Assembly: GCA_021613535.1 (NCBI GenBank)
Contig: CP075494.1
Location: 16,616,001 to 16,680,000 of the forward strand
DNA: 64,000 nt
Reading direction: 5' to 3'
Source of the DNA: Adineta vaga
Lineage: Eukaryota; Animalia; Rotifera
The notes under the pieces are model-generated. The model ran no database searches. It was not told where the DNA came from and saw only the letters and a program-made list of their open reading frames with translations. The position numbers were made by a program, and so were the translations under genes. Positions 1-64,000 of this stretch are shown here, in pieces. Numbering within the stretch: position 1 is the first letter of the stretch; each line of letters begins with the position of its first letter.

Positions 1-380
1 TAATGTTATTTAATCTTTTAATTTATTCAATTCCAACAATCTATGCTTATTTTTATGTTAATCCTTTAAAATATAATAATATTAGTTTTTATAAATTTCG
101 TTCATATTTTAATCATATTAAATCTATAATATATTTCGCTTATTATATTTGATCGTTTTGCATTATCATCCTCGAATGTACGTTAATAATTATTAATCAA
201 CAAACAAGAACAAAAACACATTCAACTTAAACGTGATCAACAATTATTAATTACATTCTTCATATAGTAATGTCATCTGTATCTTTGGAAATTTTATTGA
301 ATTTAAAACAAAAAAAAAGATACTTATCAATTTTTATATTTGTCCTAAACTTCCATCAACAAAAGGTTCAATTCTAATAA
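1..380 (+). pseudogene. Degraded rhodopsin-like GPCR fragment
   Basis: Frameshifted remnants read ...DRFALSSSNVR (about 151-183) and RDQQLL, matching IDRFLSSSRIVR and NDRQMIRML in the intact GPCR at 22571; stops and deletions present. Confidence 0.45.
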
Positions 381-1406
381 TATAACTATACTATTATATC
401 TGCTTGTTCTTTTAAATCAACAGTTCAACAACGCGAGTAAATGAATGAAGTGCTGATTTTGTACCAATGAAAGTCCTTCAAGAGAAACATAAGAACCACT
501 GAGTATATAACTTTTTGAACAGTAAATAATGTTGATTTAGCATCGTGAGAGTGTGAGAGACACGGTCTCTCTTTTATTACTTGAAAATTCGTTCTATGTT
601 CTACTACGTTGTTTTTTTTTTCATTTATTGATTTTCTTGTTCTATTGTTAAAAAAGTCATGAGAATAATAATAATGTAAATACATAAAATAAATTAACAT
701 TTATTGATATTCATATTGAAAAGAATAAGACTATTTTTAATTATAAGATAGAGATTCAGTATAATGTACTTATTGTTTCTCATTTACATATTATATTTAA
801 TTGAATAATCATAGATATATGTAAGAACATTAATATAAGTTGCTTTGTTCATTAAAAGATATATCAAAATAAAGAATAATCATAGAAATGATTAAAGTTC
901 ATCGACATCGTTCACATAATCGAACAAGAAAACAAAGAAAAGTAAGAAAAACAATTGAAAATATTTAAATTTAGTCTAAATAATTCAAAGGGATCTACAC
1001 ATGTTATACATATTCTTTTAAAACCTGTTGATTCTACTTCTCAAATTTCTAATTCCAATAAGACAATACATCAGGTATATCTTCGAAATACTATCCATTG
1101 ATCTAATCTAATATATAAGTTTCAAGTAAAAAATATGATTTCTATTTGAAAACATTTAGAAAATGAAAAATAAATTATCTAATATCAATACGTCGCAGCA
1201 ATTATCGTCGATCTCTCAACATGAGCCAATTACAAAACATACGGTTCCAATCAATTCAAATGAACTGATGGTATCACAAAAAGAAATATCGACCTTTTCG
1301 GTGAGATTTATTAGATCATTTAGATTTATATAAACTCATCTTCTATATATTAATGTAGGAAATCTATAGAGATGTTCATTCTTATTCAACAAAATCAATC
1401 GTATCT

Positions 1407-2741
1407 ATGTTTCCGAAGAAAATAAAACCATTTCATAAACAATTATTCACGTCTAATCGATATGATTATAACATTAAACAGGAAAATATAATTGAAAATA
1501 CTCACAAAATTAAGAAAAAAGAACGACATTATATTTGCCGTAAATTTAGACTGGGATATTCTCTTTGTTGTTGTTGGACAGCTATTTTGACAGCTTTATT
1601 CTTACTTGGTTGTCTTGCAGCTATACTTACTTATTTTCTGACACGACAAAAAGTCATTACAACAACAACGACAACGACGACAACAACATCCGTAACGACA
1701 ACAACTTCAAGTAAAAAATTCTATTTTATATTTATCAAAAAATCTCTGATATTTTAGTACAGTTTCTGAGAAAAGCATATCGTAGAGCTTCTATTAATCA
1801 AAATTTGTCAATTCATTTGAAGATACGATATATGAAATAAATGAAAGATTGTTATATAGAATGTCAGTTAATTAAATCAATATAGTCCAAAGATACTTTT
1901 TGTATGTTTAAGTCTAACTTGCGATAAAAGAAAAAACAAATCTCTTTCATAGTAATGTTAAGAAATTTAAGTTTCACAGAATATGATACAATTTTTAATT
2001 TATTTAGCAACAACATCCACTACTAGTACATCGACTTGTAAGTTTTACATTGAAATTGAATAGAATAATTTTGTGACCTTTTGAATAGCATCAACATCGA
2101 CTAGCAGTACAACTAGCACATGTAAGTTATTTCCATTTTCTTCTTTTTGAAAATATCATTTTTTTTCTTTTCTTATTCGAAGCAACAACTTCAACTAGTA
2201 AGTATTCGTTGTTCTCGATACTTGTATTAATTAATTTGTTTTAGCAACTACCACAGCAGGTCCATGTGCACCTGTTAATATTGGTTCTATGTCCACTCTA
2301 CTTTCAGCTACGTCTGGTGATACATCAGCGTTCAAATGTCAAGTTTATTCATGGACACCAGCTGCATCCGGTACTGTCACTCTTGCATTTCAATTCCGCC
2401 ATGATCCTGGTCTATGGTATCTTGATGATGTTTCAGTTTTTGATGGAACAAATGAAAAAATTGTTAATGGAGATTTTGAAACAGGTTCATTATCACCTCA
2501 ATGGACAAAATCAGCACCGAATGGATCATGCACATGTTGTATAACTGCTAGAGTTGATAATATTACTGGAGGTGTAGTGCCTAAAAGTGGTTCTCAATAT
2601 GTCATCGATGGTAGTAATAACTGTATTAGTCAAATCAGTCAATCATTTACAGTTACTCTTGGTCAAGTTTATACTATTAGTTTTTGGTTACGAGATGGAG
2701 GAGGAATTGGTCAAAAAGTCTTCATTGCTACTATTTCATGA
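1407..2741 (+). CDS. Type II membrane protein: TM, Ser/Thr stalk, C-terminal carbohydrate-binding (galactose-binding-like) domain; 5 exons
   Basis: Exons 1407-1710, 2008-2037, 2089-2121, 2183-2197, 2245-2741, all GT-AG and phase 1, join in frame. TM segment AILTALFLLGCLAAILTYFL; WYLDDVSV and IVNGDFETG motifs. Confidence 0.75.
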
Positions 2742-2970
2742 TTTTGATTCTTGACTAGTTTCTTTTAAAATCAACTTTTCTCATAAAAGTATTCGAATAG
2801 TTATTATGTCTTTTTACATATTGATAAGAACAATTTATTACATGTAGGTTTTCTTCGAAAACTGTCAAAACGACTTTTTTATGACAATATACTCTTATCT
2901 CTGAATGTATGTCTGTATAAATACGTTTTACTACAATGAAAAAACGATATATTTTCTCAAGTAGAAAGAG

Positions 2971-4224
2971 ATGACTTGCGATTCATGTTTTTATCGTTCA
3001 CTCTTTTATTTTCATGCTATTATCGCTGTATTTGAGTGTATAGCAACTATGACACTCTTTATACTCGTTGCTGGTTCTATACCTGAATTATTTTTCAAAA
3101 ATGATCATCCTAATAATGAAAGTTGGGAATTAATTAGTGTTGAAACTCGACTTATTATTGTAATTCTGTTCTTTGTTGGTGCAATTCGATCAGTAATCGT
3201 ATGCGTTTTTCTTTTCATCTTATTATTTGTGTTCTGTTCGTTTCCTTGTCTTCTTTGCTTTAAATTTTGTCATCAACCGTTATTTCAATTACTTAAAGCT
3301 AAAGCAACACATCGATTATTCTCATTCAATTGTAATTGTCCATGTTATCGTGCACGTCCTAAGCAACGCTTTCAACTACAACTTGTATTTCTCGTCCTAG
3401 TTTCTCTTGTTCGTATCGCAACTATTATATTCTGTGTGGTCATACCACATCATATAACAACGAAAAGTCTTGCTGTAGTTATTGGTATTTCCTTCTTTTT
3501 TCTTTTCATCAATTCTCTCTTTGATTATTATCACTATCGTGTATGGTGGCACTATAAACCCAAATTTGTTCGACTTAAACAACCGATCATATTGCCAAAG
3601 AGAACCTTGTCGACTAAGCATAAACGATATTTACCTTATCCATTATTAGGTAATATGCGTACAGGTAAATCTGGGGACAAACTGTGTACAAAAGAACCGT
3701 GTACCAATCGCGAACTTGAACATATTTTAATATTTCATCTAGATGATTATCAACCTCAGCCGCGTTGGTCAGAACTAAAACGACTAGATCCTTCAGCTGA
3801 CACGTACATTGGTTTTCATCGTACAAGTGCTCATGCTGCTGCTGCTATTGCACACAGCGATTTTCGTCGTTCGGTTACACCACCACAGATGCTTGGCTTT
3901 GGAATCTATTTTGCACGTTCAATCGAAAAAACTGTTGGAAAAGCACGTTTCGAAGGTGCAATTATAGCTGCTGAAATTCGTATGGGTAATGTAAAGGAAG
4001 TCGTTTTTAATGAACTAAATACTGTGCGAAATACTGATAATTGGCATCCTGAATTTGATACAGTCTATTATAATCATAAGAACGATCAGCGAGATGAATT
4101 TTGTATTTACGATGAAAAACAGATTCGTAAATGGATTATTGTAATTGATCATATACACGATGAGAAATTTTCAGACTATGGTATGGACTCAGAATTTGAT
4201 GATACAAAATGTTATTGTATCTAA
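2971..4224 (+). CDS. Multi-TM protein with C-terminal PARP-like ADP-ribosyltransferase domain (Gig2-like)
   Basis: About 4 hydrophobic helices in the N-terminal half; H-Y-E type motifs GFHRT, MLGFGIYFARS and RDEFCIYD; intronless, 417 aa. Confidence 0.75.
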   Translation: MTCDSCFYRSLFYFHAIIAVFECIATMTLFILVAGSIPELFFKNDHPNNESWELISVETRLIIVILFFVGAIRSVIVCVFLFILLFVFCSFPCLLCFKFCHQPLFQLLKAKATHRLFSFNCNCPCYRARPKQRFQLQLVFLVLVSLVRIATIIFCVVIPHHITTKSLAVVIGISFFFLFINSLFDYYHYRVWWHYKPKFVRLKQPIILPKRTLSTKHKRYLPYPLLGNMRTGKSGDKLCTKEPCTNRELEHILIFHLDDYQPQPRWSELKRLDPSADTYIGFHRTSAHAAAAIAHSDFRRSVTPPQMLGFGIYFARSIEKTVGKARFEGAIIAAEIRMGNVKEVVFNELNTVRNTDNWHPEFDTVYYNHKNDQRDEFCIYDEKQIRKWIIVIDHIHDEKFSDYGMDSEFDDTKCYCI

Positions 4225-4344
4225 ATTAGAATTTCTTATTATGATAGACAAAACAATAAAGAATAGATTTGTTTTCTTCAAAGATTTCAAATGACAAAAA
4301 AAAAGTAAATCATTGAATTTTCCATTTCAAAACAATATAACTGC

Positions 4345-6162
4345 CTATACATATTTAATGATATAATTCGAAAGTAAATGTTCAGAATGAATCAAATTTT
4401 GTAGTTTGTTAACTGTTTCATCATTGATATCAATAATATTAAGATGTAATGAATGAAGATGAACAATATTTAGATTATTTTCGATGAAAATAAAACGTAT
4501 GAATTCCTCAAGATCGTCATTAATAACACCACGTACTTCATATTCTTCCATTCGAGGACAAAGATTAATAAGAAATTGTATTTGTTTAAAGTCTATTTCT
4601 TGTGAAACTTTTTTAATATTATTATTAATTGATAATAATCGAAGATTTTCTTCATCTTTTGTAGATAATTGATTCATATCTATTTTGATTGAAGAAAACC
4701 ATGTCAATGAATTAAGATGAGGTAAATGACTTAGAAGTTCAACAAAATCGTTAATCGATATATTAGGCCAAATAAGATGTAAACTTCGTATTTGTATCAA
4801 ATTTAAAACAGGACATAATTTGTTAACTATGGATCCAAACCATTTAACAGTTCCACTATTCGTAATTGATAATTTAATAGGAGAAGAAATCGATATAGAT
4901 AAATTATCATTAATATATCGATTGATATTGATTCCACGATAATTATTATTTTCATTGGAATACGTTAGAATTTTCATATTTTTATTATTACATTGTTTTT
5001 CAAAATATTTATTTGAACTAATTTGATAAAAGATTTTCTCATATTCAATTCCAATAGTAATATTCCAATTACGTTCGAACCAAAATGATGAATTAAATTG
5101 ATGAATAAATGTATCTGAATCAAAATCTTGAAGATTATTATTAATATTCATCGGATAATATATATTACATTTATTTAAATGAGGCATATGTTTTAAGATT
5201 AATTCTTTCCATTGATTGGGATAATTATGATCATATGAACTCCAAATTTCTAATGATTTTAATTGAAAACCAATTTTTTTAATAATATATTCTAAATTAT
5301 TAAATTCAACAGAACAAATAGCAAAATCAACATACGTCAAATAAGGTAAATTTATTGATATTTCATTGTTCAATTTATCTGATCTTGATTCGAATAGATG
5401 TAAACAAGTTAAACGTTTTAATTGTGTTGTATAATGAAGAATAGAAATAAGTCCATTAATAGTACAATAATGATCAATAATTAATGTTTCGATTTTACTA
5501 AATCTTTCGTTAATAAAAGAAGATTTCAAAGTATTTAATCTATCATATCCATCAGATGATAAAAACATATATTTTAAAGAAGATAATTGTAAAATTATTG
5601 AATATATTTGTTCAAGATTAATATCATCATGATCAGTAAGTTCAATGGATAATTTCAAGAGACAAGATAATGATTGGAAAGTAGGAAGAATTGAAAGAAA
5701 TTTAGATGGTTTAACTCTACAAAGTTCAATTGATTCAAGACGATTGAATGATGAATCAAGAATATTAAATTGAAAAAAAGTTTTTATTATTTTCGAATTT
5801 TGTAAATGTAATGAAATAATTCGATGTTTATTAGGAATTATAATTTGATTTTGAAAATAATTAAAATCTATTTGTGATATATTATCATGAAATAAAATTC
5901 GAAGAGAAAGTAATGAAGAATTAATAAGTTGTTGAAAACGAATATTTAAATTTGAAAATGATTTATATATTGTATAACCATCAAGATAATCAAATATTTC
6001 ATAATAAATTTCATTGGATAAATTTTCAAATAATGTTTTCTTATTTGTTTCTAAAAAAAGTTTTTCAAATAATTTAATCGATTTAAATTATAATTTACTT
6101 TGAAATTTCTTTCTTTTTGAATCGAAAGTTTCATTTAAATTTGATTCTCGTTTGTTAGTCAT
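4345..6162 (-). CDS. F-box / LRR-like protein (bdelloid-expanded family)
   Basis: ATG at 6162, short intron at about 6052-6098, then F-box-like FENLSNEIYYEIFDYLD running into ORF 4345..5658 with LxxLxL repeats. Confidence 0.7.
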
Positions 6163-6410
6163 AGGAAAATTTTATTTTATAAATCTTAACTAATGCAAAA
6201 ATAAAATAATCATTCTTTTCTTCCAAAGAAATCTTCACTTCATGAATCATTTAATAAAAGGAGAAAAAACGATAGATGTCATCAGACCACTGAAAGAATA
6301 ATATAGTATGAGTAGAAACAGAGATCGATACATGACAAGTTATCGATTGACATGTTATTTAAATAAAATAGTAGAGAATGATGAACATCAATTTATTTTT
6401 CGGGAACCCA

Positions 6411-6967
6411 GAATTTCGGTTCAATTCTTAATTAAATTAGATTTAATTAATTATCAATTATAGTAACTTCATAGTGCTGAGCAACATGAATTTCAAAATT
6501 CATAGTGCCGAGCAGTATGAATATCAAGAGAATCATTTTGCTAAGCAGTATGATACAAAGCTTAATAAAACGAATACATTTTTATCACACAAACGTATTG
6601 TTCGTTGCGCGTTTTGTTTTCCTGAATAAAACATATGTACATATGGTTTAATTGTTCGATAGAGAAATTGCTTTGTGGAATTAATTAAATATATGTCAAT
6701 TTTAGCATAGATGATTATCTATATCTTTCTACGATATTGTTGAAACCTAGTATCTGAAAAGGAAGGTATGCTCGCCACTATGAATTTTGAAATTCATGTT
6801 GCTCAGCACTATGAAGTTACTAATTGATAATTAATTAAATCTAATTTAATTAAGAATTGGACCGAAATTCCGTTGATTTTTCGTCCCTGGACCGAAATGT
6901 CACCGGAATTTCGGACTGGGCCAAAAGTTTGGGACGAAAAATTTCTGGACCGAAATTCATGTAACCC
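6411..6967. mobile_element. Palindromic non-autonomous DNA element (outer) carrying a nested MITE
   Basis: Inverted arms 6411-6460 and 6823-6870; GGACCGAAAT motif repeated to a right end ...GGACCGAAATTCATGTAACCC (6967); left end appears truncated. Confidence 0.6.
6463..6820. mobile_element. MITE with about 52-bp TIRs and TA target duplication (Tc1/mariner-type)
   Basis: TA|GTAACTTCATAGTGCTGAGCAACATGAATTTCAAAATTCATAGTG...CACTATGAATTTTGAAATTCATGTTGCTCAGCACTATGAAGTTAC|TA. Confidence 0.75.
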
Positions 6968-7051
6968 TATTTTTCAATCTAACTTAGTTGTTTGTATTTA
7001 TACTGATGTCTCCATTTGTATTACTTAATTCTGGTATAATAGATATCAATC

Positions 7052-7117
7052 TTGAGAATGGGTGTGGAGGAACAATAAAAGAGTGACCTTATCCTCCACA
7101 CCCACACCCACCCACAC
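7052..7117. repeat. Telomere-like palindrome copy
   Basis: TTGAGAATGGGTGTGGAGGA...TCCTCCACACCCACACCCACCCACAC; 12-bp perfect stem GGGTGTGGAGGA/TCCTCCACACCC. Confidence 0.75.
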
Positions 7118-7493
7118 TGCTTTCACGAAACCCACGGAAAGTGCTGGAATCCATTGATTCCGGGTTGGCTTGTCCAACCTGAGAAAACGATGAATATCCA
7201 CAGAAAAGCATACATCACATTAAGAAACACAAACAATATCTTATCAAGAATGAACTCTTAGTGCGACGTTTAAATCCTACAGTTCCGTACATCCGGCAAT
7301 GCGAACTTCGACGATCAATAGTGAAAATATATCGTAATCTACTCCACAGCAAATGGTGTTTATTTCGAAAAAGATAAGACAATGCACACGATTGATGGAA
7401 CATATTCACGATCGAATACGTCTCGTCGAGTACAGAAACACGGATTTCTCAAAAACTGGTTCCACAATGTTCAACATGTCAAAATTGGATTTA

Positions 7494-8573
7494 TTATAAT
7501 TTTATGACATAAATATAAATCCAAACAGCTTGTAAAAGAATACTAATTTGATTAGAAGATATAGCATGATTTTTCAGTGTACTAATTGTTCTCATTCTAC
7601 CAGTGAAATGAGTCACGTTCTTGTGGGATGTTAATAAGACGCTTGAGGTCGTGCTCATAGTAACAAATGTTTTTGAATCAACTGTTTTCATCGGTGACGA
7701 AAATTTGACGGTAGTAGTAGTTTCACTCTGATTAAATAAAGATCGTTGAAAGTGTGTTGGAACATCATAATATGTCTTTATTGCTTCTTCAATCCAATCA
7801 ATACTGATCAATGGGTTACATGAATCAAAGTCGCATGAATAACTAAATTTTTTTAACAGTTTTTCATCTGATAGCGTTATTTGAAAGGCTATTTGTATTT
7901 TAGGGTCAGAAAAACCAGAGTATTTCTTGCCACATGCACAAAAATAACTTTCATCAAAAGTAAATTTAGCGGAACAAATCGAAGCTTTACAAGGCATTGT
8001 TTCTTCGTCTTCAACATGAGTATAACAGCCTATATGATCATCTCTCCAATCACCATAATCATCCGACTGAAACCGACTGCTTCGTTTGTTACGTTGAACT
8101 TCACGAAATAACCAGTAGCTCAATTTTCCTTGTAGCTGCGTCGGATTCATCTTAGGAAAAAATAACCAATCGAAGCGTCTAGATAGAATAAAAATTTCAA
8201 AGAAATGAGCAGTGCACAAATCTGTTGTGCAAAACATCTCAAACTTTGAAAGAACAAATTGATCGCCATTGCGTGGAACTGTCGTCGTTAAGAGTAAACG
8301 AGTTTTTTCATCGTCTTTCTTTTTACTAACCATGTCAAATTGAACAAAGACTGTATGACGTACATAATTAATTTCCATCATTAAATAACATGTTCGAATC
8401 GTATGGTTTTGTCTTATTGGTAAAGTTATAAAATATTTTTCTAATTCATCTCGTGGAGCGAACGAATCAAACTTTGTTTCAAATGATTGATACCGACTAA
8501 ACGTACAATTCAATGAAAGAATCATGCAGTGTTGATGAAATATAAGAATAATGATGCTGACAAAAAACAGCAT
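7494..8573 (-). CDS. Secreted or GPI-anchor-like Cys-rich surface protein
   Basis: Signal peptide, Cx4-5C motifs (CTTDLC, CDFDSCN), Ser/Thr-rich stalk, hydrophobic C-terminus. Confidence 0.7.
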   Translation of the reverse strand: MLFFVSIIILIFHQHCMILSLNCTFSRYQSFETKFDSFAPRDELEKYFITLPIRQNHTIRTCYLMMEINYVRHTVFVQFDMVSKKKDDEKTRLLLTTTVPRNGDQFVLSKFEMFCTTDLCTAHFFEIFILSRRFDWLFFPKMNPTQLQGKLSYWLFREVQRNKRSSRFQSDDYGDWRDDHIGCYTHVEDEETMPCKASICSAKFTFDESYFCACGKKYSGFSDPKIQIAFQITLSDEKLLKKFSYSCDFDSCNPLISIDWIEEAIKTYYDVPTHFQRSLFNQSETTTTVKFSSPMKTVDSKTFVTMSTTSSVLLTSHKNVTHFTGRMRTISTLKNHAISSNQISILLQAVWIYIYVIKL

Positions 8574-8945
8574 GATTTTTTCTCTTCTGATAAAGAAAGT
8601 GAAAAGTAATGTTCTAGTAAATGAAGTTTATATACAACAAATAGATGCAAATAAGATTTTATTACGTATAGCAAGCTGTTGTCAGGAAGTATTTTATGAA
8701 AAGTTAATTTATAGAATTATGATGGATAGGATATAAGAGACGTATATGATTATTTTTTACAGAACAATGAATTAAAATAAATAAGATAATAAAATCAGCT
8801 CATGAAAAAATCACATTTTAAGTCTTGATTTTAATTCTCAAATCGGATAATTTATTTGAAAAGCAAAATGAAAACGAGTTAACTGAATGTTACAATTGCG
8901 ATTATATGCATAGTTTTTCTAAAAAAAAAAGGAACCAACTATTTG

Positions 8946-10323
8946 CTACAATAAAGCCATATCATTGTCTTTTGATTTGGTTCTTGTCGAGAAAAGAGAG
9001 TGATAAATAATAAGTAACCCAGATATGAACATGATGACAATCCGATCCACTGAATGATATTGAGAAGCGTTATTTTGAAACTTGGTAGTATCATAAGAAG
9101 AAGAGAATGTTGTAATTTCAAACATTTTGTAACTCGTATTGTTAAATTCTAGTGATGTTTGAAATGTAACTTTTTCGAAATTCATTATTACTGATGTTTG
9201 ACTTGAAGATGTTATTGTTTTCATTGTCTGACATGTTCGATTGCCTTTCAGACGATTGCGTAGGCAAGATATATCATAATTTGTATTAACGAGAGATACA
9301 ATTTGCAAGAGAATATCTTCTTTATTGCATTCATGATATTCACAACGAAATGCAATTGATCGGGCTTCATCAAATGTGATCGAATTCACTTTGTGATATA
9401 TCAATACTACAGGAGGGTAATTTTTCACATCGTTACACGATTGTGTAAATTGGACTGTTTGATTGTGCTGTGATGCTATACATTTTTTGCTTGGACAATT
9501 TACGGTTGACTTTGAATCGATAAAACAACTTCCTAAACGTGATAATACAAGAAAAAAAGTATTGTAAAACTCGTCGTTTACAATGTAGAGAACCTTATAG
9601 TTTCTATATTGTAATCACGAATACGACGACTAACTGAGAGCGTATTGGTTATTTCATAGTTCTTGTTGATCAGATCGCTATCGAATGTTTTGTTCGCATC
9701 AGACTCATTCAAATTCTTCGGAAAGGAAAACATATTTACCATTCATAAAGATAGAGATGCATCATAGGGAGAATTACATTTGACTCATGATTATTTTCAA
9801 TTAGATTTCGAAATCAGAAACTCAAAGTCATATTACATTGTATAGTCTAATTATTCATTTTCTACTTACCCGATTGATTATTGCCAATTATAATCGGACC
9901 TATTGCTCGATGAAAATCATTATAAGTTGCATTGAACAGCCATTCCATATGGTCGAGTATAAGACGTTTTTCACATCCGTCATAATTGCTACAAGTCAAT
10001 TCGAGCTCATGGACTAGTGAAATTTTCTTGTCTTTTTCATATGTAAATGATGATTGAAATAAATAATCATTATCAGTAGGAGTATTTGCTTTTTTTGCTG
10101 GAAATAATTCTATTTTAAAACTTTGTTGTTCGTAGTTAACATTCATTAATGCAGCACATATTTTATCAGTATCAATCTTTATCAACGTGAATGCATTTAG
10201 TGTTTTCTCGAGACTTGTAGGATCGTATTGTTCTAAGTTGAACTCTTGATCTTGTGGAGAAATACATTTAAGACTCTCAGTTCTTTGAAAGAAGATGATC
10301 AATAGGATAATAAAGCGTTCCAT
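8946..10323 (-). CDS. Secreted or GPI-anchor-like Cys-rich surface protein, 2 exons (paralog of 7494..8573)
   Basis: Exons 10323-9870 and 9532-8946 joined by a phase-1 GT-AG intron; signal peptide, CSNYDGC, CEYHECN, Ser/Thr stalk. Confidence 0.7.
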
Positions 10324-10670
10324 AGACCTTCACTCTTCAGAAAGATTCAAAATAAAGTATTTGGATCCATTTGATCATAGACAGAAGAAGAAAACAAATC
10401 TAATCAATCATTGAATTTTTAATTATTTAATGAAAAAATTCAACGTCATCGATCTAAAAGCACGTTGACAAAATCACAGAGAAAGAATAAATACGGATTT
10501 ATTTGTCATGATTTTTTTTCTTTTCTATTTGACATTGATAACATTATATTTATTAGGAAATAAATAAAAGTACACATACATTTCCTTTGAGATAAAATAT
10601 CTATTGAAATATATATAGGATTATTATAGAATTGAACAATATGATTATGAATAAATTCTTTAATTTTCAA

Positions 10671-11714
10671 ATGAAATTTTTTATTCTTTTATTATATATC
10701 GAACATGTTATTACTATTTATTGTCTTAAGAGTAATTCAGTTATTAAAATTTCATTATTAAATTTATATTCTTTTTCTGATAGTCTACATATTACTATGA
10801 TTAATACAACAGATATAATACAATTGAATGAAGGTTATAAATGTACTGTTTCATTAAAACTTATTTCATCACCTATTGAAGAAATGATAATTACATTTTC
10901 TTTTGTTTCATATTCAATTTCTGAAACTAATGATTATCAAGAAATAATTGCAATTAATTCTTATGATTTTACTAACTGGAATTCATTCGTTATTCAAACA
11001 GAATTTGTACATTATTGTAAAAGTTCAAAGACATTATGTAATCGTCTATTTTTTAATTATATTATCGATAAAAAGTTCTTTATGAATATATTTCAATTTA
11101 ATTTTAGTGAAATATTTCTCGAACGATTTCGACAATTTATTCGTTTATATCCTGATAATGAAGAATTATCCTCTCCATTAACTTGTTCGCGCAGTCGAAC
11201 TACAGAAAAATGTATTGGCGGTGTATGTCAAACTGCTTTTTATTTAGATAGAATAAGTACAGATTTTAACACGATGTCAACTGGATTGGAAGTCATCTAA
11301 TGAATATCGATGGGAAAACGGAAAACTTCGATTAGAAGTTCGAGCTCAATTGAGATCATCTTCGTCGCAACCAATAAGTAAATCATTTTATCTCATTTAT
11401 AAAAAAAAAACAATTTTTTGAAAGTTTAGTAAACTTTATTCGTATTTGTATTTTTAGTGCAAAGATTTACAAAATTTTTGACTATCTCTTATCAATGCAA
11501 TCGAAGTAACTGTGATGATCGATTAAATCAACTTTTTCTTCGAAATATTATTGCTTCTGAACATCCATTCAACACACTTTTTTGGCCTAATGACTATATT
11601 TTCGACAGTAGTGATAAAACTTCATCCGCAATACAAATATTCGCTCGATTCACTCTGAAAACATGGCAATTAATTATACTAAATTTATTGTATTCGAATA
11701 GTTATCAATATTGA
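10671..11714 (+). pseudogene. Cys-rich surface protein paralog with one frameshift near 11270 (pseudogene or assembly error)
   Basis: Signal peptide MKFFILLL. The shifted frame continues RCQLDWKS...KLRLEVRAQ to a phase-1 intron (about 11378-11457), then QRFTKFLTISYQCNRSNC and a hydrophobic tail. Confidence 0.55.
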
Positions 11715-11922
11715 TTTGCATAGGAAAAAAAAGGGAAAGAAATTTTGTTTGACAACGATAATCATGACTTTTTCTACTGTAAATGATTAATAATAAGGTG
11801 AGATTTTGATTGATCTATGGAGAAAGTAGAAGCAAAGAGAATAAATTTTAATAAAATAGATTTATTATATAAAATATTTTCTTTTCAGATCATTATTATA
11901 AAAGATTATTAAAATATAAGAG

Positions 11923-14900
11923 ATGTTGCTTCTATATTGGATGATTCAGCTCTTGTTCTTATCTATGTCGTCATCGCTATACATATACCAAACCAATTTT
12001 TATCCTAATATATTCGATAATTATTGTATTGTTTTTGAAGAATCCGATTTTCCAGACTCGATTGTACCTATACAAACATCTATGTACTATTGCTTTCGTC
12101 TAAATTCTACTTTATCATTAGCATCATCGATCAAACAACTAAAATCAAATCGAACGCTTTCGTTCAGTGATATGCGAAAACGAAACTTTACTGTAGATCA
12201 ACTACTTGATCAGTCAATTGTTTTGATTGATCAAGTTGAAAATTATCAAATTTATCTACTTAACAAGACCAACGAAGAAGATCAGTTTTATAGCAATTGC
12301 GCATTGCCCACATTTGGAAAATTATGTGAATCAATTTTTTATAGCTGTTAATCGATCATTCGCGGAACAATTGAAAATAGCACTTTTGATTCCCGAATCT
12401 ATATTCTCCAAGTAAGAAACCATTATCATTAAAGTTTTTTTTTCTTTTCTCTTCTCGAGAACATATCCTTTTCCTCGATATTATAAACAATATGAAGTCA
12501 GTTTTACCACAGGAATTAACTCCGACAAAGATTAGTCCGATCCTATAACATATGTGAGAATGAGAATCAAACTATTTTAATTGAAACCGATACATTTCAT
12601 CGAGTAGTTTAACACGACTCGATTCCAAAAACATTCTATATCGTGAAATAGAATCTCTATTCTTTTATTTTGTGAATATAGATGGAATTGGATCAAAAAC
12701 GATTCTCATAAAATCAGTATCGATGATGTTCCCTGCTATGTACATATTCATTGTGAACTTCCTCCTGGACGTTACTGTCTCGATTGGCGCGAAATATGCA
12801 ATGGAAAAGTTGAATGTTTGAACGATGGAATAGATGAAAAAAATTGTTTTGAATTTGAATTTAGCGAGTGTTCATTAGATGAATATCGTTGTCATAATGG
12901 TATGCAATGTATCTCTAGTCAATTTTTCGAGATACATCCATCTTACCTGATTGTTTGGATAGCTCAGATGAGAAAATACTTGACGTTATTCGTCAAGAGT
13001 GTTTCTCTAATCCATCAATGCTTTGTACTGATTATACATGTCCGTATGCATCTTTTTCTTGTACAGATGGTGTATGTGTAACGTTTGGTAGATGTCCTAA
13101 TCAACGATATAAAACTTGGCAACTCACAATGTTTCATCGACCATTACTGATCAACAAAACTTGTTGGGAGTTGTTAGATTGTTTGACACATAATTACATA
13201 AATATGTCACGATCTAATTGTGGTCGTTTACCAGTCACACAGATAATATGTCCATCTATTGTAGTTTATCCGACTTATCCGATAGCATTTGGACATGTCT
13301 ATTTCGTTATTTCAATTGATCGGATGATATATATTTCTAGTGATGAAAGTCGTATATTGGTACCAACATACATCTGCTACAACAGGACTCTTTGTCCTAT
13401 GTTGATACCCACACATCGACTTGGTCAATCACTTCCGACTTGTAATTATTTTTTCGATTTACCATTCGAGAAGAACACTATAATAAAAAAGAATTGGGAA
13501 GGTCTTTATTATGAGATTCATCGTTTGTTTTCTCAATGTCTTTCACACGATCAATTACGTCATAGTCATCTAATCGATTCATCTCCAACTTATGAATGTG
13601 CACAAACAAAGAAGATCATTTCTACAAACAGAATTCTTGATGGTATTCACGATTGTTTTCATAGAGATGATGAAACATATGAAAGATCTTGTTTAATTCA
13701 ACCTGTTAATCAACGAATTTCTTGTCAGCATTCATCTTCTGATAAATGTTTCTCTCCATTACTACTTCAAAATGCTAGTTTTATTTGTAAAGATTTAGAT
13801 TCTAAACAAACTATAAAGGAGAGAGTATCTATCAATTATCAAACACTCTGTGATGGATTTGCAGATCTTGAATTACAAAATATTGATGGTATTAATCAAA
13901 ATGATGAAACTCATTGCAATCAGTGGTCGTGCAACAATACATATACACATTGTAATGGTTTTTGGAATTGTTTGAATGGTTGGGACGAACTTGGTTGTGA
14001 TGTGAATGTAACTAAAATGTGTGGATCAATGTCTCACCAATGTTTGGATATCAATACTGGAGAACTTATCTGTTTAGATGTATCAAGAGCTAACAATTAT
14101 ATTACAGATTGTCTAGGTGGTTATGATGAACGTCAATTTTGTCGTTTACAACGAGGAGAAAGTCCATCACATCGAATTTTATGTTCTAACGAGCCGGACT
14201 GCATATCAACTAGCTCGATATGTGATAGAGTAAACGATTGTGTGGTAGACTTAGATGAAAAATATTGCACTCGAATATTTGCTAATCATCCTTCTGGCGA
14301 ACCAAAATATCCAATAAGTGTATGCGATACAGAATATTTATCAAAATCAAGTGATCCATTTTTACATTACATATGCAGTTTGGATGAAACGAACAGACGA
14401 TCAATTGTACATTTTTCATTTAGTAGATCGAGTGACCGATTAAAACGATCGATCACAAATGATATTATTTCTATAGATGATTTGGTATATTATCCATTTG
14501 ATTTCGATGACTGGGAAAATTTAGATGAAGTCCCAATCCGACGATTTTGTCACAGAGGTTTGCCAATTCGACGTACTGATTCGTCCGAACTTTTTTGTCT
14601 CTGTCCACCGAGCTATTATGGAGAACGATGTGAATATGAAAATCAACGGATATTTATAACTCTTCAATTTCGTGTAGAAGCCGATTGGAAAAATGTTTTT
14701 ATTATTTTCACTACTTTGATCAACAATCAAACACAAGAAATCGAAGCATCCGATCAATTTCAATATTTATCAATTCGAGATTGCAATACGAAGTTTAACT
14801 TCTATCTACTCTATCGAACGCGACCAAAATATCCTAATACGGACTTCTACATACGAATCAATGTTTACCATGCGAAAGATTTGCAATTTCACGTTAGTTG

Positions 14901-16953
14901 GTATTTTCCACTTCGATTTCGTTTTCTACCTGTACATCGACTTGCCGTTCAATTAATTATTCCAATGAGTACTACTGATACTCGGTGTTTACTCGATTGC
15001 GGTATACATGGTCATTGTACTTATGATTTAAATCGAAATCAAGGGCCACCATATTGTCGATGTGATCATGGTTGGTCAGGATCTAGATGTAATATGAAGT
15101 TGAATTGTCTATGTAATTTGAATTCATTCTGTGCTGGCATTTTATCACAGAATGGTTCGTCAATTTGTATATGTCCCCTAGGATATTATGGATCTCGTTG
15201 TTATCTTCAACATCATTCATGTCTTCAAGAATCATGTTCTCAACATGGGCTATGTATTTTTACTGTTGCTCGTGTGAATACAGTTAAACAATTCAAATCA
15301 TGGATGTGTTTATGTGACAAGCATTATTATGGCACTCGATGTGAACATGTTGCACCGAAGATCGAAGTGGTCCTACATGATCTACCTATATTACCTCCAT
15401 TCGTAATGGCTTATTTTATCAGTGTAACAGGAAAAGAAACACCACTTGTATCAAATGAGATTGCTAAAGTATTATTCGATCGAAATTCTGTCATCTTTCG
15501 AACTTTTCAATCCATAAATTTAATGTTTATCCAGTACGAGAATGCCTACTATCTTGTACTAAACCAAGCTACGCCAGTACTAAACCAATCGTTAAAAGTC
15601 GATATGTACCTGTCACAGCGTTGTTTACCTATCGAGGATGTCATTCAAGATGCGACTATTCTCAAATACAATTATCTTCGTTTAGTAAAATATTATCAAA
15701 ATGTGTGTGAGAATAAATCGAATCTTACTTGTTTTTATGATCGAATTGAATTCATGTGTCTTTGCAATAAACTGAGTGATCATGGTGACTGTTTCCAATT
15801 TAATTTTCAAACAAAACATGATTGTCATGGTCTGAACTATTGTAAAAATGGAGGCGAGTGTTTTCTCGATGTTTCTCATTGTCCAACTCAGTCTTTATGC
15901 GTATGTCCAGCTTGTTATTATGGAAGTCGATGCCAATTTTCTACTAATGGAATCGGTCTTTCTCTAGATGCAATCATTGGATACTATATTCAATCACATG
16001 TCAGTTTATTACAACAACCAATACCTGTAAAGATTAGTATATCAATCACAGTCTGTCTGTTATTTACTGGTTTAATTGGAAATATCTTGACGATAATAAC
16101 TTTTTCATCTAAAAAATTGCGAGATACAGGTTGTGGATACTATTTATTATTGAATTCAGTTATTTCATTAAGTAGTATGATACTCTTAACAATGAAAGTC
16201 GTTTTTCTTTATCTAATCAAAACAAGTTCGATAGAAAACGAAACCTTTTTGAAATATTCCTGTATTTTTTCATGGGACTTTTTCATTCGTATTTGTTTAA
16301 ATAGTGGTGATTGGTTGAATGCATGTGTTGCTACTGAACGAGTTATAATCTTATTCAAAGGTCTGAAATTGAACAAAAGAAAACGTCGTCGTGCAGCTAA
16401 ATGGATAATTTTAATCATTTTATTCCTCACCATTGTTACAGCTCTTCATGATCCATTTAATCGAGAAATTATTCATGATGAACAAGAACAACATATCTGG
16501 TGTATGGTTACCTATTCAAATCACTTACAAGTATACAATTCTATAGCGCTCATTGCACATTTTCTTCTTCCCTTTACCATCAATATTCTTAGTGCCCCAT
16601 TGATCATTTTTATACTTTCAAAACAACGTTCACTTGCTCAACAACAATTAAGCTTTATAAATCATCTTTTACAACAATGGAAAGAACACAAACATCTACT
16701 TATTTCATCATTGATTCTTTTCCTGTTAGCCTTACCACGATTGATTATTGCTCTTCGAACCAGTTGTATGAAATCTCTTAAAGATCCATATATATTTCTG
16801 GTTGCTTATTTTATGGCATTTCTACCACCAGCATTGATATTCTTTGTATTTGTTTTACCTTCATCAACTTATATGAAGAGTTTTCGCAAGAAACTTACTC
16901 GATACAAACAGTTCTGGTTACGAACATGTTTCTGTAATGAAAGACAAGACTAG
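11923..16953 (+). CDS. LDL-receptor class A / EGF-repeat ectodomain plus rhodopsin-like 7TM receptor; two frameshifts in T-runs
   Basis: Signal peptide, CLDWREICNG, CPPSYYGERC, 7TM with ATER motif. Frameshifts in T-runs near 12340 and 12925; probable intron at about 12412-12681. Paralog of 24546..29006. Confidence 0.75.
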
Positions 16954-17099
16954 GTTGACTATATATAATTATATATATATATATAGTGCATTGAAATAAA
17001 ACTTTTATTTTTATTCGTTCCAATAACTGAGAGATAATTTTACATTGAACAGAATACTACATGCACGAAATGATTGTACAAGTCATTTTCTATCATTTC

Positions 17100-17414
17100 A
17101 ATAAGCTAGATCAGAATTATTTGTTCGTGGTTAGAATATGAATATGCATAAATTGTCCATCAGATACTTACGCCCTCCTTTATGGTACAAGTTCAAGAAG
17201 AACTTTCGAATAGTTATCTATAAATGTGAGTTTTCCTGCATAAATTTTATTAAGAAATTTGTAAAAAATTTCAACTTCGGTAAAAACCCTCATAATGTAC
17301 AATTAAAATTATTCATTCGGATTTACTGGCCCTTTTCTGAAAGAATGATAACAGTGCTCAGTAAAGCCCCAAGCTGGATCAGGACTTGACCGGATCCCAG
17401 TACGAGCAAACTAG
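17100..17414 (+). mobile_element. Possible Helitron 3' remnant
   Basis: Hairpin CTGGATC...GATCCCAG (17374-17400) about 10 nt upstream of CTAG|T (17411-17415); 5' end not identified. Confidence 0.35.
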
Positions 17415-18066
17415 TATTTTTCATCTTTTCACCATTTCAAAGTATCATTAAATCATTTATTGAAAGAGAAAAGCAAAAACAAGTAATGTTTATAAACATT
17501 CATAGATCTGATCGCTTGATACTTCTCAAAAATACATCACCCATATTTTTTTTCTTCCTATAGTGCTCTTAAACAAACGTCTAATCGTTCGTCGGTCTCC
17601 CTTTGGTCTTCTCTTCAAAAGATGTCAATGTATGTTGCGCTGTGGGATTGGATGGAATTGACGTGTAAATATGTTACCCTCGCTCTCACCCCACCATTCA
17701 AGACATATTATAAGTATTAAGTCGAGAAATTTCACGTAATTTTAAGTTAAATCGTATGACTCACCCCTAGACTACTTTTCCATGTGTTGTATTCATCTAT
17801 ATAGTCATTAACTTATTTATTACACTGTATAAAATGATCATCAAGATCAACAGTAGAACATGTGATCTGTTGAGCGAAGAAAACTCGACATATTGGGATC
17901 AAAAGAAAGATTAACAATATTAAGTTCAAAAATTAAATACATTGATATTTCACATCAAAATTTATTGTGTATTCGTTTTGTGTTTGAATCTAATTTGATT
18001 AATCAAACTGAAAATGAAAAATAAAAAAGAAGAATGTCATTTTTATGTTGAAAGTTCTACTGTTTA

Positions 18067-18996
18067 TTATTGCGCTTGTCGTACTATATTCATTCGTTTC
18101 CTTAGAGAATCTTTAAGTGAATCAGTAAACCAAAATAATGTTATCATAACTGATAAAATTGCACTTTGAAAAAACATATAAGCAATGCGATGAGCATATT
18201 TTGGTGCTCTATTTAGAACACTCATAAACCAAATTAATGTATGTGGAAAACAAATGACAATTAGAATTGTAATGGTTATAACTATTTGTCGAACCATTTT
18301 AAGTTCACGTCGTGCTCGAACCAGATTATTAGAAGTCATTAGATTCTTACTCATCTGCTTAACATGTCTAATTAATCGAAAATATAAATATATAATAGAT
18401 AAAACTGGAATTAAAAAGCCAATAATTAATGCATAAACTACAACCCAAGAAAATGTACTAGGGAATTGACAGGTTTGAACTTCAACTTCGTAAATGATTG
18501 CACCAGGATAGAAGAATGGAATGGCACATAATATACAAAATATCCAAGATAGACAAATCAATAAAGTTTGAATTCGAAATGATTGCCAAAATAAACGAGT
18601 TGGATAAATAACGAGAATATATCGATATATAGCTTGTAAAAAGAATGAACAATTGAGGGTACCATACGATGTATATCCTATATAAGCTCGAATAATGCAA
18701 AATGGATCTTGATATTCAATTTGTTTAAGATCGTTTTGAAATGTAAATAAAGTCATACTAAATGCAGTACAAGCACATGTACATGCACATACACATGTAT
18801 TAGCTATAAGCATCATTGGAACTGTATGACATGTTTTATTCAGAACGATAATGAATAGGAAAAGAATACTGAGGATAATAATCGATGTAGTGCATAAAAT
18901 CATGTAAATAGTGATGGGTAAAAACCATAATTGATAAGATATGATTGTCATGTTTTTAGATAATAAGTCTGATTGATTGAATTCAGTCAGGCGCAT
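18067..18996 (-). CDS. Orphan rhodopsin-like GPCR
   Basis: 7 hydrophobic segments, QAIYRY (DRY-equivalent), extracellular-loop Cys; start codon uncertain (ORF is open to 19095). Confidence 0.8.
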   Translation of the reverse strand: MRLTEFNQSDLLSKNMTIISYQLWFLPITIYMILCTTSIIILSILFLFIIVLNKTCHTVPMMLIANTCVCACTCACTAFSMTLFTFQNDLKQIEYQDPFCIIRAYIGYTSYGTLNCSFFLQAIYRYILVIYPTRLFWQSFRIQTLLICLSWIFCILCAIPFFYPGAIIYEVEVQTCQFPSTFSWVVVYALIIGFLIPVLSIIYLYFRLIRHVKQMSKNLMTSNNLVRARRELKMVRQIVITITILIVICFPHTLIWFMSVLNRAPKYAHRIAYMFFQSAILSVMITLFWFTDSLKDSLRKRMNIVRQAQ

Positions 18997-19469
18997 TTTG
19001 AAGCAAAAATCTTTGAAATAAGTATAAAAGAAAACTTTTTCTTTAATGGAATGTTTGAAAGCTTTTTTCCTTTTTTCTTTTAGAAAGATGAACACATAAG
19101 CAGAAAAAATAAAACAAACTTATCTTGAAGAATCTATTGAAACCAAGGTTGATAAATTTTTCCTGAGCACCTTCAAAGAAAATAGTAAATTTGGCGAGAC
19201 AGAAATGTTTTACTCTGTATGACTCATACAAATGCAAAATAATTATTTAGAAGGTATGCTCAAACAAAAGACTGTTGGATTTCAAACTCGATTAGCTACC
19301 GATATTGAATTATTTCATAATATTTTAATCGGTCATGGGTGTGTTGATATTTGACGAAAAAGAATAATACTCAGATTCATATTCAAACTAGAAACTACTG
19401 TTTACTCTATTGTCAGATGTGAATAACCATTGCGAATTTCGTTACAAACATCATAGGAAAAGTGTAAAT

Positions 19470-19537
19470 TGGTGTGTTAGTGATGATTGCAAGAGGTGTA
19501 CTGATACCCGTACCAACCCACACCCTCACCCATCAAG
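19470..19537. repeat. Telomere-like palindrome copy (degenerate left arm)
   Basis: Right arm CCCACACCCTCACCCATCAAG. Confidence 0.5.
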
Positions 19538-20208
19538 AGAACACGCTAGAAATGTAAGGAATAGAAGAGAACGATCATATATGGATAATACCATGATACC
19601 ACTTGATCTTATGGCATGCCAAGTACGTGCCATAACATAAATAAATCTTTATTCTTTATAGAATAAAGAGTAAAGAAATGTTTTTTCAATCGTCGATAAA
19701 CATATAAGTAATTGAGATAACAATAAGAAATATTGATTAGGTGACGCATAAAAGATTTATAAACTAAAGGTAAAAGAACGTCCCTAATCCGTACCTCGTT
19801 TTTTTTTGTATCTCAGATTTGTCTGACTTTGGTATTACCTGTCAACACAGACATAGACGCATTTAAATACAAGAAGGAAATTACTTTTACGGTTGTCATT
19901 TACAATAAAATACTATTCAGGTACGTTCTTACCTTCGGTGTTTATTTGAATTCAAATTCTCTTATATTAAACAAAGGTAAAATCACACTTATAATAAATA
20001 TTTTGAATTTTACTTATTTTTTGAAAACAATTAAAAGACATTTCGATGACAATATCTATCCTATAAAGTCGAATATGAATATTGTAAACTACGTTCCATA
20101 GATTTGAAAAATATAATATTTCAAGATTTGACTTGTATTCGATCTTGAATAAGACAGCAATTGAATTTGATACTCTAATTATCTTTCTTGCTTTTAAGAA
20201 AAAGTGTC

Positions 20209-21249
20209 ATGCCGTCTAACAACATTCTGATCAATAAACTGAACGACGCATCATCGGTAACTGTAATAGTTCTATCATTAATTAGTATTACATCAGGTGG
20301 AATTGGATTCATATTTAATTTTCTTGTATTCAGTCGAGCATCAATGCGCCGGGAACCATGTGCTGTCTATTTTTTCTGGTCAACATGTTTTAGTTTGATT
20401 TATGTGCTCGTTATACAGCCTGTGCGTCTTTTAGCTGTAAGCTTCAGTCTAGATCAAGCTAATTATAACCTTGGAATCTGTAAAGTAGAATTCTTTACAT
20501 TCTATGTGACGCGTTCAGTATCCTCTTGGTTAGTTGTCTTAGCATGTATCGATCGATATTTTCACAGTTCAACAAATGCACATATTCGTCGAATGAGTTC
20601 ATTAAAGACAGCAAAGATGAGTATCGTAATCACCAGTATTATAATCTTCATTGTACACATTCACATACTTGTTTATTATGAACTAAGTTATTCATCGAAC
20701 CAATATGGCACTATAACATCATCGTGCCCTGGCCAGAATATTACCTATCGTACATTCATTGGATTTTGGAATTTGGTTTTATATTCATTTTGTCCATCTG
20801 TCTTAATGCTTTTCTTTGGTCTTCTTACTCTCAAAAATGTTCGCAAGCACTGTCTTGTGATTCCAGTAGGTGTTGAAACTAAACGAATTTCTCGACGAAC
20901 AGATACTCAACTGTTTCGTATGTTAATTGTTCAAGTACTCGTGATCTTCATCTGTACTTTACCAATATCGATTTATCAACTTTACGCAGGATTCACTAAA
21001 AGTATTTCCAAAGATACACTTCGAATTGCTCAAGAAAATTTAGGACGTCAAATTGCAAGTGTAATGACATATTATGCTCATTCAAGTACTTTTTATTTAT
21101 ATACACTGGTAGGTACAACTTTTCGAAAAGAACTTTTCAAGATTATTCGACAATGTTTGTGTCCAAGTCGAAATGCTGTTGCGGCGACTAAATTTCAAGC
21201 ACACACAATCTCAATTTTACATAAAACTCAACGAAACATACCATCTTGA
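20209..21249 (+). CDS. Orphan rhodopsin-like GPCR
   Basis: 7TM, CIDRY, FYLYTL motifs; ATG at 20209. Confidence 0.85.
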   Translation: MPSNNILINKLNDASSVTVIVLSLISITSGGIGFIFNFLVFSRASMRREPCAVYFFWSTCFSLIYVLVIQPVRLLAVSFSLDQANYNLGICKVEFFTFYVTRSVSSWLVVLACIDRYFHSSTNAHIRRMSSLKTAKMSIVITSIIIFIVHIHILVYYELSYSSNQYGTITSSCPGQNITYRTFIGFWNLVLYSFCPSVLMLFFGLLTLKNVRKHCLVIPVGVETKRISRRTDTQLFRMLIVQVLVIFICTLPISIYQLYAGFTKSISKDTLRIAQENLGRQIASVMTYYAHSSTFYLYTLVGTTFRKELFKIIRQCLCPSRNAVAATKFQAHTISILHKTQRNIPS

Positions 21250-21311
21250 GGGTGTGGGCTTTGGAACTGGAACACCTACCCAGCCACATAGACACCCACA
21301 CCCACCCTCAA
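21246..21311. repeat. Telomere-like palindrome copy overlapping the GPCR stop codon
   Basis: TTGAGGGTGTGGG...CACCCACACCCACCCTCAA; its TGA (21247-21249) is the stop codon of the upstream GPCR. Confidence 0.8.
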
Positions 21312-21459
21312 CAAAAGAAATTTATAAAAATTGGAGGGGGAGGGTGTCCCCCTCCCCCCCCCCCACCCGGTCGCGTCATCATTATTTAATTCATTAATAA
21401 ATGTCTCTGGATCTTTTACTTTTCGAAATAAGTTTTTTGTACGTTCGTCAAATGGAAAA

Positions 21460-21950
21460 CTTCCATGAATATAATCAGTTTACCGTTATTGGATGTGAGT
21501 TGACTATGAAAACCTTTAAAATCAATCGAGTGCTTTTCACGTGTTAATAAATGAACAAGAAATCATACTTTTCAAGAAAATACGATTATATAGAGAATAA
21601 TCAATTGATTGACTAAATGTAACAACATCCATACATACTGTATTTATATTTACAAATGAATCAACACCTCTAAAACAAAAATATATGCAGAAGATGTCAT
21701 TTTAGTTTGAGTTACGTCTTTTTTATGGTATCGAACACGTTGCAACATAGACAATTAATATTATTGAATTTCAATACTTGCCGATGATGTATATTTCGTT
21801 GTTTATTTTATTCAATAACCATTTGAATTCTAAACCAGGATCACAACCCATATCAACTATGTGATGATATGATTGAAGTTCTAATGCATTTGTATATAAC
21901 TGTGAAGTGAAGATTGTATTCACATATTTCGATGCTATTATATTGATGAA
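21460..21950 (-). pseudogene. Degraded class I SAM-dependent methyltransferase
   Basis: Minus strand reads ALELQSYHHIVDMGCDPG (motif I-like), then CMDVVTFSQ..YNRIFLKSMI and KGFHSQLTSNNGKLIIF, with stops and frameshifts. Confidence 0.5.
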
Positions 21951-22570
21951 AAGTAATACTTTTTCTTGTTAAATCTCTTCATCTCTTTGTCAAAACAAAA
22001 AATCTCCTGATCAGTTTCTAATTGAAAATCAAAGATCTTATCAAAAATCATCATTGCAACTTAGAGTTCACTAAACTAACCGAGTATCCGTATTTGGTTC
22101 TGAAATTCCGATGCAACGACATCTATCAAGATGGAAATTCTAAAAGTACAGAAAACTAATTATTCTCCGGTCGTTTTTTTTCCAAATTCAATTACTAAAC
22201 AAATTAATTAATATTTGTAGAGCGAGAGAAACATATGAACTGTTAAGTTTTTTTGAATGATGATGAAAATATAATTATTAAAATGTTCTTTGTTTCTTTT
22301 TCTTTTCAATTATCATTTCTATTTTTGATTAAATAAAAGATTTCTATAAGAATATAGGAAATGAAATTATTTTTTACAAGTAACATTCGTTAAGAGACTC
22401 TCTTGACATTTTCTTGATAGAAATCATGTTCTACTAATCTTTCCATTTATACAATTTGTAAAAACTAAGATATTAAATTTAGAATTTTCAAATCGTATTG
22501 CTCTTCGATTAAATTATTACAAAGAAAAAGAAAAGAATCTCTAATCGTTTTATTTTCATTTGTTATTATC

Positions 22571-23554
22571 ATGTCTGACGATTCAATGTATGATTTGGCA
22601 ATGAATATTTATGATACAACAGTTCATATAGCAGAAATCCTTCCACCAATTCAATTTATTTTTGGAACATTCGGAAATATATTTAATATTATTCTTTTTA
22701 CTCGTCCTAATCTACGTATTAATCCATGTTCAATATATTTTTTAGTTGGTTCAATTAATAATTTATTATTTATTTATTTATTTGCTTTAATTGATTATCT
22801 TTCAACTGTTTGGAATATAAATTTACCTGACAATACCAATTTATTATGTAAATTAAATATTATTATTCGATATTTACCATTTTCTCTTCTTTTATGGTTT
22901 AATGTTCTTGCAAGTATTGATCGATTTTTATCAAGTTCACGTATTGTACGATTACGTCAATTAAGTAATTTGAAAATATCAAAACGAATAATTATAAGTA
23001 TTTATATAATATTTCTTCTAATTAATATACATATGATTATATTCTTTGAACCAATTCCAGTTTATGATGATTATATTTGTGGTGTAAATTCTAATGAATA
23101 TTTGATTTTCTATAGTTTTTTTGGACCTATTATATATTGTATTTTACCAATTATTTTAATGTGTATATTTGCTATTTTGATTATATATAATGTTCACAAT
23201 ACTCGTAATCGTATTTTTCCAAATGTTGATAATAAACGATATAATCGTTTACGTTCTAATGATCGTCAAATGATTAGAATGTTATTATTTCAAATATTTA
23301 TTACTATTCTTATTTCATTTCCATATATGGGTACTAATATGTATTATGCATTAGTTATAGTTAAGTTTAATTATACTCTTTCAATATTAGAAATATCAAT
23401 TTATAATTTTACTAGTGTTTTATCCAAATATCTTTATCATAGTAATCTTTTTATTGGATTTTACATTTATACATTGACAAGTATCAAATTTCGCAAGGAA
23501 ATGAAACATTGTTTCCAATTGGGATTGAATGTTATTACTAATAGACAAATCTAA
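22571..23554 (+). CDS. Orphan rhodopsin-like GPCR
   Basis: GTFGNIFN in TM1, SIDRF, FYIYTL; 327 aa. Confidence 0.85.
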   Translation: MSDDSMYDLAMNIYDTTVHIAEILPPIQFIFGTFGNIFNIILFTRPNLRINPCSIYFLVGSINNLLFIYLFALIDYLSTVWNINLPDNTNLLCKLNIIIRYLPFSLLLWFNVLASIDRFLSSSRIVRLRQLSNLKISKRIIISIYIIFLLINIHMIIFFEPIPVYDDYICGVNSNEYLIFYSFFGPIIYCILPIILMCIFAILIIYNVHNTRNRIFPNVDNKRYNRLRSNDRQMIRMLLFQIFITILISFPYMGTNMYYALVIVKFNYTLSILEISIYNFTSVLSKYLYHSNLFIGFYIYTLTSIKFRKEMKHCFQLGLNVITNRQI

Positions 23555-23809
23555 TAGATATTATAAAAGAGTGGAAAAGATCAAACTGATTCAACATTAT
23601 AATTTTTCTATTAAAATGAAAATCAGACATTTCATATATATATATTGTCATTAAGTGTATGAATTATCGATTGTTCAATAAATTGCTGTTTATTCTCTAT
23701 CTCGACTTTATATTCTATTGTTTATTATTTGAGACTAATAATCAATTTTCTTTTGAAGAGTTATACACAATACATCAGATAATTAGATACTTTTCATTTA
23801 AATGAATAG

Positions 23810-23869
23810 TTGAGGATGGGTGTGGTGTGGGTGTGGGTGAAGGAGATATACCCACAACCACACCCTCAA
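23810..23869. repeat. Telomere-like palindrome copy
   Basis: TTGAGGATGGGTGTGGTGTGGGTGTGGGTG...CCCACAACCACACCCTCAA. Confidence 0.8.
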
Positions 23870-24545
23870 TTTTATCTTAAGTCATGATGAATATCGAATA
23901 GAAACAAAATATGACGTTGCCATCAAGCACTTGTAGTAGAAGATCTCTGTAAATCTTTGTATACTAAAATATTATGCAGAAGAAAACGTTTCACTCATTT
24001 CTCAATATAAAAATTTCAAAATGAAGTATAATATTTTATGAAAAGATGTCGATAATTCTCGTTTCTAGACTCTATTCTTACAGTCTAGAGAATATGAAGA
24101 AAAAAAAGTGATATGTACACTTAGAAAGAAATGGAGGAAACATAATGGAAATGAAATAATTTATCTGTGTTAATTTCTTTGAATGTGAATATGAACGGAA
24201 GATAAAAAAGCATATGTTCTTCTTTTATTCGATAAACAATCCGTTTCTGACATCAAATGTGTTTCTATGGCGTGATATGGATAATCATTGCCCTTGCTTC
24301 TTTCTTTGTTCCCTTCTAAAAACAACTCTCACGATAAAAATACTAATGCAATCATGAAAATTGATATAGTCATAGAGAAAAACTATTTACTATCAGTTTT
24401 ATTTCCTCTCTTGAGATAATTTATTTTCAGATAAAAAAAAAATCGTGATATTTATACAGCCTTAAAAGCCCAAATGTCGCATAGATTCTTTCGAAAAAGA
24501 AATAAAACAAAGAGTTATTGTTCATTTTAATATCTTGAATTAAAC

Positions 24546-27500
24546 ATGAAACTGATCCAATTGTTCATTTTTCTTCTATCATTTATCCAATTTGATTGTC
24601 GTTTTACATTTTATCATACAGATAATCAACAAAAATTTCAATCAATATCTGATTGTTTATATTCTTATATATTATATTCATATAAAATTGATAGTGGAGG
24701 TTATATGATGTTTTATCATTTAATACCTTATTGTCAACGATTAAATGATGAAAATGAAGAAATAATTTCATTATCAAATGAAAATATTAAAAATGAAATA
24801 AGTTTTAAAGAATTATATGAAAAAGGAATAACAAGTTTACAATTATTAGATTGGTTTATTCCAATTGATATAGTCGAAGATTATGAAATCAATGGTAAGA
24901 ATTCAACTAAATATTTTTATAATTGTTCATCTACTTGGTTTGGTTCAAAATGTCAATATCGAATAATTAATATGAATCAACCATCATTTGGTGAACTTAT
25001 TTCTGATTTTTTTGTTCATCGTAGTGAACCATCATTTGATGTTGATTATCAGATTGGTTCATGTTATTTATTTTTATCAACTTGTATTCGTGGTCCATTA
25101 CCAATGTGTCTTGATTGGCGTGAAATATGTAATGGAATAAATGATTGTATTAATGGAGAAGATGAAGAATTTTGTTATTTATTAAAAAGAAATCAATGTA
25201 CAGAAAATGAATTTCATTGTCAAAGAAGTGGAGAATGTATTCCTCAAGCATTTTTTGATGATCATGGTGACAGTTTTGATTGTCTTGATGGTAGTGATAA
25301 TACAAAACCATTTCCTCTTATTAACAAAGAACATTGTATAGAATCTGTAACATTTGATTGTGAAGAATTAAAACTTGGAAATCATGAATCATTTTCATGT
25401 GGTGATGGTCAAATTATTTTGGAAGCAATACCACATTTTTTTTCTTTTTGTAAAAATTTACGAGATAAACAAATGACTATGACAATATTTACTTCATTTA
25501 ATTATATTTCAAATTTATCATGTCGACAATATCTTATATGTTTACTTCGTCCTGATCGAATTGATTTTCTTTCACATTTACAAAATGAAATTTATTGTAA
25601 AATTTCTCTTGAACATTGTCCATTAAAATGGTTAGTTTTTCCTGAATATCCAATACTTTATTCATTTTTTCAATTTGTTTATTTGACCAATCGATCAAGA
25701 AATGATCTTACACCTGATTTTATATGTTTTAATGGATCTCGATGTCCAAAATATTTATTCTGTTCAATAGATATTGGAATGCGTAATGGTCTTCATTGTT
25801 GTAACGGAATTAATATAACTCGTACAATAATTACAATGTGGTTTTCACTTCAAAATATTTTTCCAAATATTTTTAGAAATTGTTTTGAAACAACTCGAGA
25901 TGAAAGAAGAATTCCTTCGAATTTACAAAAGAGAAGTAATGAATCACCTAAGAAACTTTTATTTGGATATTTTTGTGATGGTTATCAAGATTTACCATAT
26001 AATTATTATAATGAAACCGATACAGATGAAAGTGATTGTTATTTATGGCCATGTAATAATCCTTATACTCGATGTAATCAATATTCAAGTTGTTTAAATG
26101 GTCTTGATGAACTCAATTGTTCACGTAGTTATTGTTCATCTAATGAACTTCCTTGTGAATATAATGGCGGTGCACGACCTCCTCAAAATTATTGTATATC
26201 TGTATTAGATTTAGCAGAAGAATATATAAATATTGATACAACTAAATATCTTGAACGTATTATACATATAGTTAATGAAACAATCAATAATATTAATAAA
26301 AATTATTTATTTTGGAATGAAAATAAATGTATTACTATAGAATATAATAATAATAATAAAACACATTCTCTTATTGGAAATAATGATGATGTATGTCTAA
26401 TACCAAACTTTCGTCGAAGTTTTGATTTGTTACAAAATAATGTTATGAAAAATGAAAAAAGATTATGTCATTTTCGTTTCTATTATATTCCAGATTATGC
26501 ACAACGTCCATTTCTTCAATCATTACGTTTAGGATATTTTCCATCAGTTATTATTCCGCAAGTTTCTCATCAATCAACTTTAATTGAATTTAATGAATCA
26601 ATTAGTAAAGATTTTGATAATAATTGGTATTGTAATCGAGGATTTCCTATTTTATATGAAAATAATCAAACAATTCGATGTCTTTGTCCACCAAGTTATT
26701 ATGGTTTACGATGTCAATGGCAAAATCAACGTATAAGTTTAACAATTCAATTAAAATATTATAGTTTTATATATGAAATGCCTATTTTTCAAGTTATTAT
26801 TATGCTTTTAGATAATCAAGGAGAAATAACACCATATTATGAACAAATAATTTATGTTCCAAAACGTGATTGTGGAATAAAATATAATTTATATTTACTT
26901 TATCCTAATCGTCCAAAGAATAATTCAATAAATTATTCAATTCGTATTGATATTTTTAATCGAATAACATTAAAATATTGGTCAAGTTGGTATTTTCCAA
27001 TATTATTTCCATTTTTACCTGTTAATCGAATTTCAACCCATTTATTAATACCTTTAAATCCTCAACAAATAGAATTGTCATGTTCATTATCATGTGGAAA
27101 TTCTGGTAAATGTATTAAATATATTAATCAAAATTCATCATATTTTTGTCAATGTAATTCAGGTTATTCAGGATTAAATTGTCAAATAAAACATAATTGT
27201 TCTTGTTCATTTGATTCATTTTGTCTTAGTTCATCAATTTGTATTTGTTCATTATATAAATTTGGTGAAAAATGTTATTTAAAACATACTGTTTGTCAAT
27301 CATTAACTAATCCTTGTAAAAATAATGGTCAATGTATTCCAATTGATAATCGTATTACTTTAAACAAGTTTACATGTACATGTAAAGAAGGTTTTTTTGG
27401 AGAACGATGTGAAAATATTGAAAATCGAATTGAAATAATCTTATCTGAAAAAACAATAAAATCAATGTCAATTATTTTTGTTCATTTAATAACAATATAT

Positions 27501-29006
27501 GAAACAAGAAATCATTTAGAAAATATTTTATTAAAACAAATTAAATCTGGTGAAAATCGTATGATAATTCATACAATAATTCCATTTCATCTTATTTTTA
27601 TTAAAATATCTTTTGATGAAGAATATTATTTAATTATTCGTCGAGAAAAATATATTCAATCAGAATTAATTAAAACAAAATTATTAATAAATAATCAATG
27701 TTTATTTATTGAAAATTTATTAAATAAAACATTAAAAACATATTCTTATCTTCATCGTATTAAATATTATCCATTATTATGTCGAGAAAATAAACAATTA
27801 GAATGTTTTTATGATGAAATTTATATGTGTATTTGTGATCAAGATCGATTTTCAAATTGTTTTTTATTTAATCGAAATTTAACATTTAATTGTAATCAAA
27901 CACAAAATCCATGTGAAAATAATGGAAAATGTTTTTTAAATAATCAAACATGTTCAAGTACAATTAAATGTATATGTTCAGGTTGTTTTTATGGTACAAG
28001 ATGTCAATTAACAACTGAAGGTTTTGTTTTATCACTTGATTATATTCTTAGTTATCATATTAGACCAAATATTTCATTTATTTATCAACCAATTATTATT
28101 AAAATTAGTTTAATTTTAATAATTATTATTTTTATTTTTGGATTTATTAATGCTTTATTTTCTATTGTAACATTTCGTATGAAACAAAGTCAAACTATTG
28201 GTTGTGGAAGTTATTTATTAATATCTGGATGGATTTCTATTCTAATTATATTTATTTTATTAATTAAATTTATTCATTTACTTTTATCACAAATGAATAT
28301 TTATGAAAATTATTTTATTTTAAATTTTAATTGTATTTTATTAGATATTTTAATTCGAATTCTTTTAGCAATAAATGATTGGCTTGATGGATGTATTTCT
28401 ATTGAACGTGTTATAACAATTAAACAAGGTGTGAAATTTAATAAAAAACAAAGTAAAAAAATAGCTAAATGGATTATTTTAATTGTTTTTCTTATTACAA
28501 TTCTTAGTCATATTCATGATCCATTTCATCGTCAATTAATTGAAGATATTGATATTGATGAAAAACGTATTTGGTGTATTGTTCAATATTCTTCTTTATT
28601 TAATAAATATAATACATTTATAACATTATTTCATTTTTTAATACCATTTACAATTAATTTTATTTCAACAATAATAATAATAATATCATTAGCTCATCAT
28701 CGTTCAACAATTCAACCAAGATTATCTTATATTGAACATTTAAAATTACAATTTAAAGAACATAATCATCATTTTATAGCATCATTTACATTTGTTATAT
28801 TAGGATTACCTCGTCTTATTATATCATTTATAAGTGGTTGTATGAAATCACCAAATTATTCATTCTTATTTTTATCTGCTTATCTTCTTTCATTTTTACC
28901 ATCAATGATGACATTTATTGTTTATGTATTACCATCAAAAACATATAAAAATCAATTTAATACTGTTGCTCAACAAACATGTAAACGTTTTCATATTCAA
29001 ATATGA
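24546..29006 (+). CDS. LDL-receptor class A / EGF-repeat ectodomain plus rhodopsin-like 7TM receptor (intact, intronless)
   Basis: 1486-aa ORF: signal peptide, CLDWREICNGINDC, EGF repeats, 7TM with SIER motif. Confidence 0.88.
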   Translation: MKLIQLFIFLLSFIQFDCRFTFYHTDNQQKFQSISDCLYSYILYSYKIDSGGYMMFYHLIPYCQRLNDENEEIISLSNENIKNEISFKELYEKGITSLQLLDWFIPIDIVEDYEINGKNSTKYFYNCSSTWFGSKCQYRIINMNQPSFGELISDFFVHRSEPSFDVDYQIGSCYLFLSTCIRGPLPMCLDWREICNGINDCINGEDEEFCYLLKRNQCTENEFHCQRSGECIPQAFFDDHGDSFDCLDGSDNTKPFPLINKEHCIESVTFDCEELKLGNHESFSCGDGQIILEAIPHFFSFCKNLRDKQMTMTIFTSFNYISNLSCRQYLICLLRPDRIDFLSHLQNEIYCKISLEHCPLKWLVFPEYPILYSFFQFVYLTNRSRNDLTPDFICFNGSRCPKYLFCSIDIGMRNGLHCCNGINITRTIITMWFSLQNIFPNIFRNCFETTRDERRIPSNLQKRSNESPKKLLFGYFCDGYQDLPYNYYNETDTDESDCYLWPCNNPYTRCNQYSSCLNGLDELNCSRSYCSSNELPCEYNGGARPPQNYCISVLDLAEEYINIDTTKYLERIIHIVNETINNINKNYLFWNENKCITIEYNNNNKTHSLIGNNDDVCLIPNFRRSFDLLQNNVMKNEKRLCHFRFYYIPDYAQRPFLQSLRLGYFPSVIIPQVSHQSTLIEFNESISKDFDNNWYCNRGFPILYENNQTIRCLCPPSYYGLRCQWQNQRISLTIQLKYYSFIYEMPIFQVIIMLLDNQGEITPYYEQIIYVPKRDCGIKYNLYLLYPNRPKNNSINYSIRIDIFNRITLKYWSSWYFPILFPFLPVNRISTHLLIPLNPQQIELSCSLSCGNSGKCIKYINQNSSYFCQCNSGYSGLNCQIKHNCSCSFDSFCLSSSICICSLYKFGEKCYLKHTVCQSLTNPCKNNGQCIPIDNRITLNKFTCTCKEGFFGERCENIENRIEIILSEKTIKSMSIIFVHLITIYETRNHLENILLKQIKSGENRMIIHTIIPFHLIFIKISFDEEYYLIIRREKYIQSELIKTKLLINNQCLFIENLLNKTLKTYSYLHRIKYYPLLCRENKQLECFYDEIYMCICDQDRFSNCFLFNRNLTFNCNQTQNPCENNGKCFLNNQTCSSTIKCICSGCFYGTRCQLTTEGFVLSLDYILSYHIRPNISFIYQPIIIKISLILIIIIFIFGFINALFSIVTFRMKQSQTIGCGSYLLISGWISILIIFILLIKFIHLLLSQMNIYENYFILNFNCILLDILIRILLAINDWLDGCISIERVITIKQGVKFNKKQSKKIAKWIILIVFLITILSHIHDPFHRQLIEDIDIDEKRIWCIVQYSSLFNKYNTFITLFHFLIPFTINFISTIIIIISLAHHRSTIQPRLSYIEHLKLQFKEHNHHFIASFTFVILGLPRLIISFISGCMKSPNYSFLFLSAYLLSFLPSMMTFIVYVLPSKTYKNQFNTVAQQTCKRFHIQI

Positions 29007-29634
29007 TCACTATAGTCTTAAAAAATTTCTAACTTTAGAGAATGTTCTAATCAAAAATGAAGTATTAAGATATGACTTCATTTTAGTATAATCTTTATTG
29101 TATTGTATATCGTATATTCTTGAATAAAAAATGTTCATAAAATTCTCGCTTTTCCTCACATTCGAAACATCATTGCACTGATATAAACCTTTGAGTACTT
29201 TATAAAAATAATATAAATATTTGATTTCTTTTCATTTGATGTGAAATTTTGTCGAATCACTCTCAACAATCAATTTCGCTACTATAGACTAAATCAGAAT
29301 CTATTAAAAATATCCTAAGGATCATATCATATATGACTACCACAAAAAATCAGTGTGAAATCTGAAACTAGTGTATGAGTACCTTCCGGACATCAAAACA
29401 CCGAGAATAATGATTTTCTTATATACCATTTGATGCGCCGCAACGAACTCTTCACAACCTTGAATTCCGGTTTTTTCTACCAATAATTTGAAAAAAATCC
29501 GGTGGGGTTCTTTCTGGACACTAAAATATTATGCAGAAGAAAAATTTTCTTGTATTTCTCTACATCAAATCTATACGCATACGCACCTATACATCAAAAC
29601 ATTTATCAAAGTTTTTTGATTAAAAGAAAGTTTA

Positions 29635-29854
29635 TTAATTGAGTAATGTTAAAACATTAGAAGCGGTGAGTTCTCTCGAATAAAGACGAAATTCATCAAC
29701 AACACCGTAGACTTGATCATGTATCTCATGACAAATCTTGCCATTCACTGTATTTCCCAAGAAAATGAAGTTCTTTTGTTCACTACCAACATAGAGAAAT
29801 GGAACAATTGAATTTCTCAAAGTTCCATTAACATATAGAGACGAAGCCCATTAT
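29635..29854 (-). pseudogene. C-terminal fragment of a LamG / concanavalin-A-like domain protein
   Basis: Reads NGLRL(frameshift)YVNGTL...YGVVDEFRLYSRELTASNVLTL; ends abruptly at the C-rich repeat at 29855. Confidence 0.6.
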
Positions 29855-29914
29855 CCACACCCACACCCACCCACACCCTCACCCACCCTCACCCACACCC
29901 ACCCACACCCTCAA
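29855..29914 (-). repeat. Telomere-like tract, single arm of the palindrome family
   Basis: CCACACCCACACCCACCCACACCCTCACCCACCCTCACCCACACCCACCCACACCCTCAA, i.e. mixed TGTGGG/TGAGGG/TGGG units on the minus strand. Confidence 0.85.
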
Positions 29915-30213
29915 ATACTCTTCTTTCGCTGAAACGAACATTATCGTCAAAAAACGATCGTCGAAATTGATATCCTCGATATCAATATCAGCATTTCTTA
30001 TAAATAAGCTTTTCGATAAACTTTGATTCGATAATCTTTATTTCGACGATGGGACTTTGAGCGAAGAGCATACATATCAACGAAGTAAATATTGTTATCT
30101 ATGGTGTAAATCAATGATAACGTTTTCTTCCTTCCTGTGCATATATAAAAACTCCGGGTAGTCGATATCAGTTCTGTATTATTTTCAATCTTTTTTTAGC
30201 TATCAAGATATCG

Positions 30214-32581
30214 ATGGTTACACTCCAGCTCATCTACATACTTTTATTTACCTGCGATATTGGTGCTCTCACGATGAGAATGGGCTCAGCTAATGTAACA
30301 TCGGATGCAGAGCAGATTCATGATGCCGTATACAATCAAAATCTGAAAAACGAGCCAAGTTTAGGGACGGCCGTCGTAAATACCCAAGTGCTGACAGTAT
30401 TCAGTTATCAAGGTAGTCAAATTTACGTGTACAGCGCTCTGTCAAATGCAAATGAAAATCTACTCACGCCTCAGAAGTGGATCTTCTATTTTGTACCGAT
30501 CATGCTACCGGCCATAAATGATCCAACCGACAAATGGGTATTTACAGTCAAAAATGAAGTTAGAATCAAGTTAATGTTGAGTAACGCCGATGTTGAAGAA
30601 CTGGCAAAAAGTGCAATCATTAGGAAATATGATCTGGCTATTTCTCAATATTCAAAATTCTGGGACGTAGCTCCCTTGATGATCGATTCATTGATGGCTT
30701 ACATTGTTCGAGGAACAAACTTGCCTGTTGAAGGTGTTCATCCTTACAAAGCCGTGCATCCTAATCAGTTGACGATGGAATTTCGCTTCTACTGTTCTTC
30801 GGAAGATCATGCAAAAGAAATTGTAGAAAACATTATTGATGATATGTATGAAATCGAAGTAGGATTTTACTTTGCCGGCTTTAAACAAGTCACAACCAAC
30901 CTAGTCTCAATTACCAGTGATCAGTTGAAGAGTGTGCTCAGCAAAACAATTGCGGACGGTGGAAATAAAAACGCTCAGTATATGCATCGAAATCAAGGAT
31001 CAACATTTGTGAGCAAGTATGTGACGAATGTAAAGAAAATGATTTACATGGAAAATTTAAACGCAAATGTGTCATCATTATCAGCCGGTCTAGAAGATCA
31101 ATTCATTTCGTTGTTACAACAAGGTATATATATATTTTTGTGATATGCGCGCAATTTGATGCATTTACCGTTCTCATTGTAGGAATGACGTTTTCGGATG
31201 AGGCAAAACTCGACGCTAAACTGTACGATCAAGTTTGGTCGCCCTCGGACTTGAATACTGATCGAATAACAAGTGAAATAAAGAAAATGTTCACATACAA
31301 TCAAACTGAAACGGAGCGACATAACTTTTCCGACAACTTTTTTGACTTTAATCAGGCATATGCACAATCATCGTCTAGTTCAGGTAGTGGCAGCGTGAGT
31401 ATTTTTGGCCTTGGTTCTGCTAGCGGTGGCGGCGGATCATCGAGTTCATCGTCAGGCCATCTATTAACTACAGCACAGTCGATATTTTCACAAACCGAAA
31501 TCCAAAATTTCCTCACCCAAGAATCAATTGAAACAGCATGGTCAGGTGAAAAATTCATTCCTAAGTCATTCTCTGTTTACAAACTCACCGATATTACGGA
31601 TCGACTTCAAGTTGCAATCATTGCCAAACAACTAATTGCTGAGAAGGCCAATGGAGCTATTGTTCGTACAGTAAACACACGAAGCAGCGCATCGTTACCG
31701 AGCGCACGCTCATTTATTATTACAGGTAAATTTCACGATGACTTAATGTGGAAGGGTATTAGGATCGAGCATAAATATTTTTCCTGTGCCTCTGTGATAC
31801 CATCCCTCCTGCTGTATCCATCTTTTTGAAAACTCAAACAGTGTAGGGAATTTCTCTTTATCACTGTTTATACCCTGATATTATAAAATGTTTTCAATTA
31901 CAATTATCTAACTCCTCACTACCCGTTTTTCCTCTCGCATGATTCTCAACAAGTTTTCATATATGCATTTATATCACAGGCGAAATCAAAATGTACTCAG
32001 GCAACGCATCATCACTACCCGAGTCTTGGGTCTTCTGCCATGGGCAAGCGCTTCCTCGAATAGAATATCAACGTCTGTTTTCGGTTATTGGTGAAACATT
32101 TGGGGTCGGGGATGGAAAAACAACGTTCAATGTACCAGATTTCCGTGGTAGATTTCCTTTGGGCCTCAATCCACTTAACAATCAGTCGGCTGGTGTGAAC
32201 TATGGAGGAAGCTCAACACAAACACTTACAGTCGATCAAATACCTGTCCACCGACATAACAGAGGAACATTGACAACCATGAATACAGGCAGTCATGCTC
32301 ATCCTATCAATGATACAGGACACAATCATGGTGGTTCAACAGATACAAGACCCGGCGGTGGAGGTGGATATAATCTGAAAGTCAATGGCGGTGGCAACTT
32401 TAACGATCAAACTAGTCACGTACACACAATCCCTACTGGTCGTACTGGAATATCGATTTTGACTGGCGGCATACACAATCATACAATCAATGGTTTAACA
32501 GATTATGTTGGAGGAGGAAAATCATTCAGTATTATGCCACCGTATCAAACTGTTGATTTCATCATTTACACCGGAGATTAA
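30214..32581 (+). CDS. Secreted protein (about 684 aa) with an uncharacterised N-terminal region and a C-terminal phage tail-collar plus His-x-His tail-fibre-like domain; 3 exons
   Basis: Exons 30214-31123, 31183-31725, 31980-32581 (phase-1 GT-AG introns). GEIKMYSG..WVFCHG..LFSVIGETFGVGDGKTTFNVPDFRGRF is the tail-collar signature; five HxH motifs; ends MPPYQTVDFIIY. Confidence 0.85.
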
Positions 32582-32764
32582 TCAGATAGTTGGTCATCGT
32601 ATAAAGAAAATAGATCGAACGGTTCCACTATTACTTCATTTTAGTGATCACTTTTTCTTTCTTTTTTTCAATAAAATATAACTTCCTCTACGAAAAGGAG
32701 GGTCATATGAAATGAAATGAGTTTGTTTGTATATTTGTGTCTGTGCTAGTAACTGCATAAGGAC

Positions 32765-32840
32765 TTGTAGTTGTGTGTGTAGGTATTTGGTTCATCATTT
32801 ATCCGCACTCAGTCACACTCATACTCACCCACACTCTTCA
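32765..32840. repeat. Degenerate telomere-like palindrome copy
   Basis: GT-rich arm TTGTAGTTGTGTGTGTAGG followed by CA-rich arm CACACTCATACTCACCCACACTC. Confidence 0.4.
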
Positions 32841-32989
32841 GTTTTTAAGAACTCAAATGAAATAAAGTTCGTTCATTTCAGTTATTTGAAACAACTAGAG
32901 TGAAATGTGAACTGCCCATAACAGACCATCTTCTAGGCTATTTAATATTAATTATAGTCAACGTATTCTAAAAGAACGATAGTTGTACA

Positions 32990-33387
32990 AGTGTTTTAGC
33001 CAAATGTCTTTATCATAGTAATCTTTTTACTGGATTTTACATTTATAGATTGACAAGTGTCAAACTTCGCAAGGAAATGAAACATTGTTTCCAATTGGGA
33101 TTGAATGTTATTACTAATAGACAAATCTAATAGATATTATAAAAGGATGGAAAAGATCAAACTGATTCAATATTATAAGATTTCTATTAAAATGAAAATC
33201 AGACATTTCATATATATATATATATATATATTGTCATTAAGTGTATGAATTATCGATTGTTCAATAAATTGCTGTTTATTCTCTATCTCGACTTTATATT
33301 CTATTGTTTATTATTTGAGACTAATAATCAGTTTTTTTATGAAAAACTATACAAAACTTCCGATAATTAAATATCTTTCATTTAAAT
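32990..33387 (+). repeat. Duplicated 3' end and downstream region of GPCR 22571..23554 (truncated pseudogene)
   Basis: High identity to 23414-23803, e.g. CGCAAGGAAATGAAACATTGTTTCCAATTGGGATTGAATG in both. Confidence 0.85.
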
Positions 33388-33861
33388 CATATTGACTACT
33401 GTAAAGATTGAATGTCTTATAAGTTTTTCTTTTTCAAACATAAAGTGTAATGGTATAAAAATACAGAATAAATATTCAAACACAACATAATTAAACGAGT
33501 GATTTATCTTTGTAGATAAGATTTTAGTAGGGAAACTCTTCAAAATAAATACATAACACTGAGGGTGTAAAAATGTTCTAATAGAGTTGTATGTTTGTAA
33601 CTTGGGATTTGTTTAGTATGAATATGATAAGAATAAAAAAGTTTAATGATATCATTCTTTCAATTGCATTATTAAAATTCACTTCTATTGAAGCATATTT
33701 TTATGAAATAAGAATAAAAAAGAGATATAGTAGTTATTCAGTTTTTTCTTCGCTTTTAATCAATATTGTAGAGTATCAAAAGATATCTATAAACAATGTG
33801 TTGAAAAGAAAAGTTTATATAAAAAAAGAAAAAGAATCACATACTACAAATGAACAAAATT

Positions 33862-33940
33862 TAGTGTGTCGGTGTGTATAGGTGAATGTGAGCGTTGATG
33901 AGAGTGAAGTAAAGAGCACACACCCACATCCACACCCGGT
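33862..33940. repeat. Degenerate telomere-like palindrome copy
   Basis: GTGTGTCGGTGTGTATAGGTG...CACACCCACATCCACACCCGG. Confidence 0.45.
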
Positions 33941-34418
33941 CGTTAAATTGAGTGGTCCATCGCTTATGGAAATATAATAAAACACATCGATACCGTATCG
34001 ATAGGACAATGAAAGACGATCGGTATAATAATATTGTCAATTGAAATGATTAGATATTAATTTTGAAAAGTTTCTAGTGAATGAGTTGATTAGGAGTAAA
34101 ATGCTTTTAGAGGGTGTGAGTAAATCATTTGATTTATGAGCTGAGAAAATCTTTATCGTATTTTAAGATTGACGAACTGATATGATTTACATACTTTCAG
34201 TAGACAGTTAGCAGCATTGCATTCTATTACTTGTAAATTATCTAAATTACAATAATCAATGCATCGATCGCCCAAAAAAATTTGTTCAAATCTTTATTTT
34301 CAATATATTTCCTCTATGATAAATAGATATTTTTATAAACTCGTCAATATGTCGATATAAACTTATCTATTCTTTCTTCTAGCTATATCTTTCTTTATTC
34401 TATTTGTTGCATCTGTTC

Positions 34419-35509
34419 TTTTTTAGTGTACTCAAAAAGTGAGTACACTACTATAATCGGTCTGTATGTCCGTCCGTCCGGCTGTTTACACGATAACTCT
34501 TCACAACTACATTCGATTGAGCTGAAACTTTGTGCACATAATTGTCTCATCAATATCTCGGTCGAGAGAAGAAGATGAGAATGATCTCTTAAGAAATGGC
34601 TGAGTTATCGAAAAAATTGTCATTTTTGACCAGACCATCCCTGAGGAGGGATACAGGGTTTTTCTGAAAAAATATTTTCTCTCAAAATTATTTAAAACAG
34701 GTATGAATCGACTCAGTTTTTAACGCTGATTCCGAATCGATATTGGTTTTGAGTCAAATTGTAGTTTACTAATGGAAAAATGCTTCAAAAAGGTCTCAAA
34801 ATGCGCAAAAACTGTATTTTAACACCGAATTGCCTAAATACGTTTCATATGATCTGTAGTTTAAGATTTTCCCAAATGATTGGTTTTGTAGCTAGTCGGA
34901 ACGACTATCAAAAGAGAAAAACCTGATCTCCAAACCTACTAATATTGATGATCTATCATGAAAATGCTGATATGTGTATCTATCATAGATCTTTTATAGA
35001 TTCATGAGGTTGCATATGACCGTTATTCCGATAGATTCCAATACAAAAATTCATTCATAACTCAACATGAAAAATCTTGCTTATTGAAAAATTTCTCTTG
35101 GTAATTTTGATGCGTAGACATTGTGGAATGGTCCATCTCTCCCATACACTTTTTGCAGTACACATAACTCTTGGATAAAATCCGAAGTTTCCGCATTTAT
35201 TACAATATGATTCTTGAGAAGAAGAAATAAATGCGGAAACTTCGGATTTTATCCGAAAGTTATGTATACTGCAAAAAGTGTTTGAGATAGAAGATACAGG
35301 GAGAAATCAGTATTTTTTCAATAGCTCAGCAATGATTTGTCCAATCAGGCTCATCTTCGAATTCGAGCGAGATATTGATTTGACACTATTCTGTACAAAA
35401 TTGCATTATAATCAAATTAGTCTCTCGGGAGTTATCGTGTAAACAGACGGACGGAGACACTGCATGATCGATTCTAGTAGTGTATACTCACTTGTTGAGT
35501 ACCCAAAAA
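34419..35509. mobile_element. Non-autonomous Helentron/DINE-1-like element with inverted similar ends and an internal long hairpin
   Basis: T-run, terminal hairpin GTGTACTCA..TGAGTACAC, GTCC microsatellite and TGTTTACACGATAACTC at the left end, with the reverse-complement equivalent at the right end; internal palindrome 35146-35281. Confidence 0.6.
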
Positions 35510-35911
35510 GTATCTTATATAAAAATCGGTACCAAAAGTTTTGGTAAATTCATAACTTTAAAAAAAATCTATTTGACAAAGTTAGTGAAGCTACTTATTG
35601 AACATCCAGAATGAAAATGGAGCTCTAAGATTAAGAGTTTTACCGCCGAGGGTGGTCACGGTCGCGTTGATTATTGAAAAAAGAGAATCGTTTTTCTTCT
35701 GTGGTGTAAAGTCACATTTTCTGCGACGTTATTATCATAACATCTCATGGTGATAACGTATAAGAGTCTACTAGTGTCTGGTAAAAAATTTATAGTGGGG
35801 GAGGGGTATTGCGCCACTAGAGTACGTTCAAACAACACAATGAAGAGTATTATTGATCAATTACTACTTTAAATTAGATAAGCATGTGAAAAAGAAATCG
35901 TCATATGAATT

Positions 35912-36048
35912 TGTTAGCGATGATTCATACATATCTCTCTCTCTCTCCTTCTCTTTCTCCTTCTCCTTTTCTATATAAAGCTATGTTATTTTCTACTTTT
36001 GACACAGACAAAATAAATAAACATCGTCAGCTCGAATACGAGCTAACA
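35912..36048 (+). repeat. 5' LTR
   Basis: TGTTAGC...GCTAACA inverted termini; contains TATATAAA and AATAAA; identical by eye to 44146-44282. Confidence 0.97.
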
Positions 36049-36050
36049 TT

Positions 36051-36062
36051 TGGTGCCGTGAC
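36051..36062 (+). promoter_or_regulatory. Primer-binding site complementary to the tRNA-His 3' end
   Basis: TGGTGCCGTGAC, 2 nt after the LTR, complementary to ...GUCACGGCACCA of eukaryotic tRNA-His(GUG). Confidence 0.8.
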
Positions 36063-36539
36063 CGGTCTTTTTCTATTTTTTTCCATCGAAAAAGAATCAA
36101 GTACCAGGTCTTTATAAACTCATCCTTCATCAGGAAAGAGTGATTATTATTTCATCCGTGACGGAAAGAGAGTCAGGTGAATTCATCAATCAAAATTATT
36201 AATTATAATTACTGAAATTATTCAGTCGAAGAAGGTATAGTATTCTTCACATATACGATTCGCTTTCATTCTTTGAAAATATCTATACGAACACGGCTGA
36301 CGGCATTCGAAGAAGAACAAAGAGAATAAGTGCAAACCTTTATCCATACGAAATAATAACGTAATCATCAAAACAAACACGTCGGCAAAACACACGAAAA
36401 ATTTGTCTATACACAACATGACGAGAGACACCGCATTAAACAATACCTCGACGAACGAAACGCACTCGGACGATACGATGACGAAAAACACCTCGATGCT
36501 GATGGGAGCAACGAAAATACCTCGACCGATGTGAACTCG

Positions 36540-37415
36540 ATGGAACTTCGACAATTACATTCCAGTCAACAGGAAGCCATGAAGAAAATTAATGAGTATT
36601 CGGGAGAATCTAATGAATTGGATATTGATGAATGGTTATATGATTTAACTAATTTATTCTCGCTAATGCAATTACAAGATGAAACAAAAATATTGTTGAC
36701 GATGGGAAAATTAACCGGATCAGCATTACGATGGTATCAAGGAAATTTAACATCATTTGGTGATTGGAAGGAAGCAGAAGAAGCATTACGAGATCGATTC
36801 AAAACATTCACGTCAGATGGTCAATTAGTACAAGAATTCTTCCAGCTTCGACAAGAAGAAGATCAATCAACTACAGCATTTTACGATATGGTTATGCGCA
36901 AATATCGAAAAGCAAGTGGATTAGTTACTGAAAAACAAATCATTACGGTACTACAAGCAGGTGTGAAACATTCCTTGAAGGAACAATTAATTCGAAATGA
37001 AGTAAATATCTCGAAACCCGAAGAATGGCTGCTGATGGCAAGGGAAGAAGAACATATACAACGACGAATTCAACAACGCAATACACCACCACGAGCAGCA
37101 ACACAGATACCATATTTCGAATCAACACTACCCACAGCAACAATTCAACAATCATCATCGCATCACCGATACACACAACAACATGCCGGTGGAAATCAAC
37201 AGGAATATCAACCATATGAACGACGTTCAAGTACAGTACGACAACAACCAAATAATCGACGGAACACGACTCAACGGTCGAAACCATGTTTAATCTGCAA
37301 TCGAACGAACCATTCGACGATGCAATGCTTCTATAAGAAGGAAGATGGTTGCTTTAGATGTGGACAGTCAAATCATCGAATACGTGATTGTCCGCAACGT
37401 TATTTTTTCGAGTAA
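36540..37415 (+). CDS. gag: Gag (capsid plus two zinc knuckles)
   Basis: Retrotransposon capsid motifs (KLTGSALRWY, QLRQ); knuckles CLICNRTNHSTMQC and CFRCGQSNHRIRDC. First ATG at 36540; the frame is open from about 36360. Confidence 0.92.
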   Translation: MELRQLHSSQQEAMKKINEYSGESNELDIDEWLYDLTNLFSLMQLQDETKILLTMGKLTGSALRWYQGNLTSFGDWKEAEEALRDRFKTFTSDGQLVQEFFQLRQEEDQSTTAFYDMVMRKYRKASGLVTEKQIITVLQAGVKHSLKEQLIRNEVNISKPEEWLLMAREEEHIQRRIQQRNTPPRAATQIPYFESTLPTATIQQSSSHHRYTQQHAGGNQQEYQPYERRSSTVRQQPNNRRNTTQRSKPCLICNRTNHSTMQCFYKKEDGCFRCGQSNHRIRDCPQRYFFE

Positions 37416-40400
37416 AGGGATCGGTTGATGGCGACGATCCTTGGGGAGTTCAAAAGTCATCATCATCGACAACAACATCAACATCATCACTTACAACAAC
37501 AACTGAAACATACAATCCAATCTTTGTCAAAATCTTATGCAATAATACTCCACAAGAAGCACTAATCGATACAGGATCGGCCATCACAATAATTCGCAAA
37601 CGTCTATTGAACAAGATCCCGCACAAACAATTTATACCACGAACAAAGAATCATCTATCAGCCAGTTGCTCAGCAGTGAACATTATCGGCGAAGTAACAT
37701 TATTCATCAACATCGAAGGAATTACAACGCAAGTGACTGCTGATGTTGCAACAAATCTCGTTACAAATTTAATACTTGGTAGTGATTGGATTCAAACAAA
37801 CAGTGTGTACATATTAACTCCAGAAAAGCGAATCATGATAAAAAAACGAGGTAGAGAAGTATCAACTCCTTTTATAAAACCACCAATTTTGAATTATCCA
37901 GCAACACTTGTTAATTATATTACACTTTCTCCTTTTTCAGAACACATTATAGAAGCTCAACTGCAACAAGAAAAGATAGTCGATGCATTATTTGAACCAA
38001 ATCCTCATTTACAACGTAAAGCATTATTTATGGCATGTACATTACTTAACATCAACGACGGAAAAGCAACGATCAGTATCATAAATGCAACGAATCGACG
38101 ACAAACACTTTCGGAAGGCACACGGATTGGTATGGTGACACAGATGGCAAATTCGGTTAATCTTATAGTACCATCGAACCATCCCGATGAACGCATTCCG
38201 AAAGGAAAAGCGTGTGAACAGCTCATTCCGAAAGGAAAAGTAGCGAATGAAGGAATTAGCAATGCCAGTTCGGAACATCGACAGACAACAACAACAGACA
38301 ACACCGAGCACAAATGTCGAAACTGTTCACAACGATTCGTCGCAAAGAACGATTTATTCAAACACCTGCGTGAACAATGTTATCCTGATGAAATACGGGA
38401 ACAAATTGGAAAATTAACTTCACATATTTCCGACGATACGCAACGAAACAAGATCACGAATGTCCTATGGAGATACGGAAATTTATTCGATCTTCGACAA
38501 CCATCAAAGATTGACATTATTTTGAAGAATGCAATCGATACAGGTACTCATAGACCAGTACATACTCCACCATATCGCAAATCCAACAGAGACCAAGAAA
38601 CATTACGTGAAGAAACACAAAAATTATTGAAAAAGGATATTATTGAACATTCAACGTCTCCATGGTCATCACCTGTAGTACTAGTTAAAAAGAAAGATGG
38701 AACAACAAGATTTTGTGTAGATTATCGTCGACTCAATCAAATTACAACTAAAGATGCTTTTCCATTACCCCGAATTGATGATATTTATGATCAATTAACC
38801 CAAGCAACATATTTTAGCAAATTTGATTTCAAAGCAGGTTATTTTCAAGTACCATTAGACAAAGCCGATCGACCAAAAACAGCATTTTCTACAAGAGATG
38901 GTCATTTCCAATTCAAAGTATTACCACAAGGACTTACAAATGGACCACCAACTTTTCAACGAATTGTCAATCAAATACTCGGTCCGAATCGATGGAAGCA
39001 CATGTTGGCATACATCGATGATATTATAATATATTCACGAACATTTCTGGAACATGTACGACATATTGAAGAAGTATGTTCATTACTGAATGACGCAAAT
39101 TTCAAGTTAAATATAGTAAAATGTGAAATCGCACGTACAGAAATATTATTTCTCGGACACATCATCAAGCAAGGTACAATTCAACCAGATCCAGAAAATA
39201 TTCGTGATTTAGCAGCTGTTCGTGACCCAACATCAGCAGAAGAGGCATTCCGATTCGTCAAAGCGGCGGAATATTATCGCAAATTCATTCCAAAATTCTC
39301 GATCATTGCAGCACCACTACACAAATATTCACCAACAACATTACAACAGCAGAAGAATAACAAGAAAATAAAATTCGAATTAACAGAAGAAGCACGAACA
39401 GCATTTCATCAACTGAAGCACATCTTAACAACGGATCTTATCCTCAATTTACCTGATGATGATATGCAATTTAAATTACAAACGGATGCAAGTGTCGATG
39501 GAATTGGTGCTGTTCTATTACAAATTACACCAAATGGTGATCGACCACTAGCATACATGTCGAAGAAATTAACCAAAACACAAATTAACTGGCCTACCAT
39601 CGAACAAGAATGTTATGCAATCGTTCAAGCTGTGGAGAAATGGGACAAATATCTTCGTGGACAGGAATTTATTTTAGAAACAGATCATGAACCATTAGTC
39701 CACTTCAACAACAAAGAACAACTGAATAAAAGGTGTGAACGTTGGCGATTACGACTAGCTGAATATCGATTCAAGGTGAAGCATATACAAGGTAAGAAGA
39801 ATAATATGGCAGATTATTTATCTAGATCACCAGTGGAAATAGCTCATGAAGATAACGACGACCAACTCCAATATGAAACGAAATCAACACAAACAGAAAC
39901 ATCATCACCAACGTCCAACCATGAACATCCACCTGTACGAATAATCACAGCTATTACACGAGCTCAAGCAAAATTACAACAGCAGAATGAGCTCATCCCG
40001 CAAGGGAAAGAAGCGAAAACTCAATCGGAGGATGATCCGAATCGGATCATACCCTTTGATTTGGACAATCTCAGGGAAGCACAGGAACAAGATGATGTCG
40101 TGAAACAAATTAAAACCAACATCAACAAACAAAAGCAATATACAATAGAAGACGGATTATTATTACGAAGACAAAAATCATCAATTTTAGCAGTACCATT
40201 TGTTCCACAGGGAAGAATGCGTGCTGATATTTTAAAAATTTATCATGATACACCTGGTAATGGTGCACATTTTGGACGTGATAAAACAATACGAAAAATA
40301 CAAGAACGATATTACTGGCCAACAATGATAGCAGATATTGAAAATCATGTTAAATCCTGTTTACCATGTGCACAGAACAATCATCGTCGTCAAAAACCAC

Positions 40401-41284
40401 CAGGAAAATTACAACCGATACCACCACCTGATGGAATATGGAAATTACTTAGTATGGATTTCCATGGACCAATAAATCCAACAACACGACGCGGTAATCG
40501 ATACATTATATCGTTAACCGATGTCTTATCAAAATTTGTCGTAACAAAAGCAGTTCGTGATTGTTCAGCAAAAACAACAGTTGATTTTCTTACCAACGAT
40601 GTTATCTTGAAATATGGAACACCAACATGCATTTTAACTGATAATGGTACTCACTTCACAGCAGAAACAACGAACAATTTGCTTAAGAAACTTGGTGTCA
40701 CTCATTTATATACAACAGCTTATCATCCACAAACAAATGGACAAATTGAACGTTTTAATGCAACAATGGACGGAAAAATAGCATCATTATGCAATGATCA
40801 ACGTACAGATTGGGATGAAATATTGCAATTCGTTACATTTAATTACAATACATCCATACACGCAACAACAAAACATACACCATTTGAAATGATGCATGGT
40901 CGACAAGCTAGTCTTCCGTTCGATCAACAACGAGCACTTATTTCACTTACAAACGACACTGAACATGGAGAAAAACTTCGAAATTACCTGGAAAAATTAA
41001 CAGATGATGCACGGAAAAATATTCATAAATCTCAGCAACAATATAAGACTCGATATGATCAACATCGACAAGAATTATCGATCAAAATTAACGATTTAGT
41101 CCTGATTAAAACCAGAAGTTTTCGAAACAAATTCGATATTAGGTACGAAGGTCCATTTCGAATTATCGAACAATTAGGAAGAAAAACATTCATTGTACAA
41201 CATGTGAAGAAAACAACATTAACAAAACAAGTTACAATGGATGTCATCGTTCCATTAGTAGAACGATGGAATTTACATGACTAA
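37388..41284 (+). CDS. pol: Pol: aspartic protease, reverse transcriptase, RNase H, integrase
   Basis: LIDTGS, RFCVDYRRLN, YIDD, TDAS, HHCC zinc-binding region, DDE core (MDFHGP, TDNG, ERFN), C-terminal YEGPF motif. Confidence 0.97.
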   Translation: MSATLFFRVKGSVDGDDPWGVQKSSSSTTTSTSSLTTTTETYNPIFVKILCNNTPQEALIDTGSAITIIRKRLLNKIPHKQFIPRTKNHLSASCSAVNIIGEVTLFINIEGITTQVTADVATNLVTNLILGSDWIQTNSVYILTPEKRIMIKKRGREVSTPFIKPPILNYPATLVNYITLSPFSEHIIEAQLQQEKIVDALFEPNPHLQRKALFMACTLLNINDGKATISIINATNRRQTLSEGTRIGMVTQMANSVNLIVPSNHPDERIPKGKACEQLIPKGKVANEGISNASSEHRQTTTTDNTEHKCRNCSQRFVAKNDLFKHLREQCYPDEIREQIGKLTSHISDDTQRNKITNVLWRYGNLFDLRQPSKIDIILKNAIDTGTHRPVHTPPYRKSNRDQETLREETQKLLKKDIIEHSTSPWSSPVVLVKKKDGTTRFCVDYRRLNQITTKDAFPLPRIDDIYDQLTQATYFSKFDFKAGYFQVPLDKADRPKTAFSTRDGHFQFKVLPQGLTNGPPTFQRIVNQILGPNRWKHMLAYIDDIIIYSRTFLEHVRHIEEVCSLLNDANFKLNIVKCEIARTEILFLGHIIKQGTIQPDPENIRDLAAVRDPTSAEEAFRFVKAAEYYRKFIPKFSIIAAPLHKYSPTTLQQQKNNKKIKFELTEEARTAFHQLKHILTTDLILNLPDDDMQFKLQTDASVDGIGAVLLQITPNGDRPLAYMSKKLTKTQINWPTIEQECYAIVQAVEKWDKYLRGQEFILETDHEPLVHFNNKEQLNKRCERWRLRLAEYRFKVKHIQGKKNNMADYLSRSPVEIAHEDNDDQLQYETKSTQTETSSPTSNHEHPPVRIITAITRAQAKLQQQNELIPQGKEAKTQSEDDPNRIIPFDLDNLREAQEQDDVVKQIKTNINKQKQYTIEDGLLLRRQKSSILAVPFVPQGRMRADILKIYHDTPGNGAHFGRDKTIRKIQERYYWPTMIADIENHVKSCLPCAQNNHRRQKPPGKLQPIPPPDGIWKLLSMDFHGPINPTTRRGNRYIISLTDVLSKFVVTKAVRDCSAKTTVDFLTNDVILKYGTPTCILTDNGTHFTAETTNNLLKKLGVTHLYTTAYHPQTNGQIERFNATMDGKIASLCNDQRTDWDEILQFVTFNYNTSIHATTKHTPFEMMHGRQASLPFDQQRALISLTNDTEHGEKLRNYLEKLTDDARKNIHKSQQQYKTRYDQHRQELSIKINDLVLIKTRSFRNKFDIRYEGPFRIIEQLGRKTFIVQHVKKTTLTKQVTMDVIVPLVERWNLHD
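37403..37442 (+). promoter_or_regulatory. -1 programmed ribosomal frameshift signal (gag-pol)
   Basis: Slippery heptamer T TTT TTC (37403-37409) in the gag frame, 6-nt spacer, then stem AGGGATCG/CGATCCTT (37416-37442); pol is in the -1 frame. Confidence 0.8.
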
Positions 41285-41912
41285 GCACATCCCACTAGGG
41301 AAAGGTGTAAATCGACTGTGAGCATAATTGACTTCATTAAAATGTATATTTATATGAATAAAATACATGAATTTGATTTAGCAGATCATGTCGGGGAGAT
41401 AGGTTTCCCCTTCTCACTGATAAGATGGGGCTATCAAAGAGATATATATATATATATCACATAGTCATATATGTATAAGCGACATCTATTTTTTTTCTAT
41501 TCATATGAACATTTAATCGATATATCATGGCGATCACGTGCAGACGACATGATACGACGGATGATCCATATGGACGAAGCCGATTACCTTACAAGAACAC
41601 GACACGGTCGATCTCACCACATCACAGAACAGGAAAGAAAAAGATGTAAACAAGATCATATAGTCATGCCACTTTCATCTATACGCGTATATGACGACGC
41701 GAGTATATATATATATATATATAACGGACAGGAAAGAAAGAAAAAGGACAACAAAGGAATGAAAAATTTTAGGAAACGAAAAACAAAAGCATGGAAAATT
41801 ACGAAGAAAAACAGAAGAAAGCAGAACGAAAGGATAACCTTTCACCGGAATGACCGCCGCCAGACTACCTAGTAAACCACTTTATTTACTTTATTTATTT
41901 TCTAATAGTAGA

Positions 41913-43355
41913 ATGCACTCAACAAAATCACCAAAATCAAGCTGGATGAGAAACCAACGACAGATGGAGAAGAATGAAGAACTTCGAGGATTACATCCCG
42001 AATATCGTCCATCAGCAAATCTCGAAATCGTCCACGTACATCAATCGACCATACAATCAATTGAAGATTTAATCAAAAAAGCAACAAAGACGAGAAGATT
42101 CGTTGTCGACACAGAATCTCAATGGAAATTATTACGGAAAGGTGAACCACGAACAAATGGAGCTCTCATCCAAATCCAAATGATCCACTCAACAATTGAT
42201 TCAACGGTTGTTTTGATCGAAACCTGTTATTTGCCGGACAAACAATCGATATTATACCAAAAAATCAAACAACTATGCGACACCATCTTCAGCAACAACA
42301 ACGAGATAATCACATGGGGACCAATCGAGCAAGAATTTGATTCTTTTCATCATTTAAATCTTATTCATTTAGATGCAATTCGTGAATGTAACTTGCAATT
42401 TTATATCAGTAATCCAAGTCAAATTTACGATACGCATCCAGAAATGGAAAGGCGTGAGACAACCGACGATGCGTCGATGAAAATCGACACACCTGGTGAA
42501 GAACTCATCCTCTATGTCGATGATGATGATTGGAACTTCGATACTAATTTTGGTAATTATAAAAAGAAAGAAAAATTGAATCCTCCTTTAGGTTTACAAA
42601 CGGTCGTGGCAGAAAAATTCAACAAATTCTTAGACAAATCATACACAAAGAATGAATGGAACTGTGGTTTGGATCTTAGTCTTGAAACATGGCGAAGTAG
42701 AAGGTTCAGCGAAGGTAGATATGATGAACACAAAGAAAAACAAGAACGTAGATCAATGGTACAATACGCCATCAATGATTGTTCATCAGTAGCCGAACTT
42801 TACTTTCAAAATTATCCAACAACAACGAATGATTATCCAACACCACCAGAAATCGAACTTGAAATCGGACATAATCTTGAAAATGAATTAGATCGTGAAG
42901 CGGAACCACCGACTACAATTAAAATCATCAACGATTATGTCAATCAAATAATTAATGCTACTGAAGATGAATTAATTGAAATTTTAAAACCAAAATTAGG
43001 TCCAAAACAACAACAACAACCACCTCGACGAACAGAAGAAGAACAACGTCAACGAAAGAAGGAAATACAGCGGCGAAAAAATGATAAACTCAAATGGAAG
43101 AAGCAACACCTTCCCCAATTTCAACTGAAGATGAAAAGGCCGATATACGACGAATATGATTATCACAAAATTCGAGCCCAATTGGCCGAGGACGAAGTTT
43201 ACCACAGCCACGACATCAGAATCAACGAGAAACACGACACAGTGTCAATCGGATTTAGGTCGGTCGAACAACAAGAAAAAGCCAAATCAATCGTGAAAAT
43301 CGATTATTTTGGTAAGAAACAATTCGAAATTAGATGGAAAAAACAACGAAAATGA
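41913..43355 (+). CDS. ORF3: DEDDy 3'-5' exonuclease (RNase D/WRN-like) with a basic C-terminal extension
   Basis: ExoI FVVDTES, ALIQIQ, and ExoIII QYAINDC. DEDDy extra ORFs are known from bdelloid LTR elements. ATG at 41913 follows a pyrimidine tract and AG (ORF is open from 41850). Confidence 0.8.
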   Translation: MHSTKSPKSSWMRNQRQMEKNEELRGLHPEYRPSANLEIVHVHQSTIQSIEDLIKKATKTRRFVVDTESQWKLLRKGEPRTNGALIQIQMIHSTIDSTVVLIETCYLPDKQSILYQKIKQLCDTIFSNNNEIITWGPIEQEFDSFHHLNLIHLDAIRECNLQFYISNPSQIYDTHPEMERRETTDDASMKIDTPGEELILYVDDDDWNFDTNFGNYKKKEKLNPPLGLQTVVAEKFNKFLDKSYTKNEWNCGLDLSLETWRSRRFSEGRYDEHKEKQERRSMVQYAINDCSSVAELYFQNYPTTTNDYPTPPEIELEIGHNLENELDREAEPPTTIKIINDYVNQIINATEDELIEILKPKLGPKQQQQPPRRTEEEQRQRKKEIQRRKNDKLKWKKQHLPQFQLKMKRPIYDEYDYHKIRAQLAEDEVYHSHDIRINEKHDTVSIGFRSVEQQEKAKSIVKIDYFGKKQFEIRWKKQRK

Positions 43356-44129
43356 AAAAACAAAAAACAAACAAAAAACAAAAAAAAAAACAAAAACAAA
43401 AACAAACAAAAACAAACAAAACAAGAACAGAAACAACAAGTGAACATGAACAAACAAATGAAAATCAAACATCAAAATATTTTAGCGACAACTACAAATC
43501 AAATTACAATCATGGTCATCATCTTCATTACTCTTGGTCATTCTGATTGGTCTAGCTCATCCTCACCAGATTTACGTTTATCGAATTCATTATATTCATC
43601 ATCACATATACTTCGATCTACCGGAACATGTTCATCACCACGAAAATCTTCATACACATCATATTATTATATTGAACCACGTTTGGAATAATGATAAAAC
43701 ATTATTAGAAGAATTAAATTCATGTGAACAAATCAAACAACACAATATACTACTTATCGCATGATTATGATGATCATCACCAGTACCAGAACTATCAAAT
43801 TTACCTACAATTATCGAATGTTACAAGGAAAAACAAGTCATGAAATATCGACGTCAAATCGAAAGTGATCTTGCCGAGAAAAAACAAATTAAACAACGTG
43901 AATCAATTCTACGTAAAGATTTCGAAAAATTACAATCTATGAATCAACAAGATCGACAGAAAATCGAGCAATTAAATACAAAAACTTCAAATTTTTTATT
44001 ATATTCTTGATCATTAATGTACTTATACACTACATGATGAAATTTTTTTGTGATTTTCATGGTGTGTTGTTTATTTTCTTGTTGTCGATTTTCTTTGTGT
44101 TGTAACTCTTCGTGTGGGGACACACGTTT

Positions 44130-44143
44130 AAAGGGAGAGGGGA
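44130..44143 (+). promoter_or_regulatory. Polypurine tract
   Basis: AAAGGGAGAGGGGA just before the 3' LTR. Confidence 0.9.
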
Positions 44144-44145
44144 TG

Positions 44146-44282
44146 TGTTAGCGATGATTCATACATATCTCTCTCTCTCTCCTTCTCTTTCTCCTTCTCC
44201 TTTTCTATATAAAGCTATGTTATTTTCTACTTTTGACACAGACAAAATAAATAAACATCGTCAGCTCGAATACGAGCTAACA
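44146..44282 (+). repeat. 3' LTR
   Basis: Identical to the 5' LTR; followed by the GAATT TSD. Confidence 0.97.
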
Positions 44283-45773
44283 GAATTATTTCGAGTACTT
44301 GTAAAAAACTCTCTGAAAAATCGAACAGATTGAAAAAGACAAACCAACGATCTCAATCTTGTCTTCTTCGAGTAACTATACATCCGCATTATCACCATCC
44401 ATCGGTTATTCATAATACATCTCGATACCTCTCCTTAAAATCACCTTTCATCTTCACCAATTTTTCACACATCAGCGCGTTATTCTGGGAGTAATGACCT
44501 TGCTCTGTCGATCAATGCGTCTATATTTTGAAAGTTACGAAATGTAAGTGAAGATATCATCTAGCAGCTGTGACTCTGGCTGCTCGTATTGGTTTGAGAG
44601 TGTGCCCATTGGTCTCGTTTTCCGTGCTGATGATTTTTATCTTGAATAGATAAAAAAACGATTTAAAGTCGTTGAATGTGATGTATCGTCAGATGAATAT
44701 ACTTTCATTTGGGTAACGAGGTCGATACGATCTCGTTGAAATCCCTTATTTTCAAAGATTCACTCAGGCCTGTTAATAAAATGTTTTCTACTTCATAGAG
44801 TAATATCTTGATTGGTGTCATCTGTTTCTCTTCTCTATCTTTTATTTCACTTGCAGCGCTTTTAAATGGGTAATTCATATAAGTTTAGAAATGAAAAAGA
44901 AAAATCAATTATACAAACATCTGTTTCAAATGGGCCAAGCATTGAATATATCTCTGATACATAAACTATCTCATAGAAAAAAATGCTTTTCTTTATATAA
45001 ATTTGACTCTTCGTATTATTATCTTATATCACTTGAAAGAAATCAATAAATCAGGTAAAGAAGATAAATAGTCGATAATAATCTTGTTAAAACATTCAAA
45101 TATATGTATTCGGAAAAAAAACAAGGTTCATTCGGGTTTATATTGATAGATTATTGAAAAACATTCGGCGCAACGAAGGCGATGTACCACTTCGCTGTAA
45201 ATGAATTCTAGGAAGTGATAGCACCTAAAATACTTTATATCTAATAGTTTTCGTATGTTTATTTCTATAATTTTTCTTTAGGCACGCAATGGATGAATCA
45301 ATCACTGAGAATTAATAAAAAAATTTGTCATCGAGCTTCTAATTCTCTATTACCTTGTATATCAATCTAGTCACTCGTTTGTGTATGTTCGAATGTGGAT
45401 ATGTTCTTTCATAAGATCTAAAAATAAATAGTTTCTCTTCCTATCTCTTTTGTGTTCAAATATCGAAAAATAATAAACCATCTCAAGCGCTATTACTTTA
45501 TAGAATTCATTTCAAAAAAAATTTTTGATACTACTAACCAAATTAAATACAGCGAAGTCGCACATTAAGTCGTGTTTATTTTGTGAAATGCTTTCAATAA
45601 ATAAAATTTCAAGTTTCACTATATCGAAAGATAGCTCTAGAGTCGATTGAAAATTCTCAGAATATAGATAGAAGCACGCGATGGAGAATCACCAAACAGT
45701 TCTTATGTTATATTAATCAGTAGTTATAGTCACTTTTATCATTGATATTATAGTATTCTCAATAATATAAATA

Positions 45774-46881
45774 ATGTCAAGTTTGAATACATCGGATGAC
45801 TTACTACGATGTCCAATCTCCATGGAATTATTTCGTGATCCAGTCTTAGCACCAGATGGTCATACATATGAAAGACAAGCGATCGAAGTATGGATTCGAA
45901 ATAATGGCACAAGTCCTATAACTCGACAACCATTGTCCATTGAACAATTATATCCAAATCGTACAGTGAAAGAACTTGTTGATATATTTGAAGCATCGTT
46001 ACGACAACGAAATTATCAATTTACATTAGATGTCGATGTGAAGAAAAAGAAACGACGTCCTTTATTTCAAACTTTTGGTAAAAAAATTTATGCTGCTGAG
46101 TGGATTTTAGATAAAAATGATCGACCAGAAATAATTATATTGAAAATTGATAGTACTCGAGCAAAAAAAGAAGCATCTTTTTACGTAGATTTAAGTCGTC
46201 ATCCGCATATTATTCGAACATTTGGTTTTGTTTATGATAAAAGAAATCCTGAGCAACAAGACAATTCAATTTTACTTTTACAAGAATATGCACCAGAAGG
46301 AAGTTTATATGAATTATTACAAGAAAGAACAACAATTCCTGATGAAAAGATTCTGATAGAAATGTTTTTGCAAATTATTGAAGCAATGATATGTTTATCG
46401 TCGAATCATGTTGTTCATGGTGATTTAGCTTGTCGAAATGTTTTAGTCTTTCGTTTCGATGAAAATCAACCGGAAAGAAATATTGTTAAAATCACTGATT
46501 TTGGTCTTAGTCGATATAGTCAATTATATTCGACGACACCCGGTGCAGCTATAACTGTGCTAAACATAGTTCCTATTCGATATGCAGCACCAGAAATATT
46601 TTCATCGGATTCATCAGAGAATTATACAGAAAAATCTGACGTATATTCAATGGGTGTATTGATGTGGGAAGCATATTCGGGAGGTTTAATACCGTGGTTA
46701 AGTATTGATAATGATAATGATGTTATTCGACGAGTTAGAAATGGTGATATACTATCTCAACCATCGAATTGTAGTCAACCATTCTGGTCGATCATTACGA
46801 AAACTTGGTCCATACTTCCGAATGATCGACCAACATTTAGCGAATTAAAACATCTTCTAGCCGCGCAATACTATCATTCAG
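45774..46881 (+). CDS. U-box plus tyrosine-kinase-type domain (first exon of a probably longer gene)
   Basis: CPISMELFRDPV..DGHTYERQAI..SPITR (U-box); HGDLACRN, DFG, PIRYAAPE, SDVYSMG; splice donor CAG|GTATTG at 46881. Confidence 0.88.
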
Positions 46882-47760
46882 GTATTGATTATGTTCATTT
46901 TGATTCATATTTTAAAAGAATAAAAATTCAAAAAGTATAGGATTAGATTAATTTACTATAGTTGCTGTTTAAATAATAGATTTTTCACTAAAAAATGGAT
47001 TTGAACGTTACAATATGAACGTTGAATGTGACATTAACCAAATCGAACGAACAAAAACTTCACAAACACAGGAAGAGCAATACAGAAAGCCTACTGAAGA
47101 ATGTATACTACTCGAACAAGTACATTTTTCTTTTACAAAATATGCATTGTCTTGGTTTTTTTGTTTTATTCACATTTGTAGTTAAAACAAGAAGAACCAG
47201 GATCAACCATTCAAAGAAGTAAGTCGCTCACTATACATCTTGGACGATAAAATGTATGCGATTTGGTTAATAATTTGTAGTTATTCTACAAATTAAGTTC
47301 AAAGATATAACTTACATTGTACTGTGAGGCCTGATTAGGTTATACTTTTATGAAATATCTCCTAAGTATAGATTAGGAACGTCACACACACAAAATAAAA
47401 AAAAACATATCAGTTCTATATCAATTCTTTAGATAGACAACGAACTCGTGTACGGCATCGAATAATAAAAAGAGAGGTTTCTGACAGATCAAAGTGTTAT
47501 TATATTAAAATCGTTACAATTATCATGTTTGTCCTGGCTGTTACTGCGGTTTTTGTTGTGCTAGTTGGTCGTAAGTGGTAGTGAAACACTTTTGTTAAAT
47601 AGGGTGGGTGTACAGAAAATATTTTAGGTTCTTCGAGTCGTACTAATGAAGTTAAGAATCCTGGAAAGCCAGGTAAGTCAATCAGTATAATTGATGATAT
47701 CAAAAATTATAGTACTATGAAATTTAATGTTAACAAAATGTTATTTCTCTTCATTTACAG

Positions 47761-48680
47761 AACAAAATAAATCAGAATGGAACGAAATTGGAATTACAGT
47801 TGCTGGTGGAAATGGAGCTGGAAATCAAACAAATCAACTTCACTTCCCTAGTAAATGCTTGATTGATAGAGACAAAACTATTTTAATTACCGATCTTGGA
47901 AATAATCGTATTGTTAGATGGAAATATGGTTCGAATGACGGTGAAATCATGGCAAATACGTATGAAACTAGAGACCAAAATGATCAGTTAAGTGGTCCAA
48001 GAGATATTATTGCTGACAAACAAACCGATTCTTTTATTATTTGTGAACAATATAGAAAACGAGTAATACGATGGTGGTTTTATCAAAATGAAGTAAAACA
48101 AGAAGTTCTCGTCGATAATATTTCTTGTTATGGTCTAGGAATGGATAAAGATGGATTCCTTTATGTTTCTGATGATGAGAAGAATGAAGTGAGAAAATGG
48201 AGAAAAGGAGATAATGAAGGAATTTTAGTTGCAGGTGGAAATGGAAAAGGAAATGGATTGAATCAACTTGATAGTCCAACTTTTATTTTTGTGGATGAAA
48301 ATTCTTCTATTTATGTATCGGATTGGAAAAATCATCGAATTATGAAATGGAGAAAGAATGCACGACAAGGAATTATTGTAGCTGGTGGAAATGACGAAGG
48401 AAATACTCTCAAACAATTAAGTAATCCTCGAGGAATAATCGTTGATTATTTGCGTCAAATCTATGTATCAGATATGGGTAATAATAGAATAGTACGTTGG
48501 TCTGAAGGAAATACTGAAGGTTCAATTTTTTTTGGTCAATACGGACCAGGAAAAGCATCACATCAGTTGCGACAACCTACTGGTTTATCAATGGATAATC
48601 AAGGTCATTTATATGTTGCCGATTGGGGAAATCATAGAATTCAAAAATTTGAAATTAATCGTCAAAAAATAATTCATTGA
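47761..48680 (+). CDS. NHL-repeat beta-propeller (terminal exon, preceded by a TM-coding exon at about 47437-47570)
   Basis: Repeated VAGGNG.G...NQL..P and YVSD..NHRI motifs; acceptor TTTACAG at 47760. Confidence 0.85.
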
Positions 48681-49256
48681 ATACAACGATTTCTTCAAAT
48701 TTACATATTTAAAAGAAATTTCATACCAATCTATTTATTATTCGTATAACATCATTTATTGCAAAGTAGAATAAAATTAAAACTTGACAAAAAAAAACTC
48801 ATTTCTTTCTTGTTCATTCGTTGAAACACAGAATGATTCGATTTCCTAATCGAAAAATGATGAAATATATGATCTTTGAGATAATGTCATAAATGAATCT
48901 ATTTATACATTGTTTTACACGAACAGAATAGGCAAAAAAGAAGAAATGCTACTGCTCAAACAAAAGCCTTTATGTTTTGAAAGAGTAATTATATAAATAT
49001 ATACATTACTTATTCTTAAAATGAATGAAACAAAATATCTTTCATTGTTTATATATGTAACTATTGTAACATTCTTACTGAAAAAACACCATTTATTTCA
49101 GTCATATGTCTAGAAAATTTAAGAAAAAAACAAAAAAGTACTTTCCAGTCTTTCTTTCTTTCTTTAAAGAAAAAAATGAAGTTTATTTCACTTGTAATCA
49201 TAAAACAATATTCAATCATTTCTTGAGAAAATAAATTTTTGTTTAATCCTGTTGAT

Positions 49257-50028
49257 ATGAAGAAAACTGTTCAACAACCAAAAAAATTTGACATTAAAAA
49301 TAAAAATCAAGAAGATAATTTATCAACAAAAAAATCCAAGTTTGTTGTTTTCTTTTCATATAATTCATTATTTGTTTATTAATTTTTCAAATAATTAGAT
49401 GTTCTCTTTCACGATGTATATGTATTCAATTATTAATTCTATTATATCTTCTTGTATTAGCAGCGATTATTATTCCAATTCTTGTTATTGCACTTGGTAA
49501 GTTGAGAACAAAAAATATTCTTATTTATTTGTTTTCATTTTCTAGATCTCTCAAATACAAAACGTAAGTAATTAAATTGAGATATTTTGTTTTTTATATT
49601 AATATAATATTATTTTTGTAGCATGTGCAAACACATATAGTGAGACTTTTACAAATCTTGTCATACCAACAACAGCTCAATGTACAAATTGGCAAACTTT
49701 TACAGCTACTTTAAATTGTAAAAGTTATTTAAAAATGCGTATTTATGGTTCAAATGATCCAGAAGGTGTAACTATAACAGATTCATTTGTTGTTACTGAA
49801 CTTGCAGTAGCTTTAAAATATAATGGTACAATTACGCTTAATTTAAATGGATTTTTTTGGAGTGTTAATACATGTTGGACTGGTGGTTATGGAATAAATT
49901 CAAACGGTTATTGTTCTTGTGGTACTGGTTATGCTATTAGACCATGTGTACCAAATACCTATTGGGGAGGAATCGCTGGTCCAACATGTAATGCACAATC
50001 ACAAACTGTATCAATTTATTTTGAATGA
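49257..50028 (+). CDS. Small type II membrane protein with a Cys-rich C-terminal domain; 4 exons including an 18-nt microexon
   Basis: ATG at 49257; GT-AG introns join MKKTV..., a TM exon (QLLILLYLLVLAAIIIPILVIAL), a microexon, and the exon containing ORF 49735..50028. Confidence 0.65.
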
Positions 50029-50191
50029 ACTAAATCAAAATTATTAAATTTTATTTGAAAAAGAAAAGACTTGAAAGAAGAAATTGTTTGTCTATTCGCA
50101 TTTCATTGATTGAAAAAAAAATTGTAAAAATGAAAATAAGAATTTTTTTCGTAAAATATATGATAACTATGCGAAAGAGCTGAACGAAACA

Positions 50192-50245
50192 TCGAGTATG
50201 GATGTAGGTGGGTGAAGATACAGTTAGAGCCACATCCACCCTCGA
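50192..50245. repeat. Telomere-like palindrome copy with arm-matched variants
   Basis: TCGAGTATGGATGTAGGTGGGTG...CCACATCCACCCTCGA. Confidence 0.7.
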
Positions 50246-50887
50246 CCTCTATATGGGTCGATTATTTTTAATTTTTGGAATTATTGTTATATTATCAATA
50301 GGATTATATACATGGATAAAACGATATTTAATGAAAGAACATTTATTTATATTCATTCAACAGAGAAAGAATTGATTTTTATCAGAAGATGTTTGATGTA
50401 CATTAAAACTGAAAAAAAGAACAATTCCAAACTCACATTCATATTTTTTTTAAGGATCTGTAATTAACTATATCGGTTTTAACATTCCTAAATAGATCAA
50501 CAAATATTGTGATAATATCACAGTGATATTAATATGAAAATATGTCCAGTCAAACTAAGTGAATTTTCTGAGATAAGTTACAGAGCTGCCATAGGACGTT
50601 TCATTCTACATACTATTGATCTTATCACGTCCGATCTTTATAAAAATATTGAAGATAACTTTCCTTCCTTTTTCATAAGTATGCTATTTTTGACATATTT
50701 AATATAATAATTAAACAATGGTATATTATTTTCTTTGACATTCTTTTTTTCATTCATCAAATCAAATAGTTAAATATCCATCATGATAAAAGAATTTGAG
50801 AATGAGCGTTGTTTTTTTGTTTTCTCTCATCCACTCCCATGGAATGCGGGTCTAACAATCTAGAGTGAAGCGGAATCGAGCAACATT

Positions 50888-52744
50888 TTAATTGTTCCAC
50901 AAACCAACATTATTTATATAGTTTTCAGTGAGGTTTTTCAAACCGCTACTTTCATCATAGATTAGGCACATCAATCCCTTATGAAAGTTTTCCATAAAAT
51001 CGCAGGCTTCTTTATACGTGAGGTTATCATTTGCTTCATTGACTGCCAAACCCTTCAGTTCATCACGGTTGTTCATTAGGAGTTTTAGAAAGTTGTCGTA
51101 GGAACCAATAATAGTTTTAGCCATTTCTTTTAGATGACTATGACGCACGAGTACATCAGCAACGATTTCCAACGGTGGCTTTTGAAACATAGATTTCATG
51201 TGTTCAATTACTTTCTTGAGATTTTCATTATTTCTACCATTAAAAAGTTGTTTACGTTGGTCCACAGTGAAATTAGTATGAAAAGAGAAGCACACTAGAC
51301 AACTAGACACATAGAGAAGTTTTCTTGACATCAATAATTTGATAAAACGAATCACAGAGCCTTCTCCTTGACGACTCCAATCTTTATATTGGGTGCTCAC
51401 ATGCATGGTGTTCCAGAATCGTGTAAAGTCGCGAAGGAGAAATTTTGGTACATGATCCTCAAAACTATTCCACAAACTATGGTCTTCATACAGATAGCGA
51501 CTTAGAAGGTTGTCTAATACTCTTTCATAGGCTTCTTTATTGCCCACTACGTGTGCTTCGATTAAAAGAGCCATTCGACGAGCGAGGTTATTATTTGTAT
51601 CTAGCTCATTGCCGATGTTGTGAACCAAACTTGTACTAAAAACCATTACATCGAAGATTCCCTCTCGACCAACGGACATCTTAGCAACTTTGTTTATAAT
51701 TTTTTGAATATCTGAAAAGCATTTCTGATGCCTATAGTCTACTTGACTATCAATTAACAAAAACCAATCGATATCACTACCATCGGTATATTCATTGCGA
51801 GCGAGAGATCCTAATATGATAATACTCATATCGTTAGAATTACAATGCGCACATAGCTTGTCTGTAAGTTCCCGTTGAGTACCAGCTGCCAATTTACGCG
51901 CTTTATTAATATATTCCCATGAAGTACGAAGCTTCTTTTCTAGTTTTCGTATACTGGAAGAATCATCTTCCATAGTTTCGGCTTGTGACTCATGGGCTTC
52001 ACTTTGGTCCTAAAATAAAATCAGTTTTAGATGGTTATATGACAAATATATTTGAGACTTAAACGTTCGCTGCATTGGAAACGAGATCATCTACATTGAA
52101 TTGTCACGATCTTGAGGGTGTAGGGTGGGTGAAATTTCACCCAACTACCCATTCCAACTCCCGTTGACCTTCTCTGGGACCTAAGCTACCACTGATGAAA
52201 GTTTGGTGACTCTAGTTATACCAGGGACTGAATGCATAGCGGACAGGCAGAAAAACATTCTTTTTTAGATATGTATAGATATATAGAAGATATTTCAGAG
52301 TACTCGGAATGGATCATTTCTTCTCCAAAATTTGTAGTTGATTTGAATACTCTTTTCTTATAAGAAGTCTTTCATATAAACGTAGCGCCAGATAAGACAG
52401 AAAAACGATTGATCTCAATCATACAATTATCACTGATTAAGAAATGTTCCATTTCTAATTGGTGTCAGTGTTTGACGAATAGAATACTTTTTACACGACA
52501 TCTAGCTGAAACTCACCGCATTGATAGGTTCACCTGTGCTAGCGGCATTGTTGTCATAGGATGTCATGCCACTGGCACTGTGCGACACTGAGTCAGTTGT
52601 GGGTGAACTAGTAGATAAAATTCCCGAAGTCGATTGTTGCGTGGGAATTAAGCCGACTATATCCACAATGTTTGGATCAAAACCAGAATTCTTTTCAGAC
52701 CTTTCATCAACTGCTTCTCTAACATGAGGTTCCATATTAGCCAT
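50888..52744 (-). CDS. Bacterial-type Pol-beta-superfamily nucleotidyltransferase, about 449 aa, 2 coding exons
   Basis: Exons 52744-52517 and 52009-50888 joined in phase 0 (GTGAGT...TTTTAG). Motifs IILGSLAR.E...SDIDW, RRMALLIE, PKFLLRDFTRFWNTM, IKLLMSRKLLY. Confidence 0.8.
52112..52162. repeat. Telomere-like palindrome copy (intronic)
   Basis: TTGAGGGTGTAGGG followed by the perfect palindrome TGGGTGAAATTTCACCCA. Confidence 0.75.
52165..52279 (-). mobile_element. Helitron 5'-end remnant
   Basis: Reverse complement reads ATCTATACATATCTAAAAAAGAATGTTTTTCTGCCTGTCCGCTA, similar to the head of the Helitron at 60328. Confidence 0.5.
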
Positions 52745-53148
52745 GAGTATTAGAGAATGTGAGCAACCCCTTTAGCCAATGCTTGCCAAGCGAGTGTTCT
52801 GAAAGACAAAATATTTAAAGAAAATTACAATAATCTCTCAAATAGGTGCACTGACGTACGAATTAAGATTGAATAAAAGCTGAATAATTAGTATATAGGA
52901 TATTTTAGTACCGGATTCGCTCAGGTGCTACTTCCAGCTAGGATCACATTGATTTCAAATAGAACTCGACGAGCTATACTTATCTCCACCATCACGCTCA
53001 TCTATGAAATCCCCTCAAAAACGAAATTTATCCTTAAACGACAGTAGTTCCAAATTTAGTTCGATCAGGTCCACTATTCTCACATATTAGTATGAAAGAT
53101 TGAGGAATTTATTGCTGAGAAATGTGCAAACTACTAATGAACGTCGAC

Positions 53149-54353
53149 TTAAACGCGCGTAACGCGATGACATATTGGCGAGAATTTTAGCATCTTTTCT
53201 CATAGACTATAATGTCTTTCAAAATTTTCTTTTTTTTCTCTAGAATATGTACCTCATAGTCATCTATCATTTCTAAAAAAATCAGCTCGATTGAATGCAC
53301 CATTCGGAATTTTTTGATAAAATACATGTCATAACACGATGATGAAAAACGGACAAAATTCTAATAGTGCTATGATTCTTTGCTATTTTTCTGCGAATTT
53401 ATGATACATCGAAAGAGACATTCATTTCATGTTTTGCAGCTCACATCTTGATATCTTTATAGTTAAATCCAGTTTCCGAAATAGACACTCTATTCTTATG
53501 CAAAATCGATTTTATCGATGTAACACGGTAATGCTAGTTTTCGAACCAGAGCTTTCACTACCTATTTTAGAAGCCTCTCCTGCTACATAAAGTTAGGATA
53601 GAATACCTTCTGTCATAATTATAGAGAATAAACGTTAAATTTGGTAGATTTAGTCATATCAAGTCAAAAATCACTCGTAGCAAATTAGACAGGATATCTT
53701 TCCTATCCCGATACTTACATACATGCATAGACTTCACCCACTCTCATATGTATCCATTTTTATTCACCGCACATTCACCATTATTGTCATACTGCATATC
53801 GACACAAATCGTCGCTTACTACCATTCAAGTCAAATCCTGTCAAATCCAAATCTAGGATTTGACTGGAATTGGATTTGTTGCACCCCTAATTGAAAAGCA
53901 AGGACAAAATGCAAAACACGTCATCACGTTACGAAAAAATTTTGCAAAGTATAACCTTTCGAAAATAAAAATATATTCATCAGATAGCTCATAGAAAATT
54001 AGCTGTAGGCTTATATTTTGAGAAGAAAACTGTTGGATCTTATTGGTGAAAAATAAACAATACTGACTTTTCGTAACGCGATGATGATATAAATAGAGTA
54101 GTATTGGTGAAGCTCGCCTATCAGAACAATAATGAATAAAAAACTCAATGGTTTCCGAAAACATATACCTATTATAACAGTCTTAAATTATTCTAATCAA
54201 CTTATTATATACCGAGCTGTTCCAGTAAAATAATTGAATTGATTAGCGAGTTAAACATTGAGTTTTTTATAAGGTATTAATGACCTCAATGAGAACTTCT
54301 CAAAGTAAGGAGTTCGATATCACATCACCAGAGGTGACGCGTTATGCGTTTAA
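53149..54353. mobile_element. Possible TTAA-flanked non-autonomous DNA transposon (decayed, with nested fragments)
   Basis: TTAA-ACGCGCGTAACGCG at the left and CGCGTTATGCGT-TTAA at the right form imperfect TIRs; the TAAC(G/A)CGATGA motif recurs inside. Confidence 0.35.
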
Positions 54354-55029
54354 GCCGCGACGTGTCATGTTCGCATTGACAAAAAAAATATCACTGGTTG
54401 TTTCATTTCATCCAATCAATGAAAAACATTTTATGATTATGATTGATCGAAAATTATCGAGTATAGAAAAAGAAATTTTTAAAATTAGTGGATAAAGTAT
54501 TTCTTATGGAAATATATTATTCTTAGTCAAAATAGAAATAGTTGTGTTCGAGATGAACTTTATCGCACCAAATTTAAATATTCATTGGTTTATATGTAGC
54601 AACCAATGACAAGTTTTTAAATATGCGTAAGCTAAGACTCTGAACCCGAACAGACAGAAAAGTGAATTAACGATAAAACTGAAATAAGACGTCCGATTGG
54701 CGCATTATGAGGTAAATCGTCTAAGAAAGATGAGTTGTGGCATAGAGAGAATAATGGATTTCAGAGGCGGTTAAAAAGCACTAATGCATTTTTATGTAGA
54801 ATTCATTTTTATTTTTAAAGACTGAAACTTTATAAAAAAAACTAGTTTATATAAAATTATTATTTTTTGTAAATGTTTTTTAGTTTGAATGAAAATAAAA
54901 GAGTTCAACTTGCGACATCGAAATGTTGATTACGCGGTTATATCAGTTGTATCCATCAATGGAAAAATGGTTTATGGATATTAAAAATAAAATTAAAAAT
55001 AATAGACATTGTTTTCTCAATAAATTTAG

Positions 55030-56125
55030 GTTTAGCTTATAGTTATTATCTATTCGTACTAAATTTATTACAATTGATTATCCAACTCAATCGATATTCA
55101 ATAATCTTCGATTAAAATCTCGAATCTCTTCAACATTAGAATGTTCTTGTCAACAGATAATTATTCCATACAATTCATTTATTTCAATTAATCCTCATTT
55201 TCATCAACTATGTTCAAGTGATTTTATCAATATGAATTCGAATTGGACAAATGTACTCTATTCGTACGGAATCGATGATGAACATTCTTATGATGATTAT
55301 CGTCTATTTGCTTTACCACAATTTCGTACATTATCTTCGTTATGTGATCTTTCGAAGACAACTGTTATGAATAATTTAAATCGATTTAGTTCGAAGATAT
55401 TAATCAGTAAACAAATTCAATCGTATGAGATCATTCAATCTCAAATTGAAAATGCAGTTACACGATTTCGTTCAGCATTATGTAGAACATTTGTTTTGAC
55501 ATTGAATTTTATTCGAGAAATGTTTCAAGGAAATGGAATTGTTTCATCGATCTATTCGAATTGGTATTTTCAAACATTAAGAAAAGAATCATTGGCTTTT
55601 TTATGGACAAAACCACGTTCATATGGAAATGAAAACAATTGTTCTTGTGAAACAAATTCAATGTGTAGTTCACCGGCAATGATTGAAAATTTATCAATAC
55701 CTGGTTTTCGAATTGGTTGTTATGTAATAGATTCTCTTTTACAATCAACTTTGGAATGTCTTTATAATATTAGTTGTATCAATTTAATGAAATCTTTCTA
55801 TTCTGTACAGGATGTTACCGTTATACCATTGAATACAAATCTTTCTTCTACAAATGAAACTGTTCAAAGTCTTGTTGATCGTCTGTTGATTGATGAATGG
55901 AAATTCAATATTTCTTATGAAAATTATTATCGTACTTGTTCACCACGTTCATGTCGATATTCAATTGAAGAACGTGCTGATCCATTATATATTATAATAA
56001 CAATTATTGGATTTTATGGTGGATTAACTGTAGCATTGAAAATCGTCGCTCCTCTTCTAATGAATATCGGTCGACACTTTTTCAGACGTTTTCAAAATAG
56101 GATTGGTGTTGAAAATCCTTGTTAA
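55030..56125 (+). CDS. Cys-rich two-TM-module protein (bdelloid-expanded, DEG/ENaC-like topology); 5' part unresolved
   Basis: LECSC, FHQLCSS, GCYVIDSLLQSTLECLY, and IIGFYGGL in the last TM; homologous to the units at 57717-62226. Confidence 0.65.
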
Positions 56126-56661
56126 TCAAGTTTTATTTGCTTAAGTGAAAAGGCAACATTATTTTTCTTCATGATTATCTTGATGAATTTTTTTCGTTTT
56201 AAATCGTGTAACTACCTATAAAAACTAGGTACGAGTCGCTCCTCTCAACATGATTGTGCCTTGTTGAGTCATAAAAAAAAGAAAAGAGAATGTATCCTGT
56301 TCTTCAGAGTTTCTTTCCGTTCGTTCCCTCATTTATTTTTGTTGTTTAATCTTCCTCCGCTGCTTTGCTTTCACTATTTAAAAAAAATATTAACTAATAC
56401 AGTGCTTGATTGTGATACGCTTTGCATTGATGTAGCTTCAGCCTTAACATTTTTCTCTTTTCTCTACTCTAACTTATATATTATTCTGAAAACACGCGAG
56501 TATGACAATTTAAAGCACAATAAAAAAAGAAAACAAATGATAAAGCTTTGTACTTATATACCACAACGGAAAGAATCAAGAAGAGAAAAAAGAACATTTA
56601 TTAGTCTCTAGTCAGTGCATATTTTATATATTCCTTATTCTCACCTACAATGTTCAACATA

Positions 56662-56715
56662 TTGAGAGTGGGTGTAGATTATTAGCTAGTGTCCACCCCA
56701 CACCCACACCCTCAA
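56662..56715. repeat. Telomere-like palindrome copy
   Basis: TTGAGAGTGGGTGTAG...CCCCACACCCACACCCTCAA. Confidence 0.8.
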
Positions 56716-57071
56716 CAAATAGGAATTGTTAGTTTTGATAATAAATAAATGTGCTCATAGAAATCATCTAGATATCTATAAACGATTACCATTCTATTTA
56801 TGATTGAATTCAATTAAATATAAACACGACATGTGTTCTTCTTATTTTACTATTTCTTTTTTTTTTTGAAAATGTGTGTGTGAATAAAAACAAATATAAA
56901 ATGGAAGAAATGATGTATTGTTTAAATAAACATATGAAGGAGTGTATTATTCGTTGACGTAGTATTGCAATGCCATTGACGTCAACATGAAACTATAAAT
57001 ACGCGATTGCTTCATACAGGTTTTTTTCTTTTCTATTCTATACTTTATTCAAATAAAATACTTTTTGACAC

Positions 57072-57473
57072 ATGGCAACAGTTTTCATACAATTCATATG
57101 GATTGCTATAATTCAAGCATGTTTAGCAAGAAGTTATTCGTCGTCGAGAAGTAGGAGTAGAAGTGGTGGTAGTGCTAGTAGCAGTAGCAGTGGTAGTACT
57201 GGTTCATTATCGACGGGTGGTATTATAGGCATTGCATGTGCGGCTACTTTTGTGTATGTTATATTGATGATAATATTGGTTTACTTCAGAGTAAAACGAA
57301 TTCGGAGACAAAGAAAAGCTAATTTACCGATAGCAGTACAAATGGCTTTAGCTCAAGAAGAAAATCAATATAAACCACCTGGTTTTAATCAAGCACAACC
57401 TTACAATCAAACATCACGACATTCTGCATTTAATTATCAAAAAGATCCAACAAAATTGATTCCAGTTTCATAA
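57072..57473 (+). CDS. Small single-pass membrane protein
   Basis: Signal peptide, Ser/Gly/Arg-rich ectodomain, LSTGGIIGI TM segment, basic stop-transfer; TATAAAT about 75 nt upstream. Confidence 0.75.
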   Translation: MATVFIQFIWIAIIQACLARSYSSSRSRSRSGGSASSSSSGSTGSLSTGGIIGIACAATFVYVILMIILVYFRVKRIRRQRKANLPIAVQMALAQEENQYKPPGFNQAQPYNQTSRHSAFNYQKDPTKLIPVS

Positions 57474-57635
57474 AATATAATTATCTTTAACTAATTAAAA
57501 CTATTAATAGTTTATATTTCGATCTTTTTTTTCTTTTTATTCAATAATATTCAGATTGATCACTATAGAAATCAAACTAATTTCTTTAATATATATATAT
57601 ATAATTTGTCGACATTCTCCAATACTATAATCATC

Positions 57636-57713
57636 TTGAGGATGGGTGTGATCTGAGTATGGATGAGGGTTATAGAGAGACAAGCCCTTCACTTCACCCA
57701 CACCCACCCTCAA
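57636..57713. repeat. Telomere-like palindrome copy between convergent genes
   Basis: TTGAGGATGGGTGTG...CACCCACACCCACCCTCAA. Confidence 0.8.
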
Positions 57714-57716
57714 TGA

Positions 57717-60700
57717 TTAATTATTGACAATCGATGATTGAGGAACAATTCTTCGTTTATATTTTCGAATAATCCATGCGGAGAATGTCACTAATTTTGG
57801 TATAAGAATTTTTAAAACAGTTATTAAACCACCAGTTAATCCAATCAATTTTGTAATTATATCAACAATTCCATATTTTGTTTTATGAAAATATGAACAT
57901 TGTATTGGTTGACATTCAATGAAATATTCTTTATATTTCTTCGTTAAATTCCATTTTTCAATCATTAATTCACGAAGAAGTTGTTCAATTGTTGAATTAA
58001 CTGAATAATTAATGAGTAATGATGAATCAAGAGCGATGAAATTCGTTCTTAAAGGTGCTATTAAATAGTTTTCAAGTTCATTAACACAGATTTGACTATA
58101 AAAACATTCGAGAGATGATTGAAGAAGTGCTTCAAGAATATAACATCCACGATAAAATCCAGGTATTGGAAATGTTCCTGTTACTCTATGATAACTACCA
58201 ATTATTTCCTTTTGAGCACATTTCGATGATATATCACAAACACAACCATCATAATCCTCTCTCTCTGGATATAGGATTTTATCAGGAAAATGAGCAGCGA
58301 GATTATAGTTTGTTTCTCGTCCTGAATATAGACCATTTGTATAAGTTGTATTTCTTATTGTATCAATCGAAATAAGAAATTTACTTATTATTGATAATTT
58401 TAACTGTTCAGTCAATGTTTCAATTTGAGAATTAAATAAATTAAAAGGTATCATTGTTGTACTAACATATTGATTTGATAAAAATTGTTTATAATTATCA
58501 GAAATTATTCGATTAATTAATTGACAAAAGTCATTCATTGCTTGAAAAACATATTTACCATAAAATCTAAAGTCCTTAATAGGTACAAACAACATCATTG
58601 AAGATTTAATAAGATAATTAATCCATTGATCAGTTACAAATATACTATTACATATTTCATGTAATGTATAATTAATTTCAAGAATTTCATTATTTTTAAT
58701 TAAAATATTTTTACATGGACAAATAAGAGTTTCAGAATATTGTAAATAGAATTGTTGATATTGTTCAAAATTTGGTTCTTTAATTGTTTCTAATTTAATA
58801 ATTGAAATCAATGAATTGTAAAAGAGAAGAATAAAGAGTGAAAGAATTAATAGAAAAATAAATAATCGTGTTGATATTCGTTCATTTCGAAGATCATATT
58901 CGTTGATTGAGGGTGGTATAGATAGGAAGAGATTGAAAGTTTGAATGAAATGAGTTAATTTATAAAATAATGTCGATGTCGGTTGATTGATATTTGTTTC
59001 TTAAATAAATTTAAAGATCAATATCAAAATTTTGTCTTCATTCATTATACATTTGATTTTTGTCTTACCTGGAGATGATTGTTTTTTTCTTCGTATAAAT
59101 TTCACCACTACTGGTATAACAAGTTTCAAAACCGTAATTAGACCACCAGTTAATCCAATAAGTGTTGTTATTATATAAATTGCATTGTTTTTCGTTTCAT
59201 GAAGATATGTACATTCTATTGGTTGACATTCAATGAAATATTCTTTATATTTCGTTGTAAAATTCCATTTTTCAATCATTAATTCACGAAGAAGTTCTTC
59301 CATTGTTAAATGAACTGAAGAATTAGCTTGTAGTGAAATGTCAAGTGGTATAATATTCATTGGAAACGGAATTCCGAAATATGATAGAAGTTGTTGTATA
59401 CATATATCATTAAAAAGACATTCGAAAGAAGATTGAAGAAGTGCTTCAAGAATATAACATCCACGATAAAAACCAGGTATAGAGAATAGTATTGTTTTAG
59501 AAGAATTATCGTTATAAATGGAATATTGTGCAACACATGTTGGAAAATTACTACAAGTACAATTTGGATAAGGAAATAATGATTTGGTCACATTTGGAGG
59601 ATTTTCTCGAACATAAATTTCGTAATTTGTCCTTCGTGCAGAATAGAGACCATTCGTATGGGTTGTACTTCGTATTAAATCAAGTGAAATACCAAAACTA
59701 TTTATCATTGATGATTTAAATTGTTCAATCGATGTTTCAATTTGTGAATAAAATAAATTAAAAGGTATCATTGTTGTACTAACATATTGATTTGATAAAA
59801 ATTGTTTATAATTATCAGAAATTGTTCGATTCATTAGTTGACAAAGTTCATTGATCGCTTGAAAAACATATTTACCTGAATATCTAAAGTCTCGAATGTC
59901 TATATCCAATATTGATGAAGATATGATTAAATAATTAATCCATTGATCAGTTACAAATATACTATTACATATTTCATGTAATGTATAATTAATTTCAAGA
60001 ATTTCATTATTTTTAATTAAAATATTTTTACATGGACAAATAAGAGTTTCAGAATATTGTAAATAGAATTGTTGATATTGTTCAAAATTTGGTTCTTTAA
60101 TTGTTTCTAATTTAATAATTGAAATCAATGAATTGTAAAAGAGAAGAATAAAGAGTGAAAGAATTAATAGAAAAATAAATAATCGTGTTGATATTCGTTC
60201 ATTTCGAAGATCATGTTCGTTGATCGATGGTGGCACAGATTGAAATAAATTCAGCATTATAAGATAGTTTTTTAAGGTTCGAATTAAATTGAAAAATCGT
60301 TGATTGAGATTAAATACAAAATCCATATCTATATATATAAAGAAGAAAGTTTGTCTGTCTGTCTGTTCGCTAGGGTGTGGGTGTCTGCCTCCAAGATGGA
60401 CAACTGCAATGCCGGGGTTGGGTTCTCAAAAAAAACTGAATTTGGAGTGAAATGACTACTCTACCTGTATGGAGTCGAAGTGAAGGTTATAAACTAGAGA
60501 ATGACTTGTAGCGAGCATCTGAGAATAGGCATATCTACCGAGGGACTGGAGTTGCAGCGGGACGGTTGGAGTGAATTTTGAAAGGAACAGAGCTGTATGT
60601 CGTATGCGTAGTGAGACAAGACCAGTAGGAAAGAACTAACGAAGAAATGCGAAAAGTTCCGAAAAAAACAAGACCTGGTGCATGACGCGAAAAGCGATAT

Positions 60701-62226
60701 AGGAGGGGCCTCAGTACAAAAGAGAAAGACGTGTGGAAGTCAGGTAACGCGCGCTGAGTGACCACCTGAAGGATTACACTAGCTGAAACAGGGCGAGAAA
60801 GGAGGGCGTGAGGATTTTTTGATACACGACGGGTAAATACCAACGGAGAGATCCGGTGGGTGATGATAAGAGCACTTTTGTAGATGAAAAACGTAAATTG
60901 CGTCCTTTTTGCAGCGGGTATCTCCGCTAGTGTTTATAATAAAAGAAAAAGATGAATTCATTTGCTTACTGATTTCTGATCTTTGTGATTGTTGTTTTTT
61001 TCTTCTAAGGAACTTTACCACAATCGGTATAAGAATTTTTAAAACAGTTATTAAACCACCAGTTAATCCAATCAATTTTGTAATTATATCAACAATTCCA
61101 TATTTTGTTTTATGAAAATATGAACATTGTATTGGTTGACATTCAATGAAATATTCTTTATATTTCTTCGTTAAATTCCATTTTTCAATCATTAATTCAC
61201 GAAGAAGTTGTTCAATTGTTGAATTAACTGAATAATTAATGAGTAATGATGAATCAAGAGCGATGAAGTTCGTTCGAAACGCAGGCATAAAATATGGTAG
61301 AAGTAAATTGATACATGTTTGATTAAAGAAACATTCGAGAGATGATTGAAGAAGTGCTTCAAGAATATAACATCCACGATAAATACCAGGTATAGAAAAT
61401 ACTGGTTTAGGTTTAGGATCATCATAAACATAACATTCTTTTATACATCGTGATGAAATATCACACGAACAATTAGAATATAAAGATGAAATTGGAATGA
61501 CTAATTCTTTTGGAATATTCATAATAAGATCATAATTAGTTTCTCGTCCTGAATATAAACCATTGATATGTGTTGTTTTTCTTATTAAATCAAGTGAAAT
61601 ATCAAAATTATTTATCATTGATGATTTAAATTGTTCATTAAATGTTTCAATTTGAGAATTAAATAAATTAAAAGGTATCATTGTTGTACTAACATATTGA
61701 TTTGATAAAAATTGTTTATAATTATCAGAAATTGTTCGATTAACTAAGTGACAAATATCATTCAATGCTTCAAATATAGCTCGAATTGCGACTCGAAAGT
61801 TTTTATGATTGATAACCGAAGATGTACTTGAAGGATAAAGATAATTTATCCATTGTTGACTTATAAATATGCTATTACATACTTCATGTAATGTATAATT
61901 AATTTCAAGAATTTCATTATTTTTAATTAAAATATTTTTACATGGACAAATAAGAGTTTCAGAATATTGTAAATAGAATTGTTGATATTGTTCAAAATTT
62001 GGTTCTTTAATTGTTTCTAATTTAATAATTGAAATCAATGAATTGTAAAAGAGAAGAATAAAGAGTGAAAGAATTAATAGAAAAATAAATAATCGTGTTG
62101 ATATTCGTTCATTTCGAAGATCATGTTCGTTGATTGAAGGTGGTATAGATTGAAATAAATTTAAATTTCTAGCAAATTCTATCGCTTTTAATAATAAATT
62201 ATTTATACGTTGACAAATAATTGACA
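57717..62226 (-). CDS. Three tandem Cys-rich two-TM modules (DEG/ENaC-like topology), probably one spliced gene of about 1270 aa
   Basis: Exons 62226-60970, 60328-59069 and 58999-57717 join in frame through phase-1 GT-AG introns. Each module has ERISTRLFIFLL, LICPC, GCYILEALLQSS and LIGLTGGL. Confidence 0.7.
60328..60930 (+). mobile_element. Non-autonomous Helitron (about 603 bp)
   Basis: A|TC 5' end (TCTATATATATAAAG plus TGTC microsatellite); 3' AGCGG..CCGCT hairpin and CTAG|T; no TSD; higher GC than the flanks. Confidence 0.8.
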
Positions 62227-62581
62227 CTAAATAAAAGATAAAACTCGATTATCATTATTCAAATGTATTTTATTGGATAAAATGATGTTTGATTCTTACT
62301 CGAAAGTATACGATTAATAATATAAAATTGATAAGAATAATTTGAAATAAAATTTGTAAAAAGAAATATAATATAATTACAAAACAATAAACTCGTTTCC
62401 TTCTTTAAAATAATATCACATATGAATTATAATGCATTAGAAATAATGAAATATGTTCGACAGATTGTGGAAGAATACTATTTCCCTACCTAATTATATT
62501 TTAATATAGTTTTTAACAACAGAAATCAAAGTTTTTTTTATATAAGATTTTAATCATAAACGTATACAAAAACGATTAACA

Positions 62582-64000
62582 ATGAATCCCAGAATACAAG
62601 TTTGTAATATAGAATTGTTTTATGAAAATAAAACTAATCGACGATTTTTATTCGATTATTTCAGCCAGAAGTATTGTCTGATCAATCAACAACAATGTAT
62701 GTCAATTGTAGTTTTATTTAAAAATTATATAAAAACCATTAATTATTTTAGATTTGAATATTTTCGAAGAAGAAAATTGATGATGATTATCATTTTTAGT
62801 ATTCTTATGATTTGGATCATATTAACTGTTATCATTGTAAAAAGCATTGTTACTAATAACAAGGAAAATATATCAACAACAACAAAATCAATGACAACAA
62901 CATCATCATCAACAACAACAACAGAGACAACGACGATAGTAAGAAAAGGTATAACATAACAATCTTTTCAATAAGAAATAAACTTATGTCAAAAGAGAAC
63001 TTTTCTCGAAAGCTTTAAACAAAGTATATATGATAGATTTCATTTTACATTTCATATGTACTATTTTCCAATCTAATCCTATTCGAATATATCTTCTAGG
63101 ATGGTTTCGCAGTGGTGACATGGAAAATTCACGATCTCAACACACTGCATCTGTATTAAAAAGTGGAAAAGTATTGGTTTGTGGTGGAAGGACTATGGTC
63201 ACTGGTTTACGTCAATGTGAGTTATATGATCCGTCAACAGAATATTGGAATAGTACTACTGGTATGCAAATTCCACGATCAGGACATACAGCATCCGTCT
63301 TATTAGATGGACAAGTACTCATTGTTGGTGGTGATAAACTTTTCGGGTCTCAACCAAAATTTGCTGAATTATTCGATCCATCGACAGAAAATTGGACAAC
63401 TACTAGTGATATGGCAATTACACGAATTGGACATACTGCATCCGTATTACCAAATGGAAAAGTATTAGTCATTGGTGGAAACAATAAAGGTGCTTTGAAT
63501 ACTGCTGAATTATATGATCCATCAACAAAAAATTGGATAAGTATTAAGACAATGAGATATGCTCGATCTGGACACACTGCATCTGTATTATTAAATGGAA
63601 AAGTATTGGTCACAGGTGGATCTAACCTCATTAGTGCTGAATTATATGATTTATCAACAGGAACTTGGACAACTACTACAGATATGACATATCCTCGATC
63701 TGGACATACTGCATCGATGATATCAAACAGTAAAGTATTAGTCTCAGGTGGAATGCAACATCTTGATAATACTAATAGTGCTGAATTATATGATATATTA
63801 ACCAAAAGTTGGACAACAGTTGCTAATATGACATATGGCCGAACGCAACATACCGCATCCGTCTTAAATACTGGAAATATTTTGATTAGCGGCGGTAAAT
63901 ATGGTGAACATACATACAATACTGCTGAGATTTATGATTCATTAACAGACGAATGGAAACCAACTACTAGAATGCAAAATGCACGATATCTACATACTAC
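62582..64000 (+). CDS. Type II membrane protein: TM, Thr stalk, Kelch repeats; runs off the window end
   Basis: TM and Thr-rich exon ends at donor AAAG|GTATAA (62948); the exon from 63100 has repeated R..HTASVL..GKVLV.GG...AELYDP....W units and is open to 64000. Confidence 0.85.

Follow-up and report, generated by a model that had tools for sequence, protein, structure and literature searches.

How did a gene with the motifs of a bacterial nucleotidyltransferase come to stand in a bdelloid rotifer chromosome, and what might its product do there? The locus lies on the minus strand of the Adineta vaga genome (GenBank assembly GCA_021613535.1, contig CP075494.1, positions 16,616,001 to 16,680,000). 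This whole stretch of 64,000 nucleotides is the window of our analysis, and coordinates are counted from its first letter. The original prediction, made from the letters alone, had proposed a horizontally acquired and domesticated enzyme, possibly related to those that make anti-phage signals. We lean toward a narrower answer: the gene would be the A component of the bacterial module PDC-M70, acquired from Bryobacterales and domesticated by the bdelloid lineage, and its product a GlnE/DrrA-type, likely active nucleotidyltransferase that has lost its B partner and been retargeted.

Gene structure, splicing, and integration

The gene model was reproduced exactly, with a minus-strand coding sequence (CDS) at 52744..50888 and a product of 449 aa, identical to the NCBI entry "hypothetical protein I4U23_027257 [Adineta vaga]." The ATG at 52744 lies in an exon spanning 52517..52798, whose coding part (52744..52517, 76 codons) encodes a Ser/Thr-rich, low-complexity N-terminal extension of 76 residues. 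A phase 0 coding intron of 507 nt (52010..52516, GTGAGT...TTTTAG) separates it from the last exon (50668..52009), which holds 373 codons of PDC-M70A-type nucleotidyltransferase (CDS 52009..50888, coding to 50891, stop codon 50890..50888) and a 3′ untranslated region (3′UTR) that ends at ~50668. Three RNA-like runs, from three studies, have contigs that carry the joint 52009/52517 and skip exactly 52010..52516, an interval that is not skipped in DNA run X12. Beyond 52798, the contig ends of the same RNA-like runs (X1, X5, and X6) map uniquely to 53719-53748, with a GTAAGT donor directly after the exon end at 53719. They place a 920-nt GT..AG intron in the 5′UTR (52799..53718, donor GTAAGT, acceptor TTTCAG), preceded by a 5′UTR exon (53719..53973) whose 3′ end at 53719 is exact and whose 5′ extent, taken from the contig, is at least 255 nt. 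The gene is spliced and apparently transcribed in these contigs, whose RNA nature is guessed and which, being assembled, leave expression level, strand, and transcript ends unreadable. The clean spliceosomal intron, the suspected 5′UTR intron, and the new low-complexity N-terminal exon that had been proposed are all borne out.

Exon 1 and exon 2 were used as separate search queries, and residue numbers refer to exon 2. The N-terminal extension matched no Pfam family and has no bacterial counterpart; bacterial homologues start at about residue 13 to 20 of exon 2, and the eukaryote-specific extension amounts to ~88 aa relative to PDC-M70A. The exon with the start codon carries a 9-nt in-frame deletion allele at 52618 along with several amino acid polymorphisms, and the coding intron contains a high-copy repeat (~52196-52279) where depth reaches 1400-3300 in DNA run X12. 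An open reading frame (ORF) at 53853-54164, which overlaps the 5′UTR exon, has a faint ligand-binding-domain match and is probably spurious.

A trivial source of such a gene would be bacterial contamination or an assembly artifact, and its closest relatives are indeed all bacterial. Against this stand the two GT-AG introns removed in RNA-like contigs, a GC content of 37% versus 56 to 62% in the donor clade, eukaryotic genes on both sides (a U-box kinase and an NHL-repeat protein) in a contig of 16.9 Mb, and a 2013 DNA run in which the locus is contiguous with its flanks. We regard this explanation as refuted and its remaining probability as negligible. A whole-genome scan found the gene in single copy, the PDC-M70A profile hitting the same single place. 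The eukaryotic neighbors, the introns, and the spliced contigs from three studies support the integration and likely expression that had been predicted.

Family membership and bacterial origin

The motifs quoted in the original prediction all occur in the exon 2 translation (GSLARNEYTDGSDID, LVHNIGNELDTNNNLARRMALLIE, PKFLLRDFTRFWNTM, IKLLMSRKL, and STQYK), which matches the PADLOC model PDC-M70A (PDLC04778) at an E value of 3.5e-96 and 320.6 bits over profile positions 1 to 352 of 355. Given this match and the 1281 relatives that a large sequence library yielded at E≤1e-3, the similarity is far beyond chance. The Pol-beta-type nucleotidyltransferase core occupies residues ~58 to 160 (51530..51838, minus strand) and contains G67-S68 and the catalytic D79-x-D81 (51775..51767); Pfam NTP_transf_2 covers residues 60 to 110 with 25.1 bits. 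Among 92 sequences G67, S68, R71, S78, D79, and D81 are invariant, and these six, with D87 and D137, are unchanged across the four eukaryote-like copies. E73 and E151 are likewise kept, save that one sister copy has a conservative Glu-to-Asp exchange at E73 and another has E151D. The catalytic G-[SG]...D-x-D motif (G67, S68, D79, and D81) is intact. The motifs and the full-length PDC-M70A match uphold the proposed bacterial-type nucleotidyltransferase with a Pol-beta signature, and the claim that it is not of the cGAS/OAS type also held: no cGAS/CD-NTase, OAS, or Mab-21 family was found at E≤1 in Pfam and PADLOC.

Weak Pfam and NCBIfam echoes came from DUF294 (20.4 bits against a curated cutoff of 21), SidM_N (18.2 against 27), and GlnD (14.3 against 631), all below their cutoffs. 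Sequence and profile searches of the Protein Data Bank (PDB) gave only generic core matches of ~22 bits, which do not discriminate. The rotifer protein shares with PDC-M70A its length class (~355 aa) and conserved motifs and is nested in the bacterial family tree. The bacterial members, in contrast, are always accompanied by PDC-M70B, and the rotifer gene differs from them in its introns, its extension, and the replacement of N193, R200, and D205.

In a careful tree, the rotifer gene and three AT-rich environmental copies form one group (support 94/96), which lies inside a Bryobacterales clade (100/99). The environmental copies are also partnerless, and their flanks carry A. vaga-like repeats. 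A scan of genome contigs with the single protein found nothing, and an alignment-based scan gave as closest genome matches Bryobacterales metagenome-assembled genomes at 40 to 45% identity. We rejected a composition artifact because seven AT-rich bacterial sequences stay outside the rotifer group. No annotated orthologue was found in the database proteomes of Rotaria, A. ricciae, A. steineri, and Didymodactylos, so the distribution among bdelloids is either patchy or underannotated. The literature searched held nothing relevant on transfer of a nucleotidyltransferase into bdelloids. As judged from the sequence phylogeny, the source is the Bryobacterales group of soil Acidobacteria. The nesting, the bacterial relatives, and the host-type gene structure confirm the suspected horizontal acquisition, which is real, expressed, and probably old. 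Like other bacterial genes acquired by bdelloids, this one lies toward a chromosome end (~250 kb away), has gained introns, has shifted to host composition, and is apparently transcribed. It is unlike them in that its family was not described in rotifers in the literature searched and its source is a two-gene module of which one half was retained.

The missing partner and an eroded helix

Gene neighborhoods, which the original prediction had named beside phylogeny as a check, proved informative. Every one of the 80 bacterial loci that we examined has PDC-M70B directly downstream of A on the same strand, confirmed by the PADLOC model PDLC04779 at E values of 1e-88 to 1e-100. PDC-M70B is a metal-dependent, xylose-isomerase/Endo IV-like TIM barrel whose likeness to sugar-phosphate epimerases is as close as that to Endo IV. 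The whole A. vaga genome yielded no candidate for it, the interval from 46 to 56 kb of the window gave nothing at E≤0.1, and no remnant was found downstream of the rotifer gene or in the contigs of the three partnerless environmental copies. The A component was transferred, or kept, without B, which is obligate in bacteria; the gene has gained spliceosomal introns, a 5′UTR exon, and a disordered N-terminal extension.

The bacterial pair has no constant third gene beside it. About 10 of 122 flanking ORFs match defense models, and we rejected a consistent defense-island context, as the neighbors are heterogeneous and mostly housekeeping genes. PDC-M70 was not mentioned in the literature searched. 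Of the proposed anti-phage relation, one part stands, in that the nearest family, PDC-M70A, belongs to a catalogue of candidate anti-phage systems; the kinship with HalB does not. PDC-M70 itself is only a computational candidate defense system, and an immune role is unproven, also for the bacterial system.

Sequence constraint has shifted in the helix at residues 188 to 209 (PKFLLRDFTRFWNTMHVSTQYK, 51383..51448, minus strand), near-invariant among the bacterial members but eroded in the A. vaga protein. A comparison of 103 bacterial with four eukaryote-like rows revealed the rotifer changes N193R, R200N, and D205S at positions that are invariant (N193 and D205) or nearly so (R200) in bacteria. 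D205 is lost in all four eukaryote-like copies, and the helix is eroded in a different way in each. The four copies have intact reading frames of ~350 codons at 41 to 61% identity, with pairwise dN/dS of 0.28 to 0.63. An acceptor-like site occurs at the same position in three of them, which argues for long retention as a spliced gene. In bacteria the helix may serve contact with B or with B's substrate, and the loss of B would have released it from constraint; if so, the rotifer enzyme would by now have another target, one specific to its host.

Predicted fold and possible activities

In the AlphaFold (AF2) model (pLDDT 94.2), the core strands and helices are visible and are followed by an all-helical C-terminal domain at residues ~186 to 368 (50906..51454, minus strand). 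Core and helical domain together superpose on the adenylyltransferase domains of DrrA and GlnE. VIA-align gave Z scores of 15.1 for DrrA, 13.5 for the GlnE N-domain, and 12.9 for the GlnE C-domain, with the next best at 6.4; Foldseek ranked the same three first at a probability of 1.00. The matches (PDB 6yx5, 1v4a, and 3k7d) align 250 to 277 residues at 11 to 15% identity, and the G-S-x-A-R-x-E...S-D-[IL]-D signature aligns with DrrA. DUF294 and GlnD, which the original prediction had listed for comparison, stayed below their sequence cutoffs, and DrrA and GlnE were the best folds. In its two-domain fold, the predicted protein corresponds to the AMPylation domain at the N terminus of Legionella DrrA/SidM and to Escherichia coli GlnE, a match that, as a property of the model, speaks for architecture and not for activity or substrate. 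GlnE and GlnD are multidomain regulators of nitrogen metabolism whose extra parts are absent from the rotifer protein, and DrrA, a secreted effector, carries guanine nucleotide exchange factor (GEF) and lipid-binding domains, neither of which is present. The modeled enzyme is likely still an active nucleotidyltransferase. By analogy with GlnE, GlnD, and DrrA, it would most likely move a nucleoside monophosphate (NMP), probably AMP, from a nucleoside triphosphate (NTP) to an acceptor hydroxyl. That acceptor would most probably be a protein side chain, as in the substrates of those enzymes, and the product is probably not a free oligonucleotide signal.

Such a signal was raised in the original prediction, in which a possible relative of Hailong HalB would make tyrosine-primed oligo-dA, or another messenger, that gates a channel-like effector encoded nearby. 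HalB (PDB 9dbh) does share the Pol-beta core with its G-S...D-x-D motif, likewise comes from a bacterial two-gene operon listed or studied as anti-phage, and shows a generic likeness to the rotifer protein (E 0.008; Foldseek E 0.03); the family's place among candidate defense systems and a weak protein-atlas lead to class I adenylate cyclases (score 0.82) point the same way. The NCBIfam HalB model (NF051895), however, scored 15.7 bits against a cutoff of 190 over 32 core residues, and the fold match ranked 29th with a Z of 3.8 (TM-score 0.20), far from the 15.1 of DrrA. HalB measures ~220 to 237 aa and pairs with the channel HalA (PMC13434031), whereas the exon 2 part of the rotifer protein has 373 aa (~355 aa in the family), including the large helical domain. 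Its bacterial partner is the TIM barrel, absent from the rotifer, and not an ion channel. HalA (NF051894) has no match above its cutoff in the genome, the best (32 bits against 250) being on another chromosome, and the channel-like genes said to lie 3 to 10 kb away gained no support from Pfam, which gives no channel family in the neighboring ORFs. PADLOC gave no match to CBASS or other cyclase models. The supposed priming tyrosine, Tyr208 after the RFW motif (STQYK), precedes an invariant Lys and is fairly conserved, since 86 of the 103 bacterial homologues have Tyr there; in sister copy P0004 it is Gln, and nothing suggests a priming function. We reject membership in HalB and consider this form of signal synthesis largely refuted; signal making in general seems very improbable.

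A small-molecule or nucleic acid acceptor (a metabolite, an antibiotic-like compound, a sugar phosphate, or a nucleic acid end) is a real alternative, since the aminoglycoside nucleotidyltransferases ANT(3″)(9) and AAD(9) are the next-best folds (Z 6.4 and 5.6) with the same two-domain plan and since partner B is as near to sugar-phosphate epimerases as to Endo IV. Metabolic or detoxifying roles are common among the genes that bdelloids have acquired, and such an enzyme could have been kept for a use of this kind; the module's largely housekeeping surroundings in bacteria fit as well. The Z scores of 13 to 15 against 6.4 nevertheless favor the protein-modifying group, and no meaningful Pfam or NCBIfam match to aminoglycoside nucleotidyltransferase families was found; we give this alternative a minor share of the probability. 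Doubtful to a slightly greater degree is a transcribed relic, decaying or noncatalytic, whose function went with B. The replaced N193, R200, and D205, among the ~20 of 75 family-conserved columns (about a quarter) that have changed, could mean that the ancestral activity is lost, and a dN/dS of up to 0.63 in one pair, the longest branch of the tree (~1.0 to 1.1) in A. vaga, the lack of a second genome copy, and the lack of an annotated orthologue in other sequenced bdelloids are in line with decay. Yet four copies this diverged have preserved both their frames and the complete catalytic core, no pair reaches a dN/dS of 1, the shared acceptor-like site implies long retention, and the spliced form recurs in three studies.

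Our preferred reading remains a domesticated, B-less PDC-M70A enzyme with a GlnE/DrrA-type fold. A bolder version, which we hold to be unlikely as a whole, is that several bdelloid lineages have long kept a protein nucleotidyltransferase of the GlnE/DrrA type, taken from a bacterial candidate anti-phage module, and that the loss of its TIM-barrel partner was followed by retargeting to a protein of the host or of a pathogen. If this is true, the enzyme would be the first AMPylase of its class to function in an animal, possibly in defense against stress or pathogens. The gene is also a further case in the discussion of what share of eukaryotic immunity goes back to bacterial defense genes, with a defense role unproven on both sides. 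Animals AMPylate proteins through Fic-domain (FICD) and SelO-type enzymes. We know of no GlnE/DrrA-type enzyme described in any animal, and the rotifer protein, if active, would extend animal protein nucleotidylylation to a third class of enzymes. The locus also offers a clean natural experiment, in which one of two genes that are strictly paired in bacteria survives alone in a eukaryote. The constraint lost at D205 and along helix 188-209 singles out residues with a probable part in the bacterial partnership, and this pattern provides a handle on the uncharacterized PDC-M70.

A bacterial two-gene module whose A component has a predicted DrrA/GlnE-type fold

Exons 1 and 2 of the A. vaga nucleotidyltransferase were used as separate search queries rather than as a joined spliced model. 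Pfam recognized the generic core alone (NTP_transf_2, 25 bits), with DUF294, SidM_N, and Polbeta below threshold, and PDB sequence and profile searches gave matches confined to this core. The PADLOC profile PDC-M70A, one component of the candidate defense system PDC-M70, matched over its full length (E = 3.5e-96). In a large protein library, 1281 relatives reach E ≤ 1e-3, of which 152 reach E ≤ 1e-30, and most are 345 to 370 aa long; the best nonself match was 44% identical. An AlphaFold model built from 92 sequences was confident (pLDDT 94.2, pTM 0.92). In an exhaustive structural comparison it shared its fold with DrrA, the top match at Z 15.1 over 250 aligned residues, and with two domains of GlnE: the N-domain at Z 13.5 and the adenylylation domain at Z 12.9. 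All three stood well above the remaining structures, of which ANT(3'')(9) came next (Z 6.4). The Foldseek ranking agreed.

The original prediction had likened the protein to HalB of the Hailong system, whose HalA forms a DNA-gated channel and whose nucleotidyltransferase, HalB, makes tyrosine-primed poly-dA (review PMC13434031). The protein differs from HalB in each of the three defining features that could be tested (profile score, fold and size, partner): NCBIfam models for GlnD, HalB, and MntA scored 14 to 16 bits, far below cut-offs; HalB ranked 29th structurally (Z 3.8), with DrrA and GlnE far ahead; and no HalA partner was found above cut-off in the genome. HalB identity was rejected.

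In the closest metagenomic homologs, a gene of 234 to 237 aa begins at, or overlaps, the nucleotidyltransferase stop codon, and its product is PDC-M70B (E 1e-88 to 1e-100). A second genome scan confirmed at least 570 relatives among candidate stretches; in all 80 of the best 80 loci, B lies on the same strand as A, starts at the A stop codon, and ends ∼700 to 800 bases past A. PDC-M70B has a TIM-barrel fold like that of xylose isomerase (Pfam AP_endonuc_2 in 14 of 41 members; AF2 model pLDDT 93.5), with UlaE, tagatose and psicose epimerases, and endonuclease IV as top Foldseek matches (E 1e-9 to 1e-7) and invariant His, Asp, and Glu columns, as typical of metal sites. In one bacterial genome (L008:7001-8499), A is split into ORFs of 398 and 103 aa beside an intact B; the 103-aa ORF matches PDC-M70A profile positions 253 to 355, suggesting a frameshifted copy, and the split A adjoins prophage terminase genes and helicases.

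Because a literature search found no mention of PDC-M70, its anti-phage role is a computational candidate. Derivation from a defense-type operon, as originally proposed, holds only in a limited sense, that of a family catalogued as a candidate system. Bacterial A-B neighbors are heterogeneous and mainly housekeeping: certain loci are clear defense islands, and only about 10 of 122 flanking ORFs match defense models.

Gene structure and transcript

The gene is encoded on the minus strand and comprises exon 1 (52744..52517, 76 codons from ATG), a phase 0 coding intron (52516..52010, GTGAGT...TTTTAG), and exon 2 (52009..50888, 373 codons plus stop). The 449-aa product is the same as the deposited "hypothetical protein I4U23_027257 [Adineta vaga]," placed on a contig of 16,930,519 bases. 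Within the 100.8-Mb, six-contig assembly the window is C5:16616001-16680000, and the gene is therefore ∼250 kb from a chromosome end. All motifs quoted originally were located in the exon 2 translation; the N-terminal extension, predicted to be disordered, had no detectable Pfam family.

One 2,501-base stretch was compared with contigs from four sequencing runs. In three RNA-like runs, each from a different study, contigs skip 507 bases bounded by CT..AC as read on the plus strand, exactly removing the predicted GT..AG intron; the locus was unspliced in the DNA-like run X12. Since run types are guesses and the data are contigs, these comparisons speak to the existence of the spliced form rather than to its level. 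The genome has one copy only, which makes a processed DNA copy an unlikely source. RNA-like contigs depart from the stretch at 52798, and their overhanging ends have a unique match at 53719-53748; with donor GTAAGT adjoining 53719 and acceptor TTTCAG preceding 52798, they bear out the suspected 5'UTR intron, of 920 nt, behind a 5'UTR exon that ends at 53719 and spans 255 nt or more. The 3' end of these contigs is near 50668. A 103-aa AT-rich ORF at 53853-54164 (minus strand), overlapping the 5'UTR exon, shows a faint, below-cut-off match (E 0.002) to the ligand-binding domain of ionotropic receptors and is probably not a gene.

In runs from two studies, exon 1 alleles include a 9-nt in-frame deletion at 52618 and amino acid polymorphisms clustered at 52649-52710 (K18E, E17K, V12A); exon 2 contigs differ at two synonymous and two nonsynonymous sites. 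The low-complexity exon 1 is evolving far more quickly than the exon encoding the enzyme. The coding intron contains a high-copy repeat (52048-52355, peak 52196-52279), over which the DNA run's summed contig depth climbs from ∼100 to 1400-3300 and several contig variants occur; the repeat is probably a small piece of a transposable element that inserted there.

Horizontal acquisition and the missing partner

The best genome matches (40 to 45% identity) were Acidobacteriota assembled from soil and peat metagenomes, named Bryobacterales, Bryobacteraceae, and Solibacter. A quick tree placed the metagenomic protein P0004 adjacent to the rotifer protein. P0004 and two similar sequences, P0173 and P0174, lie on short contigs (GC 34 to 38%) with AT-rich flanks and polyadenylation-like signals, and no B gene was found on these contigs, even where 1.9 kb of sequence follows the gene. 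Their flanks match dispersed A. vaga repeats at 70 to 89% identity. One such flank (L090:1-690) had at least 77 A. vaga matches, many near chromosome ends (including C1:17361467-17361900, C3:294066-294754, and C5:1837293-1837981), and this repeat family could mark bdelloid DNA in metagenomes. An acceptor-like TTTCAG sits 12 to 13 codons 5' of a shared ED[DN] motif in contigs L089 and L092, at the same place as in A. vaga.

As a control, we searched with the neighboring single-exon U-box and protein-kinase gene (45774-46937, plus strand). Bdelloid DNA turned up often in the metagenome collections, and the database includes the annotated proteomes of Rotaria, A. ricciae, A. steineri, and Didymodactylos; none of these proteomes supplied a named homolog of the nucleotidyltransferase. 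The kinase family itself is very large in bdelloids (567 database proteins at E ≤ 1e-30), with relatives in Rotaria, Adineta, Didymodactylos, and numerous contigs from metagenomes.

A careful tree (LG+C20, 50 rows, root not inferred) joined the four eukaryote-like sequences in one group (ultrafast bootstrap 94, SH-aLRT 96) nested in a 22-row set (100/99); every named member of that set belongs to Bryobacterales or Solibacteraceae. Seven AT-rich bacterial sequences were placed elsewhere. This nesting, the universal bacterial operon, and the lack of other eukaryotes among the best matches give the direction from bacteria to rotifer. The horizontal acquisition originally proposed is real and well supported. 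It would have involved a single transfer from a Bryobacterales-like donor to a bdelloid ancestor, then divergence and probably losses.

Across the whole A. vaga genome, searches with the A profile and with the protein each return one single locus, and the PDC-M70B profile returns zero candidates; nothing resembling B was found at 46 to 56 kb of the window. The rotifer holds half of the module, A without B.

Constraint and predicted activity

The four eukaryote-like copies are 41 to 61% identical with all frames open, and pairwise dN/dS is 0.28 to 0.63 for pairs without saturated dS. They keep 70 to 81 of 94 family-conserved columns, versus 81 to 94 in sampled bacterial rows. In exon 2 numbering, G67, S68, R71, E73, S78, D79, D81, D87, D137, and E151 are kept in all four with two conservative exceptions (E73D in P0004, E151D in P0174); the catalytic core stayed under selection. 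D205, Asp in every one of 103 bacterial rows, is replaced by Ser in two of the four copies and by Asn and Gly in the other two, and replacements across helix 188-209 (P188, N193, R197, W199, R200, T201, V204) differ copy by copy (N193R, R200N, and D205S in A. vaga). Because sites fixed in bacteria changed differently in each copy, the helix looks freed from a constraint that vanished with B.

GlnE, GlnD, and DrrA attach AMP or UMP, taken from an NTP, to a tyrosine on their targets glutamine synthetase, PII, or Rab1. Given this established chemistry, the rotifer enzyme would most likely nucleotidylylate a hydroxyl acceptor, probably on a protein. By this analogy a protein nucleotidyltransferase of the AMPylase type is our leading, still tentative, reading. 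Transfer to a small-molecule or nucleic-acid acceptor is a distinctly weaker prospect. An inactive relic or noncatalytic role is less probable again, and a signal synthase of any kind is the most doubtful; the analysis found no supporting evidence for the specific immune-signaling mechanism originally proposed.

Both PDC-M70 profiles also match in Bacteroides thetaiotaomicron, a cultivable, genetically tractable host for the bacterial module. For A. vaga, the twist is that an animal carries one orphaned member, with a predicted GlnE/DrrA-type fold, of a strictly paired bacterial module.
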